A DNA stretch of 64,000 bases, taken from assembly GCA_964016885.1 (NCBI GenBank), contig OZ024741.1, forward strand, positions 228,098,001 through 228,162,000, written 5' to 3'. Made by a program: the position numbers and the translations under genes. Origin of the DNA: Eledone cirrhosa. Taxonomy: Eukaryota. Below the pieces are notes generated by a model. It worked only from the letters and a program-made list of their open reading frames with translations. It had not been told where the DNA came from and did no database searches. Of the stretch, positions 1-64,000 are shown one piece after another; the stretch's first letter is position 1, and every line of letters begins with the position of its first letter.

Positions 1-2970
1 ATGCTGACGGGCTAGGACAAGATTCGGTTGACATCCTAAATTTAGTGGTAGATGAATTGAACAATGATAGTGGGAGACCTATGAACCTAAGATTTGTAGA
101 CAGGAAAAAGTTAAAAGAAACAACAGCTAAGGTAAACAAAGTCATCCCATACCTTGAGGCGAGGAGCCTTCACCAGTGCAATAATATCCTCAGAGCAACA
201 GCAAATACGGTGAGGAAACTACTTGGTATAAAAGCGAGAGGAAACAACAGACAAGAAAGAGCAGAGCCGTGGTGGAAGAAGCGACTGAGTGGGCAAATCG
301 GGGAAATGAGAAATGACATAGGAAAGCTTGAGTCACTACTGAATGGGACACTAAAAAACATAGGCACTAAAAATAGACTGGAAATAAAATACAAAACTAG
401 GAGTAAAAAGCTAAATATTATCATAGAGGAATTGAAGCAACGCATTGTAGCAAAGAGTGCAAAAATCAGGCGATACGAGAACAGAGTCAGTCAGTATAAA
501 CAGAACCGCATGTTCGACAACAACCAGAAGATGCTGTTTGGACAGCTTGAGGGCAAAGAAAGAGGCAACGACTTGATCCCTGGGGCGGAGCAAACTAAAA
601 CATTCTGGAGAGGAATATGGGAGCAGGATGTTAGACACAATGCCCAGGCAGGGTGGATTGAGACAGTACAGAGGGAGATCGGTGAGCAGGCACAGCAACA
701 GACTGATTTGAGTATCACAGTTGAAACTCTTAAGGGGCAAGCCAAAAAACTAACCAACTGGAAATCACCAGGCCCAGATGGTGTGCAGGGGTATTGGATT
801 AAACATCTAACATCCCTCCACCCGAAGCTGACGGCCATGTTCAATGACTGCTTGGTGTCGGGTGAGGTGCCAGAGTGGTTGACAAAAGGTACCACAGTTC
901 TGATAATGAAAGACCGAATCAAGGGTAATGATGCTACCAACTATAGACCTATCACATGTCTGCCCGTAATGTGGAAACTGTTGACGAGCATTGTGTCTGA
1001 GGAAATCTACCATCACCTCCACACAAACAACTTGTTACCGGACGAACAGAAAGGATGCCGAAAGAAGTCACGTGGTACAAAGGACCAGTTGCTTATTGAT
1101 AAGATGGTAATGGGGAATTGCAGGAGGAGACACACTGATCTTGCCATGGGATGGATAGACTACAGAAAGGCATTTGACATGGTGCCTCATTCATGGATCA
1201 CCAAAAGCCTGGAGATCTTCAGGGTGGCGGATAACATCAGACAGTTGCTAGGCAGGAGTATGGGGTCCTGGGAGACAGAGTTGACATCAACTGGAGTATC
1301 CTTGGGAAGCGTGAAGATCAAGAGAGGTATCTTCCAGGGAGATAGCCTGTCCCCTCTGTTGTTTGTCCTTGCCCTGATGCCCTTGACCATTATGCTGCGA
1401 AAAGTGAGAGCAGGATACAAGTTGGGAAGGGGAGAGCTTACCATCAATCACCTCCTCTTCATGGACGATCTTAAGCTCTTCGGGAAAAGTGAGAAGGAGT
1501 TGGATGTGCTTGTTGACACTGTCCGTATTTTCAGCAGTGATATATGTATGCAGTTTGGTATTGGTAAATGTGGAGTCATTGTGATGAGGAGGGGTAGGTT
1601 GAGCAGAAGTAACGGGATCCAGATACCAACAGGTGAGATGATAAAGGAAATTGACTCTGAGGAAGGATACAAGTATTTGGGCGTTCTGGAGGCTGATGGC
1701 ATAAAGAACAAAAAAATGAAGGAATTGTTAAGAACTGAATACATTCGGAGAGTAAGGAGCGTATTGAAGTCACATCTGAACAGCAGAAATGCCATAAGCG
1801 CAGTAAATTCCCGAGCTGTGTCTATTATTAGGTACAGTGCGGGAATTCTGAGATGGAATGTTGCTGAACAGAAAGAAATGGATAGGAAGACTAGGAAGCT
1901 ATTGACTATCTACAACATGTTCCACAAGAGGAGTGATGTCGATAGACTCTACCTAAGGAGATCTGAGGGTGGAAGAGGTCTTATCAGCATAGAGGACTGT
2001 GTTCAGATGGAGAAAAACAACCTATACAAATACGTGACCTATAGTAAGGAGCCAATGCTCAGAACTGTACTGAAGGAGGGGACAGTAGGCCAGGGGATGT
2101 CCAGGGAGGAAATAACATCAAGGAGGAAGAGCAGCCTTAAGGGAAAACCCCTTCATAGTACCTTCTTTGAGAAAACTGAATTTAGAGATCCACAGACATG
2201 GAACTGGTTGAGAAGAGGAGACCTCAAAAAGGCTACAGAAGGAATGCTAATGGCTGCGCAGGAGCAGGCCCTCAAAACGAAGTGGTTGAAGCACCATATC
2301 TACAAGGAGGAGGCTAGCCCACTGTGCAGGATCTGTGGAGAGAGAGAGGAGACTGTGGCTCACATTGTGTCCGAGTGTAAACACCTAGCCCAGACCCACT
2401 ATAAGGGCTGGAGACACGATGTGATGGGCAGGGTGATCCACTGGCACCTGTGCAAAGTAAACAATCTACCACATTCTGAGAAATGGTATGAGCATAGGCC
2501 AGAGGCGGTGATGGAGAACAATCAGGTGAAGGTGCTGTGGGATTTTAGGATACAGACGGACAAAAAACTGGAACACAATAGACCTGACCTGGTGGTTGTG
2601 GACAAAGAAAAAAGATCGTGCCTGATTGTGGATGTGGCCTGCCCGTTCGACACGAGAGTGCAAGAGAAGGAGAGGGAGAAAATTAACCGATACCAGGACC
2701 TAAAGTGGGAGGTGAAAAGGATTTGGAACTGCCATGAAGTCAAAGTGATCCCGATTGTCATAGGCGCACTGGGGACTATCTCCAAAAGTTTCCAGGGATG
2801 GTTAAAGAAAATCGGCCCCTTCACGCTTTTTGGAACGCTTCAAAAGGCATGCTTGCTTGGAACAGCAAGAACCCTCCGATACGTCCTGAATATCTGAGGC
2901 TGCAGGTAGTGGCTTGATATTCAATCCAACGGACTTTCCAGTTAACCAACATCAATGACCGAGATTCAAG
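1..2970 (+). mobile_element. Dong/R4-clade non-LTR retrotransposon, family A, copy A1 (5' end beyond window)
   Basis: Single ORF with RT plus restriction-like endonuclease, ~70 bp 3' UTR, then an (AAC/AAT)n tail at 2972-3031. Confidence 0.92.
45..2897 (+). CDS. Intact RT + CCHC + RLE polyprotein (R4/Dong type); frame is open to the window edge
   Basis: Motifs KSPGPDG, NYRPITCL, GIFQGDSLSPLLF, HLLFMDDLKLF, YKYLG, CRIC..ETVAHIVSEC, RHD, NRPD..IVDVACP..EKINRY; no stops in 950 aa. Confidence 0.93.
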   Translation: MVDELNNDSGRPMNLRFVDRKKLKETTAKVNKVIPYLEARSLHQCNNILRATANTVRKLLGIKARGNNRQERAEPWWKKRLSGQIGEMRNDIGKLESLLNGTLKNIGTKNRLEIKYKTRSKKLNIIIEELKQRIVAKSAKIRRYENRVSQYKQNRMFDNNQKMLFGQLEGKERGNDLIPGAEQTKTFWRGIWEQDVRHNAQAGWIETVQREIGEQAQQQTDLSITVETLKGQAKKLTNWKSPGPDGVQGYWIKHLTSLHPKLTAMFNDCLVSGEVPEWLTKGTTVLIMKDRIKGNDATNYRPITCLPVMWKLLTSIVSEEIYHHLHTNNLLPDEQKGCRKKSRGTKDQLLIDKMVMGNCRRRHTDLAMGWIDYRKAFDMVPHSWITKSLEIFRVADNIRQLLGRSMGSWETELTSTGVSLGSVKIKRGIFQGDSLSPLLFVLALMPLTIMLRKVRAGYKLGRGELTINHLLFMDDLKLFGKSEKELDVLVDTVRIFSSDICMQFGIGKCGVIVMRRGRLSRSNGIQIPTGEMIKEIDSEEGYKYLGVLEADGIKNKKMKELLRTEYIRRVRSVLKSHLNSRNAISAVNSRAVSIIRYSAGILRWNVAEQKEMDRKTRKLLTIYNMFHKRSDVDRLYLRRSEGGRGLISIEDCVQMEKNNLYKYVTYSKEPMLRTVLKEGTVGQGMSREEITSRRKSSLKGKPLHSTFFEKTEFRDPQTWNWLRRGDLKKATEGMLMAAQEQALKTKWLKHHIYKEEASPLCRICGEREETVAHIVSECKHLAQTHYKGWRHDVMGRVIHWHLCKVNNLPHSEKWYEHRPEAVMENNQVKVLWDFRIQTDKKLEHNRPDLVVVDKEKRSCLIVDVACPFDTRVQEKEREKINRYQDLKWEVKRIWNCHEVKVIPIVIGALGTISKSFQGWLKKIGPFTLFGTLQKACLLGTARTLRYVLNI

Positions 2971-2971
2971 G

Positions 2972-2983
2972 AATAACAATAAC

Positions 2984-3031
<48 letters not shown>
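2972..3031 (+). repeat. (AAT)n tail/target of Dong A1
   Basis: aataac x2 followed by an aat run. Confidence 0.95.
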
Positions 3032-4602
3032 CAACGTTCACCAGAGGAAAGCTGCTGAAGAGTTCAGACATTAATCTTGATCGGGGGAACGTGATAAGAG
3101 AGCTTGATCAAGAACAAACTTACAAATATCTAGGTGTTTGTGAAGGAGACGGAATCAAGCACTCGACAATGAGGGAAAGGATAAAGGAAGGAATGTTACC
3201 GCAGAGTCAGAGCAATCTTAAGAACGGAATTGAATGCAAGGAATAGGATCGATGCCATAAACACGCTTGCCATACCAGTAGTAACCTACAGTTACAATGT
3301 CATCAACTGGTCAAGCACAGAGATCCGTAGGCTCGATACAAAAATCCGAAAATTCTTAACCATGCACAGAATGCATCACCCTAAGGCAGACATAGATAGA
3401 ATATATCTCCCTAGGAAAGAAGGAGGACGTGGGTTAATCCAGTTAGACATTGCGTTGAAAACTGCAACAATTGGATTATCCACATATCTAAGGGAATCAC
3501 ATGATTGGATGATCAAACTCGTTTTGAAACACGAAAGCACCAAAAGATCATATTCCATTACAAAAGATGCACAAAGATACAGTAATGGACTACAAATTTC
3601 AGAAGTCCCATTTACTGCTGAAATGGAAAACACAGAAAAAGCAAAGCAGGTAAAAGTAACTGCAAAGAAAGAACTGCTACAGAAACTGGCTAAGAAATGG
3701 CAAGAAAAGCCTCTGTATGGAAAATACCCAGAGCGAGCTAACAATCCTGATGTTGACAAAACTTTAACCCATCAGTGGTTGGCATCCTCTGGACTGAAAT
3801 CGGAGACTGAAGGACTGATTATATCCGCACAAGATCAGTGTCTGCCAACAAAAAATTACCAAGCCAACATAATAAAAAATGGGTGCAGCCCATTATGCCG
3901 TGTATGCAAAAAACAACCAGAGACCATTGACCATATAATTTCAATGTGCAGTCCTATAGCTCCAACCGAATACCTAAACAGGCATGACAGAGCTGCACAA
4001 TACATACATTGGATAATGTGTAAGCATTTTGACCTGCCCCATCAAAAGAATTGGTGGGAGCATCAACCACCTCCCATACTTGAAAAAGATCACATCTCAA
4101 TCTTGTGGAACTTTAGCATCCAAACAGACCGAAAAATAGATGCAAATAGACCTGATATAATATTGAAGGACTTTCAAAGGAGGGTATGCCTGCTAATTGA
4201 TATGTCTGTTCCAATAGACAAGAATGTATCTATAAAAACATTTGAAAAATTGAGCAAGTATAAGGACCTGGAGATAGAAATTGGAAAAATGTGGAAATTG
4301 AGAACTAAAACAATACCAGTGGTTGTAGGCGCTCTGGGAATGATACCTAAGGGGTCTAACGACTACTTATCGCAAATCCCAGGAAACCCGCGTATAGGAG
4401 AAATACAAAAGATAGTACTAATGGGAACTGCCCATATACTAAGGAAGATCCTGTCAATATAAGTACATCACAAGTCTAAACACTAAGGATGCATGTGTGA
4501 ATATGTGTGTTCTTTCTTGAACATGGCGGACCTTGTTGTCTCTTGAGGTCACTGGTTGTGACTTGGTGATAACTCGTATAAACATAAAGCAAGATAAATG
4601 CA
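3032..4602 (+). mobile_element. Dong/R4 family B, 5'-truncated copy B1 (ORF remnant 3230-4462)
   Basis: Starts directly after the AAT tract; TYKYLG, CRVC..ETIDHIISMC, RHD, NRPDII..IDMSVP..EKLSKY; (AAT)n tail 4603-4677. Confidence 0.9.
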
Positions 4603-4677
<75 letters not shown>

Positions 4678-6369
4678 CACCTGTTCTACATGGATGACCT
4701 GAAACTATTTGCAAAAGATGATGAACAATTGCAAGGGCTATTATCCACTGTGAAGCAGTTCAGTGATGACATTAAAATGGAGTTTGGACTAGATAAATGC
4801 GCCAAAGCAACGTTCACCAGAGGAAAGCTGCTGAAGAGTTCAGACATTAATCTTGATCGGGGGAACGTGATAAGAGAACTTGATCAAGAAAAAACTTACA
4901 AATATCTAGGTGTTTGTGAAGGAGACGGAATCAAGCACTCGACAATGAGGGAAAGGATAAGGAAGGAATGTTACCGCAGAGTAAGAGCAATCTTAAGAAC
5001 GGAATTGAATGCAAGGAATAGGATCGATGCCATAAACACGCTTGCCATACCAGTAGTAACCTACAGTTACAATGTCATCAACTGGTCAAGCACAGAGATC
5101 CGTAGGCTCGATACAAAAATTCGAAAATTCTTAACCATGTACAGAATGCATCACCCTAAGGCAGATATAGATAGAATATATCTCCCTAGGAAAGAAGGAG
5201 GACGTGGGTTAATCCAGTTAGACATTGCGTTGAAAACTGCAACAATTGGATTATCTACATATCTAAGGGAATCACATGATTGGATGATCAAACTCGTTTT
5301 GAAACACGAAAGCATCAAAAGATCATATTCCATTACAAAAGATGCACAAAGATACAGTAATGGACTACAAATTTCAGAAGTCCCATTTACTGCTGAAATG
5401 GAAAACACAGAAAAAGCAAAGCAGGTAAAAGTAACTGCAAAGAAAGAACTGCTACAGAAACTGGCTAAGAAATGGCAAGAAAAGCCTCTGTATGGAAAAT
5501 ACCCAGAGCGAGCTAACAATCCTGATGTTGACAAAACTTTAATCCATCAGTGGTTGGCATCCTCTGGACTGAAATCGGAGACTGAAGGACTGATTATATC
5601 GGCACAAGATCAGTGTCTGCCAACAAAAAATTACCAAGCCAACATAATAAAAAATGGGTGCAGCCCATTATGCCGTGTATGCAAAAAACAACCAGAGACC
5701 ATTGACCATATAATTTCAATGTGCAGTCCTATAGCTCCAACCGAATACCTAAACAGACATGACAGAGCTGCACAATACATACATTGGATAATGTGTAAAA
5801 ATTTTGACCTGCCCCATCAAAAGAATTGGTGGGAGCATCAACCACCTCCCATACTTGAAAAAGATCACATCTCAATCTTGTGGAACTTTAGCATCCAAAC
5901 AGACCGAAAAATAGATGCAAATAGACCTGATATAATATTGAAGGACTTTCAAAAGAGGGTATGCCTGCTAATTGATATGTCTGTTCCAATAGACAAGAAT
6001 GTATCTATAAAAACATTTGAAAAATTGAGCAGTATAAGGACCTGGAGATAGAAATTGGAAAAATGTGGAAATTGAGAACTAAAACAATACCAGTGGTTGT
6101 AGGCGCTCTGGGAATGATAACTAAGGGGTCTAATGACTACTTATCGCAAATCCCAGGAAACCCGCGTATAGGAGAAATACAAAAGATAGTACTAATGGGA
6201 ACTGCCCATATACTAAGGAAGATTCTGTCAATATAAGTACATCACAAGTCTAAACACTAAAGATGCATGTGTGAATATGTATGTTCTTTCTTGAACATGG
6301 CGGGTCTTGAGGTCACTGGTTGTGACTTGGTGATAACTCGTATGAACATAAAGCAAGATAAATGCAACT

Positions 6370-6371
<2 letters not shown>
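4678..6371 (+). mobile_element. Dong/R4 family B, 5'-truncated copy B2 (ORF 4690-6051, 1-bp frameshift near 6030)
   Basis: Begins at HLFYMDDLKLF; near-identical to B1; (TAA)n tail 6371-6427. Confidence 0.9.
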
Positions 6372-6424
<53 letters not shown>

Positions 6425-6447
6425 TAATTTTGACCGGATCAATAAAT

Positions 6448-7339
6448 CCAGGGGATGTCGAAGGAGGAAATAACAACAAGGAGAAAGAGCAACCTTCGTG
6501 AAAAATCCCTTCATAGTACCTTCTTTCAGAAAACGGAATTCAGAGATCCACAGACATGGAACTGGTTGAGAAGAGGAGACCTTAAAAAGGCTACAGAAGG
6601 AATGCTAATGGCTGCGCAAGAGCAGGCCCTCAAAACGAAGTGGCTGAAACACCATATTTACAAGGAGGAGGCTAGCCCACTGTGCAGGATCTGTGGAGAG
6701 AGGAGACTGTGGCTCACATTGTATCCGAGTGTAAACACCTAGTCCAGACTCACTATAAGGGCTGGAGACATGATGTGATGGGCAGGGTGATCCACTGGCA
6801 CCTATGCAAAGTAAACAATTAACCACATTCTGAGAAGTGGCATGAGCATAAGCCAGAGTCGGTGATAGAAAACGATCAAGTGAAGGTGCTGTGGGATTTT
6901 AAAATACAGACGGACAAGAAACTAGAACACAATAGGCCTGACCTGGTGGTTTTGGACAAGGAAAAAAGATCGTGCCTGATTGTGGATGTGGCCTGCCCAT
7001 TCGACACGAGAGTGCAAGAGAAGGAGAGGGAGAAAATTAACCGATACCAGGACTTAAAGTGGGAGGTAAAAAGGATTTGGAACTGCCATGAAGTCAAAGT
7101 GGTCCCGATTGTCATAGGCACACTAGGTACTATCTCAAAAGGTTTCCAGGGATGGTTAAAGAAAATTGGCCCCACCACGCTTTTTGGAACGCTTCAAAAG
7201 GCATGCTTGCTGGGAACAGCAAGAACCCTCCGATACGTCCTGAATATCTGAGGCTGCTGGTAGTGGCTTGATATTCATTTCAACAAACTTTCCAGTTAAC
7301 TAACATCAATGACTGAGACTCAAAGAACAATAATAATAA
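6448..7339 (+). mobile_element. Dong/R4 family A, 5'-truncated copy A2 (frameshift and stop)
   Basis: Aligns to 2090-2970 of A1; short AAT tail at 7326-7338. Confidence 0.9.
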
Positions 7340-7914
7340 GTTTGATAGAGTGTTATGGAATCGCTCCCGTAAGTATTTGATTTTTTTACATATTTAAAAC
7401 AATTGTGATAGAATAATTCTTATTACAAATGGGACATAAGGCACCAGTCAAAACTCTCAGGAAGTGACAACACATAACACTCTGGCATATGGCTCAAATA
7501 TTTAATTTTGTATCAGAAATTTTATAGTAAAAAAAAAGATGGTTACAAATGGTCACAAATGGAAGAAAACAACAGCGAAATCAGTTCAACACCAACACCA
7601 CCACCGCCTCCGCCACCACCACCACTACCACAAACTTTAGCTAGAGAGAAACCAACAGCAGCAACAACACCATTACTACAGTACTCCTACTCCATCTCCA
7701 CCATCACCACTCCATCATTGCTACCACCACTATTCCCTCACTACCTCCTGGAGAGGGAAGGTAGTAGTAGTGCCTAGAAAGAGGATAGCTACCAAAAGAT
7801 ATAAATAGACTGATTTAGTGACCCGGTCAAACATAACCATAATAATAATTATTATTGTCGTTGTACCTCTAAACTCTCTCAAAATGTTTAGTTTAATCGA
7901 TGTCAAATAATAAC

Positions 7915-8098
7915 TGTATCTACTTTTGGCACAAGCCCAGCAATTACCCAGTACATTACTGGTACTTTATTTTATCGACCCCGTAAGGATGAAAGGCAAA
8001 GTTAACCTCGGCTGGATTTGAACTCAGATCATAAAGGGCCATAACTCTTTGCTGCAAAGCATGGCGTGCGACTTTTTACTGATACTGCCAATCCACCG
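7915..8098 (-). mobile_element. tRNA-derived SINE copy 1
   Basis: Minus strand has A-box-like TGGCAGTATCAG and B-box GAGTTCAAATCC, then the conserved body TTTGCCTTTCATCCTTACGGGGTCGATAAAATAAAGTACCAGT; six copies in the window. Confidence 0.85.
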
Positions 8099-8399
8099 AT
8101 AAGCAACAAGTCGAAAAATTACAGAACAGAACACAGACAAAAACCATCGCAACATCAAAAGAAAAACAAATTTCAAAAGTTTTGAACGCAACACCCCCTA
8201 CCTCCCTCGTTGCTATGACTACGAGCTTAGCGTAGCTAATATCAAAAACAGCAGCAGCAACAACAATACTAGTAATCAATGTTACTGGCCTTGAAAAACA
8301 AAAAGAAAAAAAGTCAGACATTCAAACATTACAATGAAAATTATGTTTATTTTTTATGTTTTTATTTATTTATTTGTTTATTTATTTATTTTCGTCTAC

Positions 8400-11300
8400 A
8401 GCGTGATGGTGCCCCGCTAAAATCACCGGTGGTGATGAAATCACCGGTGGTTATGTAACTATACATTCACCAATCCTCGATATGAGTGTTTAAATGACGA
8501 ACCTAAACAGTTCGAATAACGGTGAAAAGGAGACTGGAACGTCATGTGAAAGACTCTCACCCAGCAAGTGGACAAGAACCAACTGGACGAAAGAATTGAA
8601 TAGAACTGTCATGGAATGTTACCCGAATAGTAACCCTATGGAAAAAGGCTATAGGAAACGGATGCATAACACCTGGAACGAGATTGGTCTATTTAAATTA
8701 GATGGACAAAAATTGGCCGGACAGGCTCGGGTAATAAGAACTAATGGATGGATAAGCGAGCTGAAACTGGAGGAACTGAGCAGAGAGATTAAGTTGGAAA
8801 TGGAGAGTGGAGTATGTCAGGCAAACGAGCCAGGGGGAAATGAAGGTGAAGAGGTTGAGAGACCTGAGGAAGCATCCGAAGCAGACAATGATCTGAATAC
8901 TGAAATAAATAACATCTGGAACAAAGATACGGCCATTGTGGAAATGAATGCAAGATTTGGTTGATATCCTGAACTTAGTGGTAGATGAATTGAACAATGA
9001 TAGTGGGAAACCTATGAACCTAAGATTTGTAGACAGGAAAAAGTTAAAAGAAACAACAGCTAAGGTAAACAAAGTCATCCCATACCTTGAGGCGAGGAAC
9101 CTTTACATATGCAACAATATCCTCAATGCAACAGCAAATGCGGTGAGGAAATTACGTGGCATAAAATCGAGAGGAAACAACAGACAAAAAAGGTCAGAAG
9201 CGTGGTGGAAGAAACGACTGAATGGTCAAATCAAGTAAATGAGAAAAGACATTGGAAAGCTTGAGTCCTTACTAAATGGGACATTCCAAAACATAGACAC
9301 TAAAGATAGATTGAAAATAAAATACAAAACTAGGGGGAAAAAGCTAAATATTTTCATTGAGGAACTGAAGCAACGCATTGTAGCAAAGAGTGCAAAGATT
9401 AGGCGGTATGAGAACAGAATTAGTCAGTGTAGACAGAACCGCATGTTTGACAAAAACCAGATGATGTTGTTTGGGCAGCTTGAAGGGAAAGAAAGAAGCA
9501 ACGACTTGATCCCTGAGGCGGAACAGACTAAGACATTCTGGAGAGGAATATGGGAGCAGAATGTTGAACATAATAGTCAGGCAGTGTGAATTGAGACAGT
9601 TCAAAAGGAGATTAGTGAACAAGCACACTAGCAACCTTATTTGAGTATCACAGTTGAAACTCTTAAAGGGCAGGCCAAAAACTAACCAACTGGAAATCAC
9701 CAGGCCCAGATGGTGTGCAAGGGTATTGAATTAAAAATATAACATCGCTCGACCCGAAACTGACAACCATGTTCAATGACTGCTTGATGTCGGGTGAAGT
9801 ACCAGAGTGGTTGACAAAAGGTACCACAGTTCTGGTAATGAAAGACCGAATCAAGGGTAATGATGTTAGGCCTATCACATTTCTGTCCGTAATGTGGAAA
9901 CTGTTAACAAGCATTGTGTCTGAGGAAATCTACCATCACCTCCACATAAACAACTTCTTACCGGACGAACAGAAAGGATGCCGAAAGAAGTCCCATGGTA
10001 CAAAAGACCAGTTACTTATTGATAAGATGGTAATGAGGAATTGCAAGAGGAGCCACACTGGTCTTGCCATGGGATGGATAGATTACAAAAAGGCATTCGA
10101 CAAGGTAACCAAAAGCCTAGAGATCTTCAAGGTGGCAGATAACATCAGACAGTTGTTGAGCAAAAGTATGAAGTACTGGGAAACAGAGTTAACATCAGGG
10201 GGAGAATACTTGGAAGGTATGAAGATCAAGAGAGGTATCTTCCAGGGAGATAGTTTGTCCCCTCTGCTGTTTGTCCTTACTCTGATACCCATGTCCGTTA
10301 TATTGCGAAAAGTGAGAGCAGGATACAAGTTGGGAAGAGGAGAGCTTACCATCAACCACCTCCTCTTCATGGACGACCTTAAACTCTTTGCGAAGAGTGA
10401 GGAATTGGATGCACTTGTTGACACTGTCCGTATTTTCAGCAATGATATATGTATGGAATTTGGTATTAATAAGTGTGGAGTCCTAGTGATGAAGAGGGGT
10501 TAATTGAGCAGAAGCAACGGAATCCAGGTACCAACAGGTGAGATGATAAAAGAAATTGACACTGAAGAAGGATACAAATATTTAGGTGTTCTGGAAGCAG
10601 ATGACATCAAGAACAAAAAAAATGTAGGAATTGATAAGATCTGAGTACACAAGGAGAGTAAGGAGCGTATTAAAATCACATCTAAATAGTAGGAATGTCA
10701 TGAGTGCAGTAAATTCCCGAGCTTTGTCTATTATTAGGTACAGTGCGGGAATTCTGAAATGGAATGTTGCTGAACAAAAAGAAATGGATAGGAAGACTAG
10801 GTAGCTATTGACTATCTATAACATGTTCCACAAGAGGAGTGATGTCGATAGATTCTACTTAAAGAGATCTGAAGGTGGAAAAAGTCTGTGTTCAGATGGA
10901 GAAAAACAACCTGCACAAATATGTGACTGACAGTAGGGAGCCAATGCTCAAAATTGTACTGAAGGAGAAGACAATAGACCAGGGGATGTCCAAGGCGGAA
11001 GAGCAACCTTCATGAAAAATCCCTTAATAGCACCTTCTTTAAGAAAACGGAATTTAGAGATCCACAGACATGGAATTGGTTAAAAAGAGGAAACCTTAAA
11101 AAGGCTACAGAAGGAATGCTAATGGCTGCGCAAGAGCAGGCCCTCCAAACGAAGTGGGTGAAACACCATATTGACAAGGAGGAGGCTAGCTCACTGTGTA
11201 GGATCTGTTGAGAGAGGAGACTGTGGCTCACATTGTATCCGAGAGTAAACACCTAGCCCAGACTCACTATAAAGGCTGGAGACATGATGTGATGGGCAGG

Positions 11301-11830
11301 GTGATCCACTGGCATCTATGCAAAGTAAACAATTTACCACATTCTGAAAAGTGGTATGAGCATAAGCCAGAGTCGGTGATAGAAAACGATCAGGTGAAGG
11401 TGCTACAGGATTTTAGGATACAGACAGACAAGAAATTAAAACACAATAGGCCTGACCTGGTGGTTTTTGACAAGGAAAAAAGATCGTGCCTGATTGTAGA
11501 TGTAGCCTGCCCATTTGACACGAGAGTGAAAGAAAAGGAGAGGGAGAAAATTAACCGATACCAGGATTTAAAGTGGGAGTTAAAAAGGATTTGGAACTGT
11601 CATGATTTCAAGGTCGTCCCGATTGTCATAGGAGCATTAGATACTATCTCAAAGAGTTTCCGAGGATGGTTAAAGAAGATTAGTCCAGCTCCCTTCTTTG
11701 GAACACTTCAAAAGGCATGCTTGCTGGGAACAGTAAGAACCCTCCGATACGTCCTGAATGGCTGAGGCTGCAGGTAGCGGCTTGGTATTCATTTCAACAA
11801 ACTTTCTAGTTAAATAACATCAATGACAGA
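8400..11830 (+). mobile_element. Near full-length decayed Dong/R4 family A copy A3 (multiple stops and frameshifts)
   Basis: ORF pieces 8494-8964 (N-terminal WTKELNRTVMECY..GYRKRM..W), 8948-9238, 9239-9589, 9769-10503 and 11208-11765 are colinear with A1. Confidence 0.9.
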
Positions 11831-11844
11831 CTCATATACACTGA

Positions 11845-12060
11845 GACTTATATAGGCACAAGGCCAGCAATTTTGGGGGAGGGGAAACTCGATTAAATCG
11901 ACCCAGTGTGTGACTGGTACTTTATTGTATCAACGCTGTAAGGATGAAAGGCAAAGTTAACCTCGTTGGGATTTCAACTCAGACCGTAAAGGGACGTAAC
12001 TCTATGCTACAAAGCATGGCATCCGACTCTCTACCGATACTGTCAATCCACCGCCCTTAT
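11845..12060 (-). mobile_element. SINE copy 2 (long-tail subfamily)
   Basis: Same body; extra GGGGAGGGGAAACTCGATTAAATCGAC segment shared with copy 5. Confidence 0.85.
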
Positions 12061-12077
12061 AATAATAATAATAATAA

Positions 12078-12270
12078 TTGTTTCTACTTTTGGCACAAGG
12101 CCAGCAATTATCCCAGTGTATTACTGGTACTTTATTTTATCGACCCCTTAAGGATGAAAGGCAAAGTTAACCTCGTTGGGATTTCAACTCAGACCGTAAA
12201 GGGACGTAACTCTATGCTACAAAGCATGGCATCCGACTCTCTACCGATACTGTCAATCCACCGCCCTTAT
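12078..12270 (-). mobile_element. SINE copy 3 (short-tail subfamily), flanked by (AAT)n
   Basis: Same body; 12151-12270 is identical to 11941-12060. Confidence 0.88.
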
Positions 12271-12291
12271 AATAATAATAATAATAATAAT

Positions 12292-12530
12292 GATGATTTC
12301 ATTTATTGGCCACAAGGGCCGACATGTAGGGGACAATACAAAGACAGGGACAGTGGGGGTTTACAATAAGGTTGAGTAAAAGTGCACAATGGCAAGACTA
12401 ATTTAACAATGAAGATATATAAATATAAAATAAACTATGCATAAATATAACAAAATAAATTCCGCTATAGGGGGTGGACGACCCTGGGGTGACTCAGGTA
12501 CCCCACCAATCCTGAACCACCCTGCGCTTC
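12292..12530 (-). mobile_element. 3'-UTR fragment of a Tx1/L1-type LINE
   Basis: GATTTCATTTATTGGCCACAAGGGCCGACAT resembles the 3' ends at 41401 and 47445; lies next to (AAT)n. Confidence 0.6.
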
Positions 12531-12545
12531 TAATAATAATAATAC

Positions 12546-12554
12546 CACCACCAC

Positions 12555-12591
<37 letters not shown>

Positions 12592-12657
12592 TACTACTAC
12601 TACTACTACCACAACCTCCCACTACTACTATTACCACCATAGCCTCTACTACTACTT

Positions 12658-12697
<40 letters not shown>

Positions 12698-12804
12698 GAC
12701 TACTACTACTACCACAACCTCCCACTACTACTATTACCACCACAGCCTCTACTACTACTTCTACTACTACTACTAGTACTACTACTACTACTACTACTAC
12801 GACG

Positions 12805-12842
<38 letters not shown>

Positions 12843-12878
12843 CACAACCTCCCACTACTACTATTACCACCACAGCCT

Positions 12879-12912
<34 letters not shown>

Positions 12913-13033
12913 CACAACCTCCCACTACTACTATTACCACCACAGCCTCTACTACTACTTCTACTACTACTACTACTACGACTACTACTACTACTACCAC
13001 AACCTCCCACTACTACTATTACCACCACAGCCT

Positions 13034-13085
<52 letters not shown>

Positions 13086-13133
13086 CACAACCTCCCACTA
13101 CTACTATTACCACCACAGCCTCTACTACTACTT

Positions 13134-13176
<43 letters not shown>

Positions 13177-13257
13177 GACTACTACTACTACCACAACCTC
13201 CCACTACTACTATTACCACCACAGCTTCTACTACTACTACTACTACTACTACTACTA
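12546..13257. repeat. Compound (CTA)n microsatellite with a recurring ~35-bp interrupter
   Basis: CCACAACCTCCCACTACTACTATTACCACCACAGCCT occurs about 7 times among CTA runs. Confidence 0.93.
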
Positions 13258-13329
13258 GAAAGACTAAAGGTTATAAAAGTAATATCAACAAGCACAACAA
13301 TATTCAAGCAAACAACGAAACGGCGGTCT

Positions 13330-13355
13330 TGTTGCTGGTGTTGTTGTTGTTGTTG

Positions 13356-13423
<68 letters not shown>

Positions 13424-13452
13424 GATGATCTTCCTGTTGCTGCAGCTGCTGC
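13330..13452. repeat. (GTT)n(GCT)n microsatellite
   Basis: Direct reading. Confidence 0.9.
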
Positions 13453-13587
13453 CTTCGTCTGTAAAGTTCTATTAGCTTGGCTGATGATTTTAATGAAGAA
13501 AGAAGAATTATATTGATCGACCATTCTTTTTGAAATTGGACGAAAATAATATTTTTATTCTCTTTGTTGTAGTGCTAGTGGTTCTGG

Positions 13588-14346
13588 TGTATGTATGTAT
13601 GTGTGTGTGTATGTATGTGTGTGTATGTATGCATGTATGTTTGTATGCATGTGTGTATGTATGTGTGTGTATGTATCTGTGTGCAGGTATGTATGCATGT
13701 ATGTAGATATGTATGTGTGTATGCATGTATGTATGTGTGTATGCGTGTATGTGTGTATATTTGCATGAATGTATGTATGTGTGTATGCATGTATGTATGA
13801 ATGTGTATGTATGTATTTATGTTTGTATGTGTGTATGTATGTAAGTGTGTATGTATGTATTTATGTATGTATGTATTTATCGCGTGTGTGTATGTATGCA
13901 TGTATTTATGTATGTATATATGTATATATTGTATGCATGTATGTATATATGTATTTATTGTATGTGTGTATGCATGCATGCATTTATCTTTATATGTATT
14001 TATGTTTGTATGTATTATGTATTTATGTATGTATGTATATCTGTATGTGTGTATGTATGTACTTATGTATGTATGTCTTTATTTATGTGTCTATGTATGT
14101 ATGTATATATGTATTTATTGTATGTGTGTATGTTTGTATGTATGTATATATGTATTTATTGTATGTCTGTATGTATGTTTATGTATGTATGTATTTATGC
14201 TTGTATGTATTTATTGTATGTGTGTATGTATCTATGTATGTATGTATATATGTATGTATTTATGCTTGTATGTATGTATGTATGTATGTATGTATGTATG
14301 TATGTATGTATGTATGTATGTATGTATGTTTCTGTGTGTGTATGTA
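13588..14346. repeat. Degenerate (TATG)n/(TG)n tract
   Basis: Direct reading. Confidence 0.93.
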
Positions 14347-14782
14347 TAATTTTATATTCAACTTTGTGAATAATAAGCCTCGCTGGTTACAGGTTTCCAA
14401 CGGGCCAATCACTGGTTCACTGCATTTCCGATTGCGAGACTGACAAAAGATTGTCTGCGCAACTCGGTGATGCTGATTGCCGGTGGTGGGGAATAAATAC
14501 AACAAGGTATTTTTGTTCGAATGCATTTTTTATTGACTTTTTTTCAGATATATATAAATCTTTACAACTATACATACATACATACAGATATATATATGGA
14601 GTTGCGGCCGATAGATAGTATTAGCAATTGGAAAGATTGTTTCCTCGGTCCGATTTGACGAAAGTCGATCGACAAAATAAGAAAAATATATATATATATA
14701 TCGATATAGCACATACGTACATGTGTATATGTATATATGTGTGTGTATATATATATACATATCTGTATATATATATATATAT

Positions 14783-15200
14783 ATTAGTAAAAGGAAAAGA
14801 AAATGCTGACAAATTTTTCCCAGTGAAAAATAGTTTAATTAGGTATAAGTATAAATTAGTAATAAGTATTGGTTAGTATTCAGTTTTAGTTTTAAGTTTT
14901 TACCGGTTGCGCATTTCTAATGCTTTTCAAAAATAATTTTGAGATAGAGCGCTCGCGATGTTTGCTCTAAACCGATTAATCAGATTAGAGCAAACATCGC
15001 GAGCGCTCTATCTCAAAATTATTTTTGAAAAGCATTAAAAATGCGCAACCGGTAAAAACTTAAAACTAAAACTGAATACTAACCAATACTTATTACTAAT
15101 TTATACTGATTCCTAATTAAACTATTTTTCACTGGGAAAATTTGTCAGCATTTTCTTTTCCTTTTACTAATGTATCACAACTCGTGTGTTACACGTCTAT
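14783..15200. mobile_element. Foldback element with ~187-bp inverted arms (14783-14969 / 14985-15171), in TA-rich flanks
   Basis: Arms are near-perfect reverse complements with a ~15 bp spacer; degenerate HHR-like motif at 15022-15057. Confidence 0.85.
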
Positions 15201-15242
15201 TTTTTTAAATATATATATATATGTGTGTGTGTGTGTTCGCGC

Positions 15243-15274
<32 letters not shown>

Positions 15275-15349
15275 ATGCATACTTACTTTTACATATATAG
15301 ATATACAATGATATTAAATGAATGGAAACTATATTTATAAAACCATATT

Positions 15350-15414
15350 TATTTTATTATATATATTTCAAGGGCAACCAAGACAACATTGGTACGCTTT
15401 CATCAGATAAAATA
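15350..15414 (-). ncRNA. Type-I hammerhead ribozyme (PLE-1 inverted pLTR)
   Basis: Reverse complement of the 18219-18283 motif. Confidence 0.85.
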
Positions 15415-18218
15415 CAAAGTTTGTTTTATAAATAGAGACGTACCCATGGAAATCATACCTTATCGGTTGGAAATTCACTGGGTAGTGGAGATATATTAGG
15501 GATTATTCAAACTTATGTGTGAATATGCAAATGAATATGTAAATAATTGAAAAACAACCGTTTATTTAAATGACATTAAATAAAGATAGAGAAGAAAGAG
15601 AGAGCGAAAAAAATATTAATATTACGAGAGAAATAGAGAGAAGGAATTAACATGAGGATGAATGTTGTCTTGGTTCCCTTGAAATATATATAATAAAATA
15701 AATATGGTTTTATAAATATAGTTTCCATTCATTTAATATCATTGAATATTTACTCCAGTATACTGTTGAGTGCTCTAAATCAGTTATAAACATTTGTTTG
15801 TCGGACTTCCAACAAATTAAATACAACTTCTACTTATAAATAATGTTGAGCACTTTAAATTATAACTGATTGCTAAATAATGTTGAGTACTTTAAATTAT
15901 AACTGATTGCTAAATAATGGAATTCTTTAGGATTTCTTCTTCTCTAAAAGATGTACCTTTACCTAAGAATAAGGACTATCTTAAACAACTCATTGAGAAA
16001 TCTGACTCCTTTATATGAAGACTTAGATGGCGTGCCTTTCATTTCAATAGAAAATCAGATGAAAAAACAAATAAACTTCGATATGATCTTCAAATCCAAG
16101 AAAAATCCACCTAACAACAAACTATTAATGGAATTTGAAAATGAAATAATATCAATTATACAAAACATCAAATTTAAGAAAAAACAATTTGCAGGCCAGG
16201 AATACCTTAAAGGCCTTAAGAATAATATAGACAATCTTGAAAAAACTAAGAAAATCCTCGTAAAATCTGACAAAACTAACAATCTATACGGAATGCAAAA
16301 GGACGAATACAATAACCTTATATTGAAAGAATTAAGGAAAAACTACAAAATAACAACCAATGAAAATCTGGAAATGGTAAATAGAGAAGCTTCTGAAATA
16401 ATTCATAAATTAGGCATTGAAAATAGGACCGAACCCTTTATACCTAGAAAACCAAAAATTAACCTGAAAGACCACAAAAGAAACTTTGAAATTGAACTAC
16501 CATTAGACTTATAGCACCATCTAAATCAGACTTAGGCATAGTTAGTAAACATATATTAAATAGAATCATACCGCAACTTAAAGAAATATCTCACCTAAAA
16601 CTATGGATCGGTACTAATGAAGTTATAGATTGATTCAATAACATAAAATTTAAACATAACAAAAAATTCATTCAATTGGATATTGCAAATTACTACTCCT
16701 TCATTTCTCCTAATTTACTTAATAAAGCCCTTATCTATGCATCTAAACATACAGATTTATCTAGCGAAGAAATGCATATCATTTTAACCGCACGGAAAAC
16801 TTTAATTGAATTCAATAATCATCTCTGGAAAGAAAAATAATTTTGATATCACCATGGGGTCATCGGTCTCGGCGCAAATAACGGATCTTGTGGGCCTATT
16901 TATTACATTGAAAAATACCAGAGATGACCGGTGGTTTATATCGTGATGACATGCTGCTTTTAATTGAAAATAATAGTAATTGTGAAATTAATAGAAAAAG
17001 AAAATCAGTAATACAATTTTTCAATAGCTACAATATTAAATTAGAAATAGAGAATAACTATAAAATTGTTAACTTTTTAAACGTAACATTAAACCTTAAC
17101 ACAGGGTTCTACTATCCATTCCATAAAATTAATGAGAATCTAAACTATGTAAGTTTTACCTCTAATCATCCTAGATCTATCAAGAACACTATTGTAAATT
17201 CTATCCAACAACGTATTTCACGCATCTCTGCTAATAAAAACATTTTTGACGATAAGGCAGGATATTATAATGAAGCTTTAAATAGAACAGGCTATATAAA
17301 TAAGATTAAATACATCGACAACAGTGATAAGGCAAATAACCTTACTATTAATTATAATTACAATAAAAAAAATCTAACTTAAACTCTAAAACTAACAGAA
17401 GAAATAGAACTAGAAATATTATTTGGTACTCACCACCATTCTCATTAAGCATTAAAACACCTTTAGCAAAGCTATTCTTCAAAGCACTAGATAAATGTTT
17501 CCTAAAGCCCATAGATACCACTCAATCTTTAACAGACATACAATAAAACTATCTTACTCTACTACTATGAACATAGCACAAAATATAAATAGAATCAATA
17601 ATAGAAATTTAAACCATAACCAAAATAGCAGTAATATCTCTAGCAATATCCACCATAATAGTACCGTTCCGAATAACATCAACTCCGCCATCTATCCATT
17701 TATCTATCCATTTATCTATCCATTTATCTATCTATTTATCTATTTATCTATTTATTGATTTATTTTTTTATTTATTTTTCGATTTATTTTTCGATTTATT
17801 TTTTGATTTATTTTTCGATTTATTTTTCTATCTATTTATTTTTCTATCTACTCATAACAGTAAATATTATATTAAAAATAATTTTTTAACAACTAAATAT
17901 TCGTAAATATACGTACCATTGGTAGATATATACTTAAAAGTTTCCCCCATATTAACGTTACATGACATCTATTCATCCTCATGTTAATTTCTTCTCTCTA
18001 TTTCTCTCGTAATATTAATATTTTTTCGCTCTCTCTTTCTTCTCTATCTTTCTCCGGTGTCATTTAAATAAACGGTTGTTTTCCAATTATTTACATATTC
18101 ATTTGCATATTCACACATAAGTTTTAATAATACCTAATATATTTCCACTACCCAGTGAATTTCCAACCGATAAGGTATGATTTTCATGGGTATGTCTCTA
18201 TTTATAAAACAAACTTTG

Positions 18219-18283
18219 TATTTTATCTGATGAAAGCGTACCAATGTTGTCTTGGTTGCCCTTGAAATATATATAATAAAATA
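18219..18283 (+). ncRNA. Minimal type-I hammerhead ribozyme
   Basis: Stem I TATTTTAT/ATAAAATA, core CTGATGA, stem II AAGCGTACCAA..TTGGTTGCCCTT, GAAA, palindromic TATATA stem III, AUA cleavage triplet. Confidence 0.88.
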
Positions 18284-19344
18284 AATATGGTTTTATAAAT
18301 ATAGTTTCCATTCATTTAATATCATTGAATATTTACTCCAGTAATCTATTGAGTGCTCTAAATCAATTATAAACTTTTATGTACCTCGGACTTCCAACAA
18401 ATTAAATACAACTTCTACTTATATATATATATATATATTTACACGTATACATGTTTGCTTAAATGTATACGCATGTGCATATGTATATGCATTTATATAT
18501 GTGTGTGCGTGTGCGTGTGTGTATGCGTGTGTGTGTATGTGTGTGTATTTGCATATGTATATGTACTTATGTATATATTTTTTTGACTGTGTGCACGTGC
18601 GTATGTATGTGTGTGTATGCCTGTCTGGGTGTATGTCTATGTGTAGGTGTACGTGTGTGTATAACTGAGTTCTGCCAAGTTCCAAATGCCTAAAACATGC
18701 CTGTACAACCTATCAGGAGTTAAGGGCTCATGTATGCATAATAATATTCACTCCTGGGTGTATAACTGCATAAAACTACACATATAAACATCTACCTAAA
18801 CATTCTTAGCTCTTTATCTTAACATCTAGTAATTTTAATGTGATGCAGTCAATTGAGGTTTTCTATCTAGAGTGGCTTCCCACGCTGTTTCCGTCTACAA
18901 AATTTCCTCCAAATGGCTTTAAACAACTCCAGATTAAGGTAAAGGTGTCATGTAGTAAGGTCATAGCACAGTCAATATATATTTCTTGTTTATGACATTC
19001 AATACAGCTTCTTAAAGTAATTAAAGAAACAAATGTCATTTGTCCCTTTCAGTTATTATTTATGGTAATTACCGTTAGTTAAAACGCATTAAACTGTTTC
19101 TGTATATATAAAAATGTCAAACATTACTCTAGAGTTAAGTCACATCTATACTAAACTGATGAGGAGAAATTGAATCCGAAACACTGTGATCATCCTTGTC
19201 CCTTTCCCCAAGAATGTTAAAGCAATCAAGAATATATTCGTAATTTCATTAAATAGACATCTTACGCCTTTTCCTTTCCTTCTGTGTCCCAGAAATATTT
19301 GTCAATAAATTAAGTATCCATTGTTTATAGCCTTCTGTTATATA

Positions 19345-19373
19345 TGTGTATGTGTGTGAGTGTGTGTGCGTGC

Positions 19374-19451
<78 letters not shown>

Positions 19452-19468
19452 TGTGTGTGTGTGTGCGT

Positions 19469-19518
<50 letters not shown>

Positions 19519-19545
19519 GCGTGTATGTGTGTGTGTATGTGTAAA
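19345..19545. repeat. (TG)n microsatellite
   Basis: Direct reading. Confidence 0.93.
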
Positions 19546-20171
19546 TATACACAGTAAGGTATTTATGTACGCTAAATTTAAGGTGGCATATCTGTCGGAT
19601 CGTCTAAGAATAGTGGTTTATACAGTTGTCCAGTATACAGCAGATGCGTGGTTCGATTCTGATAGACAATTCTGTGCGGTTTTCTGTTATATATATATAT
19701 ATATCCCCAACCCTTTCCCCACTAACACCTCTAACACACTTCCCCTTTCACCCCCCCCCCGCCCCCACCACCACCACCACCAACACCACCACGAGAAATG
19801 GTGGCAGGATAGATGCCAACACACACAGATCCATCTAAAATCAGCAGCAGCTGGAATTAAGCTGACTCCAACACCAACACCGCTACCAACATAAGAGTAG
19901 AGGTCAGATGTACTTAACAATAACAATAACAACCACTACAGATTCCCTCGCCTCAGAACGAATTTCTATAGAATTTTGACTGAGGAATGTTCTCACAACT
20001 GACTAATGGGAGGAGAGGATGTCCTTTGACGCTGAAATTCGTTTGTTTAAATTCATATGATTCCAGTTCCTCAGTGAAATAACAACCCAACCAGGAACTG
20101 AGCATATCAGAGTATTGACAAAGTTAAACACCTCAACAACATGTGTACTCGTCTCTACCACACTAATTCGA

Positions 20172-20226
20172 ACTGCCTGAAGAAGTCACAGCCAAAGATG
20201 GCTGTCACGGAAATATATATAGCAGT
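20172..20226 (+). ncRNA. Minimal type-I hammerhead ribozyme in a pLTR remnant (~19940-20260)
   Basis: ACTGC-CTGAAGA-[ACAGCCA aaga TGGCTGT]-GAAA-TATATA-TA-GCAGT. Confidence 0.85.
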
Positions 20227-20301
20227 AATAAACGAAGCCAAATTTTAAATATTTGACTTATTTATTTTATTTTATTTTATTTTATATATATATATATATA
20301 T

Positions 20302-20378
<77 letters not shown>

Positions 20379-20583
20379 CACAGAGATATGTGTTCAATCA
20401 TAGGGGATCAAAACGTCCAGAGTGACAAACATATTAACTACGGAAGGAATGGTGAATACAAATCAATTAAAAGAATATATTAAAGTCTACTAACATTTTT
20501 ATGATAGCTCTAAATCGTAGGTATGAGAATTTTATGACACATTAATGACATGATACTTAAAATATATTTCTATGACAGTTTAC

Positions 20584-20662
<79 letters not shown>

Positions 20663-20799
20663 AGTGAAACTTAGTACGGCTAAACTTAATATATATACAC
20701 TCGGCTTTAACATAGAATACTCATATTGGTAGCACTTCCAGTAATCCACAAAATTCACAAATAACCTAAACTATATGTACGTATATATATATATACATA

Positions 20800-21120
20800 T
20801 ATATAACCAAAGATTAATATCGTTCATTGATTACTCAATTAATATAGTTTAACAATAGATTAAAAGCACTCTACAAAGAAGTTGTCTGGAGTTATTAATA
20901 TTATTCAAAATATTAATAAATGAAGACGTTCACATAATCAAAATATTTGTTTTATTATATATATTTCGAAGATACTGTGTTGTTTTTTCAGTACGTCCTC
21001 GTCAGATAAAATACATGAATTGATATATGACATACCTCAACTGTCTTGATGGTTCAATTCCAGTATTGGCAGTGATTTATTACAACAAATCTCAATATTT
21101 ATATACCACAAATAATAACA
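20800..21120 (-). mobile_element. PLE pLTR remnant related to PLE-1, ending in (TA)n
   Basis: Contains an HHR; 3' region layout similar to PLE-1 and the 61717 element. Confidence 0.65.
20948..21013 (-). ncRNA. Type-I hammerhead ribozyme
   Basis: Minus strand: TATTTTAT-CTGACGA-GGACGTACTG..CAGTATCTTC-GAAA-TATATA-TA-ATAAAACA. Confidence 0.82.
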
Positions 21121-22209
21121 TGATAAACTTAAATATGATGAAGAAGAGGATGTGGAGCGAGATATAAGTATAAGGAGGGGTGATTATGAGAAAATGCAAA
21201 AAGTAATAAATAAACACATACATAAATATTTAAATGCGTAAATATCCGTGTTAGGGAAGAAAAAGAAAGAGAGATAGATATATAGAAGAGAAGAAAGAAG
21301 AAGAGAGAAGAAAGAAGAGAAGAGATAAGAAAGAGAGAGAGAGAGAGATGAGAGAAGATTAAATACGTAACTGCAAAAAGGAAAGAAAGAAAGAAAGAAG
21401 GAATAAAGAGACCAATTAAATACCATGAAATTTTTAATATCTTTTGTATTTGGTTATGTTTAAGCTAATTATACTAATATATCAAAATTAAACAATATAA
21501 AATATTTTCTATAATAATGAGAAGCATAGTTTAATTAACATATACATATTAAATATTTTGTTACAAAATCCAAAAACATTTTTATCTATAAAGCAAGTTT
21601 ACATACCTATTAAATATGTATAAGAATATTTACCACAACCTATGCGCATATACTATCGGTATATGCATTTTATATAATGTTTAGAATTATTATCTGAATT
21701 ATTCTTTTTCCATTATAAAAACAGTTCAATTCATTAGTTGTCATTTACTTATAGTAGTTATATTTACTCTTAAAAGTATTATTATTTCGATTTTACTTCT
21801 GTAACTACATCTTAATATATGTAGTTTCCCTTAGAGGATTTTTGTATATTATTAAACTGTATAAATCATGTTAAATATACATTATTAATCCATTTGGATA
21901 GAAGGAAAATTAATTATGAAGAATGTAAGCAAAGGAAGATAATCCGTACAACTTATGTGATCATTTATAATATATAAAGTGCTTTGAAAGCCAAAAGATA
22001 TTTCAAACCGCAAATTCAGAAATTTCTAGTTATACAATGACCATTCTAAATCCGAACTTAGGATACCATGAGATTAATTTACTATATAAAAACGATATAC
22101 ACTTTTTAAGGTAAGGCAACACATTATATATATAGTAATAATAATAATATTTCAAGAATTATTAATAATAGTCAATATTTTTTTCTAAATTTGTATAATG
22201 CTTGAAACG

Positions 22210-22271
<62 letters not shown>

Positions 22272-22278
<7 letters not shown>

Positions 22279-23241
22279 TTGTTGCTCTGAAATAGCTATA
22301 TATATATGAATGTATATATAGTGTATTTTGCAATACAATGTATGCTTAATAAAAAGCATTTTGAAGACCTTATGCTATTGTTTTAGAGTAGTGACAGACT
22401 CACTTACTTTAATTTCAGCAAACAGGGGGAGATAAAGCTGACAAGGCCTTGTTTCTGCATTTTTTTATGCTTATCAAAGCCAACTACTCCTCCCGTTTGC
22501 TGAGAACCTGGATGTTTTGGTTCTTATAGAATTCTAGTAAATAATCAGGAACTGATTATACAGAGCGGTTGCCGGTCAAGCAGAAATTAAAAATTAGAAT
22601 TGTTGCTCTGAAATAGCTATATATATATGAATGTATATATAGTGTATTTTGCAATACACTGTATGCTTAATAAAAAGCATTTTGAAAACCTTATGCTATT
22701 GTTTTAGAGTAGTGACAGACTCACTTACTTTAATTTCAGCAAACAGGGGGAGATAAAGCTGACAAGGCCTTGTTTCTGCATTTATTGATTCTTATCAAAG
22801 CCAACCCCCTGTTTGCTGAAATTAAAGTAAGTGAATCTGTCACTACTCTAAAACAATAGCATAAGGTCTTCAAAATGCTTTTTATTAAGCATACAGTGTA
22901 TTGCAAAATACACTATATATACATTCATATATATATAGCTATTTCAGAGCAACAATTCTAATTTTTAATTTCTGCTTGACCGGCAACCGCTCTGTATAAT
23001 CAGTTCCTGATTATTTACTAGAATTCTATAAGAACCAAAACATCCAGGTTCTCAGCAAACGGGAGGAGTAGTTGGCTTTGATAAGCATCAATAAATGCAG
23101 AAACAAGGCCTTGTCAGCTTTATATCCCCCTGTTTGCTGAAATTAAAGTAAGTGAGTCTGTCACTCTAAAACAATAGCATAAGGTCTTCAAAATTCTTTT
23201 TATTAAGCATACAGTGTATTGCAAAATACACTATATATACA

Positions 23242-23246
<5 letters not shown>
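22272..23246. mobile_element. Non-coding ~320-bp-unit tandem + foldback element carrying a hammerhead motif (retrozyme-like), in (TA)n
   Basis: Unit 22272-22591, partial repeat 22592-22805, inverted ~1.4 units 22805-23246; HHRs at 22436-22481(-), 22757-22802(-), 23074-23119(+). Confidence 0.85.
23074..23119 (+). ncRNA. Variant hammerhead ribozyme (U3:A8 core)
   Basis: GGCT-TTGATAA-GCAT caataa ATGC-A-GAAA-CAAGGCCTTG-TC-AGCT; GUC cleavage triplet. Confidence 0.72.
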
Positions 23247-23301
<55 letters not shown>

Positions 23302-23402
23302 CAACACAATATAATATCACATTTCCCAAGGTTTCACGAAATTAGATGATTTTAACAGAAACGTCTAGTTCGTTTATTGATGAAATATTTATGTTATGGA
23401 TA

Positions 23403-25214
23403 CTAGCTGACGTACCCAGCTTCTCCCGGGTAAACAGATGATAAGAGAAGACAGGTAAAAGAGAAAATGACTGTATTGAATGTTTGTCTGGTTACAGTAT
23501 GAGGCGAGTCCATGGTGTATGTGTGATACAAAAAACAGTAATGAAAATCTTCCAGATATACCAGATTCTTCGTTGTACCGTTTGTGCATAGTATATGAAC
23601 AATTCTAGGTGCTCCCACCTAGAATAGTGACCTCTATGAGATGGTTCATCTTCTGCCTGACTGTAAAACGTGTATCATTGCATAGACGTGGTTGTTCCGC
23701 GTTTCTCAAAAGGATGATGGAAGCTCCAATATTTTATATTATATGTAGATATAGATATAGATAATTAATATAAAAGATGTCAGTCAATGTAAAAAAGGTT
23801 CCTATTCACTATAATCTGGATCGTTAACGTAAATTTGAGCGATTCGAGGCCTCTCTCCTGGGGTTACTTCTAAATTACCGATACAATGATACAAACGGCT
23901 TTGAATGAATATATTCAGTTGCCATGCTCCACTCTCAAACATCTCACTAACTCTCTGCGATGCTAAAGCTAATGAATTGTTAATTTGCCGCGAATATTTG
24001 CGCAGTAATCTACCTCGGTCTCCTTGATCACCCCACATACTTCGTATTTTAAACTCCGGTGACTCCTCATCATCCTGCATTCGCAAGGGTTCTAGTTGAA
24101 CTGCTCCTTTATGACAGCACATTGTGGTCCACGTCTTTTCGTGCCTCCAAAGCAATGCCCCACAATGTGGACACTCTGCTCGTCCATCAATCTGAAAATG
24201 ACACGGTTGCCATAATCCATTTTTAATATCATCCGTTCGCCTTCTAGCCTCTTTACTGGAATGAGAAGCACTTTGGCGACACATTCTCTGGACTTCTGTA
24301 TTGCGCTGACGCTGTTCAGCCAGCTCCTCTTCATCCATCGCAGCACGTCGTTGCTGCTGAATTCCGGCCATCTGCTGATGATGCTCAGCCAGTTTGTCTT
24401 CAACCATCGCAGCACGCGGTCGCTGCTTGGCTCCAGTGTTTCGTTAGCGTTGTTCAGCCAGCTCCTCTTCATTCATGGCGGCACGTCTTCGCCTCTGAAG
24501 TTCGGCGTTCCGATGGCGCTGTTCGACCCGTTTTTTTTCATTCCTGGCTGCACGCCGTCGCCGCTGTAGTTCACTGTTTGATAAAGTCGAATTGCTTTTA
24601 TTATCAGTATTCATTTCGGCAATTCTCAAAAAATGACACAATAATAAATATAAAAGATGTCCGTCAATGAAAAAATAGGTCCCTATTTACTCCCTTCACA
24701 ACTCTGTGTATGTTAGACTGACAGACAGGCTCAGTCTGATAAACTGCGTGGCAATTGTGGAACGCCGCACGTACACACACATACACGCATGGAAACGCGT
24801 ACACGCTCGCAACTTACACCCGCACACGTGCACTTACACACACGCACACACTTACACATGTTGATAGTTTTTACTTTCTGTGGAACGCTGCACGCACGCA
24901 CGCACGCACACACACATAAGCATACGCGCACGTACATGCACACGCACACATGTTAATAGTTATTGCTTTCCTTCCCCTCTTATTTCCACACACATCACAC
25001 ACACACATGTCTCTACACTGACACATATACATATACAGCGTTCACTTTGCCTCACTGTTTCTTACTCTCCCCTCTCACTCCCTCATTGGCATTATGCATA
25101 TTAATTTAAGTTTGGCGTCGTTGAGGTGGGCGGAGTCGTTTGAAACCTATGAACCAATGATAATCGAGAATTATGACACACGTAATACTGACATTGTTGA
25201 AATTAATATATAGA
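23403..25214 (-). mobile_element. Internally deleted Helitron
   Basis: Minus strand starts A|TCTATATAT and ends with hairpin CCCGGGAGAAGCTGGG..GCTAG|T; Rep N-terminal remnant 23802-24407 (CPHCGALLW..MCCHKGAV..NNSLALAS..RLYHCIG..AQIYVNDP); Pif1 helicase remnant ~23540-23725 (IILLRN..RLCNDTR, TKNLVY). Confidence 0.88.
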
Positions 25215-25232
25215 TATGATATACAAATAAGA

Positions 25233-25306
25233 TATTTCATCTGGTGAACGAACTAGACGTTTCTGTTAGAATCGTCTAATTTCGTGAAACCTTGGGTAAT
25301 GGAATA
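25233..25306 (+). ncRNA. Hammerhead ribozyme with A6G core change and a long stem II
   Basis: TATTTCAT-CTGGTGA-ACGAACTAGACG..CGTCTAATTTCGT-GAAA-CCTTGGG-TA-ATGGAATA. Confidence 0.7.
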
Positions 25307-25382
25307 ATTCTATTGTGTTGTTTATTATATAATTAAATAGAAATAGCCCTGCACTGTACATAAGCACTCTTCTTTCCTTTCC

Positions 25383-25472
<90 letters not shown>

Positions 25473-25849
25473 AGAGATAAAGGCAAAACCATCCAACAAT
25501 GTGAATTGTCATAGTATTCTAAGTAACATGTCATTAATATGTCATAAAATCCTCATAGCTACGATTTAGAGCTATCACAAAAATGCTAATATATGTTTTT
25601 GCAGAAGCGTCGTTGATATTTCATTGAACCGTCTTATAACTGCCGTATATGCAGCATAGAGGTACCATAGAGCTATCATAGATATGCCATATAACTGTCA
25701 TAGATTGGAAATAGATTTCTCATAAGTCATAAAAGTATCCTCAGAATTGTTCTTGATGTCTCCAAGGGATTTTTTTAGAACTTTCATAGGGTGTTAGGCA
25801 TTATTTAGAAACCATCTGCATTTTAGCTGTCATATTATTAGTAACCTTA

Positions 25850-27596
25850 GTATACACACGCAAGCGCGCAAAAATCATCACACTTAATAATTTTTTTCTT
25901 CAATCATTGATCTCATGTCGACCAATCACATTATTTGTTGTTTTATATATAGGTCACCGAGTTGGCATTTAATACATTTTTCACTACTAACATGGCTACC
26001 ATTTTAAGCGAAAAACGTACAAATATAATCCTTCTTCGTGAAGAATGCAATTCCCAGCGCCAACTATCTGTACGATTAGGTGTATCTAAGGCTGGTTTTC
26101 AAAAAGCTCTTGCCCGTAAGGCAACAACAAACACTCCTAACCCAAACAAGCGGTCTGGAAGACCACACAAGGTAGGAATTCAAACAGATTACATGATACG
26201 CCGACTTGCAGTATCAAATCCATCTGTTACCAACTCATATATCCAAACCCATCTTACTCGGGACACAAACATGTCATCTTCTACCATCCGACGGCGCTGT
26301 GTTAAGGACTTTAAACTTCATGCTTTTAAGCCAGCTGCCAAGCCTCAAGTTTCAAATAAAAGTATTAAGGACCGTCTGTGGTTCTGCAAGAGTTATCGTG
26401 ACTGGACTGCTACTCAATAGAGTGCGGTAATGTTTTGTGATGAAACATTAACAAGTTCCGGTCGCTCTCCAACAGGTTTGCGGTCGTGCCTTTGGCAGTG
26501 GAGATTTCTGGTGCCCTTGGCCCTACTCACCATCATAGGCGCTGAGCTGGCCAACCGCAGATGTGAGCCTTGAGAGATGGAATGGCTCTTCCAGCGCATC
26601 TTCCTTACTATCATGCTGGGAAACGCCTTCTCCATTCTGTCCGCCGGGGCTGTGGGGAGGCTAGCACGAATGAGATGGGGGCAATGACGGTGGGAGCTCG
26701 GCTCTTCCGTGTTCGGACATATTGTACCTGTCAAGAGTGTATATTGATGTACTTATAGCTGATATTTACAAATAGTGTGTCTGTAAGTGATAAAAGAAAG
26801 GAAGAAGGACGACATATTGTGAAAGATACTAAGAAAGGTTGTAGTCAGATATGACTGCTAGCACTATCATATATTTTGGTTTCTATTAATTCCCTAGGGA
26901 ATTGTTTGACCAAATGCTTTAGTTATCAGACAATGTGCACCTTATAATCACCATATAAGAAAACCACCTGGATAGCGTTATAATTCTCCTTATGTCAAAT
27001 CAACAGTTAAACATTCACAATCATTGGTGGTCTGGGGATTTATAAGCACAAGGTATGAGCTGCACCGACCATAATTCTAGCAAGGAAGCAAACATGTATT
27101 TGGAAATACAACATTATGGATGTATCGGCATGGTTGCAAGATATATCAACAATATTGTACTCCTTGCCATAAAGCAAAAACCATTAACCCATTTTTTCGA
27201 GAATCTGATATTGAAGTGCTGGCACCCTGGCCAGGTTCAAGTCCTGACTTAAACCCAATTTAAAACTGTTGGAAATTGATGAAAGACAAAGTTTCGAAGC
27301 TAAATCCCAGCTCAATTTCTGATTTACAACAAAAGCTTCTTACTGTATGGACATAACACATTAGTCATGAATGTTGCACCTTCCTAGTGAAATCGATATC
27401 TTGCTGAATTGCTGCAGTAAATGCTGCTAAAGGTCATCAAACAAAGTACAAACGTAGAATAGACAATTTGTAGCGTAATGCTTTGCGCTGTATGTTTGTA
27501 ATAATATACTATTTTTATCTAATAATAGTTCCTTGTTCAATATTAAGCTAACCTAATAAAATTATTGGGGTGGTCTCTGAATTATGCACAACACTG
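25850..27596 (+). mobile_element. Tc1/mariner DNA transposon relic
   Basis: HTH ORF 25962-26420 (RSGRPHK..DRLWFCKSYRDWT..VMFCDE), TVKH..VWG at ~27000, WPGSSPDLNPI*NCW at ~27225, right end ..CACTG|TA; left TIR not found. Confidence 0.82.
26452..26795 (+). mobile_element. 3' fragment of a CRE-clade (RLE) non-LTR element inserted in Tc1
   Basis: GC-rich; translates as ..VVPLAVEISGALGP..EWLFQRIFLTIMLGNAFSIL, matching the CRE C-terminal AVET.G..QRLS.AIQRGNA pattern. Confidence 0.7.
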
Positions 27597-27983
27597 TAGA
27601 TATGGCAAAGAGTTGTGATAGAATTACCATAGAAATGAAACAAAACTGTCATAGAAGCATCATAGAAGCGCCATAAACCTTGCATAGAAATATCTCGGAA
27701 CTCTCGTAGAAATGTTAGGACCGTCATAGAAGTGTTAGTGTGATATAGCTATCATAGAAAGAAATTACATAGAATTGTCATTAGATGTGCCTAACAGCTT
27801 TCGTAGAACTACCATAGAAATGTCAGAGAACACTCATAGTACATTCGTACACTCATTGGACTCTCATAGTATTACCATTAACAGTGTATTACAAATTCCA
27901 TATAACTATCATAGAACCGTCAAATAACTTTCGTAGAATTCACACAGCACTCTCTGGGACTTGTCATTAAAAGAAGATAAATA

Positions 27984-28439
27984 TGTAGTGACCCCTAGCG
28001 TCGAGAACCAGAAGTAATGAGAGTTACGTCGCGTGGGGACTATAAATTTCCCCTAGCGTCGAGAACCAGAAGTAATGAGTTACGTCCCATGGGGACTATA
28101 AATTCAGAGACCGAAGGTGCCCTACCTCTTACAAAGCCAACAGTCCTGGAGTTAAGATGTAACCTTGCCTTCTCCCACCTTTAGTTTACCCACGCCATGT
28201 GGAATGATTATATTAAGAGCAACTCTCTCACTAACTATGGTCGCAGACTACAACAGCCTCATGAACAAACAACGAATAACATTGTCAATCTTCGCAACTT
28301 GTGGTAATATGTTTATTGTTCTTTTTGACTCAAGTGAAGTAAACCTTTATATATAGAGAAAAACCATTTATTCTTATTATTTCATCTAACAACCATGTTA
28401 ATCCCATCTAACTATTTCTTAAAAATACCCTTTGTTAAA
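27984..28439 (+). repeat. 5' LTR with an internal ~55-bp tandem duplication
   Basis: TGTAGTGACCC...GTTAAA; 27992-28048 is repeated at 28051-28103 and is single in the 3' LTR. Confidence 0.9.
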
Positions 28440-28440
28440 T

Positions 28441-28456
28441 TGGTGACCCAGCCGTG
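28441..28456 (+). other. Primer binding site, probably degenerate tRNA-Trp
   Basis: TGGTGACCCAGCCGTG vs the tRNA-Trp complement TGGTGACCCCGACGTG. Confidence 0.7.
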
Positions 28457-29116
28457 GGAACTAAATGTTCCTTTAAAAAAGAAATAGAAGTGGTATTTAA
28501 GAAAGAAAGAAAAAACACGCATTTTCCTGATCATGGCTTCATTTGTCAACATCAACAACTTTCTCTTACAAAGCTTCTCATCTATATTCTACGATATGAT
28601 AAAACTTCACTTTTTCAAATTATTCACCAATCTTCCATTCTACGGAATATTTACAGTGACTTCGCTTTTATGTTTCGATTCATTACCAAACACTTGCTTC
28701 GTAATCTCAACAACAAAAGACAATACTACTAGCTTCCTAGCAAGAGAACGATCACATAAGGAGGACAAAACTGAACTTTTTGTAAAGAACAATTATGTAA
28801 TTTTTTTTTTTCTTTTCTTTCCTTTGCTGAAATTTTTGAAGATGTCAAGATGGCGGCTTTCTTCTTCATCAGTTTTTTTTGGGGGACGAAACCGTGCACC
28901 ATGTTGGATTTTGCTTTAGGTTCTCTGTAGATATATTGATAATGCCATTGTTTGCTTAGTCCCTCACTTACACAATATTTCGGATACATTCTTTTTCCTC
29001 TCCGGTTGTTTGAAGAAAAGACAGAAAAAAACAAGTGGATTTATTTTCTTTTTCCCTTGTGTTCGAGGTATTTTTCTTTACGGAGACGCATTTTGCCGCT
29101 TACTGAGATTGCACCA

Positions 29117-32100
29117 ATGGCATCTCATTCTATTCTCCCTATTTATACGGGCGACGTAAAGTTATGGTTCGCACAAATGGAAGCATTTTTCGAGGCTAAC
29201 AACATCGCCGAGGCACAGCAACGTCCCTTCGTCCTTAGTGCCATTCCTCCGTCACTTCTCCCAACTAATAAGGATCTCGTATTGGAGACACCGGCTGATG
29301 CTACTTACAAGTCGTTGAAGGCTGAGATACTCAGCCGGACTGCACAGTCCGCCAAGAAACGCTTTAGAGCTCTAGTCCATTTGGAGCATATCGGGGATGG
29401 CACTCCATCGAACCTCTTACGTCGAATGAAAGACTTAACAGTAGCGGAAACTGCGATATTGAAGCAGTTGTTTTTCTCACGGCTACCCACTAAAGTTCAA
29501 GCAATTTTGACCCCTATTAGGGATACATGTTCTGTGGACCAACTGGTCGCCTCTGTGGACAAGGTTTTTCCCCAGCTCAGGCCGTACCTGGCCATGCCAC
29601 CTGCGCGGAAGCTCATGCAGACAGCGCAGCTATAATGGCTATGCAAAAAGCTATTCTGGAATTCACCCTGGAGCTACAGAAGCTGAAGGCCTCTCGTAAT
29701 GCTCGTTCGCGCTCGCGCAGCCGCGGTAGATCTACCTCTTTCAGACACCGCCCCAGGTCACCAGCTTCACCTTTATGCTGGTACCACGAGCGTTTTGCTG
29801 AGAACGCGGACCACTGTGTACAGTCTTGTTATTTTGTGAAGTCGGGAAACGCCAGAGATTCGCTGAGGGCGGCAGTTGACCTCAGCGTAAAGCACCTGAA
29901 CCGCCACTTCTTCATCAACCTCCTGTCTGGAAGAGCCTTCCTCGTGGATACAGGAGCCTTCTGTAGTATTTGGCCGGTCCATTGCCTAAAGGATACCCCC
30001 GTGGAGTTTTCCCTTACTCTGCAGGCCGTTAACCACTCGCCTATAAAGACGTACGGACAAATCTCGCTTCCCCTCAAATTCCAAAATCTTCGTAGGGATT
30101 TTAAATGGATTTTTACGGCCGCTGACTTGCCATACCCAATCTTAGGAGCGGATTTCCTCCACAATTTCTCCTTGACAGTGGATATCGGGGGCCAACGTCT
30201 AGTGGATAACATCACCGGGTTCTCAATTCGTGGTCGAAGAGCCGGTGCTTCAACGGTTAGCCCAACCTACTTCATCGCTGCCGCTTGAAACGCCTACTAT
30301 TCGTTGTTAGAATCGTTCCCGGAGCTCATCGATGAAAATTTTCGAGTTACTGAGCCAACTCACTCAACCGAACATTTTATTTCCACAACCGGTGCTCCAG
30401 TATTTTCACATCCAATTCGTTTACCGGCGGACAAGTTAAAGTCAACACGGTCCGAGTTCGACCATATTCTGCAGCTGGGCATTATTCGCCCATCTACGAG
30501 TCCTTGCGCTTCCCCGTTACATATGGTGCCCAGGACTTCTGGCGACGGGAAACCCACTGGGGATTATAGGAAATTAAACGCGATGACCGTGCCGGATAGA
30601 TATCCGATTCCCCACCTCCAAAATCTCGCATCTACGTTGCAGGGTTGTAAGATTTTCTCCAAACTTGATTTAGTGCGAGCTTACCACCAAATTCCGGTCA
30701 GGAAAGAAGACATTCCGAAAACAGCTATTACGACTCCTTTCGGATCCTTCGAGTTTTTGACCATGCCTTTTGGACTCAGGAATTCCGCTAGCACTTTTCA
30801 GCGGTTCATAGACGAGGTCACTCGTGGTCTGGACTTCGTTTATGCATATATAGATGATCTTCTTGTCGCTAGTTCCTCTCCAGAAGAGCATATGCGTCAC
30901 CTGGACCTTTTATTTTGCCGACTCCAGGATTACCGCATTCAAATGAATCCCGCAAAGTGTGTTTTCGGATCCGCTTCACTGAATTTTTGAGGTCACATCA
31001 TCGACGCCGAGGGTATTCGACCCCTTCCACAGCGAGTTAAGGCTATACAGGATTTACCTCCGCCTACCTCACTTCTCCAGTTGCGTCACTTCCTAGGCCT
31101 AATCAATTTTTATAGACGTTTCGTTCCTCAATGTGCAAAATTACTGTTTTCCCTTACCGAAATTTTGAAAGATCGTCGTATGAAGAATGAGGATATTTCC
31201 TTGACACAAGCACAACTCGAAGATTTCCAGACTGCCAAGACAACACTTGCTAATTCATCTTTGCTAGCGCACCCAGTACCAGAGGCCAAGCTTTCGCTTA
31301 GTATCGATGCATCTGATACCGCTGTGGGAGCAGTTTTACAAAATATAACGCTGAAAACCAACAACCTTTGGCAGGAAGCTGAAACCGGCAGAAACTCGTT
31401 ACAGCACGTTTGGTCGGGAGTTATTAGCCATATATCTGTCGGTGAAACATTTTTCTCATATTCTTGAGAGAAGAAACTTTACGGTTTTCACTGACCACAA
31501 ACCTCTGACCTTCGCTTTGAGGGCTAAAGCCGACAAATATTTGCCCAGAGAGACAAGGCACCTCGATTACATTTCGCAGTTTACCAATGATATTCAGCAC
31601 ATTTCTGGGTCACTAAATACAGCTGCAGACGGCTTGTCACGCTTGCCAATCAGCTCGATTTCGTCATCCCAGGGGATAGATTTAAGTCGTTTGTCAGCAG
31701 ACCAAACTGCACTCGAATCGTTGGATACTTCATCAGTCGAATTTGCGATTTGTAACCTGAAATATCTGCCCTTGTCGACTACCGACAGGCAGATTCTCTG
31801 CGACATATCTACGGATTCACCACGACCTTATGTTCCCGAGACATACCGTCGAATTGTGTTCCTCGCTTTGCACAGCATTTCTCACCCAGGATCTTCAGCC
31901 ATAGTAAAGCTCATAACGGCTAGATTTTTCTGACCAAATATGATCGGGAAATTATTGCTTGGTGCCGTTCCTGCATACAGTGTCTAAAATCTAAAGTTCA
32001 CAGACACATCCAGACTCCACTCGGTACTTTTAGTACCCCGGATGCTCGTTTTCGACACATCCTCATCGATATCGTTGGACCTTGGCCAGTCAGTAGTGGA

Positions 32101-32940
32101 TATTCTTACTTTTTGACCTGCATTGATCGTTTTTCGCGATGGCCTGAAGCCATCCCCTTAAAGGACATTACCCCTGGTATCAGGGTGGATTTCCCGCTAT
32201 GGCGTGCCAACCACAATTACTTCAGACTGTGGTAGGCAATTTGAATCACATCTTTTTTCGGAGTTAACAAAAATTATTGGCGTTCAACGCATTCGGACCA
32301 CATCTTATCATCCTGCTTCAAACGGAATGGTGGAGCGTTTTCACCGCCAATTAAAGGCCGCTCTTCGTGCATATCCAGACTCTCTACGTTGGAGCAAGTA
32401 CCTTCCTATTGTGTTGTTAGGAATTAGGTCTTCAATAAAGGACTTTGGGTTCTCCCCGGCTAAATTATTGTATGGTGCTCCTCTAGCGTTTCCTGGGCAA
32501 ATGCTGGCCCCTGTTGATCTTGCTATTCAAGATCCTCTTTCCTACGTATCTCGTTTGCGCTCGTATCTTCAGGACTTACCACCTATAGATACCAGGAAAC
32601 AAACTATTAAAATTGCAGTCCCCGAGGGATATTGCCTCGTGGACACATGTCTTTGTCAGAAACGACGCTGTTAGTCCACCTCTCACACAACCGTTCTCTG
32701 GACACTAACGTGTGTTAGCACGTGCGGACAAACATTTCACTGTAGACATTAAGGGATCCAGCGAGACAATTTCGGTTGATAGACTAAAAAGAGCATACAC
32801 AGACGCTCATACACCTGAGCCACAAATACCCCAATCTTTCTCTATTGTACATACACCTGCTCCTTCTGCCCCACCTTCACCTACATACAAGACCACGACC
32901 CGTTCCGGTCGAAGAGTCCACTGGCCCCAAAAAACTCTGT
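29117..32940 (+). pseudogene. gag-pol polyprotein pseudogene (Gag-PR-RT-RH-IN order)
   Basis: ORF fragments 28952-29635, 29527-30288, 30304-30990, 31081-31467, 31442-31933, 32204-32674, 32712-33044. Confidence 0.9.
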
Positions 32941-33109
32941 CAAACAGTTTTCATCTGAACTGCCCACTATGGAGCCTTTTCTTTTTTCTTTTTCCCTGTA
33001 TTGTGTATACATGTACCTTTTTTTATTTCATACCTTTGCTTTGATCCCATTCTTGCGGGTTCGCCACAATTACCTTCGGGTTGTTCGCCTATCGTCTGGA
33101 GGAGGGTAT

Positions 33110-33507
33110 TGTAGTGACCCTAGCGTAGAGAAACAGAAGTAATGAGAGTTACGTCCCATGGGACTATAAATTGAGAGACCGAAGGTGCCCTACCTCTTAC
33201 AAAGCCAGCAGTCTTGGAGTTAAGATGTAACCTTGCCTTCTCCCACCTTTAGTTTACCCACGCCATGTGGAAGGATTATATTAAGAGCAACTCTCTCACT
33301 AACTATGGTCGCAGACTTTAACAGCCTCATGAACAAACAACGAATAACATTGTCAATCTTCGCAACCCGCGGTAATGTTTATTGTTCTTTTTTACTCAAG
33401 TGAAGTAAACCTTTATATATATATATATAAACCATTTATTCTTGTTATTTCATCTAACAACCATGTTAATCCCATCTAACTATTTCTTAAAAATACCCTT
33501 TGTTAAA
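33110..33507 (+). repeat. 3' LTR
   Basis: Matches the 5' LTR with scattered differences; preceded by a polypurine tract. Confidence 0.9.
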
Positions 33508-33807
33508 AATATATCGTAACTTAACTCTTGTAGAACTATTAAGTTCTGCTATCGACGTTTGAAAAATATTTCTTCTCTGTGACATTCCAGTACGTTTTTA
33601 TATATGGGTTCGCCGCAAGTATCAAATACATAAGCAATTAGACACAAACGATCAACTAGTTAAAATGAAATGGCTTCTTAATTAGATATTAATTATTGTT
33701 TAATTAATATATAATATATGATATGGAATATCGGGTGAACGGCTTCATATTACTGATTTGAATTTTATAAAGTCTACATTTCCTGAGCGCGCGTATATGT
33801 GCGTGTG

Positions 33808-33844
<37 letters not shown>

Positions 33845-34237
33845 GTGTCTGAGTGTGGTTGTGTGTGTGTGTGTATGTGTGTGGTTGTGTTTGTGTGTGT
33901 ATGTGTGTGTGTGTATGTATGTGTGTGATTGTGTGTGTGTGTGTGTGTGTGTATGTGTGTGTGTGTGTGTGTGTATTCGTCTACGCACGCGTGATATCTA
34001 ATTAAAATATGACCAGTCGGTGATCAGGTATTCTTCCACCCACATATCAGAAATAATTTACTCTTTTCCACTTTTAAGGAGTTTAAGCGACAATGCTGGT
34101 GGGTAATGATGACGATGGTGGTAGTAATGGTGATGGGGATGATGATGGTGGAGGTGATTATGATGGATTCAGATATAATAATCAAATCTCCCTCAAATAA
34201 CATCTTATTGACTAAAAGGGAAAGGGCAAATTATATA

Positions 34238-34396
34238 ATTGTTTCTACTTTTGGCACAAGGCCAGCAATTATCCCAGTGCATTACTGGTACTTTATTTTA
34301 TCGACCCCGTAAGGATGAAAGGCAAAGTTAACCTCGACGGGATTTGAACTCAGACTGTAAAGGGACGTAACTATGCTGGAAAGCATGGTGTCCGAA
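34238..34396 (-). mobile_element. SINE copy 4 (head truncated)
   Basis: Same body and B box. Confidence 0.82.
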
Positions 34397-35189
34397 TGTT
34401 GTCCTAGTTACACTGTTTCAATGAATAACGAGATAGACATGAATATAGCGTATTTTATGATAGGTGTCTTTAATTTAGGGTGATATATTAAATTTGGATA
34501 ATAGATTAAATCCATCGACTGTTTTAACATCACCAAGCGTTAGGATTGGGTGTTCGATCTGAGAATAACTTTCACTTTCCTCCTGCTTTTTCGAGAGGCC
34601 GTAAAAGTGGACATGGATACAGTCCGTCCCTCTTTGACTGAACAGTAAAAGGAAAATGAACAGTTCTGGATTGTGTCTGATATAAATAGCGTTTGGTTAT
34701 AAATTCTCTTTCTAGACGGAATAACAAGGGTGGATTTTTCGATGTTTGGCCAAAATGCCGTGACATATATAAAAACTATCCCCTAAAAGTTTCTTTTCTT
34801 TTCTTTTCTTTTCTTTTCTTTTCTTTTCTTTTCTTTTCTTTTCCTTTCCTTTCTTTTCTTTTCTTTTCTTTTCTTTTCTTTTCTTTGTTCGGTTATTTAT
34901 TTTATTTTATTTTATTTTTGTTATTTTTTGTCTATATGAAGAGAATAACACATTTGTTTACTTTTTCCAAACCTCGCCTATGACCTGTAACTTAAACTAC
35001 AATAAATTAAATTATACTTAGAATTTCTAATATACACAGTGTTGTCCATAGATATTTATTATATAATTAATTACGTCACCAACAAATGTACATTATACAA
35101 ATTAGGCTGACCATTACAGTAGGATTCTGGTTTGTGTTTGATATACATAGCGTTTGACTATAAATTCTCATTCTCGTAGACAGAATAGT

Positions 35190-35402
35190 GGTTTCTTATA
35201 TAGGCACAAGGCCAGCAATTTTTTTTGGGGGGGAGGGGAAAGTCGATTAAATCGACTCCAGTGCATGACTGGTACTTTATTTTATCGACCTCGTAAGGAT
35301 GAAAGGGCAAAGTTAACCTCGGCGGGATTTGAACTCAGGTCATAAAGGGCCGTAACTCTATGCTGCAAAGCATGGTGTCCGATACTGCCAATCCACTGCC
35401 TT
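35190..35402 (-). mobile_element. SINE copy 5 (long-tail subfamily)
   Basis: Same body; A and B boxes present. Confidence 0.85.
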
Positions 35403-35847
35403 TTCGTAAACAGAATAATAGGGGTAGTTTTCTCCTGATAATCAAGCAACTAGCCATAACACATAACAAATTGCAACCTAATATGTTTTGCATATAAAGA
35501 ACATAGCAGAATGTTTTCATGTTTGTTTAAATTTTCACAGCGAGACTTCTAAACTTTATTCATACTTACATTAAATTTACCATTAAAATATTGTTGGTTG
35601 CCAATTTTATTTCATTGGACCATATGCTTGACTTTAGTGCTTTTAAAACTTCATTTAGTTGAATGTTAATCGTAAAGTTTATTTCATTTTTTTTATTTGT
35701 TTATTATATTTCTTTCTTTCTTTATTTTTTTTTATAACTATTCTCTTTCTAGTCAGCTATAATATAAATATTGCGAATGACATGTTTCATTCGTTCTAAT
35801 TAAGCCACATTAAATAATTTCAATGTCCTATTAATTAAAACCTATTT

Positions 35848-35890
<43 letters not shown>

Positions 35891-35894
<4 letters not shown>

Positions 35895-36791
35895 TAGCGA
35901 GAATCGCATTTTGGCTAGTGGAAATTAGCGAAAAACAACTTCCGAATTGTGTGGCAAGCGCTCAATAGATACGAGTGAACTAGAGCAATAAATATACATT
36001 AAAAAGGCCATAAACACTGAGACGATGGTTAAACCATTAACCGCAAAGCCAAAAAGCGAGCAAGCTATTCGGGTCAAGCAAATAATAATATATGATTGAA
36101 AAATTTACCCGGACCCCTTTCGGAAATGGTGGTAAAATCCGATATAGGGTTTCTGCAAGTCCTAAATCAAGTACTGTCTGCTTAAACAAATAATGCTAAG
36201 CTTTTGGTATGATGATCGAACAAGGATGTCGCTTTTTCAACACGTATTTTGTTCTGTGCCAAGCTACGGGTCTCGCTGTTATCTGAACACACGTGCGGAC
36301 TCAAAAGGGAGAGAACCCCTAGTTTTGGCGGATGAATTCAGTATGTGTGGTTATTGCAAAATTGCAAAATATCACAAAACAAATTAAGCTCTCGACAGAA
36401 TAGTTTTTAAGATAAACATAAGCTATTAATCAGTCAATAGAATTAACTAAAAAAAATCCAAAAAATTAACTGGTTAATAGCTAGACTCGGGAGATTAATA
36501 CAAATATAAATTAACGAGAATCGCATTTCGGCTAGTGGAAATTAGCGAAAAGCAATTTCTGAATTGTGTGGCAAGGGCTCGATAGATACGAGTAAATTAG
36601 AGCAATAAATATACATTAAAAAGGCCATACACACTGAGACGATGGTTAAACCATTAACCGCAAAGCCAAAAATCGAGCAAGCTATTCGGGTCAAACAAAT
36701 AATAATATATGATTGAAAAATTTGCCTTTCGGAAATGGTGGTAAAATCCGGTATAGGGTTTCTGCAACTCCTATATCAAGTACTGTTTGCT

Positions 36792-36795
<4 letters not shown>
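35891..36795 (-). mobile_element. Non-coding element with ~290-bp direct repeats (35891-36185 / 36507-36795), in (TA)n; pLTR-like
   Basis: ~616-bp period, flanked by TA tracts; TATTGAGCGC motif near its minus-strand 3' end; no clean HHR found. Confidence 0.65.
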
Positions 36796-36875
<80 letters not shown>

Positions 36876-36877
<2 letters not shown>

Positions 36878-39590
36878 ATGAAATGACAGGAGGCTGGACT
36901 TGTGTAAATCCTTGAAAGGTTTATTATGCTATGATCATTTCAATGACCGGGTTCCGTATGAATCCGGTGATATCAGGTATTCCAAATATAATAGATAAAA
37001 TCCATGGGGCTGAAAATCAAAGACCCGAGGACGACCGCCATCTAGCATCTTCCACCTTTGCCGGTCGCCCTCGAGTGACGTGGCTAAAGCTTAGTGTGCT
37101 ACTACCGGTCAAATAAAGGAAAACAGAAAGGGATAGGAACATAAGTCAGCGTTAATATCATGCCACAAGAAAAAAGAAAGAAAGAAAGAAGAGAGAAGAA
37201 GGGGGAAGGAAGAAAAGGAAGAAGAAGAGAAGTCAGGGTTAATGTCAGCTATAAGAAGAAAGACAGAAAGAAAGCGGAGGAAAGGTCGGTATTACAGTCA
37301 GGCCAGGAATGTCACGAACAAAATGTTTATTCTAAGGGACATCTTAACAACTACTACCGGTCAAATATAGGCAAACAAAAAGGGGGAGGAAGATAAGTCA
37401 GCGTTAATATCATGCCACAAGAAGAAAGACAGAAAGGGAGAAGAGAAGGAGGAAAAGGAAGAAGAAGAAAAGTCAGGGTTGATGGCTACAAGAAGAAAGA
37501 TAGAAAGAAAGAGGAAGAAAGGTCGATATTAATGTCAGACTACAGTCAGGTCAGGAATGGCGCGAAAAAAATATTTTCAAAGGGACCCGTATCTTAGCAG
37601 AGGTAAATATAGTGGGGGTCAGTATGTTATAATGTGTGAGCAGAAGATTGGAACGTTACATTTTTGTTTAGACTTATAGGATGAAGTTAAAAAATTAATA
37701 TTTAATATTAACATTATAAAATTAAAGAAATTAGAAAATTGAAAGTTAAACAGCTTAACATTTTTAAGGTTGCGAGGTTTAAGCTAAAAAGGAGTCTTTT
37801 ATGAAGACACTTAAATTTTATTATAGAGTAAAGATTATGTCTTTGTTTAGCCGTCAAACAACATGCGGCGACTGCAAGCTTGGGCAGCCCATCACTCCGA
37901 GTGATATCGCCTAGCGAAAGATATGGAAATCGATTTTTCCGAGCACTCTAGGAATGTATAACAGGCTTCAGGTGCGCCAGCAGAAAGTCAGCCCGCATCG
38001 TTAGGCCATCCTTGTACAAAACCAGTACTATTCCTTTACCCAGGAGGGGGATTTGCTTAAGTAGAGGGAGGTGTGATACATCTAATAGTTCTGATTTGAT
38101 CTGTAATTTAAAGGTACTATATAGCGGTCAAAAAACCGGTTGCGCACCGGGCCCTGGGGCGATTCAAGCCACTCCGAGTAGTTTCATTTACCGAAAGAAG
38201 GGGAAATTTATTTTTCCAAGCACTCAAGGTATGCCTATGCGCCAGGGGGCCGGTCCCGCCGCCAGGAAAACCAACCCAACAGTCCGACAGAAAGTTGGAA
38301 CGTTAAAATATTGTTTAGATTTATAGGATGAAGTTGAAAGAATTCAGAATAACATTATACAATTAAAGAGTAAGAAGATTGAGAATTGAACAAATAGAAA
38401 ATTGAAAATTAAACATTTAAAAAACTTTTTTAAGGTTTTGAGTTGCGGGTTTTAGTTAAAGAGAGTCTTTTATGAAGAAACGTTAATTGTATTATATAGA
38501 TCCTCTATAAGTTATCCTAGTGGGATATAGAGTAAGAGATATAGTCGGGTAATATTTATTTTTGTTCTCAGGGGGAGACATTCTAGAGTCGGGTGCTAAT
38601 GGGTACAAGTGAGTAAAAGTCCCAATAAAAGGAGTAGAAATACATGGATACATAGAAGTAGAATACGTGGAAAAGCACATTGATAAAGCAAAGGTATAAA
38701 TATATAAGTAAACCAACAAGAGTGGTGGTGGAGTAAGATGGAGAAATCAAGACATAGGAGAAATACAATATAGTTCAGGTTGCAGTATTTATGTTCCCAG
38801 GGGGAGACATTCCAGTGTCGTGTGCTAAGGGTACACGCGAGTAAAAGTCCGAATAAGAGAAGTAAAAAGTACATGGATGTATAGAAATAGAATACGTGGA
38901 AAAAACATTAATACAGCAAAGGTAGAAAGATATAAAGATATAAATAAACAAACAAGAGTGGTGGTGGAGTAAATGGAGAGATCAAAACACAGGAGAAATA
39001 CAATATAGTTCAAGTTGCAGTCAGATAATGCATATAGATGTGGAAATGGAATCTGTGTGTTCGAGTCTGAGAATTCAGTGTGAGTTACGCAGGCCCTGAA
39101 GTATAGGGTAGAGAATTTAGTCAATACAGTACAGTACAATACAGGTTATGGTATAATCCGTAGAATTTCGTCGAAGTCTGAATATTCGGAGAGGCAAGTT
39201 GCAATGGGCCAGGTGGGCGGTAGGCAAAAACACTGAGTAGCCAAAATCCGAATGGTGGTTAGATATATTCAGTCCCATGCCGCTGTTCATTATTACATTT
39301 GGAAGTGCTCAACATATCAGGAGCATTATTTATTCAGGTTTGAGGTTCACCACTGGATAGAGCTGGTCAATTCCGTATGGTCAAGCTTAATGTAATAATA
39401 TGGAAAGTACTCAACGCAAAGCAGTTCCACCGTCTTTGTTTTTGTAGTTGGTGGTGCTAGTACGGAGTTAAATATTATAATGAAATGACAGGAGGCTGGA
39501 CTTGTGTAAATCCTTGTAAGGTTTATTATACTATGATCATTTCAATGACCGGGTTCCGTATGAATCCGGTGATATCATCAAACCTGAATA
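36876..39590 (-). mobile_element. 2.7-kb non-coding pLTR element with ~100-bp terminal direct repeats and degenerate HHRs
   Basis: 36876-36975 = 39478-39577; HHR-like motifs at 36926-36980 and 39528-39585 (stem II ACCGG..CCGGT, GAAA-TGATCA-TA); three internal duplications; TA flanks. Confidence 0.7.
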
Positions 39591-39854
39591 TATATATATA
39601 TATATATATTAGAAAGTGAGGGTATTTTAACAAAATGAAAAATAACCGAGGTGTCCTACACGAGTGAAAGTATAAAGAGAAAAAGATGAAATCGAAAATG
39701 CAACTGGAGTCTTGTTTTAAAAAATATATATATATTTATTTGGTTCCTTTTCCGGTTACGCAGTTCTTCTGCTTTTCAAAAGTAGAGTTGAGATGGAGGG
39801 TCTGTGGTTTTTCTCACATATATATATATATATGTATACATATATATATAGATA

Positions 39855-40034
39855 TAACAAAGGAATTGTGGTAAGGAACCAGATGGACCATAACGCACCA
39901 GAGTCATCAATACTTAGGGTAGTAGAGTGGGAAATAGGAAAAAGTATGACCCCGACGGCAGAGCTCAAGCCGTTTCGACGTCCAGAAATAGCCGGCGAAA
40001 CGGCTTGAGCTCTGCCGTCGGGGTCATACTTTTT

Positions 40035-40037
<3 letters not shown>
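39855..40037 (-). mobile_element. Short pLTR family D with a foldback through HHR stem II
   Basis: Arms 39933-39980 / 39991-40037; GAAA-CGGC..GCCG-TC-GGGGTC; related copies at 56160-56208, 56297-56434, 63161-63278. Confidence 0.75.
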
Positions 40038-40080
<43 letters not shown>

Positions 40081-40135
40081 AAATATACGTATACATATAC
40101 TGTACCGATTGCGTTGTTATTTCTGTTTACCTTTT

Positions 40136-40168
<33 letters not shown>

Positions 40169-40173
40169 CATAC

Positions 40174-40206
<33 letters not shown>

Positions 40207-40213
40207 TATGTAT

Positions 40214-40305
<92 letters not shown>

Positions 40306-40324
40306 ATATATATATATATATATA

Positions 40325-40880
40325 GGTAAGTTATTCCGGGTTGAATCGGAGGTAACCACACTAAGTAAGGTACTCAATACATAGCAGAGTATAAAAGTGT
40401 TAATATAGATGAGATTCTACAGGACTAAAACTGTTTCATTCTTTAGAAATCATCAGGAAGCTGGCTTCCAAAATAAATGTTGTGGTATTTATATCTTTTC
40501 AGGTGGTAGGAGAGGGTGGGGAGTGGGGTGGGTGGAGCTCATTGGTTGAAAGAAAAGGGAATTCATTAAAAGCTAATTCTTTAAGGCTATAATTTATATT
40601 TAGAGTGACAAAGGCAGAAAGAATTCTATAAACAAGTTCAAATTTGGGTGCCACTCCTTATTTTTAAGTTTCTCTTAAGCTAACAATGACTATATTTCAG
40701 GTGTCTATAAGGGGTTGGGGGTCGGTCATGGTTGATGGATTTAAAGAAAAGGGAAATAATTTAAAAGCTAATTCTTTAAAGCTCTAATTAGAGTGACAAA
40801 GTTCAAGAGAATTCTATAAACCAGTTCAAATATTGGTTACCTATCATTATTGTCATGTTTCTCTTAAGCTATAATTCAGG
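40325..40880 (-). mobile_element. PLE pLTR family C
   Basis: Homologous to 62758-63108; ends in (TA)n; contains an HHR. Confidence 0.75.
40412..40462 (-). ncRNA. Type-I hammerhead ribozyme
   Basis: Minus strand: AGCTTC-CTGATGA-TTTCTAAAGAAT-GAAA-CAG ttttagtc CTG-TA-GAATCT. Confidence 0.78.
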
Positions 40881-40896
40881 TGTCAACAGACACATT

Positions 40897-40964
<68 letters not shown>

Positions 40965-41134
40965 CATTTATATATATAAATATATATATATAAAAAATAT
41001 ACACATATACAAACATATACAAACTCATCTACAGATATACACATATATAGACATATACCCAAATACATAAATACACATACACAGATATATATATATATAT
41101 ATAAACACACACATACATACACACACACATGCAT

Positions 41135-41183
<49 letters not shown>

Positions 41184-41239
41184 CATATATATATACATAT
41201 ATATATATACATATACATACACATATATATACATATATG

Positions 41240-41273
<34 letters not shown>

Positions 41274-41292
41274 CATACACACATATATATAT

Positions 41293-41325
<33 letters not shown>

Positions 41326-41366
41326 CATACACATATATACATGCATATATATATATATATATATAG

Positions 41367-41397
<31 letters not shown>

Positions 41398-41662
41398 AAT
41401 GCTTTCTTTATTAACCACAAGGATTTACATAAAGTAGACATTAAGGACAGTACAGGATAATACAGGACGTTACAAATGGGCATTTCAGCATGTAAAAAAA
41501 ACAGGATATAATAAAAAAAATAACAATGAAAAATTCCCCAATAGAGGGGTGGGGGGTGGGGGGGGAGACTTCCGAGGGACATTTGTGGAGAAAGCCCATT
41601 AAAAGGCCACAGTGACCCTGACCACTAGGGCAAGTGCCCTCTCCTAGTTTTCCACCTTTAAT

Positions 41663-44600
41663 TTACAGACACATACTCAGAGTAGGCCCATTCACTCGGG
41701 CCATTCTTGCTTCTCTCACCCATCTTTCAACAAAATGCTGGGAAGAGAGCACTTCCCTCTCTACCCTGATTTTCCTTTTCAAATGAAATTTGAAAAAGAC
41801 AATCAGGGCATCACCGAAAAGGTAAGTGCTCGTCTTCAGCCCTTTCAAACGTATCCACCACACTATCTCTTTCGCCATGGCCACCAGACAGATAAAAACT
41901 GCCTGCCCTTCCCGGCTAAAGGAAGAGGGCGGGGAAATCCTCACGATGGACTCAGCTGATAGCTGGATCCGTCCTGCACGTGACAGCAGGTGTTCGACAT
42001 AAACCCACAAGCAATGCTCGGACACTGGACGAGTGCGTGCAGGACGGTTTCGTCGCCCTGCGCGCATCTCGGACATGCCCGGCTTACGGCACCTCCATGC
42101 CTGTAGAGTTTATCCCGAACTGGCAAAGCTCCTCGGTAGCACTGCCAGGCCAGGGATTTCCGGAAGTTGTCCATAGGCTCCGGCCCGAAAGTCCTTCCGA
42201 AGAGATTGGCTAGTTTATTTTCGACGCCTAGAGTTTTTCCAAGTACGTCGTCGCTCTTCCCCTCCACTAATCCTCTATACAACGCCAAGGTGGAGTTTCC
42301 ACCGATCACATTGCTCCATTGGTCGAGGGCTGTGAGCGCCTGAAGATATTCCAGTCTCCAAGCGCTCCCTCTCGGTCTTCGCTTGACCCAGGACTGCAGC
42401 TCCGTCAAGGAGACGAGCTGGGGAAATACGAGTTTAGCAAACGCTGACCACACCTGATCACCATCGAGAGGTGGAGATGTCGTCGCCTGAGCGCGTGTCT
42501 GCACATCATCAGCCACGGCATGCCCAGCCCTCCACGTAGCGGGTGTTGACAGCAGATGGACCGCTTGACCACAAAAAGCGAAAGAGCAAACGCTCCAGCG
42601 CAGTCAGGACAAGGTACGACGGTCAGGCGGTAGTAGATGACGGACGCGATGTACGCGTTAGCCATCTCCGCTCGACCTTTCAGGGATAGCTTCCTCTCCG
42701 CCCATTTCAGGGTGAGAGAAGGCACTCTGCTCGTCCCAGTTTTTGTCCGTCTGGAGGTCCGGACCGAACCAGACCCCTAGCAATTTAACCGGTCCGTCCG
42801 TCCAGCGCCCGACGACGCTGTTGGACGGCATGGACCTGCCTCTCCAGGTGCCGAGCTGCAGGCCCACTGACTTTTCCTGGTTGATCATTGCTCCTGTCAC
42901 CGCTTCGTATTCTCTTAGTGTAGTGCCGATCGCCTCGATGTGTTTGGCGTTCGACACCACTACGGTGAGATCGTCCGCAGATGCTGACACGGATCTTCCG
43001 CATCCTAGTTCGCGCGGGACCCTCCTCACCGTCTCCAGTTTGTGCAGTAATGGCTCGAGAGTCAATACGTACAAGAGGGACGAGAGGGGACATCCTTGGC
43101 GGACCGAGCGCATGATGTTGAACGGTTCCGAAAGGTGACCGTTCACTCTAACCACAGAACAGATGTCGCTGTGCATGGCAGCTATCCAGCCTCTGAAGAC
43201 GGGCCCAAAGCCAGCCGCCCTCAGGACTGCCGCTAGGTAATGATGGTCGACCCTATCGAAAGCTTTCGACTGATCTAAATTGATCAAGGACCCACCCGTG
43301 CCAGGTTCCCTAGCTACCCTCTCTACGATGTATCGCATGATGTGGAGGTTGTCATGGATGGATCTGTCGGGAATGGCGCACGTCTGCGCCTCACCCACCA
43401 GACCACCAACGGCAAGCGCCAGTCTCTTTGCTAGCACCTTGGACAAAATCTTGAACTCTGTGTTTAGCAGAGTTATGGGCCTGAAATTATCTATGTTATC
43501 CCCCTTGTTCGGATCCTTTCTCAGCAGCGCCACAGCTCCTCGGCTCACAGAGCTGGGAATTCTCCCGTTCTGTTGCCAGTTGCAGTAGACGTCCGCCAAG
43601 AAGCCTCCGAGCAAGTCTGGCATCTGTACGTAAAGTTCATAGGGCAGACCATCCAAACCAGGCGATTTACCCCTTGTGCAGCCAGTCATTGCCTCCCGTT
43701 CTTCAGCGGCTGTTATCGGCTTTTCGCAACACTCCACCTCAGTGGCCGAGGGCCGCGGCAGTCCGTCGAGGTAGACACTAAAGTCCATCCCTCGATTCGG
43801 CACGCTGCTGCCCTCGAACGGCTGGGCGAAGTGTCGCTGGAAAGCTTCACACATTTTCCCGGGATCGAGTAGCATGCGCCCGTCGTGGTCCACCAAAGAC
43901 CGGATCGTGGCTTTGTTGCCACGACGCGCCTCCGCCACTCGGGCCCATTGAACGGCTTTCGTCCCCTCGTGTCTGAGAGCACGCACCCTAGCTCTGACAA
44001 CGCAGCCTTCGTGCTTTGCATTGAAGAATTGGTCAAGGGCCAATTTCTCCGCAAGTACGTCGGTCGCGATGCCTTTGCTAAGCGCCTCGTCTAATTTTCT
44101 AACTAATTCTCCCTCTGCTCTATTTTTCTCTATTGCTAAAGCCTTACTAAACCTAATGGACTCTATTCTAATTGCTCTTTTCAGAGCAAACCATCACTTG
44201 TTGTTGACAATGGCCCCGTCAACGCCTGCTTAAGTAGTTCGCTAATCCGGTCTCTGTAGGCCTTGCGCGCTGGTAAGGACGCGTTTAGCATGCAGTAGCC
44301 GGGTCCTCCTCTATGAAGCCTATCTAAGTCAAGCACACAAATCACGAATTTGTGGTCCGTGTAGCTGACTATCTTGAATTGTGGACAGCCTATGCTAGAC
44401 CTATCTATTTCCCTACAAAATACTCAATCTAGATATGATCTGGATGACCCTATGCGATTTGTCCAAGTCCACATTGGCACATTCGGGAAATCCAATGGGT
44501 ACCTGTCAGACAGTTCAAAACGCCTGAGCAGGTTGGTGAGGCTCTTGCACCTTCCACCCCTATCCGCTAATCCCACACAATTCCAGCGTGCATCTAAGAT

Positions 44601-45031
44601 CCCGTTCCAGTCGCCCACTAACACTAAAGAGCGGGACTTCCAAGAAAGGTCTCCAGACGCCGGAAGAAATCAGGTCGCCCTGCCCCTGTCGGGGCATAGA
44701 CGGCCACTAGCCTGAAAGCTTGCCCGTCTCCGCTGGTCACGTCTAGCACCACCAACTTACCCTCTGGGTCCAGGAAGATGGCCCGTATGGCGAGATCCAA
44801 ACTTCTCCGAAAAAGCACAGCAACTCCTCCCCCCGATCCAGGACGGCTGGGAGATGCGTACACATCGTAGCCGCCGGAGATCAGTGCGAAGGCCCGTGCT
44901 TCGGAGATTCTGGTCTCGCTGATGGCCACTATATCTATGTTTAGTGACCTGAGGCCGTTGAGCAGGTGACCCTGCTTCCATGACGACCCCAAGCCACGCG
45001 CATTTATGCTGCCTATTCTGAGTGAGGTCAT
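41663..45031 (-). pseudogene. ORF2 (APE-RT-zinc finger), frameshifted
   Basis: Fragments 44624-45031, 44424-44624, 42658-44043, 42405-42725, 41941-42516, 41663-42076. Confidence 0.9.
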
Positions 45032-45066
45032 GTTTAAAATGGAGTGGAAAAGATGGGAAAGAACAC

Positions 45067-46982
45067 TTACCGTACTTTTCGTAGAGGAAGGATGGTTTCT
45101 CCATCCCTTTTCACTTGATCGTCTGGTGAAGGGACCGTTGAATCGTCCCTTCGGCTGCTCGTTGGCTCTTCTATGAGTATGTCCGAATATACTCTCCGGT
45201 TGAGAGTCCCTCCTAGGTCTCTGAAATCACCAACTGCGTTGGGGAATTTCGTTTTAATGTTTGTGTATTGTTTCTGTGCTATTTTTAGCAGTCTTATGTT
45301 CGTTGGCGTTTTGATTGGTGCTGGTATTATGTAGTCGTGCTGTGAAATGTCTGTGTATTCAATTATGTAAGTCATTAGTTTCTTGTGTGTATTTATTGCC
45401 GTGCATTTGTTTTTCTGGGGGTGGGGTGTGGTTCTGCTATTTTCTTGTCGTTGTTGCTGTGTGTGTGTGTTTTGTTGTTGTGTTTGCGATGTTGGTGCTT
45501 GTGGTGGTGGTGTTGAAGGTGTTGTTGTTGTTGTTGGCGATGGGGTTGTCGCCTGTGGTGATGGTGGTGCTAGTGTGGCTGGTGATGATGTTGGTGATGT
45601 TGCTGCTGTGAGTCTCTTTACCCTTTTTTTTCATTTCTTTCCTCCCTTTTCGAAGGCGACGATGCGCTGTTTCTGCGTTTGTGCCTTCTTACGACCTTTT
45701 GCATCCCTCTCCCACCTCACACTCCATGTCTGATTCTGTGAGGTCGGGGAGGGGTACCAGCTCCACTCTGTCACTTGTTGTTGTTGGTGATGTTTGCAGT
45801 GGAGTCTCTGTTGCAGCTGCATTTGGTATTACTGTTGTTGTTGTTAATACTTCCACTGCTGCTGCTGTTCTTGATTTCCGTGGCGTGGGTATGGGTGCCA
45901 CGGACCTATCGTTCCTTGTTGGCGCTTGTCCTGTTGCTGGTAGCCGTGGAGCCGGTTTCGGAAGGAGGGGGGTTTTCTCCTTTCTCAGGGTCTTCTCGTT
46001 GCAGAAGGCCCTGAGGTGAGTCTTCGACCCACAGCGAAAGCATTTCGGGCGTTTGCCCTCAACACTTATGGGCAGTTGAGTGCCGTTATCGAAGTCTATC
46101 ACATCCGGGATAGCTTCGATGCACTCCTGGTTGGTTTGGATTAACATCTCAATGGAGGTGCCGACCCAATCTTCTCTTACTTTTTTCTGTACTTGCAGTA
46201 CAGTTGTTTTGTCCTCGATTCCGACGAGGACAGACGTGGCCAGCCAAAAAGGGGCCATCCCGGGGGGGACGTGGGTCAGTTTGACCCTCACAATTTTTTT
46301 GCCCGCAGTAGGAGGGCACCAACACCATTTCCTCGCTCCTTAGGGTCACTAAGGATTGAGCCTTTGCCTCCTGGGGTGTGACAAAAAGCACGTCTTCGGT
46401 GGCATATTTCTTGCCTCGGGTGATATGCGTTTTCCGCTGCCACACAGACCCTAAGGCTTTTTGTATTTGAGCCTCTGTGGCTCTTTCAACCCTACGGTAT
46501 TTTGTGCTTACTGTACGGTATGTGACCGTACAGTACTGTTGGGTTTCGAAAAATGTTTCGGCTGCCTTGCAGATTGCTCGGTGTCCGGTTTTCGTCACCA
46601 TCTTCTTCGCTTCCTCTAATTCCTCATTTGTTATGAGGATGGTTTCCAGGTTCTTTGCGATACCTGCAAACGAGTTTGTTTTTTCTTTGCTGCTGTTGTT
46701 GTTGTTGTTGTCGTCAGAGCTGCTGTTACTTTTGTTGTTGCTGCAGGTACTACGAATACTGCCGTCGCCGCTGTTGCTGTGGTTGTTGTTGTTGTTGCTC
46801 CTGCTGCTGTTGTTTTTGCTGTTGCTGCTAATGCTGTTGTTGTTTATGCTGCTGCTGATGCTGTTGCGGCTGCTACTGTTGTTTTCCTTGTCACTGTTGC
46901 TGCTGCTGCTGTTATTACGGCTGCTATTGCTATTATTCATGACGTCAGTTGAATGAAGTGGGTTTTTGTATTTCCCGCACAC
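45067..46982 (-). pseudogene. ORF1 (Asn/Ser-rich N-terminus, zinc knuckle), frameshifted
   Basis: Fragments 46149-46982, 45689-46291, 45067-45375. Confidence 0.75.
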
Positions 46983-47412
46983 CTTTTCGTCGTTGTCGTC
47001 GTCGTCGTGGAGAAATGTTGCACGCTTTGCACGTGATTTTTCTTTACTGGCGTCGCTTGCGAAAGAGAAGGCAGGGAGAGAGACACATTTAGAGAAGGGA
47101 GGGAGAGAGACAATCTTCTCTCTGCTGTAGTGTCGATTGAGGAAGAAGAAGACGGAATGAGTGGGATTGACCTATGAAAATTCTTTTTCGTAGCCATGTT
47201 TTTTTTTTATTTAAAATAAATATTGGGCACAAAACCCCAATAAGCGGTTATTTAACCACGAAGGGCCAAATAACGGGCAGAAAGACCCCTCTCACGAGGA
47301 GGAGGGTGTTGTTGTCTACAATTTAGTTAAAGTTTTAAACAATTTACAATTGTTATAGCGGTCAACATTTACAATACCTTACAGAGCCGAGCTTCCGTCA
47401 ACCATAGCATTC

Positions 47413-47444
<32 letters not shown>

Positions 47445-47447
<3 letters not shown>

Positions 47448-49625
47448 TTTCTTTATTAGCCACAAGGGCTGACATCAAGAAAAACATTACAGACGGTACA
47501 GGGCGGTACATGACGGTACGATGTGGGTTTTGTGCATGTAAATATTTTTATTATTTATATAAGAAAAGAAAAAAAAGGACATAGAAACATATATATATAT
47601 AAACAATAAAAATGAAAATTGAAACAATGAAAAATTCCCTAATAGGGGGGGGGGGGGAATCCTCCGAGGGTTACTCGTGGCGAAAACCACACAAAAGACC
47701 ACGGCCACCCTGACCACCAGGGCAAGCGCCCTCTCAATTTTTCCATCTCTCAAACTACAGACGTATATTCAGAGTGGTCCCCGTTCACTCGGACCATTCT
47801 CGCTACATTCACCCACCTTTCAACAAACTTGCTAGAAAGCAGCACTTGCCTCTCCACCCTGATTTTCCTCTTCAAGTAAAACTTGAAAAAGTTAATTAGG
47901 GATTCGCCGAAGAGGAAAGTGTCTGTCTTTAACCCTTTTAACCTTGTCCATCACACAATCTCTTTCGCCATGGCCACCAGGCAGATGAAAACCGCCTGCC
48001 CTTCCTCCTCGAAGGAACACGGCGAGCCCATCTGCACAATGGACTCAGTCGACAACCGAATCAGTCCCACACGCGACAGCAACTGTTCGACATAGCTCCA
48101 CAAGTCAGCAATGCTCGGGCACTGAACGAGTGCGTGCACGACGGTTTCGTCGCTCTGCGCGCATCTCGGCCAAGCTCGACTGACGGCACTTCCGTGCCTG
48201 GAGAGCTTATCTCGAACTGGCAACGCTCCCCGGTAGCACTGCCAGGCCAGGGATTTTTGGAAGTTATCCATAGGCCCCGGGCTGAAAGTTCTCCGGAAGA
48301 GAGCAAACAGCTGATCTTCTTCGACGCCCAGGATCTCTCCGAGAATGTCGTCGCTCTTCACCTCCACTAGTCCTCTATAGAACGCCAGGGTAGATGTTCC
48401 ACCGATACTGGTGCCCAGCTGGGAGAGGGCAGTGAGCGCCTGGAGACATTCCAGTTTCCAAGCGCTATCCCTCGGTCTTTATGACCCAGGACTGCAGCTC
48501 CGTCAAGGAGACGTGCTGTGGGAAAACGTGCCTGGCGAACGGCGACCACACCTGTTCACCATCAAGGAAGCACCAGAGATGTCGCACCCTCAGCGCATGT
48601 TTGCGTATCATCAGCCATGGCATGCCCAGTCCTCCACGCAACGGGTGTTGACAGCAGATGGATCGTCTGACCATGGGAGCGCGTCCCTTCCACAAAAACC
48701 GGAAGAAGAGGCGCTCCATTTTGGTGAAAGTTGGGCTGGAGCAAGGGACGACGGTGAGGCGATAGCAGATGACGGATGCGATGTACGCATTCGCCACCTC
48801 CGGCCGGCCCTTAAGGGACAGCTTCCTCTCAGCCTATTTCTGGGTGAGGGAGGCCACCTTGCTCGTCACCTCGTTCCAGTTTTTCTCCATCTGAAGGTCC
48901 GATCCGCGCCAAACTCCGAGCAATTTAACCGGTCCGTCCGTCCACCGACTTTTCCTGGTTTATCTTTGCTCCTGTCACCGCTTCGTATTCCTTGAGAGCG
49001 GTGCCGAGCATCTGACGTGTCTGTTGCTCGACACCACCACGGTGACGTCGTCAGCGTAAGCCGACTCGGATTTCCCGCATCCCAGTTCGCGTGGGACGCC
49101 CCTCACCGCCCCCAGTTTGTGCAGTAACGGCTCGAGAGCCAATACGTACAAAAGGGACGAGAGGGGACAACCCTGGCGAACTGAGCGCATGATGCTGAAC
49201 GGATGCGACAGGTGACCGTTCACCCTCACAACAGAGCAGATGTCACTGTACATTGCTGCGACCCAACCCCTGAAAACGGGCCCGAAACCGGCTGCCTCGA
49301 GGACCGCCGCCAGGTACCGATGGTCGACCCTATCGAATGCTTTGGATTGATCCAAGTTGATCAGGGCCCCACCCTTGCCAGGTTCCTTAATCACCCTCTC
49401 TATGATGTATTGCATGAGGTGGAGGTTGTCGTGTATGGATCTGTCAGGTATGGCGCATGTCTGCGCTTCTCCCACCAGACCCTTGACGACAAGCGCCAAC
49501 CTCGTTGCTAACACCTTGGCCAAAATCTTCAATTTTGCGTTTAGCAGGGTTATGGGCCTGAAATCATCGATAACATCCCTCTTGTTCGGGTCTTTTCTCA
49601 GCAGCGCCACTGCACCCCGGCTCAC
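47445..49625 (-). mobile_element. 5'-truncated Tx1/L1-type LINE, diverged paralogue, with an (ATT)n tail (47413-47445)
   Basis: RT fragment 48975-49625 (AYADDV) and downstream pieces colinear with the 41401 copy. Confidence 0.9.
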
Positions 49626-49823
49626 AAAACTGGTAATTCGTTTTTTCCCGTTCTTTGCCAGGGAACGTTACCACGAACCAAAGTATCGTCTTCCTGTCTT
49701 CCTCCGGTTGCAACGTTTTTTTAAATATTCACTTCTGCGTTTACAGATTGACTTTGTTAGTTTCAGAAGATCCCGTTAAGGGTGAACGCAGCGATTCTTT
49801 GCTTAAACTTTAATCTGTTATTT

Positions 49824-49883
<60 letters not shown>

Positions 49884-49888
<5 letters not shown>

Positions 49889-52800
49889 TTAGTTAAGCAA
49901 AACAAGACGACAAATTTCACAAAGAAGACAACATTAAAAGATTGTCAACATTTTTTAGTTTTATGTAAGGAATGTAGAGAATAATAATAATAATATTAAT
50001 AATAATTGTTTCTACTTTTTAGCACAAGGCCACCAATTACCCAGTACATTACTGGTACTTTATTTTATCGACCCCGTAAGGATGAAAGGCAAAGTTAACC
50101 TCGGCAGGATTTGAACTCGGATCAGAAAGGGGCGTAACTCTCTTGCTACAAAGTATGTGTCCGTCCCTCTACCGATACTGCCAAACCACCGCCCTATAAT
50201 AATATTAATAATAATAATGTCCGTTTACAATTGTTTCGCTACTCCATATAATATTTCTGGATCAAATGACTATATATCATTATTGATCTGGTTCAGTTGA
50301 AAATAATTAACATATTTAAAAACAGAGCGGCTCATCGGAAGTTCAAAGGAATATAAATTAAGATAAGGAGAGAATGTTACACAATGTAATGTTCCATATA
50401 TTGGTATTTCACTATGGTGTCCTGGGTGTATCAATTGTCAGTCATAATGAAACACTATTCATCTGTCGAGGCTGCATTGTGTGAGATATGCCTATGGGTA
50501 ACAAGATGGCCGCCAATGGACATATTTACCTTACTAATTAGAGGGTGGTTTCAGGGGAAGTAACTCCTCGAGAGATTAGAAATTGTGGGTACTTTATAGT
50601 TAAGTGCTAATTTTTAAACTTTTTTAATTGAGAGACAATGTAGGGGAGGTAACTTATAATTATCTAAGTTAGTTATAGCTATTTAACTTATTAGCTACAA
50701 GTAAAAATGGAGCTAGATGACTATGTTGGGTCAAATATTCTGTTGGTGAAGCAATTATCCCTTCGATGTTGACAGCTAATAGTTACCTCCGTTCTATCGT
50801 TAATCGGTAGAGGTCGTGATAGAGTTATGTAATATGCTTCGGTAATACAGAGATCACAAGATTTTCTTCGTCCATTGAACGGTTGGGCCCTAGCTAAAAT
50901 AATCCATGTTAGTGAGTGTTCAATGTTGGTTAATTTAAGGTCCACGCAATCTATGAGGTTCATCCAATTTGACATCGACAGCTATTACGCTTCGATAACC
51001 CCGGAGCTGCTCAACAAAGCATTAACCCTAGCCAGCACCAACTCGGACATAACCAATAATGAGATTGACATCATATTTATGGCTAGGCAGACCATCATTG
51101 AATTCAACGGAGCACTCTGGACTAGAAAAGACAGAACAGACAACTTTGACATCACGATGGGCTCAAGTGACTCTGCGCAAATCACCGATTTAGTTGGAAT
51201 TTACCTATTACATAACATCAGAGCTGAAATCCAACCCTTGCAAGGCGGAATATACAGGGACGGCGCCCTATTTGCAGTCCACAATTGCATTAATCGGGGC
51301 ATTGATTTGCTAAAAAACAATTACATAGATTCTTTTAAAATAACGGTCTCTCCATCACCATCGAGCCGAACCATAAAGTAGTAAACTTCCTAGACGTCAC
51401 CCTGCATCTCAACAATAACCTATATTACCCTTACCATAAACCAGGTGAAATACTCACATATATTAGCCCACACTCTAACCACCCACCGGCAGTCATCAGA
51501 GCAGTAATCAAATCTATCTCGTATAGGACCTCCATGCTATCAGCAAACGAGGAGATATTTATAAGCCATGCACAATATTATAATAAGGCTCTTTCTGAAT
51601 CTGGTTATGAACAATCCATTTACTACATACCTAAATGCCATAACACAGCAATTCACCATAATAAACTTAACACTAAAACTAGAAATACCTTAGCATATAG
51701 CCAGATTCGCCGGAATTTTAGCAGTTACAGCACCTATACAGGGAACTTTAATGGTGGCAACGGCCTGCTCCCCACTCCAAGTAACAAACGAAAAATCAAC
51801 CCTAAAATAGGAATGAGAAATGGGATGACAAATAACAAATCCCCAGGTAATAATAACCCTAGGAGGCCCCTACCAACTCCACTAGAACCCCTAGAAGGAA
51901 TAGGCTTAGAAATATCACCTGGCTTAACCCCCCAATCTCATCTAATCTAGCCACTAATATCCCTAAACGCTTCTTCTCTATCCTATCTAAACATGCCCAC
52001 CCCCACCCCGCCCCCAACCATAGATATTGCAAACTCTTTAATAAAAATAACATAGTCTATAGGTGCACGGTTAAAACTGCTTCGAATACCAGCTCCTATA
52101 TCGTGTCTACCTCTAACCCTTTTATGGTACGCTATAACGCGTAGTCTTTTTCCTTCCGAGACCCTAACAACAGATGTTCGACATCTCTAGCTAGGCTCGT
52201 TAAAAACCTTAAATTAACCAACATTGAACACTCACTAACATGGGTTATTTTAACTAGGGCCCAACCGTTCAATGGACGAAGAAAATCTTGTGATCTCTGT
52301 ATTACCGAAGCATATTACATAACTCTATCACGACCTCTACCAATTAACGATAGAACGGAGGTAACTATTATCTGTCAACATCGAAGGGCTAATTCTTTCG
52401 CCAACAGAATATTTGACCCAACATAGTCATCTAGCCCCATTTTTACTTGTAGCTAATAAGTTAAATAGCTATAACTAACTTAGATAATTATAAGTTACCT
52501 CCCCTACATTGTCTCTCAATTAAAAAATTAAAAAATTAGCAGTTAACTCTAAAGTACCCACAATTTCTAATCTCTCGAGAAGTTACTTCCCCTGAAGTTA
52601 CTTCCCCTGAAACCACCCTCTAATTAGTAAGGTAAATATGTCCATTGGCGGCCATCTTGTTACCCATAGGCATATCTCACACAATGGGCCTAGCACTATG
52701 AAGACCTCGACAGATGAATACTGCTTCATTATGACTGACAGTTGATACACACAGGACACCATAGTGAAATACCAATATATGGAACATTACATTATGTAAC

Positions 52801-53085
52801 ATTCTCTCCTTATCTTAATTTATATTCCTTTCAATTTCCGATGAGCCGCTCTGTTTTTAAATATGTTAATTATTTTCAACTGAACCAGATCAATAATGAT
52901 ATATAGTCATTTGATCCAGAAATATTATATAAAGTAGTGAAACAATTGTAAACGGACATTATTATTATTAATATTATTATTATTATTCTCTACATTCCTT
53001 ATATCAAACTAAAATATGTGGACAATCTTTTAATAATGTCTTTTTTGTGAAATTTGTGGTCTTGGTTTGCTTAACTAATGAATAT
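49884..53085 (+). mobile_element. Penelope-like element PLE-2 (Hydra-clade-like): inverted 3' copy 49884-50941 plus 5'-truncated direct copy 50942-53085
   Basis: FIQFDIDSYY, FDITMGSSDSAQITDLVG, GIYRDG, FLDVTL; GIY-YIG IVYRCTV..SYI and W.IL.RAQPF..CDLCITEAYYI..INDRTE..CQH; HHR candidates 52835-52953(+) and 50223-50341(-). Confidence 0.9.
50005..50196 (-). mobile_element. SINE copy 6, inserted in the PLE-2 inverted arm
   Basis: Absent from the other arm (52960-52990); flanked by a duplicated TAATAATATTAATAATAAT. Confidence 0.9.
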
Positions 53086-53248
53086 TTCCAGCTCTGCGCG
53101 CCTAAACTCTGCATGAACCCAGCCACCAAGCTGCTTTCTACTGCATATTGCACATTGAGCACATGCCTTTACGCTTTGGCTTCTAACTAATTCACCAATC
53201 TCTCCTCTCTTATCTCCATGTCTCTCTTTAAGATTGGTTACTCTTGAA

Positions 53249-53308
<60 letters not shown>

Positions 53309-53346
53309 ATACATATACACATACATATATACATACATATATATAT

Positions 53347-53955
53347 GTGGTGGCTGCCAACTCGTTTTCGAGTACGGCCACTACTTTATATTCATGTAGG
53401 AGAACTCCTAACGATGCGCTGAACGAATGTGACTTTAGTCCAGCCAGCGACTTGAAAACTCTGGTACAAACACTACACCTGTGACAATTATTGACACATA
53501 GTGCTAGGCCCATGGTACCATGGGACGTCAAGTGCAGGGAGATCTCCAGATATAAAGCAATGCCTGTGCCGTGAAGCTTTTATAGTGAGAAAAGGCACTG
53601 CACAAAGCCAGTCCCACTCTCTTAACCAAGATGATATTTACCAAAAAGAAGAACAATTCAACATCATTGGATACCATCAGGGTTGCAGGTGTTATATCAG
53701 AGTTTTCCTTCTCCTAGAATTCTGCCTTGACAAAGGCTAAGGGGGTCATCTCTCCCAGTGATTTTGGATGGCCATTGACTCTAAAGAGCTCCTTTGCCCT
53801 TTGACAGGTTTTGTTTTTAGTCCTGCAGGATGTCCAAAGTCACCCTCCTCACCAAGAAACCTTGGTGGGGTTGCCAGTTTAGTCGCCAACGACCCGACCA
53901 TGAGACAGGTTGTACTGGGATACATGTTACCAGTAGCACCAACTGGTGACCTGAC
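53347..53955 (-). mobile_element. RTE-like LINE deletion derivative (5' UTR plus C-terminal C2H2 remnant)
   Basis: CHRCSVCTRVFKSLAGLKSH at 53435-53495; 5' UTR motif GGGTCGTTGGCGACTAAACTGGCAACCCC. Confidence 0.55.
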
Positions 53956-54115
53956 ATATATATATATATATATATACACACATACACATATACGCATACA
54001 TATACACATATACACATATATATACACATATACATACATATACATATCTATACATATACACACATATACATATATATATATACATATATACACACATATA
54101 TATATACACATATAC

Positions 54116-54146
<31 letters not shown>

Positions 54147-54177
54147 TATATACACACATACACATACAAATAAATAC

Positions 54178-54208
<31 letters not shown>

Positions 54209-54325
54209 CATACATACACATATATATACACATATACATAAGTATATATATATATATATATATACATACACATATATATACATATACATATACACATATA
54301 CACATATATATACATATATATATAA

Positions 54326-54366
<41 letters not shown>

Positions 54367-54497
54367 CACATATATATATATGTAAATAAATACACACACA
54401 CACATTCACACATATACACATACATACACACATACATACACATACATATACATATATGCACATATACACATATACATATATATACATATATACATAC

Positions 54498-54573
<76 letters not shown>

Positions 54574-54576
<3 letters not shown>

Positions 54577-55988
54577 TTAAAAAATGAAATAAAAATTCAA
54601 GTCATTAGAGATATACTTCACTGCTTTACGATCGTTTCTAGGTTATGATAATACATTGTAGCTATACTCCGTTATTGATCTATGTAAGGTTAGTTACAAA
54701 ATATCAGATAAAGAGAATATTTACTTACATGCATATCACCAGCTGTTTTCAAAAGTAATAATAATTTTATTCAGAATTAGTAGTATGTTAGTATCATGTC
54801 CTTATGTGGAGGTAGTTGAAGAACTAACCAATCAAATTTTAAACTCGCCAGAAATAGATCGGATTTATCTACTGAGGAAATAAAAATTATAACTTACGCT
54901 AGAAATACCTTACTAAACTTCCAAAAAGAATACTGGACAAGAAACACATATAACAACATATTCGATATTACGATGGGAACGATGGAATCTGCTCAAGTTA
55001 CTGACCTCGTTGGACTATTTCTCCTCTATAATATTCCTGACTCTTTTCCCCACCTCAAAGCTGGTCTTTATTGGGATGATTGTTTCTTGTTATCTAAAAA
55101 TCTTAGCAATTCCAATATAGAGAAAAACAAAAAACAAACTTAGAAAATTCCTCAAGGTCTATTACAGCATTAGCATCACTTTTGAAAACATTTCAAAAGT
55201 AGCTAATTTCCTTGACGTTACCTTAGACCTCTCTACGAACACTTATCAACCTAGTACTATATTGTGTTGGCTATGTTGTATATTATCGCATTACTGTAAT
55301 TCATTATCTTATTATAATTTTCATCTTTTAATATACTATCTTTTCTAGCCATAACCTTAATTTATATTCACCTAAAAACTCAATACAACACTAATCAGCA
55401 TTTATTTTTACATTCTTTTTAAACTTCACTATACCAGATACATTCAACATCAGTTTGACTATCCCTTTCCTCCTAATAGATTTGTATGCCAATTCTAAAA
55501 TTAACACCATTCAACCATTCCTTTCAAAGGGTCATGACCTCAACTAAAGTGTATTACTTTTCATCTTAACACCATATGAAAAAAACAATTTGATTGGTTA
55601 GTTCTTCAACTACCTCCACATAAGGACATGGTACTAACATACTACTAATTCTGAATAAAATTATTATTGCTTTTGGAAACAGCTGGCGATACGCATGTAA
55701 GTAAATATTCTCTTTATCTGATATTTTGTAACTAACCTTACATAGATCAATAAGGGAGTATAGCTACAATGTATTATCATCACCTGGAAACGATCGTAAA
55801 GCAGTGAAGTACATCTTTAATGACTTGATTTTTTATTTCATTGTTTTAACTTTTATCATGACTCTGTTTTCCTTTTAATGTTCTATTGTTTTCCGGGATT
55901 TATCTTAACCTACAATATTTTCAGCATATGGACTACATCGAGTTTTTCATGCAGAATAGACCCCACAACTTACTGTGGATACCTCTGT
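54574..55988 (+). mobile_element. Penelope-like element PLE-3 relic: inverted pLTR 54574-54838, RT fragment ~54860-55250, pLTR 55588-55988
   Basis: FDITMGTMESAQVTDLVGLFLL..GLYWDD..NFLDVTLDL; TA flanks. Confidence 0.82.
54622..54757 (-). ncRNA. Variant hammerhead ribozyme (UUGAAAA core, ~90-nt stem II insertion); second copy 55668-55803(+)
   Basis: Composite of both copies: T(A/G)CTT-TTGAAAA-CAGCTGGTGATA..TATCAT(C/A)ACCT(G/A)-GAAA-CGATCG-TA-AAGCA. Confidence 0.65.
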
Positions 55989-55991
55989 GTA

Positions 55992-56162
<171 letters not shown>

Positions 56163-56207
56163 CGAAGGAAATGTGGTAAGGAACCAGGTGGACCATAACG
56201 CACCAAA

Positions 56208-56266
<59 letters not shown>

Positions 56267-56449
56267 GGTATCCACAGTAAGTTGTGGGCTCTATTAGTCC
56301 AGAATTAGCCGTCGAAACGGCTTGAGCTCAGCCGTCGGGGTCTTACTGGTTCCTATTACCAACTCTACTACCCTAAGTATTGAGTACTTTGGTGCGTTAT
56401 GGTCCACCTGGTTCCTTACCACATTTCCTTCGTTATATATATATATATA

Positions 56450-59204
56450 TATTGTTATACTTTGGGAGGGTCATGTTGCCAATAAGAAACACACGCACCA
56501 GTTGCTTCACTTCAATTTAGGAATTTATGAATTTCCGGTTGGTTGGTTGGTTCCACAACCAGATGGTTGTTTATATATTGTCAAAGTTCTTTCGTCACAC
56601 ATTCTGTGACCTCTTCAGTGACTGGGGATTCTTTTCTTTGTTTTTGTGCCTCTCCTTTGTTCTGTCCTACGCCATTTTGTTTCTGTGTGTGTGTTGTGTG
56701 CTCAGTCTGCGCATGCGCCACATCCGGGTGTCTGTGTGTGTTTATATTCGTTTATTTATTTGTTTATTTACATGTTACAGGTTGGTTGTTTGTTCTATGT
56801 GCGTGTGTGTTTTCATTTTGTCCTTAATTGTAAGTTGTGATGTTGCTGTTCCACTCATGTTTTCTATTTAATTTTGGTTGTAATTCTTTTATGTTTATTG
56901 TCTCTGTGATTTGTCTAAACATTGCGTCTTTTCTGTGTGTAGATTCTATTTTTATTTCTATGTTCTCTAATTTACTCTTGTGTTCTATTTTAGCATGTTG
57001 GTAGAGTACAGATGATTCTTTACTATCTTGAAGGTCTCGCCAGTGTTCATTTATCCGTTCCCCTACACTACGAGCTGTCTCACCTATGTACACTATATTT
57101 TTGTCTCTACTTTGTCCTTCGGTACATCTTATGCTATATACTACATTTCTAGTTTTACAGTTAATATGGGGGCTTAATTTACAGGTTATACATTTCTTAT
57201 CTATACAGGGGGTCTTTGAAATGGGTATGTATTGCTAATAAGTGTTTTTACGGAGGTACCTGGTCTTTCTACTATCTTAATATTGAGTTTATGTTTATCT
57301 AGGGCCCTTCTAAATTTGTAAGCTAATTCACCTCTAGGGGTTGTATCGATGAACATTACACTCTGGTATTTATTGCTATCATACCATGAGTTTATTCTAT
57401 TAGCCTTATTCCTAGTTCTTTCTATTCTATTCCAAAATTTGCTCCTATACAAGGGGCAGGTCCTATTTGTGTCATTATTTACCATTTTTTCCCATTTGGT
57501 TCTGGCTCCTCTATACACTCTGATTTTATCTCGCTGATTGTAACCAGAGAACTGCATCCAGAGAACTACATCCAGGCAATGCAACCCCACATCACTAACA
57601 CAAGAGAAGTAACACCACAAGAGCATGGGGATAGAGAAAAAGCCCTCAATGCCCATATGGTGATGTGGACGAATATAATGCAGCCCAACAAAAGGACTGC
57701 CAACAACTTCCAGGTCTGGAACAATGACGTGCCGGCGTTTTATGGGCTTCGAAAAGACCATAAAACGGGCAGTGACCCTGTCACGGGACCACCAACACGG
57801 CCAGTCTGTGGAGCTAACATTGCTAGTAACTACAGACTGTCCTACTTCCTCTCCCTGATCATAAGCCCCATCATTGAAATGTCCCCAGATGTATGTGACA
57901 GCACGGAGGACCTCCTCAGCAGAATCGGCGAGAGTAACCGATCTAGGGACCTAACAAACTGCATAATAGGTAGTATGGATGTTGTGTCCCTGTATCCATC
58001 TATTGACGTGGATTTTGCTGTTGAGAAATGCGTAGAAATGATCAGTGAGACCAATGTTGAGTTCCGTGGGATTGATACCAGTGAGCTGGGACTCCTACTT
58101 AAACTTACCTATAGTAATAATTACCTACACACATATGACCTTAGCAACCTGTGCTCTACAAGACCAGCAAGAGGCAGACCACCTACCATTACCTCAATGG
58201 CCAAGAAAACCCACACAGATAGATGGAACGGTTGGACCAGAGCCATACGGACACCCGAAAACCACGATGAACTAAAGAAAATGTTTGCACATGCGGTGGG
58301 GGCCAGCATAAAATTAACCCTTAAGGAACATATGTTCAAATTTAATGGAAAAACATATGCCCAAGAGGAAGGAGCAGCCATTGGTGTTAGCATTGCAGGC
58401 GACATAGCTAACTTATTCATGGTATGGTGGGACAGTAGACTTAAACTTAAACTTAAAGAACAATTAGAAGACCCCTTAACCCTGATAATGTACTCCCGCT
58501 ACGTTCATGATATAAACATCGTAGTTTATACACCCCACTAGAGAACAGTCAGGAATTAGAGAAAAACACAATGGAAAGCATCCAGCAAATAGCTAACTCC
58601 ATCCACCAGAGTATTAGAGTTACTATAGACTACCCAATTAAACACCCCAACCATCGATTACCTGTACTAGACACAGAGCTCTGGTTAGATACCATTAATA
58701 ACAAAAAACAAATCCTCCATTCCCATTATGCCAAACCAATGACTTCCAAATATCTGATCCACCGAAACTCAGCTGTTTCGGACCATACCAAAATCAACAT
58801 ACTGATTGCGGATTTGGTACGGGTGATGAGAAACGTGTCCCGCATGTGCAATCCCGAAGAACTAGAGAGATACATACAACACTTCATCCACCGTATGCAG
58901 TTCTCTGGTTACAATCAGAGAGATAAAATCAGAGTGTATAGAGGAGCCAGAACCAAATGGGAAAAAATGGTAAATAATGACACAAATGGGAGCTGCCCCC
59001 TGTATAGGAGCAAATTTTGGAATAGAATAGAAAGAACTAGGAATAAGGCTAATAGAATAAACTCATGGTATGATAGCAATAAATACCAGAGTGTAATGTT
59101 CATCGATACAACCCCTAGAGGTGAATTAGCTTACAAATTTATAAGGGTCCTAGATAAACATAAACTCAATATTAAGATAGTAGAAAGACCAGGTACCTCC
59201 GTAA
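56450..59204 (+). mobile_element. Penelope-like element PLE-4 (a different clade, Neptune/Nematis-like): inverted 3' part 56450-57558 plus direct RT 57559-59204
   Basis: RT 57579-58541 (SMDVVSLYPSI, GAAIG, RYVHDI), thumb 58571-59204; minus-strand GIY-YIG 56824-57150 (VYIGETARS..R..EH..LNRKHEW); 57245-57558 is an inverted copy of 58895-59204. Confidence 0.88.
56580..56622 (-). ncRNA. Minimal hammerhead ribozyme (PLE-4 pLTR)
   Basis: Minus strand: GTCA-CTGAAGA-G GTCACA gaatg TGTGAC-GAAA-GAAC-TT-TGAC. Confidence 0.78.
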
Positions 59205-59211
59205 AAAAAAT

Positions 59212-59998
59212 ATATGATCAAGACTTATGTGTTTTTATTGTAAATAGGCACCAAGGCTATTGCCGATATACGTTTGTGAGTATAGATGTATTATTTTTTA
59301 GATCGATACAGGCAGACTGTATGTATTTGAATTAAGATATTTCATTCTAGCTAATTTATTGTCAATTTACAATAAAAACACATAAGTGTTGATCATATAT
59401 TTATTTATATTAACTTGTATTGTACTGCTCAGAAATGCTTCTTTCTTAGAGCTAAATAATTGTAATTGACCCCTGAGTGTAAACTCTAAATTATATTATA
59501 CAACTGCTCCCTCGGTCGAGCTGAATTCGTAATCCCATATAAACGGCTGTTATTTCTAGCGCCATGAGTATGAGCTAGAATGCTGGAAGTAATCGTGTGC
59601 AAAAGCACATGTATTTAGCATACGATAAACCAGACCATAGATATTTCTCCGAGGTGAAGTAACTTTAATTTTTCTGGGTGCCTATTGAGAATCACAGAAA
59701 ATTAATTATTTCACAATTAATTAATTATGTCAATATTATACCTTCCTTTGTGAAACAGGTTTACGTTTTGAGTTTCGGACTGATCTGCGGAAAAGGTTTG
59801 AATTTTGAAATTTAAACTTGTATAGGCACCAAGGATGCCTAGAGATATACGTTTGTGAGTATAGATGTATTATTTTTTAGATGGATACAGGCAGACTATA
59901 TGTATTTGAATTAAGATATTTCATTCTAGCTAATTTATTGTCAATTAACAATAAAAACACATAAGTGTTGATCATATATTTATTTATATTAACTTGTA
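59212..59998 (+). mobile_element. Non-coding element with pLTR architecture (short inversion plus ~176-bp direct repeats)
   Basis: 59212-59245 is inverted to 59364-59398; 59244-59419 = 59822-59998; ends in (TA)n. Confidence 0.65.
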
Positions 59999-60177
59999 TA
60001 TATATATATATATACATATACACATATATATATACATATACATATATATATACACATACATACACACACACATACATACATATACATGCATATACACACA
60101 TACATACATATATATACATACACATACATATATTATATACATACACATACATACATATACATATATATATATATATA

Positions 60178-61465
<1,288 letters not shown>

Positions 61466-61490
61466 CACATACAAATACACACATATATAT

Positions 61491-61537
<47 letters not shown>

Positions 61538-61558
61538 CACACGTGTATACATATATAT

Positions 61559-61613
<55 letters not shown>

Positions 61614-61716
61614 TACACATACATACACACACACTTACATATACATACATACACACATATATACATATATATATACACAGATATACACGCATATATATAT
61701 ATATATATATATGCAA

Positions 61717-62330
61717 AAGTTTTATTTAAGATTGTTGGGTTACAACGAGTAAATATTTTATAACTGATATAAAAGCACTCAACAGTTTCTGGAGTAGGTT
61801 TACGATATTAAACAAATGGAAACTATATTTATAAAACCATATTTATTTCGTTATATATATTTCTGGGATATCATATTAAAAATATGGTATGCCTTCCTCA
61901 GACAAAATACAATACATAAGCTGTTTTATAAATAATTAGTGACATACCTTGTAATAATGCAACTTCCATTTAAAAAGTTGATTTGGTAGTGAAACTGTTA
62001 TGACAGTTATATAGAAAGAAAAACGAAGATGGGAAGAAGAAGATGAAGAGATGTATGTAAATAAAAAAAAATAAAAATAAAAAGAAGATGAAGAGATGTA
62101 TGTAAAGAAAAACAACGGAGCGAGATAGAGAGACAAGGAGATATGATAGAGAGAAATACATTGAGGAGGTGAAAATAGTAGGCTGCCTTTGGACAGATGA
62201 TCATCGTATATGTGAGAGGTTAAGAGAAGGGATACAGTTAAACTAGTGTATAGGAGAAAAAGAAAGATGATATATTTAAAATATATTAAAAATATATTAA
62301 AAATATACTATGTCTCATCCATTTGAATTA
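61717..62330 (-). mobile_element. PLE pLTR related to PLE-1
   Basis: Shares ATGGAAACTATATTTATAAAACCATATTTATTT with PLE-1; contains an HHR; ends in (TA)n. Confidence 0.75.
61844..61909 (-). ncRNA. Type-I hammerhead ribozyme with compensatory stem I changes
   Basis: TATTTTGT-CTGAGGA-AGGCATACCATAT..ATATGATATCCCA-GAAA-TATATA-TA-ACGAAATA. Confidence 0.8.
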
Positions 62331-62337
62331 TCAATTT

Positions 62338-63104
62338 TTATGAATTAGGTATTATAATGTAAATATCAGTATTCATGAATGAGGGGATTAGGGGATTTTT
62401 TATATTCCGCAATTCAGTATTTAAGTAGGCCTGGAATGGTGTGGTGGCTCTACGGAATTTGATATCTTTGATCATCTTGAAGAGGTCTTCTTCAAATGGC
62501 TCAAGTATGCTGTTGGTGGGTGGTGCCTTATTCGTTTTGAAGCCGAACTTCTCATCATTGGTAGATGCTACATCAGGGTTGTCGAAGAAGAAGGCTCTCC
62601 ATCTAATTCGCTTGATGAACTCGTCGGTACGTCTGATGAGTGTTTTTAGGTATAGTTTCCTTGGAGGGATGGGGATGTTCTTCATGGAGACATCAAGGTC
62701 GAGTTTGGTCAGCATAGTTTCTTGATGGTGGTTATAAGGGGCACAGAGAGTGCTAAAGGTACGTTATTCCGGGTTGAATCGGAGGTAACCACAGTAAGTA
62801 AGGTACTCAATACATAGCAGAGTATAAAAAGTTTTAATATAGATGAGATTCTACAGGACAAGAACTTGTTTATAGAATTCTTTCTGCCTTTGTCACTTTA
62901 AATATAAATTATAGCCTTAAAGAATTAGCTTTTAATGAATTCCCTTTTCTTTCAACCAATGACCTCCACCCATTCCACACCCCACCCTCTCCTACCACCT
63001 GAAAAGATATAAATACCCCAACATTTATTCTGGACAGCCAGATTCCTGATGATTTCTAAAGAATGAAACAGTTCTAGTCCTGTAGAATCTCATCTATATT
63101 AAAA

Positions 63105-63108
<4 letters not shown>
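62338..63108 (-). mobile_element. 5' part of a PLE (family C): ORF N-terminus 62715-~62385, partial pLTR 62758-62866, inverted pLTR 62866-63108
   Basis: SMKNIPIP..FIKRIRWRAFFF..FGFKT..FEEDLFKMIKDIKFR is homologous to the PLE-1 N-terminus. Confidence 0.82.
63040..63090 (+). ncRNA. Type-I hammerhead ribozyme with full stem III
   Basis: AGATTC-CTGATGA-TTTCTAAAGAAT-GAAA-CAG ttctagtc CTG-TA-GAATCT. Confidence 0.82.
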
Positions 63109-63160
<52 letters not shown>

Positions 63161-63162
<2 letters not shown>

Positions 63163-63278
63163 AACGAGTAGGACCCCATGGGGTCCTACTCATTCCTATT
63201 ACCCACTCTACTACCCTAAGTATTGATTACTTTGGTGCGTTATGGTCCACCTGGTTCCTTACCACATTTCCTTCATTA
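63161..63278 (+). mobile_element. Family D mini-copy with a 17-bp foldback at the HHR cleavage position
   Basis: GGAACGAGTAGGACCCC-AT-GGGGTCCTACTCATTCC. Confidence 0.75.
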
Positions 63279-63284
63279 TCTATC

Positions 63285-63432
<148 letters not shown>

Positions 63433-63514
63433 AGGTAAACAGAAATAACAACACAATCGGTACAGTATATCGAAGGAATATATTGGGTTAACGCTTGAAA
63501 TAGCCGGAAGATGG

Positions 63515-63550
63515 TCTTGACGTTTCGGACGCTAGTCCTTCATCGGAAGA
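63515..63550 (-). ncRNA. Minimal hammerhead ribozyme with CCGAUGA core, in a pLTR remnant (63431-~63760)
   Basis: TCTT-CCGATGA-A GGAC tagc GTCC-GAAAC-GTC-AAGA. Confidence 0.72.
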
Positions 63551-64000
63551 AAGAATGAGAAATAAGATAGATTGAGGCGACGGGCAGGTTTGAATTGGGA
63601 AAAATGTCTTTAGATAAAAATAACAGGTCCATTCATGTTGACATCTCTTGGAAAACTGTTGATGATGGCGTTTTGTGTATGATTTATTTTTTTAGAAAAG
63701 TGGATGATGGAGCGCGTTTACCTGAAATAGAAAAAAAAAACGTTTTTTTAAAAAGAGCTATACTTGTGCACATGCGTAAGCATGTATGTGTCTGTGTGTT
63801 TGTTATTATACGTCCGTACGGAGCTAAGAAGAAATGTGTGTATATGTAAGTAAAAGAGCGTGTGTGCATGTAAGTACGAAGCAAAAGTATGTTAATATAA
63901 GGGTGTGTATGTGTGTATACAGAGCTGTGAAGGGAAAAGGGGAGTGAGCATATATAGTCTGTCTGTATTAGTTGTAAGAGAAGATGCTAATGATCAAGAG

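Follow-up and report, generated by a model that had tools for sequence, protein, structure and literature searches.

What kind of element occupies 22211–23299 of the window (the whole 64,000-nucleotide stretch of DNA analysed), where near-identical units bearing hammerhead motifs run first one way and then the other between two TA tracts, and what machinery put it there? Animal non-LTR retrozymes are described as 170–400-nt hammerhead tandems that yield circular RNAs, with PLEs proposed as their carriers from common traits and co-existence (PMC7229834). In the available texts, the case for PLEs in animal retrozyme mobility has so far been built on co-occurrence and pLTR similarity (PMC7229834; 10.64898/2026.07.22.740005). 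PLE insertions themselves have a characteristic layout, namely an inverted 5'-truncated copy, a 30–40-bp tail at one end, and a bias towards (TA)n (10.1101/2021.04.23.441226; PMC3846280), and the tail is explained in the accessible part of PMC11167929 by two start sites of reverse transcription.

We conclude, with a probability of about 0.62, that the locus is an insertion of a dispersed, non-coding 321-nt hammerhead repeat, likely made by a PLE RT–GIY-YIG protein from a predicted self-processed, probably circular RNA. By all testable genomic features, the element is an animal non-LTR retrozyme with a predicted ribozyme and PLE-type insertion marks. In the mainly open-access main texts consulted, we came across neither a U3:A8 retrozyme nor retrozymes whose ends combine the PLE tail with inversion. 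The PLE-specific tail and inversion are found on the insertions themselves, and each array as a whole seems to derive from a single template variant. If the circular-RNA reading is true, the copies provide a genomic footprint tying animal retrozymes to the PLE machinery.

Anatomy of the locus

The unit period is 321 nt, as seen in the direct repeat 22267–22484/22588–22805 (97% alike), and the inverted arms 22390–22750/22805–23165 are 99% complementary over 361 nt. With the unit numbered such that u1 is the base just 3' of the predicted cut, the minus arm (~553 nt, 1.7 units, its final 15 nt overlapping the plus arm) runs from ~u276 through a complete unit, predicted cut to predicted cut, at 22760–22440, and then through a 3' partial unit (u1–143, 22297–22439, minus strand) which carries two conserved hairpins upstream of the fixed ends, to reach u168 at 22272. 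The last 25 nt of this course (u144–168, 22272–22296, minus strand) form a tail present at the left end and absent from the right, and by analogy with the tail mechanism set out in the accessible part of PMC11167929 it probably represents the segment separating two start sites of reverse transcription. The plus arm (22805 to ~23255, ~454 nt, 1.4 units) comprises u11–321 followed by u1–143 and ends, without a tail, at ~23246–23255, the exact base not being fixable inside the TA tract. The arms meet in a head-to-head inversion junction at 22800–22819, within the two complementary strands of stem I. On the left, a (TA)n target tract extends over 22211–22273; on the right, a second tract (23232–23299) overlaps the TA-rich end of the unit. 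The longest Met-started ORF is 28 aa and the GC content 32%. The ~320-bp tandem/foldback without an ORF, with its 1.7 copies one way, 1.4 inverted and TA tracts on both sides, is much as the preliminary description had it.

That description had also read three variant hammerheads from the letters, and all three were confirmed. One type I motif lies at 22414–22504 on the minus strand (core UUGAUAA 22477–22471, predicted cut after C17 at 22440) and shows an extra A before G12, a palindromic stem III, and a long stem I with an internal loop; another lies at 23051–23142 on the plus strand (core UUGAUAA starting at 23078, with C17 at 23115 as the last base before the predicted cut). The third, at 22755–22804 (minus strand, core at 22798, predicted cut after 22761), is truncated at its 5' side, shows a mismatch (C to A) in stem II, and takes its 5' stem I strand from the inversion junction. 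All three share a 4-bp stem II that an A separates from GAAA, the palindrome ACAAGGCCUUGU as stem III, and GUC, and the two on the minus strand are spaced 321 nt apart. Further hallmarks of the unit are the two hairpins and the motifs GGUCUUC and GACCGGCAACCGCUC. An Rfam scan of 20000–26000 returned 34 matches at E≤10 and no hammerhead among them, only weak, microsatellite-driven miRNA matches; the surroundings in the window are rich in microsatellites and retroelement fragments. The window belongs to contig C2 of a 3.0-Gb animal assembly that, judging by repeat motifs, may be octopod.

Whether the locus itself could release a ~320-nt monomer or circle, as had been proposed, is a different matter. 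In the predicted fold of its read-through RNA (−769 kcal/mol), the hammerheads with cores at 22477 and 23078 are fully paired with each other. Because such an RNA would form a 360-bp hairpin that hides the ribozymes, the locus is probably a dead copy and an unlikely source of monomers.

The hammerhead and its family

Covariation supports the hammerhead as a folded RNA. Across 18 aligned copies, which were hand-picked and are related, so that their changes are not independent events, 96.1% of cells are paired, and both partners have changed in 10 of 27 pairs, 43 such cells being counted against 13.3 ± 3.9 in shuffled alignments; slid controls pair in only 34–47%. Stems I–III all covary across subfamilies. 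Stem II occurs as GCAU/AUGC, GCAC/GUGC, GUAC/GUAC, and AUAC/GUAU, and stem III is a 12-nt palindrome that stays palindromic in every variant (AAGGCCUU, AGGGCCCU, AGAGCUCU, AGAGAUCU). Invariant letters in alignment A1 are U4, G5, A6, A9, G12–A15, U16, and C17, and the 3:8 position is U:A in 14 copies, C:G in three, and U:G in one. The three stems around the core are thus present, and the 3:8 Watson–Crick pair is retained by U3:A8. An internal loop in stem I and an A-rich loop 2 are candidate partners for the loop 1–loop 2 tertiary contact of type I hammerheads. The two hairpins and the closing helix that directly precede the fixed ends show the same pattern more weakly (95.9% paired, two-sided change in 4 of 20 pairs).

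The predicted folds favour a dimer. Stem III alone does not fold, self-pairing is predicted at −19.5 kcal/mol, and the active monomer fold lies 5–6 kcal/mol above a misfold. In the lowest-energy fold of 22272–22810 (minus strand), two stem III palindromes are joined such that the junction combines the upstream cut site with the downstream core, at −145.5 kcal/mol compared to −123.9 kcal/mol for two monomer folds. A dimer mode of the hammerhead is described in the available text of PMC4209133.

The family is large. A 28-mer of the extra-A subfamily has at least 178 exact genome matches on many contigs, and these are not chance hits, since the reversed control has none; a 32-mer of the unit body has at least 1,160 and a 16-mer common to the sisters, and hence to the superfamily, at least 18,504, again with reversed controls at zero, all counts being lower bounds on units rather than loci. 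This bears out the multi-copy, retrozyme-type family that had been suspected. Up to four consecutive units occur at one locus (L032).

In the 27 closest loci, with three duplicates set aside, 49 hammerhead anchors include 44 untruncated ones, all of which carry U3, A8, and the extra A. The wider sample, 40 loci at the first listed of the 1,160 32-mer places, not picked for their ribozyme, yielded 66 hammerheads with a 3:8 pair of U:A in 53, C:G in 10, C:A in two, and U:G in one, and the extra A in none. The same stem II context has 304 exact matches without the extra A versus 170 with it, and in contigs of three public runs (one sample, data type unstated) most of the depth at 23099 lacks it. 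A tree built from 39 full units, given a midpoint root purely for display, places C3:G8 units outside the U3:A8 clade (support 95/96) and the extra-A units inside a nested 13-row clade (98/94), one row of which lacks the extra A. From the subfamily counts and this nesting, we take U3:A8 to be an inherited trait of the family and the extra A to be a later change in one derived subfamily. Some subfamilies keep C3:G8, and some extra-A copies carry U3:G8. Since U3:A8 prevails and the family is dispersed, the element is neither single-copy nor a locally decayed member of a CUGANGA family. The preliminary description was therefore right about U3:A8 but had generalized the extra A too far; likewise, the family that it called young is not so throughout, as older subfamilies are 80–92% alike to the unit of our locus.

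Diverged sisters that are 74–82% alike share the unit body and carry different hammerhead modules (L036:2393–2742; L134:2438–2871; L019:1823–2103). One of these hammerheads is U3:A8 with a C–A mismatch, so that U3:A8 may have had more than one origin.

By itself, the U3:A8 core is no novelty. Canonical descriptors do miss it, as the preliminary description had argued, but the hidden class inferred from this does not hold up, because the variant has been published and also follows the endonuclease in an autonomous PLE of the same genome, an EN+ family unrelated to ours (L134:2184–2268; L160) whose hammerhead has a U–U mismatch at the base of stem II. The literature available to us contains several natural examples (PMC3088659) and ~1,300 matches in Schistosoma PLE hammerheads (Cercyon PLE min-HHRs, PMC4209133). 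These published variants share the C3–G8 to U3–A8 covariation with the 321-nt family, which differs in having a retrozyme-type hammerhead with a 4-bp stem II, a long stem I, and an origin traceable among its sisters. Unrelated UUGAGAA hammerheads were also seen at L163 and L201.

The extra A is the one tested feature at which the hammerhead predicted for our locus's subfamily departs from the canonical core. It lies 3' of stem II, so that the closing pair 10.1–11.1 is not directly adjacent to G12 as it is in the sisters, whereas the accessible part of PMC4209133 places an extra base between A9 and 10.1, and that of PMC3088659 insertions after A6 and A13. In the mainly open-access main texts consulted, we came across no account of a base inserted between 11.1 and G12. 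G12 is the general base of the hammerhead. As the inserted A adjoins it, the predicted ribozyme of this subfamily may be crippled. The series C3:G8, U3:A8, and U3:A8 plus extra A forms a natural mutational series on catalysis versus spread.

Insertion footprint and sister arrays

Evidence on mobility comes from the ends of the copies. In 114 loci with 205 arms, picked by probes that match the cut or sequence upstream of it, a choice that favours read-through arms, 94 arms end near u143, 92 near u168–175, and 19 elsewhere. Fixed 3' ends at one of two points are thus found in 186 of 205 arms, the longer end corresponding to a 25–30-nt tail, and 178 of these 186 abut TA. Head-to-head pairs combine one short and one tailed end in 64 of 79 cases, most of their junctions overlap by a few bases, and hardly any two loci share an inversion point, the 5' ends being scattered round the unit. 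Arms longer than one unit number 95 of 205, and 12 exceed two units. In all paired loci mapped, u1 of an arm leads back into u321 of that same unit; the mapped loci hold no same-strand ORF attached to the unit and no RT plus GIY-YIG ORF. The two arms of an insertion also resemble each other: over 50 pairs, they have 113 non-majority bases in common, against a mean of 27 (maximum 43) in 200 shufflings, and differ at 261 sites. This likeness could also come from fold-back gene conversion.

The family's insertions match the published PLE insertion signature. As far as the available texts describe them, EN+ PLE insertions share with the 321-nt family their fixed 3' ends, one-sided tail, variable 5' truncation, head-to-head inversion, (TA)n targets, and a hammerhead ~140 nt upstream of the end (PMC3846280; 10.1101/2021.04.23.441226; PMC11167929), whereas the 321-nt unit has no ORF, closes on itself, and has no match to the pLTRs examined. 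Because the copies have PLE-type fixed ends, tail, and inversion, the family likely spreads via a borrowed PLE enzyme. The earlier idea of mobilization by a PLE RT thus gains support from the footprint (186/205 fixed ends, 64/79 one-tail pairs), although no partner PLE of the U3:A8 family was found among the ~100 PLE loci examined. In 12+6+30+30+20 PLE loci, a small part of more than 10,000 candidates, the unit matched the pLTRs in nothing beyond TA-rich bits; these loci represent the PLE family at 56.4–59.2 kb of the window, the top 30 GIY-YIG Pfam loci, 30 of another EN family, and 20 more.

Single arms joined head to head to other TA-targeting elements were observed at L046, L070, L130, L172, L033, L045, L066, and L191, the partners being EN+ PLEs, other hammerhead elements, and one LINE-like end (at L033). 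Chimeras between the unit and EN+ PLEs, such as the head-to-head joint at L046, were considered as proof of a partner and rejected, because their end classes break the one-tail rule: among 15 joints examined, of 41 unpaired arms, those at L046, L070, and L130 are tailed on both ends. They may reflect deletion between neighbours or mixed-template insertion.

A sister retrozyme with a unit of 310/311 nt, ~80% alike over u62–215, has C3:G8, the canonical core CUGAUGA, and a U–U or A–U pair at the base of stem II; it appears to account for most of the 18,504 superfamily matches. Its arrays (L119–L124, at G000:C1:1238000–1246000 and others; L061:2001–3322) are likewise inverted, carry 8–16 hammerheads, and keep the same two fixed ends. 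In six of them, full units are identical within the array and across both arms (12/12, 11/12, 9/9, 13/14, 6/6, and 6/6), with 0–6 changes between arrays; in a seventh, one-armed array all three units differ. Such homogeneity fits many-fold copying of one RNA variant, whether by rolling circle or from a homogeneous multimer, and the sister would be a better target than our locus for finding circles.

Proposed route of spread and competing explanations

In the route that we propose, tandem source loci would be transcribed, neighbouring hammerheads would pair via the 12-nt palindromic stem III, and the resulting double hammerhead would cut after GUC, whereupon the monomers would be ligated into circles, as in published retrozymes. 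A PLE protein would bind the structured region at ~u60–215 and nick both strands of a TA tract. To judge from the footprint, reverse transcription would start at u~143 on one strand and at u~168–173 on the other; each cDNA would pass the ligation point and stop variably, and the two would meet head to head, in many cases with a few bases in common. The copy at our locus would be a dead product of this route, its ribozymes hidden in a long hairpin RNA.

The strongest competitor keeps the PLE-dependent parasite but makes its template an uncleaved tandem read-through RNA, with the hammerhead fold serving protein binding, or being slow, and dead in the extra-A subfamily. Cleavage has indeed left no genomic trace, as 5' ends do not pile up at the predicted cut (2 of 199 in u318–u3 versus 4.3 expected, three loci with arrays off the locus edge or locally tandem being left out), and a mild cluster at u9–25, in the 3' strand of stem I, was seen by eye. 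Arms of the U3:A8 family are mostly short (12/205 over two units), and a subfamily with an insertion beside G12, including some U3:G8 copies, still spread. In the accessible part of PMC11167929, hammerhead mutants had no effect on PLE insertion in vitro, so that activity is dispensable there, and eight of nine Xenopus retrozyme dimers are reported without cleavage (10.64898/2026.07.22.740005, available text). On the other hand, the core letters are invariant while the stems covary, which fits selection on catalysis, and linear-only copying would shrink arrays in each round, whereas the 310-nt arrays reach 16 hammerheads with identical units. We therefore regard an uncleaved template as somewhat unlikely, yet worth taking seriously.

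It is improbable that the units are truncated pseudo-LTRs of an autonomous PLE that became tandem later by unequal crossing over. Most PLE copies are 5'-truncated pLTR stumps, such a route is proposed for vertebrate retrozymes in the available text of 10.64898/2026.07.22.740005, and our partner search covered part of the genome's PLE families; but in the paired loci mapped the arms pass between u1 and u321 of the same unit and never into an ORF end, and the arrays to either side of the inversion agree in variant and retain the fixed ends, an indication that they were already arrays when inserted. A MITE-like DNA fold-back element, or an assembly chimera from fold-back reads, would produce near-perfect 361-nt inverted arms with microsatellite flanks, but would not explain an inversion point that varies at nearly every locus between fixed and unequal outer ends, strand-specific RNA covariation, or at least 178 exact matches on many contigs, and this explanation is largely refuted.

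Returning to insertion from a self-processed RNA, we extend it to the superfamily only tentatively. Its more than 18,000 units may be the record of circular ribozyme RNAs that PLE RTs copied by rolling circle and inserted as ready-made inverted arrays, the core passing from C3:G8 to U3:A8 and then to a still active U3:A8 with an extra base before G12, and array length tracking ribozyme efficiency. Retrozyme units could be used directly as paired substrates in the in vitro PLE assay in the accessible part of PMC11167929.

Compared with the animal non-LTR retrozymes in the available texts of PMC7229834 and 10.64898/2026.07.22.740005, the 321-nt family is likewise a non-coding, low-GC tandem within the 170–400-nt range, with one type I hammerhead per unit, a short palindromic stem III, and dispersed dimers to multimers co-occurring with PLEs. 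It differs in its U3:A8 core, which canonical descriptors miss, in the extra A before G12 of one subfamily, in the 12-nt length of the stem III palindrome, and in the PLE tail and inversion in (TA)n.

Other elements share this setting. Hammerhead tandem families with periods of ~464–470 nt lie in TA hot spots at L032:5061–6200, L035:5399–5865, and L130:4184–4738. In the window, 56440–59210 belongs to an abundant, autonomous EN+ PLE family, of which it is a truncated copy with an inversion. The family has ORFs of up to ~1,250–1,290 codons elsewhere, a minimal hammerhead, a ~55-nt tail, and the same two-end layout as the 321-nt insertions. Decayed Neptune-like PLE fragments lie at 15948–17700 and 50833–52430, and Pfam recognized none of the seven PLE fragments submitted from the window. 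At 23802–24580 (minus strand), an ORF with a 69-bp repeat and CxxC motifs has no Pfam match and resembles a Helitron N-terminal region. Gypsy-like pol remnants extend over 28943–32674, and several LINE remnants are scattered through the window.
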